From: Pristiophorus japonicus
Taxonomy: Eukaryota
Reading direction: 5' to 3'
Assembly (NCBI RefSeq): GCF_044704955.1
Contig: NC_091982.1
Location: 164,114,001 to 164,178,000 of the forward strand
Length of the DNA: 64,000 bases
Part shown: piece after piece, positions 1 through 64,000 of the stretch
Position numbering within the stretch: position 1 is the stretch's first letter
How the letters are laid out: every line of letters begins with the position of its first letter
The notes under the pieces: model-generated
Databases searched by the model: none
Told to the model about the DNA's origin: nothing
The model's input: the letters and a program-made list of their open reading frames with translations, nothing else
Translations under genes and position numbers: made by a program

Positions 1-1802
1 TGTTGTTGTTATTATTATTGTTGTTACTGTTGTAACTGTTCTCAAATTAAAACATTTTTGTAAGTGATGTAAATTTACAAGTTTAAAAGTTAGTAATGAT
101 CTTAAAGTTTGTAAGTGATCTTAAAGTTTGTAAATGATCTTAAGTGAAAACTTTAAAGTTTGATGCCAGAATATTTTTTATTAAAGTTAAGTTAAGTACA
201 AATAAATGTTTGTTAAATGTTTGAATAAAATATATTTGAAATTATAACTGAATCATTTACATTATTCGTTCCATTATTAACACAACTTTTTGAAGTAAAC
301 AAGAATAATTTCCATCATTTGTTCCATTAACACAACACAATATTACAGAACAGGACCAAACATTAAACATGATCCATGTGGAATAGTTGCCGCTGAGCCT
401 TCAGGCAGCAAAGCGTTCACGGATGAGCTGCTGGTGCAAGGCTCGCGCAATCGTTAAAGGGGCATGATGTGCCGCGCTCCTCCGCCGTCGTGCGCCGTGT
501 TCAGGTAGTTGTATGGCTTCCTCATCCTCGTCCTCCTCCTCCTCCGCCTCCTCCTCATCTGCATCTTCCTCATCATCATCATCATCAACCACTCTCACCT
601 CAGGTGGGTCTTCTACTGTCAGCTGCTGCTGCTTCATGATGGTGAAGTTATGCAGCATGCAGCACACAACAGTGAACTGACCAACAATCCCAGGGGAGTA
701 TTGCAAGTAGCCTCCGGAATGGTCCAGGCATCAGAAACGCTGTTTCAAGGTGCCAATGGTCCTCTCTATTATGCTGCACGTCGCAATGTGTGACATGTTG
801 TATATCCCGGTCAGCTTCTGTCTGGGTTACGTATAGGGGCATCATGAGCCAGGTGACGAGGCCGTACACTTTGTCTCCCAGTAGATAGCTCTGCCCTTCT
901 GCTTGCTGCTGAAACATGGCAGATATAACGCTCTCGTGTAGAATGAACGCACCATGCATGCTCCTGTGGTAACTTGCATCAACTGTCATGATTAAATTGT
1001 ACCTTTACAAGAAGCTGAAAATGGCAGGCAGGCAGGACAAGGTTCATTGTTCTCTCTCCCAACAAGGTCTGTATGGACCGCATGCAGGTCTGAGTAGGCA
1101 CAGTGATCGAGAACCCTCCCAAACCCCCCCCCCTCCCCGCCCCCCCCCCCCCCCCCGGTTTCATTTGATGGGCAGTGCAGGCTTCTGATGCCTTCCGTAT
1201 GCCTTCCACAGCCCTCCAACCGCCTCCCCACCCCCCGCCCCCTCCCCTCCCCCGGACTTCTTTTGCAGCCGAGCCCCGAGCCCTAAGCCCCTGTGTGCGG
1301 GCGAGTATCAGATTCTGCTGGCTGACGCTCCAACCCTTGAGCCCTGTTTGCAGACGTTCGGTGATGGAGTGTCAGTTTAAAAAAAATGAAAACTTAAACA
1401 ATTCCATTAAACTTCCATTTCCTGTATTTTAAGGTAAAAAAATGTAAGCTTTATTATGCATGTTTAAGTGTTCTTCACTCCCTCAAAAACAATGGCATCT
1501 TTCTGTGCCAATTTTTGATGTGCGCTGGTTTTTCTTCAAATACCAAAAGGTTTTTCGGGAGTGGTCACATACGCCGACCTAGGAGAAATTTAAATTGGCC
1601 AAACTTACAACATTGAGAAAAACTGGTGCAGACATCAGGTTATGCCCCCTTTGACACAAAAAAAACTAACCTAAAAAAAATCGTAACTAACTGAGTTATG
1701 TTGGTGCACATTGATTGGGGAAACTTGTATTTTTTAACTTAGGTGAAGAAAAGCGCCGCGTGCCAAAAAAAACGGCGCAAATCACTGGGGACAATTGAGC
1801 CC
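1..1802 (-). mobile_element. PIF/Harbinger DNA transposon, internally deleted; other end outside the window
   Basis: Terminus reads GGGCTCAATTGTCCCC on the minus strand at 1802, similar to other GGGC-starting Harbinger ends here; contains a transposase remnant and AT-rich tandem units near 60-160. Confidence 0.7.
401..989 (-). pseudogene. Harbinger (HARBI1-like DDE) transposase, C-terminal part, frameshifted
   Basis: Motifs VDASYHRSMHGAFIL, LLGDKVYGL..WLMMP and VVCCMLHNF across two frames; acidic tail and the typical HQQLIRERF end. Confidence 0.85.
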
Positions 1803-2737
1803 AATGTCTGTTTATATTTCAGGTTTTCCGCTTTCATTGTTTTTCTTTCCATTGACGCTGTATAACTTATTTATTTTTTCCGCACGTGTCCCACAGCTAA
1901 TTGTGTAACTGGCCTTTACTGTGGCAACAAAACATGTCACTGCAACATGGAGGGGCAGATTTCCTCTGGTCACTGAGTGTTTGCAACAGTGTAATTAGGA
2001 CAGGAAGAGTTTCTCTGATTGTTATTTCTGCTCTTTATGATTTTGCTAGAAACTGTAAACATGAGGAACTATATATACTGTGCCATGACGCACAGTGACA
2101 AGAGGAAAGGCTTTTTGGCATCTTGCTGAGCACGATTCAGATCAATGCACCAAAAAAAGAAAATATTCGAAGATGTTTTAAAAACCATGTTCCATCCGGA
2201 CCCAGAACACCTCTCCCAAATATGCTTCCTTGATTTCACCGGAATTGTTGTTCTGATCTATTGAGAGGGGTTTAAAAAGTAAAAGATTGCAACTTGAAAC
2301 AATCCAAAGTTGATAACTGAGGATGTAAGATTAACCTAGAATTTACTTAGCATATTAAGAATATTTCTCTTATTAGCATCAAGGACAATTTATTTCCCCT
2401 TGATAAAGCACACACTCATTGGAACAAGGTTACAAATAAAATAATTTCACTCTGACAAGTGACTAATTGTATTTATATCTTCAGTGGGTGGCCCAGTGTT
2501 ATAACACATTCAGTATTGTGCACCACAGACTGAAGCCAAGGTTAGAATCTTTTCCCCCATGGTTTTTGAATGTCAGTTTCGCCTCACGACCACCTCCCCC
2601 CACCACCTCACCACCCCCATTTACAGGCATCACCCTACCAAAAGATAATCACTCGAACAACCCAGGGAGAAGTCAGAAAAACCTTTTTTTCCACATCGGG
2701 TTATTAGAACTTGGAATACTTGACCACAAATGGTTAT

Positions 2738-2995
2738 TGTCATGTATGTAACCCTCATGTAACTGTAATCTTCATAACAACACTGCATACTGTATACACC
2801 TAAGAAATGCACACCTTGACCACAGGGGGTGAACTTGTGAGAGACACTCCTCACCTGGTCATCCAGGTATATAAAGAGAGGTCCCACGCAGGGTCATGAC
2901 TTCTTGGTCCTGTGAATAAAGGTTCAGGTCACAGTGTGACCTTGTCTGCAGAATGTGCCTCGTGTGAATTTATGGTAGTGTGTAAGGACACTACA
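2738..2995 (+). mobile_element. Solo LTR of a Mag-type Gypsy family
   Basis: TGT...ACA ends; exact 5-bp TSD GTTAT (2733-2737 and 2996-3000); TATA and AATAAA inside; clearly similar to the reverse complement of the LTR at 43389-43635. Confidence 0.92.
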
Positions 2996-3074
2996 GTTAT
3001 TGAGGCAGAGACTATAACATTGTTTAAGATGGAACTAGATGAATAACTGAGCAGGAAGATTATGAAATGAGCTG

Positions 3075-3183
3075 GGAGAGAGCAGTGAAATTGGATTTGA
3101 GTAAGTAGCTTCAGATTAAAGTTAACTCCAGCCTCGGCACAGTGGGCCAAATGACCTCCTGCTGTGCAGTAATTTCTATGATT
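3075..3183 (+). repeat. Old CR1 3' tail
   Basis: GGCACAGTGGGCCAAATGACCTCCTGCTGTG followed by TTCTATG resembles other CR1 3' ends in the window. Confidence 0.5.
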
Positions 3184-3242
3184 AGTAATAGAAAAATGTT
3201 AAAAACAGTGAAATATATGAGAAATTAGATGCTATTTATTTA

Positions 3243-3400
3243 CAGAAAATACTGGAAAATGCTCAGCAGTTCAGGCAGCATCTGTGGGGAGAGAAACAGA
3301 GTTAATGTTTCCGGATGATGAACTTTCATTAGAACTGGAAGATGTTAGCGATTTAACAGATTTTAAGCAAGTACAGAGGCTGGGTAAATGGTGGTGGGAG
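3243..3400 (-). mobile_element. Penelope-like pLTR fragment
   Basis: ACAGAAAATACTGGAAAATGCTCAGCAGTTCAGGCAGCATCTGTG matches the terminus at about 55905-55945 next to a Penelope GIY-YIG remnant; a hammerhead-like core lies on the minus strand. Confidence 0.65.
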
Positions 3401-3407
3401 GGGGAAT

Positions 3408-3692
3408 AACATAAGAACATAAGAAATAGGAGCAGGAGTAGGCCACCTGGCCCCTCGAGCCTGCTCTGCCATTTAATAAGATCGTGGCTGATCTGATCAT
3501 GGACTCAGCTCCACTTCCCTGCACTCTCTCCATAACCCTTTATTCCCTTATCGCTCAAAAATCTGTCTATCTCCGCCTTAAATATATTCAATGACCCAGC
3601 CTCCACAGCTCTCTGGAGATTTACAACTCTCTGAGAGAAGAAATTCCTCTTCATCTCAGTTTTAAATGGGCATCCCTTTATTCTGAGACTAT
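3408..3692 (-). mobile_element. CR1 LINE 3' end
   Basis: ORF2 C-terminus HSLRIKGCPFKTEMKRNFFSQRVVNL...GIKGYGE; (AACATAAG)n tail. Confidence 0.9.
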
Positions 3693-4129
3693 GGGCTAGA
3701 GCCTCCACTTTTGTGCTTATCGCCCAAAAAATGGCATTATTTCCAGCGTGGGCAGTAAAAAAGGGTTTTCAGATTGCCGGCTTCTCGCCCATTCGCAAAC
3801 CACCTACCTTACATTTTTGAAAATGGACATCACCGCGAGCGATATCAAATGGGTGGTAGCGTTAAATTTTTTTGACCTCCTGCCATAAAGTGTGGCCGTC
3901 CTTAGCAACGGCATGGAACGCTCGATTCCCGTGATTCAGGAGGTCAAGGGTCACCATGACATGCGCAGAAGAGGAGACAGAGAGAGACGGAGCTGAGAGG
4001 GACTGAAGGCGTGGCTGGGTGTGGTGTGCCTGCTTTGGGAGGAAGAAGGGAGACTTTAGAGCTTCACAGCAAGTAGGCAAACAAAAATTAGCTGTTACCA
4101 GCCACATATTTGACTGAATTTGCCCTATA

Positions 4130-4452
4130 ATGGAGGGAGAGGAGGAGGCATCACAGCACGCTGTGAAGACTGATACTGGAGAGAGCAGTGAGGTGGGAGA
4201 TGAGCACATTGGAGGCCGCAAAAGAGCCAGGAGTTTCTTGGACGAGGCAAATGCCTCCCTCCTGCAGGAGATCAGGTTACGCTGGGGTGATTTGACACAG
4301 GGAGGGCGTGGGAAGCCCACCCCAAAGGCATACCAGAGGATATGGACCGAGATCCGAGATCCGAGATAGCAGTGGTGGTCTCATCGTCGACCAACAAGGT
4401 GTGTGTGAGGGCAACCAATGCCGCAAATGATAGAATGACCTTGTGGGATCCG
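4130..4452 (+). pseudogene. Harbinger Myb/SANT-like DNA-binding protein, first coding exon, frameshifted
   Basis: RKRARSFLDEANASLLQEIRLRWGDL...YQRIWTEI followed by an NQCRK-like segment; probable further exons after AG acceptors near 4720 and 5163. Confidence 0.75.
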
Positions 4453-5574
4453 CAAGAGTAAATATTACATTGATTTACATGTACATATGTATTTATATAA
4501 TTTGATTTGTAACAGTCATGAGTAACATCAGCAGATGTGAGGTCTTGCACTTTTACCGGGAATGTTTTACTCAAAGCCTGCGGTCACGGTGCACGTCCTT
4601 AAGTCAAGAATTATAGTCATCATAATAATGATGATTACATCTGTCGGTTATGTGTTGTATCAGTCTCTGTGACAGTACCTAGCAATGATCTCATGCCATG
4701 TTGTCCTGTCACCTTTTCCAGAAGAAATTATCGACGGTGAGGTCCGTGCAGAGGCGAACGGGTAAGGGGCCACCAGTCCCCAGTGACATCACTGAGATGG
4801 AGGAGCGAGTGCTCCACTCGTAGGGAAGCACCCCCAGCAGCCACGGACACATCTGCAGACCCTGAAGTGATGCCACGTGAGTAAAGCTTACACCATTGCG
4901 TAATGCAAAGTTAATAGATGCCACACCAACTCATATCCGAACAATCATAGATGATAGATGATTTCTAAAAGTGTCATAGAAATAATGATGGCCTAATGCA
5001 AATCATTGCAATGCATAATGTGTTGATGGTCATGAAATGTGATGTCTGCGATGATTTTGAGAGCAGTGGTGCTTTTGTCGTGCACATGCTGTGTGCAGCG
5101 CTGAACTCACCTTATGACCCTAGCACCCACTTCTCCTCTACTAACCTCATTTGTGTCTTGCAGCTCAGCCAGCAGCGTGGCCCCAGGCAAGGCCACAGAG
5201 GCCAGAAGGTGGTGGTGTGGGGCAGGAGTCAGCGGACAATCCTACTGCATCTGGTGCTGAGAAGCTCCAATTGTCGCCCGTCAATCCGCTGGGTCTGTTC
5301 TCAACGGATTAGAGCGCGGACTTCGAAGAACCTGCATTGCCACGCTCCAGAAGCCATTCCACCCCAAGTGGTCCTCCGGACATTCCAGCCTCCTGTACCT
5401 ACAACAAAAGCTGGTGGGGCCGCACCCGCAGGGAAATTCCGGGAAAGGGGCAATTTCCCGAGGGCGATTTCTTGCGAGGGTCCCCGCCGAGAGTCGGCGG
5501 ACATCCCGCGCTGCCCCGTGACCGCAGCTTTCAGGCAGCCAGAGGCCTGATGGGAAGGGGCAATTTCATCCCAA

Positions 5575-5670
5575 TAGTTGTTAAGCTCGATGTTAAGGAC
5601 GGAAAGCTGTAAAACTCGAAAGATGAGGTGCTGTTTTTCGAGCTTGCATTGAGCATCATCATTGATCAAG
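5575..5670 (-). mobile_element. Penelope-like fragment (end of GIY-YIG ORF)
   Basis: NDDAQCKLEKQHLIFRV...LNIELNNY; similar DNA at about 56645-56685. Confidence 0.65.
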
Positions 5671-6104
5671 CTTGGAGCATGCTACAGCAAGTCGGCAAAA
5701 AATAATATAAAGGCGTGGGGACCCTACCGATTTGTGTAAACAATGGGCCTAATGCCCGTTTCAGGCGGGTTCCCTGGATGTCGACAGGGCACTCTAACCA
5801 ATATGGTGTGTGCAGTGTACTTGCAGAGTGAACTGAGCATGTGCACGCTGCGCGCCAGATTGGCTTCTGCAGCCCCCATTACTCATCTAAAACGTGGGCG
5901 CTGCGCTATCAAATATCTAGGCCACTGACTCATGTTCTGGTTCCTCGGAGACTTCATCCACCCTTCATAAGTGAACCTTGGTGGCCAGTGTCGGTGAGCT
6001 ACTCACCCTGTGGATGATCACAGATTAGCCCTAAATAACCCCTCACCCAGTAATCACATGTCAACTTGCAGTGAGAGACAATTATTTAGTACAGACCATT
6101 ACAC

Positions 6105-6790
6105 ACAGGTCGGGGCCTTCACGCTGCTCCCGAGGCCGCTTGCCGCTCCTTGTATGGCCCCGACCTGCTGCTGGTGTTCTGTGGCAGGAGCTGCGTGGAG
6201 GCCCCGACCTGCGTGGGAACACCAGCGGCAGGTCGGAGCCATAAAAGGAGCGGCAAGCAGTCTCGGGAGCAGCGTGGAGGCATACTACTTCAGGGAACAG
6301 CGCGAGCTGGTGCAGGAGGGTGACGGCAGCGAAGAGTAACATCATCAAGGTCCAGGTCGGTGATTGGAGCATGGGCAGGTACAGCAGGAGCAGCGAAGTC
6401 GGGGCGAAAGAGTGGTGAGAGAATGTAGAGGGACGTGATCGGAGCCCAAGAGAGGTGTGAGTTCGGGGCCCAGAAGTGGCAAGGGCCCAGGGGCAGCATG
6501 GGCCAGCCCACACTGCGATATGTGCACGCACTAAGTCCATGCAGCAGAGCAAGTCTCCAGTCGTCTTAGATAACCCTTGCCACTGGATCAAGGCCGAGCT
6601 CTGTCCGTGTGGTGGCTGCTGTGCAACGGCCACCACACGTTAAAAAAATCCACGCACAGGCATCTTCCACCCTCCAGGATGTAGTTTAGGACCTGGAATA
6701 TTAGGTCCTTCATTAAAACACCTGTGAACTCATCCTTTTTTGGCATGGAAGCAAGTCATCCTCGTTTCGAGGGACTGCCTATGAAGATGA
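6105..6790 (+). mobile_element. Non-autonomous RTE-tailed retroposon (SINE-like), longest copy
   Basis: Homologous to 9602-9877 and 33305-33688; ends TGGAAGCAAGTCATCCTCG...GAGGGACTGCCTATGA like the RTE 3' ends near 44410-44450 and 54018-54068. Confidence 0.8.
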
Positions 6791-7404
6791 CAGACCATTA
6801 ACCTATTGGTAATTCTGAGGATAAATGTAGTGCTGGCACGATTTTCCCAGCTCAGATCAGCTAACGCATCACAGATTGGGGATGTGTCCTTCCTGGTTGC
6901 TGTGGCTTGTTCACAGACCAGCCTGGACTTTCCAATCAACAAGGTTTGAATGCTGGTGGTGATCCATTTAAAATAAACAGATTATCACCAAAAATAATGC
7001 TGCTTAGGAAATCAAGGCCATCCTGACAGGCATTTAGTCGTTGCTCTTAAGTGAGAGTCATGGGTATTCTCACTAAATAAAACGCCACCTTTTTTTTCCT
7101 TCAGTTTGTCAATTAAATTCCACTTTGTGCGTGGATAAGCATTTTACAGTGTTTTTTGTATATTATGCAAGACATGTAGTTTAAAAATGTGTGCTCAGCA
7201 ATTTCACTGCAAAATATCATTCCAATACAATGACTTTTCAGGGGAAATTGGACAAATATTTGAAGAGAGCCTGTAGCAGTGGGATTAGTTTTGGATTGCT
7301 CTAGCGAAGAGCTGGCACAGACATGATGGGCTGAATGACCTCCTCCTTTGCTGTAACCTTTTATGGTTTTACAGTTCTATGACTAAGAATCCTTTTCATG
7401 TGTC

Positions 7405-7712
7405 AGTATTGGCTCAGTGCCACTCTTACCTCTGACTCAGCAAGTCCTGGGTTTGAGCCCCACTCCAGAGACTTGAGTACATAATCTCGGCTGACACTCC
7501 AGTGCAACACCAAGGGGATGTTGCACTGTCGAAGGCGCCATCTTTCTGATGAGATGTTAAATTGAGGCTCCAGGTAGAGGTAAAAAATCTCATGGCAATA
7601 GTCAAAGAAGCTCAGGGGATGTTACCCAATATTCGGGCCAATATTTATTCCTCAGCCAATACACCAAAGCAGTTTGACTGGTCATTTTTCTCATTGCTAT
7701 TTGTGGGACCCA
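7405..7712 (+). mobile_element. tRNA-derived Deu-domain SINE
   Basis: A-box-like TGGCTCAGTG, B-box-like GGTTTGAGCCC, then GGCTGACACTCCAGTGCA...GATGAGATGTTAAA core. Confidence 0.7.
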
Positions 7713-7734
7713 CATTAAAGAAAGAATTAAGTGG

Positions 7735-8008
7735 TTTTGAAGTGTAGTCACTACTGTAATGTAGGAAACAAAGCAGCCCATTTGCGCACAGCAAGGTCCA
7801 ACAAATAACACTGAGAAAATGACCAGCTAATCTGATTTTGTGATGCTGGTTGAGGGATACATTTTGGCCTGGACACCTGGGAAAACTCCCTTGCTTTTCT
7901 TCAAATAGTGTCATGGGATCTGACAGGGCAGATGGGGTCTCAGTTTAACGTCCAAAATATGGCATCTCCCACAGTGCAGCACTCCCTCAGTACTGCACTG
8001 GAGTGTCA
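7735..8008 (-). mobile_element. Deu-domain SINE, inverted copy
   Basis: Reverse complement of the same core (TGCACTGGAGTGTCA; CTCAGTTTAACGTC; GCACAGCAAGGTCCAACAAA). Confidence 0.7.
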
Positions 8009-8295
8009 ACAAACATTATGGGGTGGAAATTCGATCGTGCCTTATTTAGGGTGGTGTCCCGGGCAGAGCGGTAAATTTTGCAGCGGCAAATGGTTTGCGT
8101 CTGTCGTTGCAAAATTCATCAGCTGGGCCCGGAGTTTAGTGCGGGGCGCTAAGGGAGGCGATGCACGCCTCTTTCAGAGCGCTAGGCCGGCTAAGCAAGT
8201 GAAAATCCTGAAGTAAGCAACCGGTCTCGGAGCGCCATAACTGAGGACTGGAGGTGGAAAAAAACGTGAAAAAAACACCAAAAACATTCTCAATA

Positions 8296-8844
8296 CAGGT
8301 GTAGTGTCGAGAATCCGGAACCCTCGGACCGAGGCCATTCCGGATTCCGGGCTTTTCCAGACTTTCGATCGTCTTTCTGATGTCACGAATCCGGAAACAC
8401 CCGAGCCCAGGTTCGGGTATTTCCGGATTTCGAAACGTCAGAAAGGGGGCTTGTCCCACCGCCGAGGAGGTGCTTAGGCGGGCCCCGCCGTGGAGGAGGT
8501 GTTTGGGCGGGTCCCGCCGAGGAGCTGTTCAGGCGGGCCCCGCCGTGGAGGAGGTGTTTGGGCGGGTCCCGCCGAGGAGCTGTTCAGGCGGGCCCCGCCG
8601 TGGAGGAGGTGTTCGGGTGGGCCTCGCCGAGGAGCAGCTGCTGGGGCCGGGCCGGCCGTGGAGCAGGTGTTTGGGCGGGCTGACGAGGAGACCCCGAGGT
8701 AAGGGCAGAGGCGGCGAGTGGGGTGAGGCGAGGGACGATGAGGCTAGGCCCAAGGTCAGGCAGTGGCGGGACCCCGAAGTCGGCAGGATCCGGATTCCAG
8801 AACATTCCAGATTCCGGAACTCCGGATTTTCAGCACTGCACCTG
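8296..8844. mobile_element. Tc1/mariner-pogo type MITE nested in the Harbinger element
   Basis: TA duplication on both sides; 24-bp TIR CAGGTGTAGTGTCGAGAATCCGGA versus CAGGTGCAGTGCTGAAAATCCGGA (20/24 match). Confidence 0.85.
8458..8680. repeat. GC-rich minisatellite, about 55-bp dimeric unit
   Basis: Repeats of GCCGAGGAGCTGTTCAGGCGGGCCCCGCCGTGGAGGAGGTGTTTGGGCGGGTCCC. Confidence 0.9.
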
Positions 8845-9244
8845 TACATAGCTCACGCCACCACAACAAAAATTGCAAAGAAAAACATTTTTTAAACAAT
8901 CACACTTACCTCACTGCAGCCACAACTGCTTTCACAGGCATTCTCACCAGAGAGCATTTCAGAGAGCTACGGGTCAGGCAGAAACCAAAAACTGAGCCGG
9001 TGTCACAACCAGGAGCGTTGCACACTGGCTTGCCTCTCCCTGGCGGTACTGCTCCGCCCCCCATCAATACCAGCACCGAATGTCCCGGCAGGGCGCTGGA
9101 AGCTGGCGGCCTGGGCACAACTGCTTTCCGCCGCCATTGCCGACTCTCCGGGGCGCTGCAGCAGAAGATCGAATTTCCACACAAATGTGTTCACGTTCTG
9201 GAGTACGCAATATTCTTAAAGTGCATTGAAATTTCTGCATTTTT

Positions 9245-10905
9245 AAACATTCCTTCATGGAATGTGGGCATCGCTGGCAAGGTCAGCATTTATTATCCAA
9301 ACCTAATTGCCCTTGAGAAAGTGGTGGTGATCTGCCTTCTTGAAATGCTATCTGGTGAAGGTACTCCCAAGGTGCTGTTAAGGAGGGCGTTTTAGGATTT
9401 TGAACCAGCGACTGTGAAGGAACGGTGATATATTTCCAAGTCAGGGTGGTGTGTGAGTTGGAGGGGATCTTGGAGGTGCTGGTGTTCCCCTGTTTCTGTT
9501 GCCCTTGTACTTCTAGATGGTTGAGGTCGCGGGTTTGGGAGGTGCTGTTGAAGAAACCTTGGCGAGTTACTGCAGTGGATCTTGTAGATGGTACACACTG
9601 CGGTATGTGTGTGCACTAGGTCCGTGCAGCAGAGCTTGGTCTCCAGTCGTCTTGGATTCCCTTGCCACTGGACTAAGACCTTGCTCTGCCAAGCCCGTGT
9701 GGTGGCTGGTGTGCAATGGCCACCCCACGTTAAAAGAATCCACGCACAGGTATCTTCCACCCTTCAGTATGTAGTACGGGACCTAGAATGTCAGGTCCCT
9801 CATTGAAACACCTGTGAACTCATCCCTTTTTGGTATGGAAGCGGGTCATCCTCGATACGAGGGACTGCCTAATACTATACACACTGCAGCCACATGCGCC
9901 AGTGGTGGAGAGACTCAATGTTTAAGGTGGTGGATGGTGTGCCAATCAAGCAGGCTGCTTTGTCCTGAATGGTGTCGAGCTTCTTGAGTGTTGTTGGAAC
10001 TAAACTCATCGAGGCAAGTGGAGAGTATTCCAACACACCCCTAATTGGCCTTGTAGATGGTGGAAAGGCTTTGGGAAGTTAGGAGGCGAGACACGCGCCG
10101 CAGAATACCCAGCATCTGACCTGTTTTGTAGCCACAGTATTTATGTGGCAGATCCAGTTACGTTTCTGGTCAATGGTGACCCCCCAGGATGTTGATTTTG
10201 GGATATTCAGCGATGGTAATCCCATTGAATGTCAAGGGGCAGTGGTTAGACTCTGTCTTATTGGAGATGGTCATTGCCTGGCACTTGTGTGGTGCAAATG
10301 TTACTTGCCACTTGTCAGCCCAAGCCTGAATGTGTCCATGTCTTGCTGTATGTGAGCATGGACTGCTTCATTGTCTGAGGAGTTGCGAATGGAACTGAAC
10401 ACCGTGCCGTCATCAGCAAATATCCTCACTTCTGACCTTATGATGGAGGGAAGGTCATTGATGAACCAGCTGAAGATGGTTGGGCCGAGAACACAGCCCT
10501 GAGGAACTCCTGCAGCAATGTCCTGGGGCTGTGATGATTGACCTCCAACCGCCATAACCAGCTTCCTTTGTGTCAGGTATGACGCCAGCCAGTGGAGAGT
10601 TCTCCCCCTGATTCCCATTGACTTCAATTTTACGAATGCTCCTTGATGCCACACTTGGTCAAATTCTGCCTTGATGTCAAGAGCAGTCACTCTCACCTCA
10701 CCTCTGGAATTCAGCTCTGTTGTCCATGTTTGGACCAAGGCTGTAATGAGGTCTGGAGCTGAGTGGTCCTGGCAGAACTCAAACTGAGCATCGGTGAGCA
10801 GGTTATTGATGAGTAAATGCCGCCTGATAGCACTGTGGATGAAACCTTCCATTACTTTGCTAATTATTAAGATTAGACAGATGAGACAGGAATTGGCTGG
10901 ATTGC
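9245..10905 (-). mobile_element. CR1/L2-group LINE, RT to 3' end
   Basis: RT motifs ALDIKAEFDQVWHQG, GVPQGCVLGP, IFADD; same family as 16000-17470. Confidence 0.9.
9602..9877 (+). mobile_element. 5'-truncated RTE-tailed retroposon
   Basis: 10-bp TSD TACACACTGC (9592-9601 and 9878-9887); interrupts the LINE. Confidence 0.88.
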
Positions 10906-10910
10906 ATTTC

Positions 10911-13726
10911 GAAAGCTTCAACAGCCATGACCGTCTCACCATCATGCTCAGCTGCTCCCTTAGTGGTGGCTAGTGGTAGCCTGCTGAGTGCATCGGCACA
11001 GTTTTCAGTGCCCTGTCTGTGTTGAATTGTGTAGTCATAGGCGGCTAACATAAGTGCCCACCTCTGTATGCGGGCCGATGCATTCGCATTTATGGCCTTG
11101 TTGTCCAAAAAGGACGTTAGGGGTTTGTGATCTGTCTCCAGCTCAAATTTCCTGCCAAACAGGTACTGATGCATTTTTTTTTACTGCATATACACATGCT
11201 AGTGCTTCCTTTTCTACTATCCCGTAGCCCCTTTCTGCCCGGGACAGACTTCTGGAGGCATAAGCTACCAGCTGTAACTGACTATTGACATTCACATGCT
11301 GCAACACTCACCCGACCCCATAGGACAACGCATCGCACGTTAAAACAAGTTTCTTACATGGGTCATATAGCGTTAACAGATTATTGGAGCATAACAAATT
11401 GCGTGCTCTATCAAAAGCCCTTTCCTGGCTGTTCCCATTCGCGACCTTTGCGTAGGAGCACGTGTAGCGGCTCTAACAGCGTGCTCAATTTGGGAAGAAA
11501 GTTACCAAAATAGTTCAGGAGCCTCAGGAATGATCACAGCTCCATCGTGTTATGGGGTCTGGGTGCTCTCTGGATCGCTTCCGTTTTGGACGCAGTAGGT
11601 CTGATCCCGTCTGCTGCTACCCTCATCCCCAGGAATTCTACCTCTGGAGCTAGGAAGATGCACTTCGCCTTTTTCAGTCGCAGCCCTACCCGGTCCAGTC
11701 TGTGTAGCACCTCCTCCAGGTTGTGGAGGTGTTCTTCAGTATCGCGACCCGTGATGAGGATGTCATCTTGAAAAACCACCGTCCTTGGAATCAACTTGAG
11801 GAAGCTTTCCATATTTCGTTGAAAGATCGCGGCGGCCGAGCGAATCCCGAACGGACATCTGTTGTACTCAAACAACCCCTTGTGTGTCGTGATGGTGGTC
11901 AGCTTCTTGCCAACTCCTGGGTCATTTAAGCTGAGGTCAGGTCCAATTTTGAAAAAAGTTTGCCCCCGGATAGCGTCACAAAGAGGTCCTCCGCTCTCGG
12001 TAGCGGCTACTGGTCTTGGAGTGACACCCGATTGATGGTGGCTTTGAAATCACCACATATCCTGACCGACCCATCCGCCTTGAGCACCGGCACAATCGGG
12101 CTCGCCCAGTCACTGAACTCGACTGGCGAGATGATGCCTTCCCTCAGCAGGCGGTCCAATTCGCCTTCAATCTTTTCCCGCATCACGTACTGCACCGCTC
12201 TGGCCTTGTGGTGTACTGGCCTGGTGTCCGGGTTTATGTGAATCACTACCTTGGTCCCCATGAAAGTGCCAATGCCGGGTTGAAATAATGAGTCAAATTT
12301 GTCCAGGACCTGTGAGCATGATATTCGCTCCACAGAAGAAATTGCATTGTCATTGCCCCATTTCCAGTTCATGACAGCAAGCCAACTTCTCCCCAGCAGT
12401 GCGGGACCATCCCCCGGGACAATCCAGAGTGGCAGTTTGTTCTCCGAATCTTTGTGGGTCACGACTACCGTGGCGCTGCCTAGCACTGGAATGATCTCCT
12501 TTGTATATGTCCGTAGCCGTGCGTCAATCGGCAATAATTTTGGCCTCCTGGCCTTGGACGCCCACAACTTGTCGAACTGTTTGATACTCATCAGGGACTG
12601 GCTGGCCCCTGTGTCTAGCTCCATTGATGCCTTTGAGGAGCATTTTCATCATTATCGGTGGCATCCTGGTGTATGAACTGTATATGTGCTCCACATGAAC
12701 TTGCTGAACTTCAGCTTCCAGCGATTTCCTCCAGTGTTCATTTGGCCTCGTAGAGCTTACATCGGGCCCATCATCGTACATCAACCTGACTGCATGCTTC
12801 CTGCACATACGCGCCAAGTGACCGCTGACGTTGCAATTTCTGCAGGTATATTGCTGATACCTGCAAGCTCTGGCTGGGTGTTTGCCTCCACACCTCCAAC
12901 ATGAGCCATTGTTGGAAACAAAAGGTCCATTACCAGTTAATTGTCTCTGACTGTCTCTGTAACTGTCCTTAAGAGCACCATTGACAGGTGTTGATGGCCC
13001 CATTACTGGCCGCATTGTCCCTTGCGATGGCATGAATCGCCGTTCAGCTAGCCATTGTCTATGTTGAATTCCCCCTTTGGGTTCGACTACATGTTCGGGC
13101 ATATCTGGTTGCCCCTGTCTGCCTGGAGAACTGTTTGCCGCATTAACAATGCTGACTCCCTGTCCATTTGCTGCATTTAAGCCAAGATTTTTGTCAAACA
13201 TCATTCTGGTCTCTTCCTCTCCTGAGATAAATGTCTGGGCCATCAAAGCCGCCTTTTTCAGGGTCAAGTCTTTGGTCTCAATCAGTTTCCTGAAAACCCC
13301 AGCGTGCCCGATGCCCTCAATAAAAACGTCTCGCAGCATCTCTGCTCTGCATGCATCTGGGAACTTACATAGGCTCGCCAGTCGCCGGAGGTCTGCCACG
13401 AAGTCTGGAATGCTTTGCCCTTCTCGCCGCCGGTGCGTGTAAAACCAGTGTCTCGCCATGTGCATGCTGCTCGCCGGTTTAAAGTGTTCCCCGATCAACT
13501 TACTGAGCTCTTCAAATGTCTTGTCCGCCGACTTCTCTGGCGCGCGAAGGTCCTTCATCAGGGAGTATGTCCTGGATCCACAAACCGTCAGGAGATGAGC
13601 CCTGCGTTTGTCGGCCGAATTCTGTCCCAACCATTCCTTAGTGACAAAACTTTGCTGTAGTCTCTCAATAAAATCGTCCCAAGCATCACCAACACAGTAC
13701 CTCTCGTCTGTGCTGCTAGTGGCCAT
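10911..13726 (-). pseudogene. Gypsy gag-pol (Gag with two CCHC knuckles, protease, RT, RNase H), frameshifted
   Basis: CWRCGGKHPARAC and CRNCNVSGHLARMC; ELDTGAS; VFQDDILI; ETDHKPL...ADALSRLP. Confidence 0.92.
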
Positions 13727-14010
13727 GCTCATGTGGTTTAAATCCCAGTTTCTCGTCGCCAATGATATGTCCTTACTATACAGTATAAATGCACACGAGG
13801 CCCATACTTGAGAGAAGGTCACTCTGTGACCAGTAACCTTTATTAGCCAGCACTGAAGTGATGAAGGTGGGTGGAGCTTCCCCTTTTATACCTTGAAAGT
13901 CCAGGTTAGGAGTGTCTCCCACAAGTTCACCACCTGGTGGTCAATGTTCTCACGGTGTACAACTTAGGTCAGCTTATACATGGGTTACAATGACAGTTGA
14001 ATACATGACA
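10911..14010 (-). mobile_element. Mag-type Gypsy LTR retrotransposon lacking integrase and 3' LTR
   Basis: 5' LTR 13763-14010; PBS TGGCGACGAGAA (tRNA-Ser(GCU)-like); ends abruptly after RNase H. Confidence 0.93.
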
Positions 14011-15091
14011 GTTTCCGCTGCCCACCTTTGGCTCGTTTGCCGTGAACGTGCTCCGCATAGAGCATTTGCTTCGGGAGTCTCGTGTCTGGCATGTGAACTA
14101 TGTGGTCTGCCCAGCGAAGCTGATCGAGTGTGGTCAGTGCTTCAATGCTGGGGATGTTAGCCTGGACGAGGACACTGATTTGGTGCGCCTGTCCTCTCAG
14201 GGGATTTGCAGGATCTTGCAGAGACATCGTTGGTGATATATTTCCAGCGACTTGATGTGTCTATTGTACATCGTCCATGCCTCTGATCCATACAGGAGAG
14301 TGGTATTACTGCAGCCCTGTAGACCATGAGCTTGGTGTTAGATTTGAGGGCCTGATCTTCGAACACTCTTTTCCGCAGGCGGCCAAAGGCTGCACTAGCG
14401 CACTGGAGGCGATGTTGAATCTCCGCATCAAAGTCCGCTTTTGTTGATAAGAGGCTCCCGAGATATGGGAAATGGTCCACGTTGTCGAGGGTCACACTGT
14501 GAATCTTGATGACTGGGGGGCAGTGTTGTGCAGCGAGGACAGGCTGATGGAGGACCTTTGCCTTACTGATGTTAAGTGTAAGGCCCATGCTTTCCTATGC
14601 CTCGGTGAATACATCGACTATGTCTTGGAGTTCTGACTCAGAATGTGCGCAGACGCAGGCATCGTCCACGTACTGTGGGGTGATCTTGGACCTGGCCTGG
14701 AGGCGGCGTAGGTTAAGCAGCTTCCCACTGGTTCTGTAGTTTAGTTCCACTCCTGCGGGGAGCTTATTGACTGTGAGGTGGAGCATGGCGCGAGGAAGAT
14801 TGAGAAGAGGGTTAGGGCGATGACGCAGCCCTGTTTGACTCTGGTCCGCACGTGGCGTGGATTGGGTCTATGATGGAACCGTTTGTAAGGATCACTGCCT
14901 GCATGTCATCGTGGAACAGGCAGAGGATGTTGACAAACTTTTGGGGGCATCCGAAACGTAGGAGGACGCTCCATAGACCCTCACGGTTGACAGTGTCAAA
15001 GGCCTTTGTAAGATCGAAAAAGGCCAGGTATAATGCTCCCTGCATTTTTCCTGCAGCTTTCGCATTGCATAGATCATGTCCATTGTGCCCC
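14011..15091 (-). mobile_element. RTE LINE fragment (RT)
   Basis: FFDLTKAFDTVNREGLW, QYVDDAC, FPYLGSLLS, QLRWADH; same family as 36901-44452. Confidence 0.92.
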
Positions 15092-15940
15092 ATTTAGCAC
15101 AGTGGTAGTGTCACACAATACAATGGAGGGTGTCCTCAGTGTGAAGATGGGACTTTGATTCCACAAGGACTGTGTGGTGGCCACTCATACCAATACAGAT
15201 GTATCTGCGACAGGTAGATTGGTGAGAACATGGTCAAGTAGGTTTTTCCCTCACCATCTGCCACAGGGCCAGTCTGACAGCTATGTCCTTCAGGGCTCGG
15301 CCAGCTCGGTCAGTAGTGGTGGTACCGAAACACTCTTGGTGATGACCATTGAAATCCCCCATCCAGAGTATATTCTGTGCTCTTGTTACCCTCAGTATTT
15401 CTTCCAATTGGTGTTCAACATAGAGAAATACTGATTCATCAGCTGAGGGAGGGCAGTAGGTGGTCATCAGCAAGAGGTTTCCTTGCCCATGCTTGACCTG
15501 ATGCCATGAGAATTTATGGGGTCTGGAGTCAATGTTGAGGACTCCCAGGGCCACTCTCTGCTGACTGTATATCATTATGCAGCCACCTCTGGTAGGCCTG
15601 TCCTGCCGGTGGGACAGGACACACCCAAGGATTGTGATGGAGCTTTCTGGCACATTGGCTGATAGGTATGATTCTGTGAGTATGACTATTTCAGCCTGTT
15701 GAATGACTAGCCTGTGGGATAGCTCTCCCAATTTTGGCACCAGGCCCCAGATGTTAGGGACAAGGACTTTGCAGGGTCGACTGGGCTGGGTATGCCGTGG
15801 TCATGTCCGATGTCTAGGTCAATGCCGGATAGTCCGTTGGGTTTCATTCTTTGTATACTTCTATGTAACAGTTTGGTACAACTTAGTGGCTTCCTCCGCG
15901 ACTTCGGAGGGCAATTAAGAGTCAACCAAATTGCTGCCGT
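15092..15940 (-). mobile_element. CR1/L2-group LINE 5' part (APE endonuclease)
   Basis: IVILTESYL, RQDRPTRGG, TTYCPP, WMGDFN; probably the 5' part of the 9245-10905 copy. Confidence 0.85.
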
Positions 15941-15999
15941 CAAATATCCGTAAGTATATTCTGTATTTAATTGTGGTAGGAGTTCTTATGATATAAATT

Positions 16000-17470
16000 T
16001 GTGCTCCTGAACTACCTGCGCCTCTCGCCAAGCTGTTCCAGTACAGCTATAACACTAGCATCTACCCGACAATGTAGAAAACAAAAAGCAGGACAAATCC
16101 AACCTGGCCAATTACCGCCCCATCAGTCTACTCTCAATCATCAGCAAAGTGATGGAAGGTGTCGTCGACAGTACTATCAAGTGGCACTTACTCACCAATA
16201 ACCTGCGCACCGATGCTTAGTTTGGGTTCGGCCAGGACCATTCAACTCCAGACCTCATTACTGCCTTGGTACCAAACACGGACAAAAGAGCTGAATTCCA
16301 GAGGTGAGGTGAGAGTGACTGCCTTTGACATATAGGCAGCATTTGACGGAGTGTAGCATCAAGGAGCCCTAGTAAAACTAAAGTCAATGGGAATCGGGGG
16401 GAAAACTCTCCACTGGCTGGAGTCATACCGAGCGCAAATCAAGATGGTTGTGGTTGTTGGAGGTCAATCATCTCAGCCCCAGGCATTGCAGGCATTCCTC
16501 AGGGCAGTGTCCTAGGCCCAACCATCTTCAGCTGCTTCATCAATGATCTTCCCTCCATCATAAGGTCAGAAATGATGATGTTCACTGATGATTTCACAGT
16601 GATTAGTTCCATTCGCAACTCCTCAGAAAATGAAGCAGCCCATGCCCTCATGCAGCAAGACCTGGATGACATTCAGGCTTGGGCTGATAAGTGGCAAGGA
16701 GCATTCGTACCACACAAGTGCCAGGCAATGACCATCTCCAACAAAAGAGAGTCTAACCACTGCCCCTTGATATTCAATGCCATTACCATTGCTGAATCTC
16801 CCACCATCAACATTCTGGGGGTCACCATTGACCAGAAATGTAACTGGACCTGCCATATAAATAATTGGCTACAGAGCAGGTAAGAGGCTGGGTATTCTGC
16901 GGCGAGTGTCTCACCTCCTGACTCCCCAAAGCCTTTCTATAATCTACAAGACACAAGTCAGGAGTGTGATGGAATGCTCTCCACTTGCCTGGATGAGTGC
17001 AGCTCCAACAACACTCAAGAAGCTTGACACCATCCAGGACAAAGCAGCCCAATTGATCAGCACTCCATCACCACCTTAAACATTCACTCCCTCCACCATC
17101 AGTGCACCGTGGCTGCAGTGCGTACTATCTTCAAGATGCACTGTAGCAACTCACCAAAGCTTCTTCGGCAGCACCTCCCAAACCTGGGACCTCTACCACC
17201 TAGAAGGACAAGGGCAGCAAACGCTTGGGAGCACCATCTCCTGCAAGTTCCCCTCCAAGTCACACACCATCCTGACCTGGAACTTTTTTGCTGTTCCTTC
17301 ATTGTCGCTGGGTCAAAATCCTGGAACGCCCTTCCTAACAGCACTATGGGAGTACCTTCACCACACAGACTGCAGCGGTTCAAGAAGGTGGCTCACCAAT
17401 ACCTTCTCTAGGGCAATTAGGGATGTTGGCCTTGCCAGTGACACCCACATCCTGGAATGAATAAAAAAAA
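16000..17470 (+). mobile_element. CR1/L2-group LINE, RT to 3' end, 5'-truncated
   Basis: Disrupted RT (PQGSVLGP, MFTDD, INILGVTID); ends CCACATCCTGGAATGAATAAAAAAAA. Confidence 0.9.
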
Positions 17471-18239
17471 TATGTTTTGTAAACATCTACAAAGATGTCA
17501 ATAATATTGAACATAGTAAATAATACTTGGAGAATAAGTTAAACAATACTGAAATTGGATATATTTTAATCCAAGTACACTGGTGCATTTTAAATATAAA
17601 ACTGGTGAATTTGCCATTGTTATTGAACATATCAGCATCACAATATCTGTGTATTGATCATCAGCTGTTTTAGTACCAGTAATTGAAAGCAGTGTTATTT
17701 AAGAGGCAGGAAAGTCTGAGGAGGGAAGTTGTTTGTTCTTAATAGGAGAAAAAGTCATAAATGCCCCTTAAATTTATTTGACATTATTTGGAGAATGTTA
17801 CCTTTTCCTGCCATGTTTAAGTAACCTGCTGGGCTTCTCAATTGCTGTCAATTATGGGCAGCTTCTCCACCGCAATCAGCAGGGGTCATAAGTTCAAACT
17901 GTCCTCCAGGGCTGCCCAGACATTCCATTACCACCAACCAAATTATATTCTCACAAATCTCATGTTTCAAAATGGTACATTCCTGCAATTTCATTTGTGG
18001 GTCATAAATTTCAATGAAAAACAGGAGGAAACGAGGAATATTTGACCCATTGTAATTTTGGGGCCTTATTTTACCTTCAGCTAACAGAGTATGAGAAAGT
18101 AAATGCAAGAATATCTCTAATCTATTTCTGTCCATGTTGGGTGCTAGTGGTTCCTTTAAGAGTTTTCATATATGTGGGACACACTTCTAACTTGGATATT
18201 AAACGTTCAGGCCATATTTGTAACCCTTAAAACTCTCTT

Positions 18240-18775
18240 CTGGATTCTAATGCCTTTACCATTACACTCGACTATTCCATAGCTCTCCTGACGAGCCTAC
18301 TACCTAACACCATCCAAAACCCTGCTCCTCATATCCTAACTCGCATCAAGTCCCATTCACCCATCACCCCTATGCTCGCTGAACTACATTAGCTCCTGGT
18401 CTAGCAATGACATGATTTTAAAATTCTCATCCTTTTTTTCCAAATCCCTCCATGGCCTCCTCCAGCCCCACAAAACCTTTGTGATCTCTGCACTCCTCCA
18501 ATTCTGGCCTCTTGCACATCCCCAATTTTCACCGCTCCACCACTGACGGTCATGCCTTCAGCTACCTCGGCCATAAACTCTGTAAATCTCTCCCTAAACC
18601 TCGCTGCCTCTCTACTTCTCTCTCCTCCTTTAATATACTCCTTAAAACCTACCTCGTTAGCTGTCCTAATATCTCCTTATGTGGCTCGGTGTTAAATTTT
18701 GTTTGATAAGGCTCCTGTGAAGCATCTTGGAACTTTTTACTATGTTAAAGGCGCTAAATAAATGTAAGTTGTTGA
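18240..18775 (+). mobile_element. L2 LINE 3' end
   Basis: Decayed HSPITPML.ELH and LWNSLP-like segments; tail GTTAAAGGCGCTAAATAAATG. Confidence 0.75.
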
Positions 18776-18839
18776 AGTTGGAAGAAGTTTTTTTTTTAGG
18801 TCACTCCATTGTGAAAATGTGCTTGCACCTCTCATGTAG

Positions 18840-19966
18840 TCAGGAGTTGCTCCGTTTTTTTTGGAGCAACTTGATTTTTCTGGAGTATCTTAAAAATCCC
18901 CATTCTGCACATTTAATTTGCGCCAGTGTAAGTGAGTTAGTTAGGATTTTTTGTAGTTTTGTTTTTTTTAAAAAGGGGGCGTTACCAGCCGTTTTGGCCA
19001 TTTAAGCCAGTTTGGACAGCTAATAGTTGCTCCAAACTAACTTAGGCCAGCGTATGTGGCCACTTGTGGCCGCACAGAAAACCCTTGTGGAGAGTTAAGA
19101 AATCAGCGCAGGTTAGTACATTCTAAAGCACCAAGACTTACAAAGCACTAAACAAAGCTCAAAAAGTAATAAGCAATTAATTAACAAATAAAAAATAGAA
19201 GGAAGCGGAGAAGACCTGCACCGAAAGCACCAAGACTTACAAGCACTAAACACAACGCAAAAAGTAATAAGCATTCAATAAATAATAAAGAACTGAAGTA
19301 AATAATTCAATTAACAAATAAAGAACTTAAGTAAACCCTACCTTCAACTAAACTCAGCAGCGGCCGCCCTGTGCTAGGAGGCCATTCAGCCTGTGATAGG
19401 GGCGGCAAGACGCATACCGGGAGGCTAGGCTCAACGCGGCATTTGTGAACAGGGGAGGGAGGGAGAGGCTGAATGCGGCATCGGTGAATGCGGGGTGGGG
19501 GGTGGGGAGAGAGACCCACAGCGCCATTGGTGAAGGAGGGAGGGGGGAGAGATCCACAGTGGCATTGGTGAAGGCGGGGGGGGGGGGGGGGCGGCAGGCA
19601 GAGAGATCCTGGCCAGTGCGGGAGGCCTTTTGTCCAGGGATAGGGGCGGCGAACATCAGGTCGTCCCTTTGGTCAGGGATAGGGGCAGTGAGCATCGGGT
19701 CCGGCTCACAGCCTGCAGAACACGCTGGGAGGGCGAGGAGCTACTGCGCATACGCGCAGACTCCACCACGCATGTGGACAGATGCTGGCACTGTTTTCAG
19801 CGCAGGGCTGTAGCTCCGCCCCCCCCCACTGCATTATATACACACACGGGACACACAGCAAAGTGGCCAGAATCGTGAGTACATTTTTTGGCGCCGTTTT
19901 GAGCAAACAAATTTGCCGCATCTCGGGTTAGTGCGCCGGAAAAAGGAGTTGGGGAAATTTGGGCCC
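18840..19966. mobile_element. Harbinger-type non-autonomous element, left TIR missing
   Basis: Right end GAAATTTGGGCCC; both subterminal regions homologous to 49600-51290. Confidence 0.75.
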
Positions 19967-21399
19967 TTTACTTCTGCAATTTATTCAGCATTTCCATTTG
20001 CAGCCTACAATTATCTTCACATTCTCTGGGGTGATCCACACATTTAGTAATGCTCAGGCTGCTAACGTATTCTTCTCTGAAAACTACTTTGCACAGTCCA
20101 AACAATTAGGCAAATTATCTGATTACCAACTAAGCTGCACTTGTAATAGATCAGATATCTAGGAAGTGTCGGTGATACTAGATTCGACAGTTTTGAACAT
20201 AAACTATGAATGTGGAATATGAGAGCTGTTTCATTCAGCACAGCCCCAAGTGATGAGTGCCCTGAACCAAATGCCTCTTGGTTTAGGAAAAATACCTTCT
20301 TTCAAAGTTACTGTCAAATCTATAAGGGCTGGGTGATTATGTGGCTAGAAATGGGGTTGAAGGTCAGAAGGATATGTTTGGCTATAGATAATTAGATGGA
20401 GCAATATGAAGCACCGTTTTCAGAACAGAGCAATATTATCAGGAGGAGATTTAGACTATTGGCTACTGAGGAGTTTTACCTGTGCAGAATTGTCTCTCAC
20501 ACGGAAATTTAAATAAACCAGGAGGGTGGGTGGTGGTGAGGGAGGGGGGCTTGGGGGGGTACTGGGGGGTAATAGGCATTATTTGCCAAATGGCCTCTGT
20601 TTGCATTCCTATTGCAAGTTTAATTGACACCTTAACTAATGAGATTAATAAGTTAAACTTTTTAAACCATAGAAGTTCTTCTGATGATGTGCTTCTATCT
20701 AACCTTAGCAGTGATTGCTAGTTGATGTTTGATGCACGTGGCTGAATTCCTCTGTGAATTCAGGAGACTGTAGGAGGAAATAAATAGGTGAGGGGAGTGG
20801 GCAGATAGGTGGAAAGTACAATTAGTTAAGCATGAAATGGTAAATTTTTGGAAAAAGAACAGAAATCGGCACCTAGGTGGCAACACCAGATGACCCAGGC
20901 ACGAGCTCCGGGCGATGTTCTCCCAGCACTGCGCCTTCCCAGGACCAAGCTACCATGAAAGGAGACTGACTTCAATTCCAGGAGTCCTTTGTACCACAGG
21001 AGCAGCCAATCACCCTTCGAAACAATAACCCTCAGGTTGCACCAGAAAAAAAGCAGTAGACTAGGTGAAAGAAGGTCACGATTGGATGCTCACAGTGCGA
21101 GGAAATAGTAGAATGGCTTTGAATTGCTTCTAATAAAGGGGAATGTGCATTTATTTGACACTCAGCTATTCATATAGATTATAGTCATGTAGGAAAGGGT
21201 GCACTATGTTGTGCTCAGTTAGTCATTCCTACTGCAGGATTATATAAGGGCAAAGAGGTAAGATGATGGAGGATGGACACTGGATTGAAGGATTTGCAAT
21301 TTATATGAAGGTGGGAGAAGAAACAGTAATGACAATGGTGGTAAAGGTAGATTGTGAAACAGATGAGAACACTCACTGATGAGTTGAATTCCAATGCCC

Positions 21400-23020
21400 A
21401 TTTTGATCCTCACTGAAGAGTCCACTGAGTTATGGTCCTCCTCCTGATTCTTCACTCTAGCTTCTTCTGCTTCCAAAAGACATGGGATCACTTCCCATGT
21501 TTCTTTATGTCCATGCCTTGTTGTATGGCAAAGTTGTACAGGGCGCAAAATGCTGCAACAATCTTGAGCATACTGCAGAGGCCCTTCTGATCTATCAAGA
21601 CAATGGAAAAGCCCCTATAGCACACCCATGGTTCTTTCAATGATAACTCTGGTAGATGCATGTAGTGCTTCTTAGCAGATGCGCTTGCAACTCTTTGCGG
21701 GGCCATTGTCCACAACAGCAAGGGGCACACCTTATCACCCACACCCATCCATTCAATGACTATTTCCATAAAGAAGTCAGGGAGGACATAATTATTCTGG
21801 GTGAATGGAGCATGGCAACTTCCAGGAAGTGTGGTTTTCAAATTAAGGATTCTTTTGAATCTGGTCACACACAATCCGGACATTCAGTCACAATGACTTT
21901 GGGGAACCCAGCAACGAGATAAAACAGGATGGCCCTAATCGTGCTGCTGCCTTGCTGTTGTGCTAAACTTTCCAAATAGAAACATAGAAAATAGGTGCAG
22001 GAGCAGGCCCTTCGAGCCTGCACCGCCATTCAATGGGTTCATGGTTGAACATGCAACTTCAGTACCCCATTCCTGCTTTCTCGCCATATCCCCTGATCCC
22101 CCTAGTAGTAAGGACTTCATCTAACTCCTTTTTGAATATATTTAGTGAATTGGCTTCAACAACTTTCTGTGGTAGAGAATTCCACAGGTTCACCACTCTC
22201 TGGGTGAAGAAGTTTCTCCTCATCTGTCCTAAATGGCTTACCCCTTATCCTTAGACTGTGACCCCTGGTTCATTGGGATCATTCTTCCTGCATCTAACCT
22301 GTCTAAACTCGTCAGAATTTTAAACGTTTCTATGAGATCCCCTCTCATTTTTCTGAACTCCAGTGAATACAAGCCCAGTTGATCTAGTCTTTCTTGATAT
22401 GTCAGTCTCGCCATCCCAGGAATCAGTCTGGTGAACCTTCGCTGCACTCCCTCAATAGCAAGAACGTCCTTCCTCAAGTTAGGAGACCAAAACTGTACAC
22501 AATACTCCAGATGTGGCCTCACCAAGGCCCTGTACAACTGTAGTAACACCTCCCTGCCCCTGTACTCAAATCCCCTCACTAAGAAGGCCAGCATGCCATT
22601 TGCTTTCTTAACCATGCCAAACTCTTTTAAAAATTGTGCAAATTACTTGACAATTGCATGTCCAAATGGCACCCCAGGTAATCTTACACTGATCACATTG
22701 AAATAAACCTGCGGCATAAATCACTTTCGCATAGTTGCGATCTTGCCCACAGATCTTCATGTAATGGCTGGCACAGCACTACTTCGCCTCTTTGGTGAAA
22801 CAAACTCTCTTCATGCAGAGCTCCTCACTAAGATCTTTAGCAGAGCTGTGTGACTGTATATTATTTCAGACGGAGTAATATCTCAGGCATCTCATCTTTT
22901 CTTTGCTCCATCCTGTGCTGCTCGTCCTCCTCCATAAAAATGGAGAACAATGGAAGACCCACTGGGCATCCAATAGCCGGCACTCAGAACCTCTCACTTT
23001 GGCTGGGTACAAAATGATCC
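21400..23020 (-). pseudogene. Highly decayed Harbinger transposase split by a CR1 insertion
   Basis: DLSEELCMKRVCFTKE near 22790-22835, GSCHAPF, MGVGDK, FCALYNFAIQQG. Confidence 0.65.
21976..22613 (-). mobile_element. CR1 LINE 3' fragment
   Basis: LYRALVRPHLEYCVQFWSP; (ACATAGAA)n tail; very similar to 51291-51950. Confidence 0.93.
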
Positions 23021-23394
23021 CAGTGGTCTCCCAGGCACTCAGGCTGTCACAGGCCAAATCTATTTCAATACAGGTGCACGGCAACAAAAGCCTTGAGGAC
23101 TTCTTCTGAAACTCCGTAAATCTCTCTTGAAAGTTTGTTCAATCTCCAGGTTTTGAAGTCAGACTCACTTCTGTCCGTCTCAGCTGATGCCAGCAACAGG
23201 CATGCCTCTTTTAATAAATTGTTAATTACCCTTGGTGTAATAAGAATGCAGGTCACTGGATTTGGTGACTCCAATGCCACGCCTCCTCATTATAATAGAT
23301 GCTAATGAGCTTCCAGCTGCATCAGCGAACACATGTGGAAGGCCGTAGATTAGAATGGAATCCACAGCGCCCCAATTGTTGAATCATGGAATCA

Positions 23395-23775
23395 ACCAGC
23401 ACAGAATGAGGCCAGTTGGTCCATTGTGCCTGTGCTGGCTTTTTAAAAGAGCTATCCAATTTGCCCCACTCTCCTGCTCATTCCCCATAGCCCTGTACAT
23501 TTTTCCCCTTCATGTATTTATCCAATTTCCTTTTTGAAAGTTACTACTGAATCTGCTTCCACCACTCTTTCAGGCAGTGCACTCCAGATCATAACAACTT
23601 ACTGCATAATTTTTTAATTACTCAAATTGGTCCTGTTCCCAATTACCTTAAATCTGTGTGCCCTGGTTACCGACCCTTCTGCCAGTGGAAACATTTTCTC
23701 CTTATTTAATCTATTATAAGCCTTCACGATTTAACCCTTAATCTTCTCTGCTGCTCGGAGAACAATCCCAGCTTT
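23395..23775 (-). mobile_element. Older CR1 3' fragment
   Basis: Reverse complement of a CR1 ORF2 end and 3' UTR (TTTTGAAAGTTACTACTGAATCTGCTTCCACCAC). Confidence 0.7.
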
Positions 23776-24416
23776 ATGGGGTAGAAGCCCAACGAAACGT
23801 GACCCGCCCCAGAATTCACCTCCAAACAATGCCGCTATGCTCATTTTAAGCCAAAAAAAATCACTAAAATAGCACGTGAATTCAGGGCACAAAATTTAAC
23901 TAGCATTTTTCCCCTTCACTTTTCAGGCCTGTTTTCCAAATACGTTCTCCCGGCATGGAGGCTTGTCTGCTGGAAGCACTGATTGACAATCGCACGCTCG
24001 TTCCCCACGATTTTAAGGAGCACGTGTTTGCAAATTCAGACCTTGTGTGTGCGGTGATGAGGAGGGGTCGATCAGTAAAGATTTTTAATTGGAAATTCAT
24101 CACCGGCAAAGCACAGCTCAGATCTCGAGCCCTCGCCTCACCGCTGCCAGATTCCCATCCAAACCACAACTGATTTTGCACTTGGTAAAAAGTCGCAACT
24201 CAAAGTACTTCCCAGAATACTTGGCAACCAGAAGTAACATGTGACAACCATCACCCACTCCAGCACCAGAGCTCCTGTTTCAAATCACCCATTTATGTCT
24301 CTAAGTGGGACAAGGATCAAAATACCACAGCTTCGCCTTCAAATCCTCAAAGGGACAGTGTCAAGAATAATCCTTTTTAACATAATTTCTTCCCTAATCG
24401 CATTTTTCAACTGCAG

Positions 24417-24527
24417 AGAAGTGGTTTCCACACAGATTATTTCATTCAGAGAGTCTTATGCAAGGAACAAGGAAGAAAGCAGTGCCTTCTTCAGCACACT
24501 TGACACATGCAATATTTTTCTGCATTT
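24417..24527 (+). CDS. Candidate host-gene internal exon A (111 nt, phase 2 to 2), product unknown
   Basis: Branch-like CCCTAAT, acceptor TTTTTCAACTGCAG, donor GTAGGT; encodes EVVSTQIISFRESYARNKEESSAFFSTLDTCNIFLH; lies in unique sequence. Confidence 0.6.
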
Positions 24528-25948
24528 GTAGGTTTTTTTAAATCTGTTTATAAGTAGGAATGATCATGGTCATACATTTACCAGCAGTTTAATTCAGTAA
24601 TTGGATAGAGTCAATCCGTATTTGCATCAAGAATTTATTTGATATTAGGTTCAGTGCATTTCTGAACATTGCGAGATTAAACGAAAGTTGTCATAAAATC
24701 TGGATAAGCTTGTTTTCTTTCCCATGTTGCATTCTATTAAAAATTTGCTCCTGACTCTGAAAACCTTGCAATAATATTAACTTATAGCGTGAATATGTTG
24801 ATTATCTGTGTGTGTGTTTCAGTTATACTGGGTACTGAGTAATGAATCCAAACCATCAACATTTTTATCAGATTAGAAAATGACTGCTTGAGTTTCTGAA
24901 TATATTTTGTTTGTATTTTCCAAGAGGAAAACCTATGACCAAAAGGATGCTTTTCAATTTGATTTTCAAACCCTCTGTTATATGTAATAGTCATGCAGGC
25001 TTACCTGATATTCATTTCATGAGGTAGTTTATGAGGCCCAGATGGTGGTACTTAATACTAAGATCTGGTCATGAATTAGTCTGAACGTCATAAATTATGG
25101 AGTGTGCCATGAAAATCTGGGATGGGGGGGGCTCTGGTGTGCAGTGTTTCACCAATACTCTCCTCACGGGCATACTGTAATCAACCTGTGCGTTTCAAGT
25201 GACGCACCATCCCCTCCTCCACCATGGAATGTATTAGCCCCTCACAATTCTTGATGAACATCTTGACTGGCAATTCGTTAAGCCCAGCCAACTGCAGAGA
25301 TCGAACTTGAATGATGGGCAACCTTAAGGGCCTCCAACCCATTGGTTAAAAAGCAAGCAGCGCATCACTTACACTCCTCAGTAACCCTGGATTGTATTTG
25401 TGTTTACCTGAACTGCGACTGGTACTACATCTTGATTCACTGAGCCAGTTCCAGCGAGCCAACACTTGCGGAATCCAATGTTGGATTCTGCATCACAACA
25501 AAAAGACAAGCCCTAGCTGCTTTCACCACACTGTCTGCAAAGCGGGAGGAAGAAAAAGAATCAATTTTTATTAACTCATAACAGCGCTGTTAGAAAAGCA
25601 ATTTCACGCATGAGGTAGAGGGCCTGTAATGCTTTTGGATGTCAGAAACCGCCTCCGATTAATTGAGGTATAGCAGGGCAACAGAGGAACAGCTGCAGAC
25701 ATTAATAAATCAACAATGCAAAAATAAAGAGCAGGGACGACAACATCCACCACAATCTGAGTAACTGCTTCGTAGACATAATGTGACATTTGGGCTTGGA
25801 TCGAGAGAAAAAGGGCTGCAGAAGAGGATCATTGATATTTTGTTTTTGCACTAACAGCTGCTTGTGATTTGTATGGCTTCATCTGTTTGCCACTTGAGCA
25901 GCATATGTAAAAATGATTTGGTTCATTTCAGTTCTTTCATCTGACCAG

Positions 25949-25991
25949 TTTGGGCGATGAAGCAGACGACCCCTCGCAGTTTGCAGTCAGG
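25949..25991 (+). CDS. Candidate host-gene exon B (43 nt, phase 2 to 0)
   Basis: Acceptor TTCTTTCATCTGACCAG, strong donor AGG|GTGAGT; encodes (F)LGDEADDPSQFAVR in phase with exons A and C. Confidence 0.6.
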
Positions 25992-26357
25992 GTGAGTGCT
26001 TGGCCTAAAGGAGTGGGTGTGATCCCAAGCCTAGAAGTTGAAACCAACTGAAGTTAGCAAGTTCCAAAAGATTTGGGCACAATGAGGCTTAGTTGAGGCT
26101 GTGCTCCAATTTTCCGCCAAAAAATGATGATTTTTGTTGTGTAAAAAAATTATCGGAAACATTAGGAACAGGAGCCGGACATTCAGTCCCTTGGCTGATC
26201 TGCACCTCAAATCTATTTTCCTACCTTTGCTCCATATTCCTTGATACCCTTACCTAAAAAAAAATCAGTCTTGAAAGCTCTTAACTGTGCAGCTGAACTA
26301 GGTTTTCACTTGCACTGTTGGCTTTTATAACACCCAATTCATACTGTTTATGGGTAT

Positions 26358-29300
26358 TATTGTACTTATAATAAATGGTCAGACCGAGTGCTGTGTGTAA
26401 TGAGCAAGTGTGACCTTGGTTTCTTTATTGTAGTTCCAGAGTGCAGGTACCTCGTGGGTGGCCTGCTTATATACTGTACTCCCAAGGGATGCTGGGATCC
26501 CTTGGGATTCCAACGGGTAGGCCCTCTGGTGGACTGGTGTGATGCAGGTTACAAGGTTACAAGGGGTTAAATACATAACATCACTCCCCTGTGAAATCAA
26601 CAATACACTTATTTACAAGGTGAGACGATCTGGGGCTTTGCGCTCACTTGTCGATCGTCTCGGTACAAATGTTGGTGTGGGTGGGTTGGTCAGTTCTTCA
26701 TTGGGCTGTTGGGCAGCTGGCCTTGCTGGGCTGCTGGGGATGATGAGCTGTTTCGTGGTCAACTGTGATGTCAGTTGCCACTTGTGTGTGTGTTGGAAGG
26801 TCAAAGTTGACGGTGTCCTCTTCCGGTTGTACATAGCTGTTGGTGAACCGCAGTTTAATTTGGTCCAAGTGTTTTCTGTGGGTTTGTTTATTGGTCAGTT
26901 TGACCTGAAATATCCTACTCTCCTCTTTGGCTGTGACTGTACCAGCATACCATTTGGGACCATGTCCATAATTGAGCACAAATATAGGATCATTGATCTC
27001 AATATCGCGTGACAAGTTTGCGCGGTCATGGTACACACTCTGTTGATGCCGCTTGTCCTCCACGTGATCATGTAGATCAGGGTGGACCAGAGAGAGCCTT
27101 GTTTTAAGTGCCCTTTTCATGAGCAGTTCGGCTGGGGGAATCCCTGTGAGTGAGTGGGGTCTAGTGCGGTAGCTGAGCAGTACTCGGGACAACCGGGTCT
27201 GCAGGGAGCCTTCCGACACATGTTTCAAGCTTTGCTTGATGGTCTGAACTGCCTGTTCTGCCTGGCTGTTGGATGCGAGCTTGAACGGGGCAGATGTGAC
27301 ATGTTTGATCCCGTTGCAAGTCATGAACTCCTTGTTAAGATTTGTAAACAATTTTTTTCATTTCTGCACACTGTGCAAGACTTTCCTCATACTTCTGTAT
27401 CCATTCCAAAGTTATGGTTTTCTCATGAGCAACCTCTTGTTTTACAACTAGAATTGCAGCATCCATGTCTTTCTGGCTATATTTTAGCACCTCAACAATA
27501 GCATCCTCAGCAGGAACTGTAGCTGATGTGAAATCAGCTACTGGATCAATTAGATTTGATTGCCCATCAGGGATCAAGGTAGCGATATTAGCCTTGTGAA
27601 GCACGGACCATTGTCGTTGACTAGGACATCGGGCAGGCCATGCATGGCAAAAATAGCTCTTAGACTTTCAACGGTGGCCATGGACGTACTTCCAGACATT
27701 ATTGCACATTCAATCCACTTTGAGTAAGCATGTACGATAACCAAAACATTTTGCCTAGGAATGGGCCTGCATAGCCTACATGGATCCTCGACCAAAGTTT
27801 GGATGGCCAGGACCATAAACTTAGCGGTGCCTCTCTGGGTGCATTGCTCAACTGAGAGCAAGCGTTGCACTGGCGTACACATGACTCTAAATCTGAGTCA
27901 ATGCCTGGCCACCACACGTGGGATCTGGCTATGGCTTTCATCATCACGATGCCTGAGTGGGTGCTGTACAGTTCCCCAATAAATGTGTCTCTGCCTTTCT
28001 TGGGCAAGACCACATGATTGCCCCACAAGAGACAATCCGCCTGCAGGGACAGCTCAGCTTTGCGTCTGTGGAATGGCTTAATCACTTCCTGCATCTCCAC
28101 TGGGACACTGGACCAGCTCCCATGGAGGACAGTTTTTTTATCAGGGACAGTAAAGGATCCTGGCTGGTCCAGGTCCTGATCTGGCGGGCCGTAATGGGGG
28201 ATTTCTCATTCTCAAATGCCTCCATGACCATAAGCAAGTCCACTGGCTGTACCATTTCCACCCCGGTGGTGGGCAATGGTAGCCGACTGAGAGCATCTGC
28301 GGAGTTCTCTGTGCTCGGTCTGTGGTGAATTACATAGTTGTATGCCGACAGCGTGAGCGCCCATCTTTGGATGCGGGTAGAGGCATTGGTATTGATCCCT
28401 TTGCCCTCCGAGAATAGCGATATGAGCGGTTTGTGGTCAGTTTGAAGCTCAAACTTGAGGCCAAACAAGTACTGGTGCAAGTTTTTTACCCCGTAAACGC
28501 ACGCCAAAGCCTCTTTTTCAACCATGCTGTAGGCCCTTTCGGCCTTGGACAAGCTCCTGGATGCATACACAACTGGTTGCAAAATTCCCGATTCATTAGC
28601 CTATTGTAACACACAACCGACCCCGTATGACAACGCATCGCAAGCTAACACTAGTCATTTACATGGTTTATACAGAACAAGCAGTTTGTTGGAACACAGT
28701 AAATTTCTGGTTTTCTTAAAGGCAGCCTCTTGTGAATTCACCAATACCCAGCCACCTCCCTTGCGCAGTAGCGCTTTCAGGGGTTCTAACAGGGTGCTTA
28801 ACCCAAGTAGGAAATTACCGAAGTAGTTAAGGAGTCCCAGGAACAACCACAGCTCCGTCATGTTCCATGGTCGTGGTGCGTTCTTGATGGCCTCCGTTTT
28901 GGCGTTGGTGGGTCTGACGCTGTCTGCTGCAATTCTCCTTCCTAAGAATTCGACGTCCTGTGCCAGGAAAACACACTTCGAGCGTTTCAACCTGAGCTCC
29001 ATGCGACTGACTAAGAACCTCCTCCAGATTCTTCAAGTGTTCCATGGTGTCCCGACCTGTAACCAATATGTCGTCGTAGAAGACCACTGTACAAGGAACC
29101 GACTTTAGCAGGCTTTCCATGTTCTGCTGGAAGATCGCTACAGCTGACTAAATCCCGAACGGGCATCGGTTGTAAATAAACAGACCTTTGTGCATGATGA
29201 TGCAGGTGAGGCCTTTCGAAGACTCCTCCAGTTCCTGCATCATGTAGGCCGAGGTCAGGTCCAGCTTGATGAATGTCTTCCCTCCAGCCAGGGTCGCAAA

Positions 29301-31135
29301 TAGGTCGTCTGCCTTGAGTAGCAGGTACTGGTCCTGCAGCGAAAAATGGTTAATTGTTACTTTATAGTCACCACAAATTCTAACTGTACCATCCTCGAGT
29401 ACCGGAACAATCGGACTGGCCCAGTCATTGAACTCCACCGGTGCGATGATGCCTTCACGTTGCAGCCTATCCAGCTCAATTTCCACTTTTTCACGCATCA
29501 TGTACGCTACCGCCTGAGCTTTGTGGTGGATGGGTCGCTTACCGAGAACCAAATGGATCTACACTTTCACCCCCGAGAAACTTCCAATATCTGGCTCAAA
29601 TAATGAAGGGAATTTGCTGAGAACCTGGGTGAATGCGGTGTCGTCAACTGACGAGAGCACTCGGATGTCGTCCCAGTTCCAGCAGATTTTCCCCAGCCAG
29701 CTTCTGCCAAATAACATGGGGCCATCCTCTGGCACAATCCACAGCGGGAGTTCATGTACTGTTCCATCACAGGAGACTTTGACTTCAGCATTGCCAATTA
29801 CAGGGATTAGTTCCTTTGTATAAGTCCTTAGTTTGGTGTGAATGAGCCTGAGCTTGGGCCTGTGTGCCTTCTTCCCCCACAGCCTGTCGAAGGCCGTTTT
29901 ACTCATTCTGGACTGACTTGCCCACGTGTCCAGCTCCATAGACATTGGAATATCGTTCAGTTCAACTTTCAACATTATTGGTGGGCATTTTGTTGTGAAC
30001 GTGTGTATCCTGCACACCTCTGCCTCCTCCATTCGAGTTTCCAATTCCGTCTGATCCACTGTGGACCAATCTTCCTCTGCAACGTGGTGGTTTGCAGGGT
30101 TTGCAGGGTTTGCAGCTCACCTGCACATTTGTTGGAGGTGTCCCATTGTTCTGCAACCATTGCACGCATAGTGCTTAAAGTGGCATTGATGGGGCCGATG
30201 ATCTCCTCCACAATGCCAACAAGGTGTTAACTGCCTCGCATTAACAGATGATGGCAGACTCTGGGTCAATTGAGGTCAGGCCACAGCAACCGGTGTGTAC
30301 ATTCTGCCCTGTACATTTCTGCTCAAAACCGACGTTACTTTATGCACAGTACTGGCCGAAACATCTTTGTTCTGCGAAATCTGCTTAATGTTGTTGCTGG
30401 TGGACGTAAATGGCTTTAATCAGATTCGGAGTTTCTACAGTCAACAGTTTGCGAAGGATTGTCTCAAGTCCGATGCCCAGAACAAAAAAGTCTCTTAGCA
30501 TTTGTTCTAGGAATCCCTCAAACTCACATTGTCCTGCAAGGTGCCTTAGTTCGGTGACATAGCTCGCCACTTCCTGGCCCTCCGATCGTTGACATGTGTA
30601 GAACTGATATCTCGCCATCAAAACACATTCCTTAGGATTTAGGTGCTCCCAGACCAGCGTGCACAGTTCTTCGTAGGATTTCTCTGTTGGTTTAGCCGGG
30701 GCCAGGAGATTCTTCATGAGGCCATAGGTTGTGGCTCCACAGACAGGAGGATTGCCCTTCGTTTGGTCGCGTCCTCGTCCCCTTCCAGCTTGTTGCTACG
30801 AAGTATTGGTCGAGTCTCTCCACGAAGACCTCCCAATCGCCCCTCTCCGAGAACTTCTCCAGTATGCCGATTGTTCTTTGCATTTTCGTGTGGTTCGTTA
30901 CCTCGTCGCCAATTGTTGTACTTATAATAAATGGTCAGACCGAGTACTATGTGTAATGAGCAAGTGTGACCTTAGCTCTTTTATTGTAGTTCCAGAGTGC
31001 AGGTACCTCGTGGGTGGCCTGCTTATATACTGTATTCCCAAGGGATGCTGGGATCCCTTGGGACTCCAACAAGTAGGCCCTCTGTGGACCGGTGTGATGC
31101 AGGTTACAAGGTTATAAGGGGTTAAATACATAACA
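26358..31135 (-). mobile_element. Full-length decayed Mag-type Gypsy element
   Basis: LTRs 30914-31135 and 26358-26580; 5-bp TSD GGTAT; PBS TGGCGACGAGG; PPT GGGGAGTGA; gag-PR-RT-RH-IN with many frameshifts. Confidence 0.95.
27335..27594 (-). pseudogene. TACC3: TACC3-like fragment (start of TACC coiled-coil domain) inserted in Gypsy integrase
   Basis: EDAIVEVLKYSQKDMDAAILVVKQEVAHEKTITLEWIQKYEESLAQCAEMKKIV matches the remembered TACC3/maskin signature VLKYSQKDMDAA; absent at the homologous site of the 38897-43635 element. Confidence 0.8.
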
Positions 31136-31609
31136 GGTATGATCCCAATAACTTAAATCTGCTGAATCTGCAAATTCCAGTTGATCCAGATGTTAAGAGC
31201 TCTCAATGCAGAATTTTCTGCCTAGAACTAATTGGTTTCAATTCAGTGCGCACATACAGTTACACAGAAAGGAAATACAAATGTCTTGATATATTACTCA
31301 TTAATGCGACAGATGTGTGTCTCCATTCAAATTCACTCATTACCGAGTAACCAACCCCACTTGTGTTGGCGCTGAGTTTATATCATAAAACCTCAAAACT
31401 GTTGCCAGCAAGAATCACTGCCCCTGATAGGGATGGGATTCGAGTGGAGAATTCAGCAAGGTTTACTCTGGGTGATCATAAATACCAGATTTATTCCAAC
31501 ACAAACTTTGGCAATGTAATCGGTTCATGTGGAGCAGGGACCTGTTGAGCTGAATGCTTTGTTTGTTTCTGTGCTGTAAATTCTGTGGAATTCTATGTAA
31601 ACAGAGTTT

Positions 31610-31970
31610 TAGACCAATGTCTCGATTTAAAAATTCTTATCCTCATGTTCAAATTCCTCCATGACCCAGACCCTCCTTACTTCTGTAACTTACATGAGCC
31701 CTACAACACCCTGAGAACTCTGCACTCCTTCAACTCTGGTCTCTTAGCCATCCCCCATTTCCTTCACCCCACTATTGGAGGCCGTGACTTCAACCCTCTA
31801 GATCCTAAGCTCTGGAATTCCCTCCCTAAACCTCTCCAACTCTCTTTCTTCCGTTAAGAAGCTGCTTAAAACCTATCTCTTTCTGTCCTAATGTCTCCTT
31901 CTTTGGCGTCAATTTTTGTCTTGGGTTGTTTTGCTATGTTAAAGGCATTATATCAATGCAAATTGCTGTT
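31610..31970 (+). mobile_element. L2 LINE 3' end
   Basis: LKILILMFKFLH...PTIGGRDF...PKLWNSLP; L2-type tail. Confidence 0.8.
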
Positions 31971-33304
31971 AGATGTATCACTGGAAGCTGGCTTTGAATT
32001 CAACTGGATTGAACTGAAGTGAATGGGTAAGAAAGAAAAAATGTACAAGAGGTTGAGAAAGAATATGTGAACAAGAGAGAATGTGTGTATGTGTACAACT
32101 ATAACTTTGAAAAATGACAGACCTGTGTGCTTGACAGAGGTACATTGGCTCACACTTTGCACAGTAGGAATATTATAACAGTGAAAGGTTCTGCAGTAAC
32201 ATAGAACTGGTTCCAATTAGAATCAAAGCAATGTCTGTTGTACAGTAGACACGTAACTATCTGAGAGTTACTGATGTATTAACTTGCTTTGACAAAATCA
32301 GGAAACAAAATCAGAAAGCTTTCGTCAATTGTTATAAAAAATATGTCACATTTCTCCCCCTAAAAGAGAAAGAACTGCCATGTCAAGTTCCTCTTGCCTG
32401 CAGCTGGTTGCATGGGATCGGTAGGGATAAAAGACGTGCTCATCTTGGCACTTGTGCCCAGTGGCCCAATGCAAAATGAGATGCCCTCCCTCTGACCCCA
32501 CACACTCTGGCAGGTCAGTGCTGGAAGATACAACTTCCAGGATTACATACTGTGGATTTATTGTGGCCAGTTAGTTTTATCATCATGTGTGGAGGACTTA
32601 ATAGTGTCAAAGGAACTGTACCAATCTCAGTAGGGGGCAGTTATCTTATGATTCAGAAGTTTCTCAAGTGCATGGAATGGAATGCAAGAGGTAAATGAGC
32701 AGCATCCAGGCCCTCAGCCAAGGCATTCCAACAGATTCCTCTCTGGGACACTCCAGTGGTTTAGAAATTTCTTCAGCAATCAATAAAAATAGGTGTCGTC
32801 TTTGGGTCAATACTTGGTACATAATAGTGGAGGAACACCAGGAATAGCCAGCTGTCTGTCAGGTAAGTGACAAGTGAAAAAGGAAGCCCGCAAAGGATAT
32901 AGACAGCTGGAATAGGATAGGCAATTCCCGGAACACAGGGACATCTAGGTCTGCACTACAGAGAGACAAGCAGCTAACAGAATCACAAACAAGTGCTCAA
33001 GAGACCTCTTGGGAATCCTCCACATCTAACCCTTGCAATAGGGCATCATTTACACCCATATGCCAATTTGGATACAGGGTGATGTGATGCTGGATTTCAT
33101 ATTGCCCCTCATCCTCTTCCTGGGCCCTAAGTTGTGGCAGCAGGTATGTGTATGCCTTTTATTGTGGAGTCTTGGGATTGTGTAAAAGTGTCATCAGTTA
33201 TATTTGGGGTGTCTCCATTTTTCCCAGAAACCAACCCAGTATTCCTTCTTTTTCCTCATACAGGTTTGGAGCCTTTAATTTCCTTAACATGTGCATATCG
33301 TGGG

Positions 33305-33688
33305 CTAGCCCCGACCTGTGTGAGAACACCACCGCAGGTCGGGGTTATAAATAGAGCTGGAGCGCTGGGCCTTGAAACATCGTGGGTGAAGGTGCGGTGA
33401 ATAAGGGTACAGGACCCAGAAGAGCTGAGGGTCCCAGGGGCAGCACGAGCTTGCCCACACTACGATATGTGCGCGCACTATGTTCAGCAGAGCAGGTCTC
33501 CAGTCGTCCTGGTTCAACCCTTGACACTGGATAAAGGCCTAGCTCTGTCGAGCCCGTGCAGTGGCTGATGTGCATCTTCCATCCCCTCAATTGGAGTTCA
33601 GGACTGGAATATCGGGTCCTTCATTGAAACATCTGTGAACTCATGTGGAAGCAAGTCATCCTCGTTCGATGGACCGCCTATGAGGATG
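33305..33688 (+). mobile_element. RTE-tailed retroposon, internally deleted copy
   Basis: Collinear with 6200-6790; ends GGAAGCAAGTCATCCTCGTTCGATGGACCGCCTATGA. Confidence 0.8.
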
Positions 33689-35037
33689 AGACGAGAATGG
33701 TACAGCACAGAAGGAAGCCATTTGACCCACCGTGTCCATAATATGCTGTGAATTATTTGGACTTTGGTGTGGACTTAAAGGATCTTGCAGTTTTTTTAAG
33801 AAGTTAACATGAAATAAGTTGCACAAAGGTAAAGTAATCTTTTTAGTTTCGGGGGGAGGAGATTCGCCAGCAATATTTTTGAACTTTGTGGTGGAGAAAT
33901 TCAACATTGTTTCGCCTGCTTATTGTGCGCAAAATGAAGGATGAGGAATGCATTTCTGGTCGTGATCTCCCACACCCGATCTCCCCAGACGTGTGCCAGC
34001 TGCCAAATTGGATTGTCCTGTTCCTCCTCTCTCAACAAATATACTGCGGGCCACTGGCACCTGAGCTCGCCTCCTCCGCTTCGCCTACAACTCTTTCCCC
34101 AGGATCCCGTGGGCCTGTCTGACAGCAGAGCCAGCTAGAAACCTGCAGGCCTCGACTGGCAAGCTGGCAAACTGGCATCCGCAGCTCACTGTTCAATTCA
34201 AATGAGGCACGTTGCCAAATTCCAGTCAAGCCTCAGGCTGACAGGGACCGGCACACGAACCAATTGCTTCGCCGACATTGCCTGATTTGGGCAATTTGCT
34301 GGTCTGTGTGTCGACATTTATATTTAAAATCTAATCTAAATGTTAAATGCTTGTTCCCATTGCGTCGTATGTAGTGCAGGCCGATGGTGATAGCTTTACT
34401 GTATCTGCTGAGCTAACAGAACAGAATAGTAGAATGCTTTGCACAAAGTAAACTTCAATGTAAATAAACTATTATGTTATGTATAATAAGTAATTCGTCA
34501 GGACATCACAATTTCTCCAACAAAATAATATTAAAAACAACAGCTAGCAGAATCGCATGTGTGATATCAAACCAGTGATGGTGAAATTCCAATGTTTTTC
34601 CTGAGTGATAGACCCATCAATTCCCAGTGGCGGTGAGTAAATTAAGATGGTGTGGAAGTGACCCTGGAGCTTGTTTTATGGTGTTTAAGCTGATTGTGGT
34701 GTTCTGTGTTATCAGATGATAACTCCTACATATGTACTACTACTTTTACAATGCAATGGTGTATGGCTGTTCAAATGAAGGCCAGTTCTGATGTGATCTT
34801 GGTATATACACTGAGATCATATAAAAGATTACCAAACCACTGATATCAGCAAGTGTGTGTTTTTCTTAACTCAGATTTAGTCTACACCTCTGTTTATTTC
34901 TCAATACGTGATGTATTCATATTTTTATGCTTACGGCTGCAAATTCTGAGCACTGCAGCCCTGTGCCCCAATGGATCACATTTTTAAAATACCCGTACAT
35001 GACTGTCAAGATGTGTTGATTAATTGCTCACGTAAAG

Positions 35038-35178
35038 AGACCTGCGCAAATGTCTGAGCACTTTGACCCCGAATTTGAAGGTGTCCGCCCAGTGGGAACG
35101 GGACGGTGTCACCCTGGAAATCACAGCACAGTTCTTACCATTCCGTTCCCACTCCCAATTCAAGGAATCATGGATGAA
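35038..35178 (+). CDS. Candidate host-gene exon C (141 nt, phase 0 to 0)
   Basis: Weak AAG acceptor, donor GTGTGT; encodes RPAQMSEHFDPEFEGVRPVGTGRCHPGNHSTVLTIPFPLPIQGIMDE; CpG-retaining coding-like block in AT-rich unique DNA. Confidence 0.55.
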
Positions 35179-36221
35179 GTGTGTGTTAGAGCCAATGTGT
35201 TCCTGTCCCCCTCCCCACGGCTCCCCCACTCCCCACCAGCCCCCCACCTCCCCACTGCCCCCCCATCTCCCCACCGCTCCCCCTAGCCACCTCCCCACCG
35301 CCCCCAGACCGTTGAGCTGCCTGTCTGCCCTGATTCAACACTCGTAGCTCTCCTGACTTAAGCAAATGACATCCAGGCTTCACAATGGCTCGAACCTCTT
35401 GTCAAGGACTTTGGTCAGGCTGCGCGATTGTTCTGTCCACCACCCTCCCAAAGTCTGCCTGAACTCAACATTCCCCTCTTTGAATCTTAATGACTGATAT
35501 GTTTGGTTAATGACGTCCCATAAAGTGATCTCGCCAAGAGAGGAGATAGGCTTCATCTCGGTTGCATGAAATTCAACCTTCTCAGTGGAAGATGTTACAC
35601 ATAATGGACAACATGGACATTTTATGCCTTAAGTAGATGATACCTTTGAGCAAGGTTGAATAGGGCAGTCAGTAGTCAATTTGATTCCTTAGGCCTTTAT
35701 GCGGTAGGTTGCTCCCGCTTTAAGATATAAATTCAAGTGTTTACTAAACAATAAAACGAAGAGAACTCCACAGGTGTATAGATTTTCTAACTTCTCTGAT
35801 AGCCAACCAGAGAGTATTGGTAAGCTCTCTTCTTGTTACACACCATTTTGGAAATGTTAAGGATCTTATTCTCAATCATCTTTTTCTGAGCGGTGTTCAG
35901 GTGCCAAGATGTATTGACTTCACTCATGTAGCCATGCTTAAATATTATGAAGCAAGCCAAGTGAGGTGGCTCTGATCAAAATTACTTTTACAAACCAAGT
36001 TCCAAGTGCTGTGTGTGCACGACAATGCATGGTGATGTCGTTGTGCATAAGCTGAGGGCATAATTGCAGGCTGTAGACATTAAGCCCCTTGACCAATGCG
36101 TAGCAATGTTACTATGTACATTCATGCATGTACACCACTTCTTTCAGACCATGAAGAAAACCTGCCCAGCCAGAGAACACCAACTGAATAGTACCATTTT
36201 CTTAGAACGGCCCGAGACAGT

Positions 36222-36515
36222 AGGGTATGGTCGCCTGGTGGTTATGGTACTGGACTGCCAACCTAGAGATCATGAGTTCATAATCCCACTGTTGCAAATT
36301 GGGAAATTATGGACTAGCTACCAGATTGTTGTAAAAATCCAACTGGCTCACTTACATCCTTCAGGGAAATGTACCTGCTGCCCCCACCGCCGCCCCACTC
36401 CCCCACTTGGACTGGTCTACATGTGACTCCAGTTCCACACTGTGTGGTTGACTTTTAGGCCAACTAGGAATGAGCAATAAATACTCACACATCCCAATAA
36501 CAAATTGAAAAAAAG
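36222..36515 (+). mobile_element. tRNA-derived SINE with a tail related to the CR1/L2-group LINE
   Basis: A-box and B-box-like TCGCCTGGTGG...GAGTTCATAATCCC; 3' CAACTAGGAATGAGCAATAAAT...CACATCCC resembles the LINE end at 17412-17470. Confidence 0.6.
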
Positions 36516-36900
36516 TTAAGAATTTGGAAGTAGCAAAGTTAAAAAATAAACAAAATGCCAAATGCACTTCATAAGTTGACCTTTCCAAGGACTAACAGAA
36601 TTTGAGAATATCTTTGAAAAATAAAGAATTCTTTTAAAACGGATTTGTGGAAATGTCATATCCGTCATATCCTCATATGCGATTCACCCTAACCCAAGAG
36701 TTGTGGCTCTGCGTGATGTGACATTATAGATCAGAAGTGCTGTAACTGTAACAGTGTTGAATAGTTTGAGTTATACTTATTTTATTATCTGGTCTTGCTG
36801 GGCCCCAGTGAATCATTCCTGTCATTCCAACCTATAAAATGGACTGAACTTTTCGAGCAGCGATAACCAAGATGCAGCTAGCTCCCATGTGGTGTTAGTC

Positions 36901-39900
36901 AGGAGTGGGGAATCTGTGGAGTTGGCTTTACCTACCCGCTCTCTGCCAATCACGCCTCCCCACAGGACTGTGTCTTTGCCGACCCTGGTATTAAAATCAC
37001 CCAGGAGGATCACTTTGTCGCCCATGGGGACGCGGGACAAGGATGTCTCGAGGTTGGAATAAAAACCCTCTTTAGCCTCATCCATTGCATCGAGTGTAGG
37101 GGCGTACGCACTGATGACTGTGGCGCATTAGTTCCGAGATAACACTGGCACCTGCTTGACTATGTCATCGTCCGAGCCAGGGATCACAAGGATGTGCACA
37201 TCACCCGCTCCATGACAGGAGCTGACGACTGCTGGATGGACCACCGCTGAAACCGATCCATCATCAACATTAACATTGCCCCAAAGCAGAGGGGACAGCA
37301 GAAGCAGTTCCTCAAAAAAATTAATGCCGGGGCACTTAGAGACCCAGCTAAGAGAGCCCTATACAGCCAGCACCTCACAGCCAATCTGTGGTGCTGAATG
37401 ACCCTGAGATGCTGAATGCCCATAGCACTTGGTCTACCCTCCAGGCCTCTATAACCAGTGCCTGTGAAGAGACACTTGGTCACTCAACCAGAAAACATCA
37501 GGACTGGTTCAATGAAAATGATCAGGTGATCGAAGAACTAATAGGCCGTAAACGCAAAGCATTTCTGAGCAACAAGCAACAACGCAACTCGGGAGCTGCA
37601 AAACAACATTACAGACAGCTCAAGGCTCAGGTTCAACAAAAAACCTGGAACTTAAAGAGCAGGTGGTGGATGGAGAAAGCACAGGAGATATAACAACTGG
37701 CCGACAGCCACGATATGCGAGGATTCTTCGCTGAAGTCAAGCCCACCTACGGTCCAAACTCCCAAGACTCCACCCCACTCCTGGCCGAGAACGGGGAAAC
37801 ATTCATCAAGGACACCGAGGCTGTCAGGGCCCAATGGAAGGAGCACTTTGAAGATATCCTCAATCGAGACTCTGCCTTTGACTCGAGTGTTCTTGACTCC
37901 ATCCCGCAGCATGCGACCCGCCACCAACTCAGTGAAACTCTAATGTTGCACGAGGTCGGCAAAGCCATAAAACAGCTCAAGAATAACAAGGCTACGGGTG
38001 CGGATGGAATCCCTGCTGAGGCGCTAAAGTATGACGGAGAGGCGCTGTTGGCGCGGATATATGACCTCATCTTTCTCACCTGGAGAGAAGAGAGCATGCC
38101 GGGAGATCTGAGAGATGCAGTGATTGTGACCATTTTTTTAAAAGGGGACAAGTCCGACTGTGGCAACTACAGGGGAATCTCACTGTCATAGCCACTGGGA
38201 GAGATGTCGCTCGAGTTCTCCTCAATCGTCTTCTCCCTGTGGCCGAGGAGCTCCTCCCGGAATCACAATGCGGATTTCGTACCCTACGGGGCACAACAGA
38301 CAAGATCTTTGCAGCGCGACAGTTGCAGGACAAATGCAGGGAGCAGCGCGAGCCCTTATACATGGCCTTTTTCGATCTTACAAAGGCCTTTGACACTGTC
38401 AACTGTGAGGGTCTATGAAGCGTCCTCCTCCGTTTCGGATGCCGCCAAAAGCTTGTCAACATGCTTCGCCTGCTTCACGGTGACATTCAGGCTGTGATCC
38501 TTACCAATGGATCCGTTGGAGACCCAATCCATGTCCAGACCAGGGTCATACAGGGCTGCATCTTCGCTCTAACCCTCTTCTCAATCTTCCTCGCCACCAT
38601 GCTCCACCTCACAATCAACAAGCTCCCCGCTGGAGTGGAACTAAACTACAGAATCAGTAGGAAGATGTTTAACCTACACCGCCTCCAGGCCAGGTCCAAG
38701 ATCACCCAACCTCTGTCGTTGAGCTGCAGTATGCGGACGACGCCTGCGTCTGTGCACATTCAGAGGCTGAACTCCAGGATATAGTCAAAGTATTTACTGA
38801 GGCATATGAAAACATGGGCCTTACGCTTAACATCCATCAGACAAAGATCCTCCACCAGCCTGTCACCGCCGCACAGCACTGCCCTCCAATCATCAATGTA
38901 AAGTCTTTACTCTACAGCATGAAACCACACGAGGCACATTCCAGGGACAAGGCCACACTGTGACCTTAACTCTTTATTACAGGACTCCAGAAATGATGAC
39001 CCTGTGTGGGACCTCCCTTTATATACCTGGGAGATCAGGTAAGGAGTGTCTCCCACAAGTGGTCAAGATGTGCAACTGAGTTGAGTGTATACAGTAATAC
39101 AGTGGTGTTACATTGTAGTTACAAACATGACATCACCTTCACCCCCCCCAAAGTCTTGCTGGGATCATAGGTTTAGTCTTTCAGGTGGTCTACACTCCCT
39201 CGTGAAGCACCGCAGTTGGGGCTCTGGTTGTTGGACACTGACGTAAGTGTCTGTCACCTGTGATGATCCCGGCCTGTCCAGGCTGACCTCAGGGACTGTG
39301 CATTCTTCTGATTGCTCTTGTTGCTCGTTCACTGGCGGTGGTGTGAGCTCCATCTCATGGTCTTCTTCAGGTTCCTCCGTGTCCATGCTGAACCTTTTTT
39401 TTACTTGGTCCAGATGCTTACGGCATATCTGGCCATTGTTGAGTTTTACCACGATGACCCTATTCCCCTCTTTGCCAATTACAGTACCCTCAAGCCATTT
39501 GGGCCCCATGGCGTGATTGAGGACAAATACAGGGTCATTTATTTCTATACATCTCCCCCTTGAATTACGGTCATGGTACTCATTTTGTGACTTGTGCTTG
39601 CCCTCAACTATATTGGTCAGGACTGGAAGGATGAGGGACAACCGAGTTTTGAGAGTCCATTTCATGAGTAGCTCTGCGGGCGGGACCCCCGTGAGCGAGT
39701 GCGGGCGGGATCTATAGGCCAGCAGGAGGCGTGATAGGCGGCATTGTAGTGAGGGTCCTGGAATCCTGAGCATACCTTGCTTAATGATTTGGACTGCCCC
39801 TTCTGCCTGGCCATTGGAGGCCGGCTTGAACGGCATAGTCCTGACGTGGTTGATGCCATTGCCCGACATAAACTCCCGGAATTCATAGCTCGTGAAACAC

Positions 39901-42900
39901 GGGCCATTATCACTAACCAGGATGTCCAGCAAGCCATGGGTTGTAAAGATCACACGTAGGCTTTCCACAGTGGTGGATGACCGTGCATGAATTCAGGATG
40001 ATGCACTCGATCCATTTCGAGTACGCATCTACTACAATGAGGAACATCTGACCCATTAACGGGCCCGCGTAGTCAATGTGAATGCGTGACCATGGCTTGG
40101 TGGGCCAGGGCCACGGGCTGAGCGGGACCTCCCTGGGGGCATTACCCAGCTGGACACAGGTCGTGCACCTGCGAACACAGTGTTCCAGGTCTCAATCAAT
40201 TCCAGGCCACCAAACATGTGACCTGGCAATGGCCTTCATCAGCACAATGCCTGGATGCTCACTGTGGAGTTCCCTGATGAATGCTTCCCTGCCCCTCTGG
40301 GGCATGACTACCCAGCTGCCCCATAGTAGGCAGTCGGCTTGGATGGAGAGCTCATCCATCCGCCTGTGGAACGGTCTGACCTCCTCAGGGCATGCTCCAT
40401 GTGCGGGCGCCCAATCCCCAGTCAGGACACATTTCTTAATCAAGAATAGGAGGGGATCTCTGTTTGTCCAGATTTTGATCTGGCGGGCTGTGATGGGGGA
40501 GCCTGCACTGTCAAAGGCATCGACAGCCATGACCATTTCAGCGCTTTGCTCAGCTGCCCCCTCGGTGGTGGCCAGTGGAAGCCTGCTGAGCGCGTCAGCT
40601 AGCCAGTGCCGGATAGAGTAGTCATAAGCAGCTAGCGTGAGAGCCCACCGCTGTATGCGAGCTGATGCGTTGACATTGACAGTCTTGTTGTCTGACAACA
40701 GAGATGTGAGTGGCTTGTGGTCTGTCTCTAATTCAACTTTCCTACCGAAGAGGTACTGATGCATTTTTTTTACACCATAGACACAAGCAAGCGCTTCCTT
40801 CTCGACCATCCCATATCCCCGTTCTGCTTGAGACAACGACCTGGAGGCATAAGCCACAGGTTGTAGCTGACCCTCAGCATTACCCTGCTGCAACACGTAC
40901 CCAACCCCATAGGACGATGCATCACATGTCAGAACTAAACATTTACAGGGGTTGTACAGGGTCAACAACTTATTTGAACAAAGTAGGTTTCATGCCCGGT
41001 CGAAAGCCCGTTCCTGACAGTCCCCCCAAAACCAATCGCAACCCTTACACAAGAGCACGTGTAGCGGCTCCAACAACATGCTCAAGTTCGGCAGAAAGTT
41101 CCTGAAATAGTTCAACAGTCCCAGGAATGAACGCAGCTCCGATGTGTTGCAGGGCCTGGGTGCTCGTTGAATCGCCTCTGTTTTGGATTCAGTGGGCCGA
41201 ATCCTATCTGCAGCAACCCTCCTGCCCAGAAACTCAACCTCGGGAGCTAAGAACGTGCATTTAGACTTCTTGAGTCGCAGGCCTACCCGGTCCAGTCGGC
41301 GTAGCACCTCCTCCAGGTTGTGGAGGTGTTCCTCGGTGTCTCGACCCGTGATGAGGATGTTGTCCTGGAATACGATCGTTGCCGGAATGGATTTAAGCAG
41401 GCTTTCCATGTTACGTTGAAAAATCGCAGCCACTGATCGAATGCCAAACGGGCACCTGTTATATGCAAACAGTCCCTTGTGCGTGGTGATGATGGTCAGT
41501 TGTTTGGATTCGTCGGCCAGTTCCTGGGTCATATAGGCTGCAGTGATGTCCAATTTGGTGAACAGCTTGCCGCCTGCCAGCGTGGCGAAAAGGTCTTCCA
41601 CTGTTGGGAGCGGGTATTAGTCTTGTTGGGACACCCGATTGATGATGGCCTTGTAGTCGCCACAGATCCTGACAGAGCCATCCGCTTTTAGAACGGGAAC
41701 GATGGGGCTCGCCCAGTCGCTGAATTCAACAGGCGAGATGATGCCCTCTCGCAACAGCCAGTCCAATTCGCTCTCGATTTTTTCCCGCATTACATATGGC
41801 ACCACTCTGGCTTTGTGGTGCATTGGCCTGGCATCCAGGGTGAAGTGTATCACTACTTTAGTGCCTTTGAAAATCCCGACGCCCGGTTGTAATAATGACT
41901 TGAATTGTTGTAGGACTTGTGGGCACGAACTTCGCTCCACCGAGGACATTGCATGAACATCCCCCCATTTCCAGTTCATCTCAGCTAACCAGCTCCTCCC
42001 CAACAGTGTGGGACCATTGCCCGGGACAATCCAGAATGGCAGCCGGTTCACTAACCCATTGTGTGTGATAGCCATCATTGCACTGCCTAGCACCGGAATG
42101 ATTTCTTTGGTGTAAGTCCGTAATTATGTCTCAATACGTTCTAATTTGGGTCCACTGGCTTTGAGTGGCCATAGCTTCTCAAATTGCTGAACGCCCATGA
42201 GTGACTGGGTGGCCCCAGTGTCCAGCTCCATGCGCACTGGGATACCGTTCAACAAAACCCTCATCATCATTGGTGGCATTTTGGTGTATGAACTGTGAAT
42301 ATTCGCCGCATGGACCCGCTAAACCTCGGCGTCCATCGATTTGCCCCAAAAGTCATCCTGCCTCACAGAACCCTCTTCTGGTCCCTCTGTCTCATATATT
42401 AGTCTGGTTGCAGGTTTTCTGCACATTCGAGCTAAATGGCCACTGAGATTGCAGTTTCTGCAGACAAACTGTTGGAATCTGCAAGATCTGGCTGAGTGTT
42501 TTCCCCCACACCTCCAGCATGAGTTAAAGTTTCCATTGTTGGGGACAAAGGGACTATGACCAGGAATTCCACGCTGACTGTCCCTTTGACTGATCTTAAG
42601 TATCCTATTAGTGAGTGTCAATGGCCCCATCCCGGGCCACATTGTCCACTGTGATGGCGTGAACATCCGTTCAGCCTGCCATTGTCTCTGTTGAGGTCCT
42701 GCTCTGGGGTCTATTGCTGCCTGGTAAATGTCAGACTGCCCCTGCCTGCCTGCGGGGCTCTGAGCCGCATTGACGATGTTGACTCCCTGATCCATCACCG
42801 CGTTAGAGGCAGAATTGTGCTCATAAATCATTCTCGTCTCTTTCTCCCCCGCCATGAAAGTTTGAGCTAACAATGCTGCCGCTTCCAAGGTCAAGTCCTT

Positions 42901-44452
42901 GGTCTCAATTAACTTGCGAAAAATTCCCGCATGACCGATACCCTCGATAAAGAAGTCCCTTCGCATCTCCCCACTGCAGGCGTCTGTGAACTTACAGAGG
43001 CTGGCCAAACGCCAGAGGTCCGCTACAAAATCCGGTATGCTCTGTCCTTCACGACGTCGGTGGATGTAGAATCTGTGTCGAGCCATGTGTATGCTGCTCA
43101 CCAGTTTGAGGTGCACCCCGATTAATTTGCTAAGCTTTTCAAAGGTTTTGTCCGACGGCTTTTCGGGTGCCAGTAAGTCTTTCATGAGCGCGTAAGTCTT
43201 TGGACCGCAGCTGGTCAGGAGATGAGCCCATCGCTTGTCAGCCGCTACATCCCCAGCCAGTCTTTAGTAATGAAGCTTTGCTGAAGCCTCTCGACAAAAT
43301 CGTCCCAGTCTTCCCCAACACAGTACTGTTCCTCTGTGCTACCGGTGGCCATTCTCATGGGTCGTGAATTCCCGTTTCTCGTCGCCAATGTAAAGTCCTT
43401 ACTCTACAGCATGAAACCACACGAGGCACATTCCAGGGACAAGGCCACTCTGTGACCTTAACTCTTTATTACAGGACTCCAGAAGTGATGACCCTGCGTG
43501 GGACCTCCCTTTATATATCTGTGTGATCAAGTAAGGAGTGTCTCCCACAAGTTCACCCCCTGTGGTCAAGGTGTGCATCTGAGTTGAGTGTATACAGTAA
43601 TACAGTGGTGTTACATTGTAGTTACAAACATGACAATCAAGATCCATGGTGCGGCCATGAACAACGTGGACCATTTCCCATATCTCAGGAGTCTCATATC
43701 AACAAAGGACAGACATTGATGCGGAGATTCAGCATCGTCTCCAGTGTGCCAGTGCAGCTTTCAACCATCTGAGGAAAAGAGTGTTTGAAGACCAGGCCCA
43801 CAAATCTACCACCAATCTCATGGTCTACAGGGCTATAATAATACCCGCCCTCCTGTATGGATCTGAGGTATGGACGTTGAGGTATTGAAGGCACCTCAAG
43901 TCGCTGGAGATATATCACCAACGATGTCTCCGCAAGATCCTGAAAATCCCCTGGGAGGACAGGTGCACCAACATCAGTGCCCTCGACCAGGCTAACATCT
44001 CCAGTATTGAAGCACTGACCACACTCAATCAGCTTCGCTGGGCAGGCCACATAGTTCGCATGCCAGATACGAGATTCCCTAAGCAAATGCTTTCTGCGGA
44101 GCTCATTCATGGTAAACGAGCCAAAGGAGGACAGCGGAAACGCCTCCTGGTAAAGTGCAACATCACCACTGACACCTGGGAGACCCTGGCCGAAGACCGC
44201 CCGAGGTAGCGAAAGTACATCCGGGAGGGCGTTGAGCTCTTCGAGTCTCAACGCAAAGAGAATGAAGAGGCCAAGCGCAGGCAGCAGAAGGAGCGCATGG
44301 CAAACCAGCCCCACCGACCCCTTCCCTTGACGAATGTCTGTCCCACCTGTAACAAGGTCTGTGGCTCTCATATCGGACTGTTCAGCCATCAAAGAACTCA
44401 CTTTGGGAGTGGAAGCACGTCCTCCTTGATTCCGAGGGACTGCCTATGATGT
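36901..44452 (+). mobile_element. RTE LINE with inverted 5' segment, interrupted by a Gypsy element
   Basis: Endonuclease piece on the minus strand (36901-37140), then + strand HWHLLDY through RT to the GGGACTGCCTATGAT tail; TSD GTGTTAGTC (36892-36900 and 44453-44461). Confidence 0.9.
38897..43635 (-). mobile_element. Full-length Mag-type Gypsy element
   Basis: LTRs 43389-43635 and 38897-39132 (11-bp deletion in the 3' LTR); 5-bp TSD ATCAA; PBS TGGCGACGAGAA; G-rich PPT; gag with two CCHC knuckles, RT, RNase H and integrase, disrupted. Confidence 0.96.
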
Positions 44453-44539
44453 GTGTTAGTCTTTCTGCTGGCATCTACCTCATACATTCCTTCCCAACAT
44501 CAGAGATGCAAAATAACACTAAGGATGCAGTCAGTAGCA

Positions 44540-45060
44540 AATGAGTCAGCACTCTCATTTATGTCTCTGAAAATTAAGGGTTCAAGCCCCATGCCAGGAC
44601 TTGAGTATTTGAGCTGAGAGAGCTCTGCATAGATAGATATTTGTTAGGCAACGGTATCAAGGGTTACGGAAGCAAGTCGTGTAAATGGAGTTAAAATACA
44701 GATCAGCCATAATCTACAGGCTCAAGCGATTGAATGCCCTACTCCTGTGTGCTGTATCTCAGGTGACATGTTAAACTAAGGAGCACCCGTCTGCCTGACC
44801 CAGTAGTTAAGGCAGATAGTGAAGATTCCAGGATACCATAAGAAGGACAGCAGAATATTCACCTTCTGTCCTTGCCAACACCACCCAAAACGCATAACCC
44901 TTGTCATTCATCTCATTGTTGTTTGTGGGATCTTGCTGTGCACAAAATGGCTGCTGTCTGTTCAAAAACAATGACGGCACTTTAGAGTGAGTCATTGCAG
45001 GTAAAGTATTGAGAGACATTTCTGTGAGATGTGATATGGCACTATATAAATGCCAGTTCT
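44540..45060 (+). mobile_element. Deu-domain SINE, decayed, with a CR1 tail inserted at about 44630-44750
   Basis: GGTTCAAGCCCC B-box; CTCATTGTTGTTTGTGGGATCTTGCTGTGCACAAAATGGCTGC core; GGCACTATATAAATG tail. Confidence 0.65.
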
Positions 45061-45474
45061 TATCTTAATAAAACCAGTAAGCCTTTATAATTCAAGGAAC
45101 TGTAGTCACCAACCTCACATGAATTGAGTCCAAAAAAATACTTTTAAAAATTAAAATGTTATCAATTGTGCAGTTAAACACATGTTAAACATTAACCAGA
45201 TTGCAGCATTATTATCAACAGTTTCCGTGGCAACCTTGACCCAGACCATAGTAGAAATGTGAATGCTATAGTGCAGCAGAGTAAAGGGGTACCATTGGGA
45301 AGGAATGTGTACAAGTTACATTTTTCTGCCTACAGCCCTGGTTTTTATGTGGCAATTGGTGCTATGCCTGGATTTGTCACTGCCTGCATAGTTCAGCAGA
45401 CCACATTCCAATATCAGACTCTGTTATCATTAAATTACTGCAGTCGATAAATGATCTCCCGTCTCCTTACTCAG

Positions 45475-45567
45475 GAGATTGGGGAGTTGGTCGCACGCTT
45501 TTCAGAGGAGCTCAAGGATGGTGCATCCTTCAGCCTCTTTGAAGCCCCTCCACAGTTTTATCACTGA
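45475..45567 (+). CDS. Candidate host-gene terminal coding exon D
   Basis: Acceptor TCTCCCGTCTCCTTACTCAG; encodes EIGELVARFSEELKDGASFSLFEAPPQFYH then TGA; followed by about 900 bp of unique UTR-like DNA. Confidence 0.6.
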   Translation, partial: EIGELVARFSEELKDGASFSLFEAPPQFYH

Positions 45568-46519
45568 GATCCTTCAAGACGGACTCTCCAAAGGACTCGA
45601 AGGTCCCCATCCTCAGGAATTAAGTGTTGGTGAAAGTTATCTTCACTTGTGCCCTGCTCAGTTCAACAAACATCTCAATGTTGAGAATTTATTCAAAGGC
45701 GTTCCTTGGGGGAGAAAAAATCAACTGTTCCATTGGAATGTTGTGATATTTGTTTTTTTTTCCAAACAGCCAAGATCTGCATTTCACTGCTTTGTTCTGT
45801 GATGGTCTACTTCTAACAATTAGGGCTCTACTTACCAATTTGAATGAGATAACATTCTGCTTGCAGTAAACTCTGGAGACCACTCCGTTTCTCTACACAG
45901 TACTTCATTATCTGCTTGGAGCTTTTTTTTTAAACATGATTTGATTCAGAATTACTTTGATATTCTCATCCACCAGGATCAGCACTAAATCAAAGTAATT
46001 TTTCATGAGCTCCAAGTTGGCTGAAACTGTTTTTTAAATTATCCTCTACAATTGCACTCTCCAACATGAAGGATCTGTAAAAAATTAGAAGTAGAATATA
46101 ATTCAGAAGTGTATAAAAACTGCTATAAGTGGCACACCATTCACTATAGATGTAGCAAGCTGGGACCGCCAAAGAGCATGGACCTCTGCAGAAGCAAGAC
46201 ATCTCTGCAAAATGGCACCTTTTGGCCAGTCATAGGCAAACTCCTGAGGTGGTCATTTGCTTATGGGTTTATTTTAGAACAGAGCAGTACACGCGCCTAA
46301 AGAGGCAGGAGGACCAAGATAAATTGGTCTGCTGGACTCATTTGTAAATTATTGGAGGGCGGTAGAGAACCCGGCCGATGGCAGCAGTTAATTCCCAGTG
46401 GGGGAGGCAGTACTGGGGTGCAGTGAGTGCAGGCTAGCGGCAGGCTGCAGTTGCAATGTGGAGCCAGGATGAGCACTCAAAATGACAAGGGGTTTTGATA
46501 AAGTAAATAAGGAGAGGTT

Positions 46520-49342
46520 GGGCCGAAAATTGCAGTCGGAGGCTTCCCGCGGAGGCAAGCCTCCGACCAGCGAATACGACACGCACCTACATGCAGTCCC
46601 TGCACATACAGAGAATTCCGTTTTGAACCGGCAGAGTCCTGGACAGGGCATGATGTCATATCGCCCAGGAACACTGCGCGCGCGCGAAGCCTATGGGTTC
46701 GTTGGGAAAATAATACCGCCACAAGACCTGTCCAAAAAGCCCCTGATATTTTATAACTGCAAACAGGTTGCAGGATTGAAAGTCGCTGGAAAATCTTTAA
46801 GGTAACGCATCTTTATAGTTTTGAAAGAGCATTGTAATCTTTTAGAACATTTTAAAGGCTTTCAAATTGATTTGAAAATGTTTAAATAGTTTTAAAGACT
46901 TTCAAAGAGATTTAAAGCAATTTAGAAACTTTTTAAAACATTGAAATCATTTGCAATAATTATCATTCAACAGGTAAGTGAAATGGAAGGATCAAATGTA
47001 TTCGTGGTAATGAAAAGAGCTGAGAATTTTATTGGCGATAATCTCGCTCCTCAATGTGGTTAAGGCGAAACACCTGCGGCTCATTGGGACCGCGAAGTCG
47101 AAAGCACCGCGCAAAGGACTAATGGCAGCATGGACAGAAGTTCTTTAATGTTCTATTTGAATGTTGCTATTGTGTCATGTCTTAAAATTTATATTGTATT
47201 TAACTATTTCATTTAATATTTATAGCCTGTAGTCACTTAAAAAAAATCAACTTTTTAATTAACAAACAATTTAACGTTACAACTGTTTGAAAAGTAGAAA
47301 CCAGTTGGTTTAAATCTTGAATGTTAAGTCATTATTGCACTAAGAAACCAAAAACATCACTTTAAACAGTTTACATATTTTTATCAACCACTTTATCAAT
47401 GCAAATGTTTACAAAGTATAAAATAGCTAGCTAATAATTTGTATTTAAAGACAAAAAACTTCAATTAAAAGTAAATCAAGTCTTTGCTGCTGCAATAAAA
47501 GTTCACTGTTTCACTTTAAGTTCCATGTGTTCTTTTCTCTGCCTTGCTGGGGTAGGGGGAGGGAGGAGGCAACAGTATCATCATCTCGTGAATGTGTTGG
47601 CTACTAGCTGTTCCCTGACAGCTCTGCTTTCGGCACCAGTTAGCTCCTCCCCATTACACATCGCCACAGGGACATTGAGATCCTCAATTTCCTTCATTTC
47701 AACTGTGTTAAGAGTTAGTCCTTCCTGCAGGCAAAGTTGTGCAAAGCGCATCAGGCCACCACAATCCTTGACACTTTCACAGGACTGTACTGCAAAGTCT
47801 CCCCTGACCTGTCCAGGCAACGGAAGTGTAATTTCGGTATCCCGACTGTCCTGTCGACCACTTGCCGTGTGGCCACATGTGCTTGGTTGTATCTCTCCTC
47901 TGCCTCATTATTGGTCCTGTGGTATGGTGCGATCAGCTACTGTTTTAGCACGTAGCCCTTGTCACCCAATATCCATGAGGATCCTGGAGGCAATTTGTTG
48001 AGAGCGTCATATAAGTTGGAGTGACGGAGGACAAAAGAATCATGAGCACTTCCACGGTGATCTGCATTCACGTTTAGGACCCAGAGTTGCGCATCACCCA
48101 CGATCATTACATTTAAGGTATGATACCCCTTCCTGTTGATGTATGTCACATGTGTACCAATTGGTGCCCTCAATGCAATATGGGTTCCAGCGATGGCCAC
48201 AATCACTGATGGGATGCTAGCAATTCTATAAAATGCATGGGCCCTCCTTTTGTTGCCGAGTGGACAAGTCGAAAGTGAATGCAGGGCCTTGCAGCACATT
48301 GGCCAATGTTTGAAATGTCACCGGTGCCTGACTGAAATGACCTGATGCAAAGAAGTTCAGTGCGGTGGTTAACTTCATGGACGCAGACAAGGCAGTGTGT
48401 TTTCGAGTGTGTTTGAAGGTTGTCCTTTAACATGTTACACAGTCGGCTAATTGCCTCTTTGCTGAAGCGCAGCCTCTTCACACAAATCTCCTCCGATAGC
48501 ATTTCAAAAGATAGCCTCTCCTTGTACACTCTGTGGTGGGCAGTAGTTCCTTTTGATGAGGTGGCATTCATGGTTCCTCAATCTTCTTTGTTGTTCCCTG
48601 ATGCATTGAATTCTATGTGCCTGAATCAAGCAGAGGATCGGGATGAAAAAGATAGATGCAGTACATGTTGGAAGAAAGCTGAAAAGACTTGTAAAGATAA
48701 TTTTAATAAAATGAGTAGGTAGAAATTCACGTTGGGCGGTGGAGCGAAACGATCAGTATCTGATCGCCACCTGTCATACCCGCGAAATATCACACCCAAA
48801 ATGAATTTTTAAGACATTTTAATAATTCATAGGTAACATTTTTAAACTGCATAAAAAACCTAATATTTAAAATATTCATATATTCTGGGATAATTATTTT
48901 AAACTGCAGTAACTATGAGAAAAATAATTTTGAAACAGTCATTTTGAGGTTTAAAATAAATGGAATCTAATTGAATGGAATGCTTAGCTTGCAAGCAACA
49001 AATATTACTCTTCAAATTAACTCCACTGCTAAGAAAAAGATACAAAACCAATGAAACATCTATAAAATTAAAGTTGTTAAAGACTTAAATCAACTTTGTA
49101 CCAACTGCTTTCTTTAATTTAAAAGCTATAAAAAAGTCCGGTTTTCAAGCCCCCTGAATTGCTTCCTGCTGCTTTTCTCGATAGAATGCCCTTGTACGCC
49201 TGCTTCTATCAGCCATATAACGTCCGTACGTAGGTGCTGGCCAGTAGTTGGGCAAACAGCCCAAATCTGCACCAGCACTGCTACTTTTCCAGTGTATCCA
49301 GTGAATCTGTCAAGAGCCCGTAGAGGCCGCGATTTCTGGGCC
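46520..49342 (-). mobile_element. Harbinger element with transposase remnant
   Basis: Imperfect inverted ends GGGCCGAAAATTGC / GCGATTTCTGGGCC enclosing a HARBI1-like ORF. Confidence 0.75.
47581..48571 (-). pseudogene. Harbinger (HARBI1-like) transposase, near full length, disrupted
   Basis: LSEEICVKRLRFSKEAI, IVAIAGTHIALRAP (catalytic D changed to A), YINRKGYHTLNV, GSAHDSFVL, ILGDKGY then a stop. Confidence 0.92.
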
Positions 49343-49367
49343 ATTGTTTTCACTGGTCGGTAACCAA

Positions 49368-49587
49368 AGGACACAGATTAAGATAACTGACAAAAGAACA
49401 AGGCGGGAGATGAGGAGAAATGCTTTTACGCAGCGAATAGTTATGAAAGTGTGGTGGAAGCAGATTCAATAGTAACTTTCAAAAGGGAATTGGATATATT
49501 CTTGAGAAGAAAACAATTGCAGGAGGAAAGAGTGGGACTGCTCTTATAGGTCCTTCAAATAGCCAGGACAGGCACGACGGGCTGAAA
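49368..49587 (+). mobile_element. Old CR1 3' end, continued at 53927-53950
   Basis: GGCACGACGGGCTGAA joins TGGTCTCCTTCGGTGC across the younger CR1, restoring the CR1 tail. Confidence 0.7.
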
Positions 49588-49599
49588 CATAGAAACATA

Positions 49600-51290
49600 G
49601 GGCCCAAGTTTCGGCCTCAGTTGCTCCTGATTTTTTGGAGCAACTGGTGTAGAACGGAGTATCTTAGAAATTCAAATTCTCGGCATTTAGTTTGCTCCAG
49701 TTCTAGTCAGTTAGAACAGTTTCACTTTGGAACAGAATTTTTTTTTTCCAAAAGGGAGCGTGTCTGGCCACTTACGCCTGTTTTCAAAGTTTCGGCAGTG
49801 AAAACTTACTCCAAACTAACTTAGAATGGAGTAAGTGAAGATTTTTGTATGCTCGAAAAAACCTTGTCTACACTTTAGAAAATCAGGCGTAGGTTACAAA
49901 TCAGGTGTAGGTAATGGGGTGGGGGGGGGTTTAAAGGGAAGTTTACAAATATTAAACACTTCAGTTTTACAAATAAAGAGCCATCAGCAATAATAAATGA
50001 TAAAACATCAATAAATCAACCAATAAATCAATCAAAAAAAATTAATAAGAAATAATTTTTTTTTTAAATCAATATAAAAAACATTTTCTACTTACCGACT
50101 GCAGCACCGGGAGCCCTCCAACATCATGCTGGGATGCCCTGCCAGTGTGTCTGTTAGTGTCTCTATCTCTCTGTCTGTCTGCCTGTGTGTGTCTCACTCT
50201 CTGTCTGTCAGTGTCTGTGTTTCTGACAGCGAGGGGAGGGGGAGGAGGAGGCTGGAGGGAGGGGGGGGGAGAGAAGGGGGAGGAGAGAAGGGGGAGGGAA
50301 GGGGAGAGAAGGGGAGGAGAGAAGGGGGGAGGGAAGGGGCGAGAAGGGGAGGGGAGAGAAGGGGGAGGAGGAGAAGGGGAGGGGTGAGGAGAAGGGGAAG
50401 GGGGGAGGAGAAGAAGGGGGGAGGAGGAGAAGGGGGGAGGAGGGGAAGGGGAGAGGAGAAAGGGAAAGGGGTGGAGGGAGGAGAAGGGGAAAGGTGGGGA
50501 GAGAAGGGGGGAAAGGAAGAGGGGGGAAAATGAGGGGGGGTGAGAAAGGAGAAGATGGGGGGGGAGGCTTAACGGGCCAGGCCCATCCCCAGCACCAGAT
50601 CTACAGGTAGGTGGCGTTGGGTCGGGTCGGGGTCCGGGGTCGAGAGCGTGGGTCAGGTCGGGGGGAGCGCGGGTCAGGGTCGGGAGCGCGGGTCGGGTCG
50701 GGGGGGCGGAGGGAGGTCGGTTCGGTTCGGGTCGGAGGGTGGGAGGGAGAGGGAGGTCAGGTCGAGTGGGGGGGGGGGGAGCGCGGGTCGGGTTGGGTCG
50801 GGTCGGAGGGAGGGAGGGTGGGGGAGCGTGGGTCGGGTCCGGTCGGGTCCGGGGGCAGGGAGTGTGTGGGAAGCGGGAGTCGGGTCGGTGTCGGGGTCGG
50901 GTCCAGTCCGGGGGCGGTGGGGGAGGCGGGAGTCGGGTCGGGAGGAAGCAGGAGCTGGGCGTGGGAGGCACCTTATGCACGCAGCCCCAGTGAGGCCATT
51001 CAGCCAGGCCTAGGGGCTGCGTGCTTCGGGCCCCTCCCACACAGTTTTGGGCACCTGGAGCTACTGCACATGTGCGCCCATTGTAGCGCATGTGCAGAGG
51101 TCCCGGCACTGTTTTCAGCGCAGGGACCTAGCTCCGCTCCCAACTGCTCGTGCTGCGCCGTGCCTGACTCAAGAGGACCAGCAGGGAGCCAGAGAAGCTG
51201 TAAGTTTTTTATCGGCGCACTTTGTGGCGCGAAAAACGGGCATCCAGGTCGGGGCTGCGCCGTTCTAGGCGCGGCCCGAAACTTGGGCCC
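49600..51290. mobile_element. Harbinger-type non-autonomous element, intact ends
   Basis: Perfect 15-bp TIR GGGCCCAAGTTTCGG; 3-bp TSD ATA. Confidence 0.92.
50135..50945. repeat. Compound low-complexity block: (TC/TG)n, polypurine G/A tract, (GGGTC)n
   Basis: Directly visible in the sequence. Confidence 0.9.
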
Positions 51291-54017
51291 ATAGAAACAT
51301 AGAAAATAGGTGCAGGAGTAGGCCATTCGGCCCTTCGAGCCTGCACCGCCATTCAATGAGTTCATGGCTGAACATGCAATTTCAGTACCCCATTCCTGCT
51401 TTCTCGCCATACCCCTTGATCCCCCTAGTAGTAAGGACTACATCTAACTCCTTTTTGAATATATTTAGTGAATTGGCCTCAACAACTTTCTGTGGTAGAG
51501 AATTCCACAGGTTCACCACTCTCTGGGTGAAGAAGTTTCTCCTCATCTCGGTCCTAAAGGGCTTACCTCTTATCCTTAGACTATGACCCCTGGTTCTGGA
51601 CTTCCCCAACATTGGGAACATTCTTCCTGCATCGAACCTGTCTAAACCCATCAGAATTTTAAACATTTCTATGAGATCCCCTCTCATTCTTCTGAACTCC
51701 AGTGAATACAAGCCCAGTTGATCCAGTCTTTCTTGATATGTCAGTCCCGCCATCCCGGGAATCAGTCTGGTGAACCTTCGCTGCACTCCCTCAATAGCAA
51801 GAATGTCCTTCCTCAAGTTAGGAGACCAAAACTGTACATAATACTCCAGGTGTGGCCTCACCAAGACCCTGTACAACTGTAGTAACACCTCCCTGCCCCT
51901 GCACTCAAATCCCCTCGCTATGAAGTCCAACATGCCATTTGCTTTCTTAACCGCCTGCTGTACCTGCATGCCAACCTTCAGTGACTGATGTACCATGACA
52001 CCCAGGTCTCGTTGCACCTCCCCTTTTCCTAATCTGTCACCATTCAGATAATAGTCTGTCTCTCTGTTTTTACCACCAAAGTGGATATCCTCACATTTAT
52101 CCACCTTATACTTCATCTGCCATGCATTTGCCCACTCACCTAACCTGTCCAAGTCATTCTGCAGCCTCATAGCATCCTCCTCGCAGCTCACACTGCCACC
52201 CAACATAGTGTCATCCGCAAATTTAGAGATACTACATTTAATCCCCTCGTCTGAATCATTAATGTACAATGTAAACAGCTGGGGCCCCAGCACAGAACCT
52301 TGCGGTACCCCACTAGTCACTGCCTGTCATTCTGAAAAGTACCCATTTACTCCTACTCTTTGCTTCCTGTCTGCCAACCAGGTCTCAATCCACGTCAGCA
52401 CACTACCCCCAATCCCACGTGCTTTAACTTTGCACATTAATCTCTTGTGTGGGACCTTGTCGAAAGCCTTCTGAAAGTCCCAATACACCACATCAACTGG
52501 TTCTCCCTTGTCCACTCTACTGGAAACATCCTCAAAAAATTCCAGAAGATTTGTCAATCATGAGTTCCCTTTCACAAATCCATGCTGACTTGTACCCATC
52601 ATGTCACCTTTTTTCCAAATGCGCTGCTATGACATCCTTAATAATTGATTCCATCATTTTACCCACTACCGATGTCAGGCTGACCGGTCTATAATTCCTT
52701 GTTTTCTCTCTCCCTCCTTTTTTAAAAAGTGGGGTTACATTGGCTACCGTCCACTCCATAGAAACTGATCCAGAGTCTATGGAATGTTGGAAAATGATTG
52801 TCAATGCATCTGCTATTTCCAAGGCCACCTCCTTAAGTACTCTGGGATGCAGACCATCAGGCCCTAGGGATTTATCGGCCTTCAATCCCATCAATTTCCC
52901 CAACACAATTTCCTGACTAATAAGGATTTCCCTCAGTTCCTCCTTCTTACTAGACCCTCTGACCCCTTTTATATCCGGAAGGTTGTTTGTGTCCTCCTTA
53001 GTGAATACCGAACCAAAGTAATTGTTCAATTGGTCTGCCATTTCTTTGTTCCCCGTTATGACTTGCCCTGATTCTGACTGCAGGGGACTTACGTTTGTCT
53101 TTACTAACCTTTTTCTCTTTACATATCTATCGAAGCTTTTGCAATCTGTTTTAATGTTCCCTGCAAGCTTCCTCTCGTACTCTATTTTCCTTGCCCTAAT
53201 CAAATCCTTTGCCCTCCTCTGCTGAGTTCTAAATTTCTCCCAGTCCCCGGGTTCACTGCTATTTCTAGCCAATATGTATGCCACTTCCTTGGCTTTAATA
53301 CTGTCCCTGATTTCCCTTGATAGCCACGGTTGAGCCCCCATCCCTTTTTTATTTTTACACCAGACAGGGATGAACAATTGTTGTAGTTCATCCATGCCGT
53401 CTCTAAAAGTCTGCCATTGCCCATCCACTGTCAACCCCTTAAGTATCATTCACCAATCTATCCTAGCCAATTCACTCCTCTACCTTCAAAGTTACACTTC
53501 TTTAAGTTCTGGACCATGGTCTCTGAATTAACTGTTTCATTCTCCATCCTAATGTAGAATTCCACCATATTATGGTCACTCTTCCCCAAGGGGCCTCGCA
53601 CAACGAGATTGCTAATTAATCCTCTCTCATTACACAACACCCAGTCTAAGATGGCCTCCCCTCTAGTTGGTTCCTCGACATATTGGTCTAGAAAACCATC
53701 CCTTCTGCACTCCAGGAAATCCTCCTCCACCGTATTGCTTCCAGTTTGGTTAGCCCAATCTATATGCATGTTAAAGTCACCCATGATAACTGCTGCAATA
53801 GTTAGGAAGGACATTAGCTTGGATGATGTGGAATCTATATGGGTAGAGCTGCAGAACCACAAAGGGCAAAAAACATTAGTGGGAGTTGTGTACCGACCTC
53901 CAAACAGTAGTAGTGATGTTGGGGATGGTCTCCTTCGGTGCTTATTCTACAAAATTTCTCCACATCCTATGGCCATTTGGCGAACTCCAGCAGATCATCG
54001 TTATCCGCAGTGACTCA

Positions 54018-55709
54018 TCATCATCATCATAGGCAGTACCTCGAAATCGAGGAAGACTTGCTTCCACTCTAAGAGTGAGTTCTCAGGTGGCTGTACAGTT
54101 TAATACGGGAATTACAGTCTCTGTTACAGGTGGGGCAGACAGTGGTTGAAGGAAAGGGTGCGTGGGGAGACTGGTTTGCCGCACGCTCCTTCCACTATCT
54201 GCGCTTGGTTTCTGCATGCTCTCGGCGACGAGACTCAAGATGTTCAATGCCCTCCCGGATGTTCTTCCTCCACTTAGGGCGATCTTGGGCCAGGGATTCC
54301 CAGGTGCCGGTGGGGATGTTGCACTTTATCAAGGAGGCTTTGAGCGTGTCCTTGAAATGTTTCCTCTACCTACCTGGTGCTCGCTTGTTCCAAATAGAGC
54401 TCTTGCTGTGGGAGTCTCGTGTTGGGCATGCAGACGATGTGGCCTGCCCAACGGAGCTGGTCATGTGTGGTCTGTGCTTCAATGCTGGGGATGTTGACCT
54501 GAGCGAGAACACTGACGTTGGTGCATCTATCCTCCCAGTGAATTTGCAGGATCTTGCAGAGACAGCACTGGTGGTACTTCTCCAGTGCTTTGAGGTGTCT
54601 ACTATATATGGCCCATGTCTCTGAGCCATATAGAAGTGCGGGTATCATTACTGCCTGTTGGACCATAAGCTCGGTGCCAGATTTTAGGTCCTGGTCTTCA
54701 AACACTTCCTTCTTCAGGCGACCGAAGGCTGTGCTGGCACACTGGAGATGGTGTTGGACCTCGTCATCAATGTCTGCCCTTGCTAATAGTAGGCACAAGG
54801 TATGGAATCCCCGCTGAGGCACTAAAGTATGGCGGAAAAGTACTATTGGGACGAATGCATGACCTCATCTCTCTTATCTGGAAGGAGGAGAGCATGCTGG
54901 GAGATCTCAGAGATGCCGTAATTGTGACCATCTTCAAAAGAGGGGACAAGTCCGACTGCGGCAACTACAGAGGAATCTTCCTATTGTCGGTCACTGGGAA
55001 AGTTATTGCAAGAATCCTCCTCAACCGCCTTCTCCCTGTGGTTGAAGAGCTCCACCCAGAGTCACAATGCGGTTTCCGTCCACTACGGGGTACAACGGAC
55101 ACGATCTTCACCGCATGACAACTGGAAGAGAAATGCAGGGAACAGCACCAACTCTGGTACATGGCCTTCTTTGACCTCACAAGAGCCTTTGACACTGTCA
55201 ACCGTGAGGGATTATGGAGCATCCTTCTCCATTTCAGCTGTCCCCAAAAGTTTGTCACCATCCTACATGCAAGCCGTGATCCTGACCAACGGATCCACCA
55301 CAGACCCAATCCACATCCGGACCGGGGTCAAGCAGGGCTGCGTCATCGTGTCAACCCTCTCCTCAATCTTCCTTGCTCCAAAGCTCCATATCACTCTCAA
55401 CAAGCTCCCCGCTGGAGTGGAACTAAGCTATAGAACCAATGGGAACCTGTTCAACCTTTGTCGCCTCCAGGCTAGATCCAAGATCATTCCAACTTCTGTC
55501 ATCGAACTACAGTACGCGGACGACGCTTGCATCTGTGCATATTCAGAGGCTGATCTCCAAGCCATCGTCAACATCTTCACCGAGGCATACGAAAGCATGG
55601 ACCTTACACTAAACATCTGTAAGACAGAGGTCCTCCACCAACCTGACACCATCACACAGCACTGCCCCCCGGTCATCAAAATCCATGGCGCGGCCTTCGA
55701 CAACATGGA
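54018..55709 (-). mobile_element. RTE LINE with inverted 5' segment
   Basis: (ATG)n tail and 3' part on the minus strand (54018-54793); upstream RT part on the + strand (54802-55709); TSD CAGTGACTCA / CAGTGGCTCA. Confidence 0.9.
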
Positions 55710-55899
55710 CAGTGGCTCAATAGACAGACGTAACTCAACCACCACCCCAATACATCCCATTGTTCTTAGGAACAAGTTACATTAGATAAGAAATCTTGAC
55801 ATTGGAGTTTATTTGGTGAATCTGTTTGATAATGCGATGTACTTAGTCTTACACTATGAAATTCCAATAATTAGTCATGGATAATGTAATTTTCAATAA

Positions 55900-56690
55900 T
55901 AAAAATAGAAAATGCTGGAAATACCTGTACTCAGTAGGTCAGACATTCTATTCCATTCTCCCAGTTTGTCCGCCCTCGTCGCATATGTTCTGACGATGTC
56001 ATCTTCCACACCAGTGCTTCTGATATTTCGTCCTTTTTCCTCAACTGAGGATTCCCCTCCACCATGGTTGACAGAGCCGTCAACTGTGTCGGTCCCATTT
56101 CCCGCACTTCTGCCTTCATCCCTTCCCCTCCCTCCCACAACCACGATGGGTTTCCCCTTGTCCTCACCTTACACCCCACCAGCCTTCACGTTCAACGTAT
56201 CAACATTGCCACCATCTCCAGCGTGATCCCACCACCAAAAATGTCTTCCCCTCCCCTACCCTTTCAGCATTCCAAAGGGACAGTTCATTCTGTGACACCT
56301 TGGTCCACTCCTCAATCACCCCCAATATCCACTCCCTTTCCCACGGCACCTACCCGTGCAAGCACAGGAGATGCAACACCTGCCCTTTAACTTCCTCCCT
56401 TCCCACCGTTCAGGGCCCCAAACACTCCTTCCAGGTGAAACAATGATTTACTTGTACCTTTTTTAATTTAGTATACTGTATTCGCTGCTCACAATGCAGT
56501 CTCCTCTACATTGGGGAGACCAAACGCAGACTGGGTGACCGCTTTGCGGGATGACCACCATGATGACCCAGAGCTTACCTGACACTTTAATTCTCCGCTC
56601 TACTCCCACTCTGACCTCTCCGTCCTCGAGCTCCTACACTGGTCCAATGAAGCTCAAACTAAGCTCAAGGAATAGCACCTCATCTTAAAA
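55900..56690 (+). mobile_element. Penelope-like element remnant (RT thumb to GIY-YIG)
   Basis: FPLVLTLHP; NLVYCIRCSQCSLLYIGETKRRLGDRFA at about 56465-56550; inverted pLTR tip at the 5' side. Confidence 0.85.
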
Positions 56691-56936
56691 TCATGCAAAC
56701 CTTACACACTCACTTCCCTTTAGAGTCTATTTTCCCTTTTAGAATTAAATTCTAACTTTGGATTTGCCTCACATGTCCAAATCTACACCACAGTCCTTGG
56801 CTCCGAAGCAAATTCAGTATATATAGGACAACTGTCCACTACACCCAAAAAGAGCACACGTTTCATGAAAATAACATTTTAAATGGATCTGGTTAGGTCA
56901 TAATTTTGTCGATTATAATTTTGGAAAATAAAATTT

Positions 56937-57093
56937 GGGGCCAGATTTTTGACTTCACTACCCGGGCAGTAATCTGGCAGAGGGCATTGCCCACTCTTTA
57001 TAGAACTGACCTGTTTTTGGGTGGGTTCAATAAACAATGAGCAATCCATTCCATCCGATTACTACCCAGGTGGTGATGATGAAAATTTACCCC
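56937..57093. mobile_element. Fold-back palindromic MITE
   Basis: Arms are imperfectly complementary over their whole length around a short T-rich loop; GGGG/CCCC ends. Confidence 0.7.
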
Positions 57094-57204
57094 GTGATCT
57101 TTGTGTTTAACGAGTTCCTTATAATCATGGTAATAGGATTATGTTCTATTCAGTAGAACCATGTGAGTATTTTCCAGTAAATAAAATCAAGTTGCAATGG
57201 TCAA

Positions 57205-57500
57205 AATACAACAAAAACTGGAATTTATATAACATCTTCAACGAAGAAAAAGGTCCCAAATCATTTCACATGTACATAATCAGACAACAATTGACACCCA
57301 GCCACATAAGGAGATATTAGGATGAGAGCCTGAAATCTTAATCAAAGAGGCAGATTTTGAGGTGGATCTTAAAGGAAGTGAGAGAGGTTTAGGGAGGAAA
57401 TTCCAGAGCTTCGGGCCCAAATGACTGAAAGCGTAGCTGCCAATGGTGGGATGAAGGGAGTGGGGGATACACCAGGGGCCAGAGTTGGAGGAATATGGAG
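57205..57500 (-). mobile_element. L2 LINE 3' end
   Basis: PTIGSYAFSHLGPKLWNFLP; (TTG)n tail. Confidence 0.8.
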
Positions 57501-57539
57501 TTCTTACATTTAGTGTTGGGCACAACACCACAACCACCA

Positions 57540-58785
57540 CCATATATTGCTCTTGGAGAGCATACAGCACAGATTCACCAGCATGAGATGGGAGTGGGAG
57601 AGAGCAAAATGTCCCTGTTGTGCGGCTCCTGTTAGCGCCTCCGGGGGTGTGAAAGTATTTTTTCCCAGAGGTGGGGAGGGTGGGGCGCTACCTGCTCCCA
57701 CTCAATTGTGTAGGATTAGCAGAAGAGCGAAACCGGTAGCACCGCTCCCCCACTGGTAGCACCCGGGGCAGTTGCTCCTCCGGTAATGGCATCATCGCCG
57801 TGTGCGACGACCTGTTTTCGCCCCTTGGCAGAAATTGGGCAGCGCTTCGTGAGGTTGCCATGGGCGATGTCAGAGCCAGCCTCACAGGCCGTGAACTGGG
57901 CCGCTCTTCACTCGCGGGGTGAAATTTATAGGGAAGGTGCGCACCGCCATTTTGAACCGCCCTCCGACTTACCGGTCCGGCCTCGGAGGGTCCGTGCCGC
58001 GATCGTGCAGCCAGGCACTCCGTTGCAGTGGCGGGCTGCAGCCACAGCACCCCGCAGTGCCGGTGGCCGAGTGTAGGCCTATCAAAAGCCCTGCAAAGCT
58101 CGCAGCATCCCTCCCCTTTAATGGAGGGGGAGGCCCGTGCAGCACGTCAGAGCTACACGGAGAGGCCGTGTAGTGATCCAACATTTGCCCGGCTATCGCC
58201 CCCCTCACCCCGCCCCGAGAGGAAGCGGAGAGCCCGACATTGCGCTCCACTTCCTGTCAGGGGCAGTACGCCCAATTTCGCTTCTGGGGCGTACATGCGC
58301 GCCGGACGTAGAATGTTCGGCATCGCAGAGGTTACGCAATCTCGGCCCCTGCGACTTAAAGGGTTAAATTATGAGGGCGGGTTGCATAAACTTGGTTTAT
58401 ATTCCCTTGAGCTTAGAAGTTTGAGGGGTGATCTAACTGAGGTCATGAAAAGCAATTCAATAGAGTGGATACAGACAAAACTATTTCTTGTGTTGGGAGA
58501 ATCCAAAACAAGGGGCATAATTTTAAAATGAGAGCTAGGACAGTTGGAAATGAAATCAGGAAGCATTTATTCACATTAAGGGCAGTGGAAATATGGAACA
58601 ATCTCCCCCAAAAGTTTGGGGATGTTGAGTCAGTTTAATTTTTCAAGACCTAGATTTTTGTTTGGAAAGGGTATCACAAGAGATGCAGGATGTGCAGATT
58701 AATCAAGTTGAGGTACAGATCAGCCATGATATGATAGAATGGTGGAAAGGCTCAAGGGACTGAATGACCTACTCCTGTTCCTATA
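57540..58785 (+). mobile_element. Old CR1 3' fragment split by a GC-rich insertion
   Basis: LESIQHRFTSM resumes as LKGLNYEGGLHKLGLYSLELRSLRGDL after 58350. Confidence 0.75.
57598..58349. mobile_element. Probable Harbinger-type non-autonomous element
   Basis: CpG-rich block interrupting CR1; right end GCAATCTCGGCCCC; left TIR degenerate. Confidence 0.55.
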
Positions 58786-59550
58786 TTTTTGTTTCTTTCT
58801 GAGCCTGAATCCCACTGTTGGTCCTGCAACCACCCATGTTGAAGCCAGTATGTTTTGCGTCAGTGGGCCGACTAAGCCCGGGTAGCAGGAACTCCTTACT
58901 TACGGAGTCCCTGCCCCTTCTCCGCTCCTCCACAAAGGACATTCCTCTTGTAAGGGATGAGTCGCCATCTCCCACAAATGGACAACTGCTATTGGAGGAG
59001 GGGGTAGTTGCCAGAGTTATGGTAAGAGACAGAAAAAAACATTTTCTCCCACGCTTATCAGTACTGATATCATTAACTGGAAAGACTGGAGAGGCCGAAA
59101 TATTTTCGGTGGGGTTCAGTCAAAATAAAAGTTTTGAGAAAGACTGAATTAGTTTTGGGCAACATTTATTGTCATGGTTGGAACTGCTCCTTGAGCAGTG
59201 TTGGTGGGCTTCAAAATATAAAACCAAAATAATTTGCTCGAAAGTGTCAGGAGTTTGCTCCAATGAAATTAGATGCGCACAGCCATTTCCAAGTGGGGTG
59301 GTCCTCACACGTTAATTGTGCTCACTCCCCTCCAGTCGCTCTGGCTTGCTTCCCATCTAAGAGCATCACAGTGTCTTCAATTGTGCCTTCTGTGCAATGC
59401 TGCGTGCCGACTGCATGATGCCTCTCCTCCTTGCTCCCGCCGTCAACTCTACCATGCTCCAGCGCGGTATATCCGTGATGTGTTTCCAGGTCGACTCGTC
59501 TTTTTCCTCTTTGTTCCTAAACCGTTTTGTGATTTCAGTCTTCACATGCC

Positions 59551-62500
59551 TGTAATGTCTGTAAGCTTGTAATGTTTGTAGTGCCACACTGTGGATGTGG
59601 ACGTATTGTGTACTGCAAGTGCAGGGTTAATAAAAAACAGAACTCGGCAGATTTTCCCAAGACTTCCGAGAGAGCTGCCTGTCATGTTAGGAAGCTGTTT
59701 TTGCTGTGCTCTGTGAAGATATCACATTTGGCAACTGAGATGGGATTTTTCGGATGATTTAAAGCTTAAATTTTGTTGTTCAAGGATTCAGCCAGCCGAC
59801 AGAGAGACTTTGGAAGTTTCTGTCTTTGGAAAAAGCTACAAAATCCGAGATAAAATAGAGCACATGGTGTGAACAGCTAGAGATTAAAATGGCAGCACCC
59901 ACAGGTGTATTGGGACATTTGGGGGAATATAGACACGGCCGGGAACGTTTTAAAGCATATGTGGATTGGCTAGAATTGTATTTCATTACAAATAACATAA
60001 TCGAAGTTCCAGACAATGCAGTCCAGAACCAGGCTGTTTTGGAATGTAAGAAAGCGATCTTCTTATTGGAGGCAGGCCGGCATTATATGACACTTTTGTA
60101 AACCTGCTTGTGCCTGACGAGCCAAAGGAGACAACGGTTTAAGAGATTTTAATGAAGCTCGAGCACACTATAAACCCAAACCGTTAGAAATTGCTGAAAG
60201 CTATCGTTTCGGGATTCAGAATAAAAAGACTGATGATTGTATCAGTGATTACATCGTTGCATTAAAAAAGCTATCGATGCACTGTAATTTTAGAAACTTT
60301 CAAAAGCGAGCATTACGGGATAATTTTGTTTGTGGGGTGAAAAATGATGTGATCAGAAGGAAGCTATTGATGATAGATGACTTGACTTTTGAGATTGCTT
60401 GTCAGACAGCGAGGTCGATGAGAATGGCCGAACAATATTCCCGAGAATTAAATAATGATTACGGTCATCAGTCAACCGAGGTAAATCACCTGCAGGTTCA
60501 AAGTAAATGACGGGCATGGCCGAAAGTCTCAGAAACTGGAAATTCTACCAAAGCATCGAAGTCGTGCTATAGGTGCCTGGGACAACACATTGCTCAAAGT
60601 TGTCCATACGTGAAGGCAGAGTGTTTCTTCTGCAGAAAGACTAGGCATCTTGCAAAGGCATGCCGACTGATGGGTAAACCAGTTTTTAAAGCTATGAGTC
60701 CAGCATTCAAAGCCAAGAGTAGAAATCCAAAGAGACTACATAGCTTGGAAGAACAACAACAGGACGAGGAGATGTTAGAGTTACACATCATCAGGAGCAC
60801 GACGTTAACGGACAGCGATTCGGAAAGCATCAAAATCCACATAGATGTTACGGGATTCAAGCTACCAATGGAAATTGACTCGGGTGCCTCCGTGAGTGTA
60901 GTACCGGAGTCACTGTACCTCGACAAATTGCGTGATTTACAACTGGAAAAATCTAAGATAGAGCTGCAAGGCTACTCGGGAGAGAAAATTCCTGTGGTAG
61001 GTCATTTCACCGTACCAGTGAAATATAAAGATCAATTTCAGAACTTGCCTCTAATAATAGTGAAAGGAGACAAGACTGCTTTACTAGGAAGAAATTGGTT
61101 GAGCTCACTGAAGCTGGATTGGAGTAAGATTTTCTGTGTGGAAGCGAGATTTTCATCAACGGATGAGGTAATCAAGAAGTATCCGAAGGTGTTCTGCGAA
61201 ACGGGCAGTCCAATCCAAGGCTTCAAGGCGAGTGTCAGGGTACAGAAGAACGCTAGATCGGTTTACTACAAGCCACGTTCGGTACCATATGCACTCAAGG
61301 AGAAAGTTGAGCAAGAACTCAAAAGACTAGAGACTGAGAACACTATTTGTAAGATAGATCGATGTAATTGGGCTACACCCATTGTTGTTGTACCTAAGTC
61401 CGATGGTAAGGTAAGATTGTGTGGTGATTATAAAGTAACCGTAAACCAGGTTCTAGAGGGTAATGTCCCCAATATATTGCCGAATATAGAAGATTTGTTC
61501 ACAACACTGACAGGTGGTCAGATCTTCTCAAAACTGGATCTTACGAATGCTTACTTACAGCTTGAACTAGATGAGGAGTCGAAGTCATGTTTGACTATAA
61601 ATACTCATCTAGGCCTATATCAATTTAATAGGCTACTGTTTGGAGTGTCTTTTGCCCCTGCCATATTCCAAGGGGTGATGAACCAGATTTTGCAAGGTAT
61701 TGAAGGGGTAGTATGTTACTTGGATGACATACTAATTTCAGCACCAAATAGGCAAATTCAGAATAACATATTGAATGAAGTCCTCAAACGGCTAGAGAAG
61801 CACACAATACGAGTGTCTGCTTGTAAGTGTGAGTTATTTAAAAACTCAGTGGAGTACTTAGGGTACAGAGTAGACAAAGGTGGTTTGAATCCAACCATGG
61901 AAAAATTGGATGCAATTAGAAATGCACCCACTCCCAGGAATGTCACTGAACTTCGATCCTTCTTGGATCTTTTGAACTATTATGGGAAGTTCATACAAAA
62001 TTTGGCTACAGTATTACATCCACTGAATGAACTATTGAAAAAACAGGTCCATTGGAAGTGGTCAAAAGAATGCGATACAGCATTCAAGGAGTGTAAAAGC
62101 AAATTGGTAGAGAGCACCATGTTACTTCACTATGACATATCTAAGGAGATTAAGCTAGCATGTGATGCCTCTCCATATGGAGTTGGGGCAGTAATCTCTC
62201 ATGTATTAAGTAGTGGGGAGGAAAGACCAATTGCTTTTGCTTCATGCACTCTCAGTGCCAGTGAGAGTAATTAGGCGCAAATTGAAAGGGCAGCTTTGGC
62301 ATTAATATTTGGGGTCAAGAAGTTTCACAAATACTCGTATGGTCGTAAGTTTACCATCATTACGGACCATAAGCCCCTAACAGCAATCCTCCATCCAAAG
62401 TCCCCAGTTCCAACATTAGCTGCAGCCTGAATGCAGAGATGGGCTTTGATTTTGTCAGCATATACATATGATATTGAATACAGACGATCAGCTGTACACA

Positions 62501-64000
62501 GTAATGCTGATGCAATATCTAGATTGCCTTCCCCATCACAAGTTACACCCGATAGGGAAGAAGCGTTTTATTTTTCATACATTGATGAACTGCCAGTCAC
62601 AGCTGAAGAGATTGGTAGAGCAACCAAACGTGACCCAGTGATGTCAAAGTTTTGTGAGTATATTGCAAATGGATGGCCAAACCAGGTAACAGACAAAGAT
62701 ACACATCCATTCTTCATTCGTAGGAATGAATTATCAGTCGATAAGGATTGTATCATGTGGGGTGCAAGAATGGTTATACCAAATAAATTCAGGTCCAAAT
62801 TATTAGGAGACCTCCATGACCAGCTCCTGGGAATGTACTTGACCAAGAGCTTTGCACGCAGTTATTTATGGTGGCCAGGTCTTGATAAAGATATAGAGTA
62901 CATCGTAAGTCAGTGTACGGCATGTCAATCGGTAAGCAAGCAACCACCACCAGTACCATTACAGCCATGGAAATGGCCTCCCAGGGTGTGGCAAAGGCTA
63001 CATATTGATTTTGCTGAGTTAGAAGGACAACAATTGTTCATTGTGATTGATAGCCATTCGAAGTGGCTTGAGGTGTTTCCAATGTGGAAAATAACAACAA
63101 GTAAAACTTTGGACATTTTACAAAAATTATTTTCTGCATTTGCCCTCCCTGAAGAAATTGTTTCGGATAATGGACCACAATTTTGTTCGGAAGAATTTGC
63201 ACAATTTACGAGCAAAAATGGTGTGAAACATACCAAGATTCCACCATACCTTCCTTCTTCGAATGGTGCAGCAGAGCGCACTGTACAAATTGTAAAACAT
63301 GCCCTCATAAAACAAATGTTAGATCCAAAACCAAGGAAACGACAGTTGTCATTGGATCACAAATTGGCTAATTTTTTGATTACATTTCGAAATACTCCTC
63401 ATACAACTACTGGTGGAACACCGCAGAGTTGTTTCTCAAACGACAGCCACGAACCAGATTCTCGTTGTTAAAGCCAAATTTGGCACAGTCCGTAGAAGAG
63501 GCACAATTAAGACAGAAAGAGAATCATGATAAAGGTAGAGTAAAAGAGAGAAGTGTGAAATTAAACCAGAAGGTGAGAGTGAAGAACCATCACCATAAAT
63601 GGTTAAAGTGGTTACCAGGAAGAGTGGTGAAGATATGTGGTTCTCGCACATATTTGGTAAAGATGTTTGATAATGGACAGGTTAGGTTTGTTCATATTGA
63701 TCATATTTTACCTATAGACATGGAAGGAGTTGAAGGTGGGAATGATTCAATTATTTGTGATTCATCAGATAGTTTTGATATACCAGTAGCAAATCCTAAA
63801 TCCAATGTACTGGAAACAATTCCAGGAGAGAATCAGAATGAAAGTCTGAGTTTAAGTCAGGAAAACAAAGAGCCTGAATTTAGAGTCAGTTCAAATGAAA
63901 ATCAAGGAAATTCCATGGAGGAAAACATTCCTCAGGATGAGCCTCAAATGAGTTGAGATTCAACACCATGTTTGGAAGGTTCTGTTCGACAGCGAAGGTA
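59551..64000 (+). mobile_element. Mag-type Gypsy element of a distinct AT-rich family; 3' LTR beyond the window
   Basis: 5' LTR TGT...ACA at 59551-59726; PBS-like TGGCAACTGAGATGGGA. Confidence 0.92.
59889..63956 (+). pseudogene. Gypsy gag-pol with stops and frameshifts
   Basis: CYRCLGQH..C and CFFCRKTRHLAKAC, EIDSGAS, CYLDDILI, CDASPYG, TDHKPL, LHIDFAE...SDNGPQF...NGAAER. Confidence 0.93.

What the first reader, a model, noticed from the sequence alone, without database searches (positions are those of the whole stretch)
27335..27594. Intron-less TACC3-like fragment captured in sense inside a Gypsy integrase
Seen: about 260 AT-rich bp replace a few codons between DNGPCFT and KEFMTCNG of integrase, with no poly(A) and no TSD, on the element's strand, with an unbroken frame encoding ...AIVEVLKYSQKDMDAAI...EWIQKYEE...EMKKIV. 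Established: this resembles the TACC domain start of TACC3/maskin, an abundant oocyte mRNA. From memory, TACC genes have introns near KQE|V and EMK|KIV, so the piece looks spliced. Inference: double template switch onto co-packaged host mRNA during reverse transcription (LTR-mediated gene capture), or an RNA-templated break repair patch. Transcribed with the + strand host intron it would be antisense to TACC3.
Basis: partly seen in the sequence, partly recalled or inferred. Interest (0 to 1): 0.8.

Follow-up and report, generated by a model that had tools for sequence, protein, structure and literature searches.

The report
Spliced TACC3 patch inside shark retrotransposon
A 258-base piece copied from the spliced messenger RNA of the cell-division gene TACC3 sits inside an old, broken retrotransposon in a shark genome; it most likely patched a chromosome break after the retrotransposon had landed, a known but rarely datable kind of event.

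Summary
Window 27335-27592 (258 bp, minus strand) replaces 9 bp of a Gypsy integrase. 243 nt match the spliced TACC3 gene on another contig: two whole exons plus 10 nt of a third, with introns of 5,549 and 101 bp removed exactly. It is single-copy, has no poly(A) or TSD, and read-derived contigs bridge both junctions. RNA origin is therefore shown.

The element is 2.4-3.0% diverged per lineage (LTRs differ at 13 of 222 sites). The insert differs from TACC3 at 2 of 243 sites, both within 8 nt of one end, and 235 nt are identical (P 0.005-0.10, depending on assumptions). Junction microhomology is 0-1 nt, with 12 nt of filler, and the element is otherwise continuous.

Best reading (about 0.7): a germline double-strand break in a resident, already decaying element was patched with TACC3 cDNA (RMDR / class 2 TSIP type). 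The fragment is out of frame with the integrase. No host gene was found to support the antisense idea. New member of a known kind; modest interest.

The parts
26353..26357 (.). 5-bp target-site duplication of the Gypsy element (left copy)
   Evidence: identical to 31136-31140
26358..26580 (-). 3' LTR of the Gypsy element
   Evidence: 13 of 222 aligned sites differ from the other LTR, all transitions, 11 of 214 outside CpG
26698..27334 (-). integrase, part downstream of the insert (from KEFMTCNG)
   Evidence: collinear with sister copies; no Pfam hit for this ORF
27335..27592 (-). whole 258-bp insert replacing 9 bp of integrase
   Evidence: junctions bridged by DNA-run contigs
27335..27346 (-). 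12-nt filler at the insert's 3' end; 7 of 12 bases collinear with the continuation of exon C; no significant local template
   Evidence: 1528 of 20000 shuffles reach 7/12; 2619 of 5000 reach the longest exact local match (7 nt)
27347..27356 (-). first 10 nt of TACC3 exon C (source G000:C2:43436703-)
   Evidence: 10 of 10 identical
27357..27433 (-). TACC3 exon B, whole, 77 nt (source C2:43436525-43436601)
   Evidence: 77 of 77 identical
27434..27589 (-). TACC3 exon A, whole, 156 nt (source C2:43430820-43430975; P0002 aa 662-713; skipped in isoform X2)
   Evidence: 154 of 156 identical, differences at 27584 and 27582
27590..27592 (-). 3 nt at the 5' junction; 2 of 3 match the last codon of the preceding TACC3 exon
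27593..28205 (-). integrase, zinc-binding and core part upstream of the insert (to DNGPCFT), frameshifted
   Evidence: (Integrase_H2C2 8e-10)
28082..30795 (-). gag, protease, reverse transcriptase and RNase H remnants, broken by frameshifts and stops
   Evidence: RT_RNaseH 5e-24; RVT_1, protease and gag hits weak, below cut-off
30914..31135 (-). 5' LTR of the Gypsy element
31136..31140 (.). 5-bp target-site duplication (right copy)

Best explanation
A Gypsy element integrated normally (LTR pair, 5-bp TSD) and decayed. Later a germline double-strand break fell in its integrase region and was repaired by end joining with a patch copied from spliced TACC3 mRNA, either as ready-made cDNA or by reverse transcription primed at the break. 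9 bp were lost, with untidy bases at both joints. Shown: spliced origin, intact distant donor, single copy, 9-bp loss relative to sister copies, no poly(A) or TSD. Statistically supported: the insert is younger than the element. Inferred: that a break was the cause, and the polarity (the 12 untidy bases would be the first made if the end at 27334 primed on the RNA). Unknown: the enzyme (LINE RT, Gypsy RT or a host polymerase). The patch is most likely a neutral relic: out of frame, ending in a stop.
For: Two introns removed exactly. No other processed copy to serve as a DNA donor: 5 of 5 matches explained, and a downstream exon has only 2 matches, gene and paralogue. Element age per lineage: 2.6% from LTRs (11/214 non-CpG), 2.4% (42/1753), 3.0% (70/2304, second sister set). 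Insert: 2 differences in 243 nt and none in 235 contiguous nt. One of the two is the state found in the paralogue and in Heptranchias, so it is probably a later change in the source gene. Counting both lineages, 7.9-9.2 differences are expected; P(<=2)=0.005-0.015 and P(<=3 in 246)=0.017-0.044. In the element's own flanks 0 of 212 overlapping 243-nt windows have <=1 change. Old changes reach to within 4 and 15 bp of the junctions (27331, 27607). Exact microhomology is 1 nt (5') and 0 (3') with 12 nt filler. These features match class 2 TSIPs (PMC5110952) and RMDR (PMC4516963). Tan et al. (PMC5131818, section 5) state that none of their Drosophila LTR-mediated cases looked like a continuous element interrupted by foreign sequence.
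Against: The age test depends on how end mismatches are counted. For the insert lineage alone, composition-adjusted, P(<=1)=0.03 but P(<=2)=0.10; Fisher for 2/243 against the flanks is 0.16; 18 of 212 windows have <=2. If the five tail mismatches are counted as neutral, 7/255 fits the LTR age (P=0.53-0.66), although such clustering occurred in 0 of 200000 uniform draws. The source-lineage rate (0.48 of intron rate) may be too high if the paralogue took most of the changes. Lying inside an LTR element in sense orientation is certain under capture but only chance under repair. Both ends lie near exon junctions, which Tan et al. noted for one switch-back site. This copy's pre-insertion allele was not observed.
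Confidence: 0.7

Rival explanations
1. LTR-mediated retroposition: the Gypsy reverse transcriptase switched to co-packaged TACC3 mRNA and back, so the chimera integrated as one unit and the insert is as old as the LTR pair.
For: Partial intronless copy, in sense, inside an element with both LTRs and a TSD, no poly(A). Tan et al. report such cases in zebrafish and chicken, and de novo bases at 3 of 29 Drosophila junctions. The lenient age tests do not reject it (P 0.07-0.16).
Against: 235 nt without a change where 5-7 are expected in the insert lineage alone (P 0.001-0.006). Likelihood ratio for a later event 4-26 when end mismatches are counted. Microhomology 0-1 nt against a median of 6 bp at 25 of 29 junctions in Tan et al. 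Return to within 9 bp of the departure point in a 4.8-kb element. No second copy: the 3' junction pattern matches once in the genome.
Confidence: 0.18
2. Hybrid route: a Gypsy-TACC3 chimeric cDNA was made later in a particle of a sister element and recombined by homology into this older resident copy (recalled from yeast Ty1 work; not read here).
For: It would explain location, sense orientation and young age together.
Against: It predicts young, sister-like flanks. With a sister set chosen away from the site, changes specific to this copy lie at 27278, 27319, 27331 and 27607, 27617, 27652, right beside both junctions.
Confidence: 0.05
3. Ordinary LINE-driven processed pseudogene (target-primed reverse transcription), internally primed or later trimmed.
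For: Retrocopies are common in cartilaginous fishes (14,081 reported) and track non-LTR content (bioRxiv 10.64898/2026.06.26.734816). An A-rich run lies at the exon B/C junction near the 3' end.
Against: No poly(A), no TSD, a deletion at the target, and the mRNA's 3' part is absent. LINE RT acting at a pre-existing break is part of the best explanation, not of this rival.
Confidence: 0.04
4. The insert is as old as the element, but its core has been kept identical to TACC3 mRNA by selection or RNA-templated conversion, as an antisense or small-RNA regulator of TACC3.
For: All mismatches lie at the ends and the core is perfect.
Against: End mismatch density (8 in about 23 nt) is far above 2.5% neutral decay, so the ends look junctional rather than aged. 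No host gene was found.
Confidence: 0.03

Closest known systems
[quoted passage not shown] 2015, PMC4516963
   Same: Internal, doubly truncated, spliced mRNA fragment (Pcnt, Inadl: several introns skipped) at a break, no poly(A); short sequences of unknown origin at some joints.
   Different: Those were CRISPR-induced breaks in mouse zygotes, often with 1-7 bp microhomology; their natural examples were MuERV-L pieces. This one is a natural host-mRNA patch in a shark, dated by the surrounding LTR element; the break itself is inferred.
Class 2 templated sequence insertion polymorphisms (TSIPs), PMC5110952
   Same: Patch from a distant intact donor; no TSD or poly(A); microdeletion and non-templated bases; cDNAs with spliced exons are among the known TSIP templates.
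   Different: Defined as human polymorphisms; whether this insert is polymorphic is unknown.
LTR-mediated retroposition, Tan et al. 2016, PMC5131818
   Same: Partial sense-strand retrocopy flanked by LTR-element sequence with both LTRs, no poly(A) or TSD of its own.
   Different: Here microsimilarity is 0-1 nt, only 9 bp are replaced, the element is otherwise continuous, no secondary copy exists and the insert appears younger than the LTR pair.
L1-type processed pseudogene
   Same: Intronless copy of a host mRNA on another chromosome.
   Different: No poly(A), no TSD, no mRNA 3' end, target deletion.

Membership tests
TACC3-derived retrocopy fragment | Matches exons of a parent gene elsewhere with introns removed at splice sites | tested here: met
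   Two introns (5,549 bp GC-AG, 101 bp GT-AG) removed exactly; 241 of 243 nt identical; follows the main gene at 20 of 21 sites that separate it from the paralogue
RMDR / class 2 TSIP (cDNA repair patch) | Donor distant and intact | tested here: met
   Donor exons present on contig C2
RMDR / class 2 TSIP (cDNA repair patch) | No TSD, no poly(A) | tested here: met
RMDR / class 2 TSIP (cDNA repair patch) | Microdeletion at the target | tested here: met
   9 bp relative to 25 of 29 and 25 of 29 sister copies; inferred from sisters, not from an empty allele of this copy
RMDR / class 2 TSIP (cDNA repair patch) | Microhomology or non-templated bases at the joints | tested here: met
   12 nt filler without significant local template, 3 nt at the 5' joint, 1 nt exact overlap
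RMDR / class 2 TSIP (cDNA repair patch) | Inserted into pre-existing chromosomal DNA (younger than its target) | tested here: inconclusive
   Favoured, P 0.005-0.10 by assumption; no empty allele seen
RMDR / class 2 TSIP (cDNA repair patch) | Polymorphic in the population; identity of the reverse transcriptase | not testable with these tools
   DNA runs with a high share came from one sample and are contigs only
LTR-mediated retroposition (Tan 2016) | Partial retrocopy flanked by LTR-element sequence, both LTRs present, sense strand | tested here: met
LTR-mediated retroposition (Tan 2016) | Microsimilarity at switch points (median 6 bp, 25 of 29 junctions) | tested here: not met
   1 nt and 0 nt exact overlap; Tan et al. 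also had de novo bases at 3 of 29 junctions
LTR-mediated retroposition (Tan 2016) | Part of the element's ORFs replaced, not a continuous element interrupted | tested here: inconclusive
   9 bp replaced, element otherwise collinear; the replaced lengths in Tan's Data Set 1 could not be read
LTR-mediated retroposition (Tan 2016) | Retrocopy as old as the LTR pair (logical consequence, my test) | tested here: not met
   0 of 235 and 2 of 243 differences against 2.4-3.0% per lineage; moderate strength
LTR-mediated retroposition (Tan 2016) | Co-transcription from the LTR; secondary copies | tested here: inconclusive
   One copy only; transcription not decidable from contigs
L1-type processed pseudogene | Poly(A) tail, TSD, intact mRNA 3' end | tested here: not met

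The most novel reading that the evidence does not exclude
The broken chromosome end primed directly on spliced TACC3 mRNA in trans and was extended by a host repair polymerase rather than a retroelement enzyme. Such heritable mRNA patches would then form a sizeable, datable class in large shark genomes that is being misfiled as LTR-mediated gene capture. The sequence cannot tell which enzyme acted, and only this one event was examined.
Probability: 0.12. Interest if true: 0.65.

Novelty: new member of a known kind. Interest (0 to 1): 0.36.

Why it matters
It is a natural, inherited record of mRNA sequence written into a vertebrate chromosome without poly(A) priming, in a lineage far from the mouse and human examples. 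The surrounding LTR pair gives a clock at the same locus, so capture during retrotransposition can be told from later repair. A locus that passes the surface test for LTR-mediated gene capture fails that clock at moderate strength. Applied genome-wide, the same test could estimate how much apparent LTR capture is really break repair. The fragment itself probably has no function.

Tried and rejected
Assembly artefact: rejected. DNA-run contigs bridge the 5' junction (X1 record 7, 27554-27639, 0 differences) and the 3' junction plus both splice junctions (X3 record 16, 27291-27578, 0 differences). X1 and X3 are one sample, possibly the assembly's own, so this is not independent population support.

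DNA-level capture from the gene or from another retrocopy: rejected. Paralogue as donor: rejected, 20 of 21 diagnostic sites follow the main gene.

Local template for the 12-nt filler: none above chance.

Integration hotspot at the site: one sister copy has a nested LTR element whose TSD ends at the same position. A pattern count found the nested form in 1 of 49 copies with that allele, the one already known. No hotspot shown.

Low divergence of the 3' flank in the first sister set (1 private change in 26986-27334): a selection artefact; the second set shows 5 in 27050-27334.

Host gene: Pfam on 32 long and 9 short ORFs gave only retroelement domains and weak hits. One exon-like ORF found no homologue. 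A crude splice-site scan gave nothing recognisable; its output was partly cut. Small exons may have been missed.

Expression: no RNA holder is listed as such. X5 and X7 contigs continue into neighbouring TACC3 exons, so they look like normal mRNA. No listed piece of theirs bridges a junction, but the table was cut; no evidence either way. Zygosity was not decidable from contigs.

PDB sequence search: no hit. Absolute dating: 7e-10 per generation (PMC10587355, abstract) would give about 4e7 generations for the element, which is not credible, so it was dropped. Earlier findings: none returned.

Full report
OBSERVATION. The window is G000:C6:164114001-164178000 of a 5.9-Gb genome. A Gypsy-type element lies on the minus strand, with LTRs at 26358-26580 and 30914-31135 and the same 5-bp duplication on both sides. 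Its gag, protease, RT, RNase H and integrase remnants are broken by frameshifts and stops. Between the integrase motifs DNGPCFT and KEFMTCNG lie 258 bp (27335-27592) that no sister copy of the first set has. The flanks are 9 bp apart in 25 of 29 sisters chosen on the 3' flank and 25 of 29 chosen on 28200-28400; two copies are in both sets. DNA-run contigs from one sample bridge both junctions without differences.

WHAT THE INSERT IS. Its translation hits Pfam TACC_C weakly (25.1 bits, cut-off 29.9) and is 99% identical over 80 aa to a protein labelled Pristiophorus japonicus TACC3 X1. In the genome it has 5 matches: itself, two exons of the gene on C2, and the same two exons of a tandem paralogue about 85 kb away. 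Base by base it is 3 nt, exon A whole (156 nt), exon B whole (77 nt), 10 nt of exon C, and 12 further nt. The 5,549-bp GC-AG intron and the 101-bp GT-AG intron are removed exactly at their splice sites. It follows the main gene at 20 of 21 sites that separate it from the paralogue. No other processed copy was found: a downstream exon matches only gene and paralogue, and the 3' junction pattern occurs once. The template was therefore spliced TACC3 mRNA, of the isoform that includes exon A (X2 skips it). The TACC frame is not the integrase frame and ends in a stop at the last three bases of the insert.

AGE. The LTRs differ at 13 of 222 sites, 11 of 214 outside CpG, or 2.6-2.9% per LTR. Changes specific to this copy in the internal flanks are 42 of 1753 non-CpG sites and 70 of 2304 with the second set. 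The insert differs from the gene at 2 of 243 sites, both within 8 nt of the 5' end, and 235 contiguous nt are identical. One of the two gives alanine as in the paralogue and Heptranchias, so it is probably a later change in the gene (inference). For the insert lineage alone, adjusted for base composition, 5.3 changes are expected: P(0 in 235)=0.006, P(<=1)=0.03, P(<=2)=0.10. Adding the source lineage (exon rate 0.48 of intron rate from the paralogue pair, possibly too high) gives P(<=2)=0.005-0.015, and P(<=3 in 246)=0.017-0.044 if the 5' triplet is counted; likelihood ratios for a later event are 4-26. Among 212 overlapping, non-independent 243-nt windows of the flanks, 0 have <=1 change and 18 have <=2. 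Against this reading: counting the five tail mismatches as neutral gives 7 of 255, which fits the LTR age. But that clustering arose in 0 of 200000 uniform draws, so I treat the tail as junctional. The insert is probably, not certainly, younger than the element.

JUNCTIONS. Exact overlap with the mRNA is 1 nt at the 5' joint and none at the 3' joint. The 12-nt tail matches the continuation of exon C at 7 of 12 positions (1528 of 20000 shuffles reach this) and has no local template above chance (2619 of 5000). Old copy-specific changes reach to 27331 and 27607, so no young conversion tract surrounds the insert. Unexplained: the 5' end falls within 0-4 nt of an exon junction and the 3' end 10-22 nt past one.

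MECHANISM. Best supported (0.7): a germline break in the resident element was repaired with TACC3 cDNA, or by synthesis on the mRNA primed from the break. Spliced origin, intact donor, single copy and small deletion are shown; the later date is statistically favoured; the break and the enzyme are inferred. Capture by template switching (0.18) explains location and orientation without chance, but needs an unusually clean insert, no microsimilarity and a return within 9 bp. Minor rivals: chimeric cDNA recombined into the resident copy (0.05), LINE target-primed insertion (0.04), a conserved antisense regulator (0.03). No host gene was recognised in the window, so the antisense argument is unsupported, though small exons could have been missed.

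COMPARISON. Ono et al. 2015 (PMC4516963; passages) found spliced Pcnt and Inadl fragments at CRISPR breaks in mouse zygotes. The TSIP review (PMC5110952; passages) defines class 2 by no TSD, no poly(A), microdeletion, microhomology and non-templated bases. Tan et al. 2016 (PMC5131818; passages, sections 5 and 10, part of Table S8) describe LTR-mediated retrocopies with a median 6 bp microsimilarity. In the S8 rows I saw, 5 of 11 zebrafish and 4 of 19 chicken retrocopies are classed LTR, and 4 of 11 and 10 of 19 'uncertain' (22 of 31 places per term shown). Their Data Set 1, with the replaced lengths, was too large to read. A 2026 preprint (10.64898/2026.06.26.734816; passages; supplements not seen) counts 14,081 retrocopies in cartilaginous fishes. 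PMC12065846 was seen only as a search listing; PMC10587355 as abstract and outline. The yeast Ty1 cDNA-recombination route and the oocyte abundance of TACC3/maskin are recalled. Nine literature searches listed no report of this locus or of a TACC3 retrocopy; the library lacks most subscription papers.

VERDICT. It works like an RMDR / class 2 TSIP patch and meets the sequence features tested; it fails the microsimilarity and equal-age tests for LTR-mediated retroposition. It is a new member of a known kind, probably without function. Its value is as a dated natural example and as a template for a genome-wide test. Interest 0.36.

Noticed in passing
L044:774 to L045:332 (G000:C8:172301773-172311231): A sister Gypsy copy carries a nested 9.5-kb LTR element of another family (LTRs differ at 9 of 267 sites) whose 5-bp TSD corresponds to window 27593-27597, ending exactly at the insert's 5' breakpoint. 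A pattern count found it in 1 of 49 copies with that allele, so no hotspot is shown.
   Followed up: yes
L012, L010, L011 (G000:C2:43.34-43.37 Mb): Tandem duplicate of at least the 3' half of TACC3 about 85 kb upstream of the main gene (exons 91-92% identical, intron blocks about 83%). The database protein P0003 matches the main gene's large exon at 99% but the duplicate's 3' exons at 96-100%, so it may be a chimeric gene model or reflect conversion.
   Followed up: partly
L007:477 and L010:436: The intron after TACC3 exon A uses a GC donor in both paralogues, and exon A is skipped in isoform X2 (P0020).
   Followed up: partly
window 38894-43635: A second LTR element on the minus strand (LTR pair 95-97% alike), 72% similar over about 1 kb to the element nested in L023.
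   Followed up: no
window 60511-63956: A third Gypsy element on the + strand with long open frames (587 aa protease-RT-RNase H, 346 aa integrase), apparently less decayed.
   Followed up: no
window 26358-26580 vs 30914-31135: All 13 substitutions between the two LTRs are transitions, 11 of them outside recognisable CpG sites.
   Followed up: no
window 23927-24074: Exon-like open frame on the + strand with a good acceptor site; no homologue found in two searches.
   Followed up: partly
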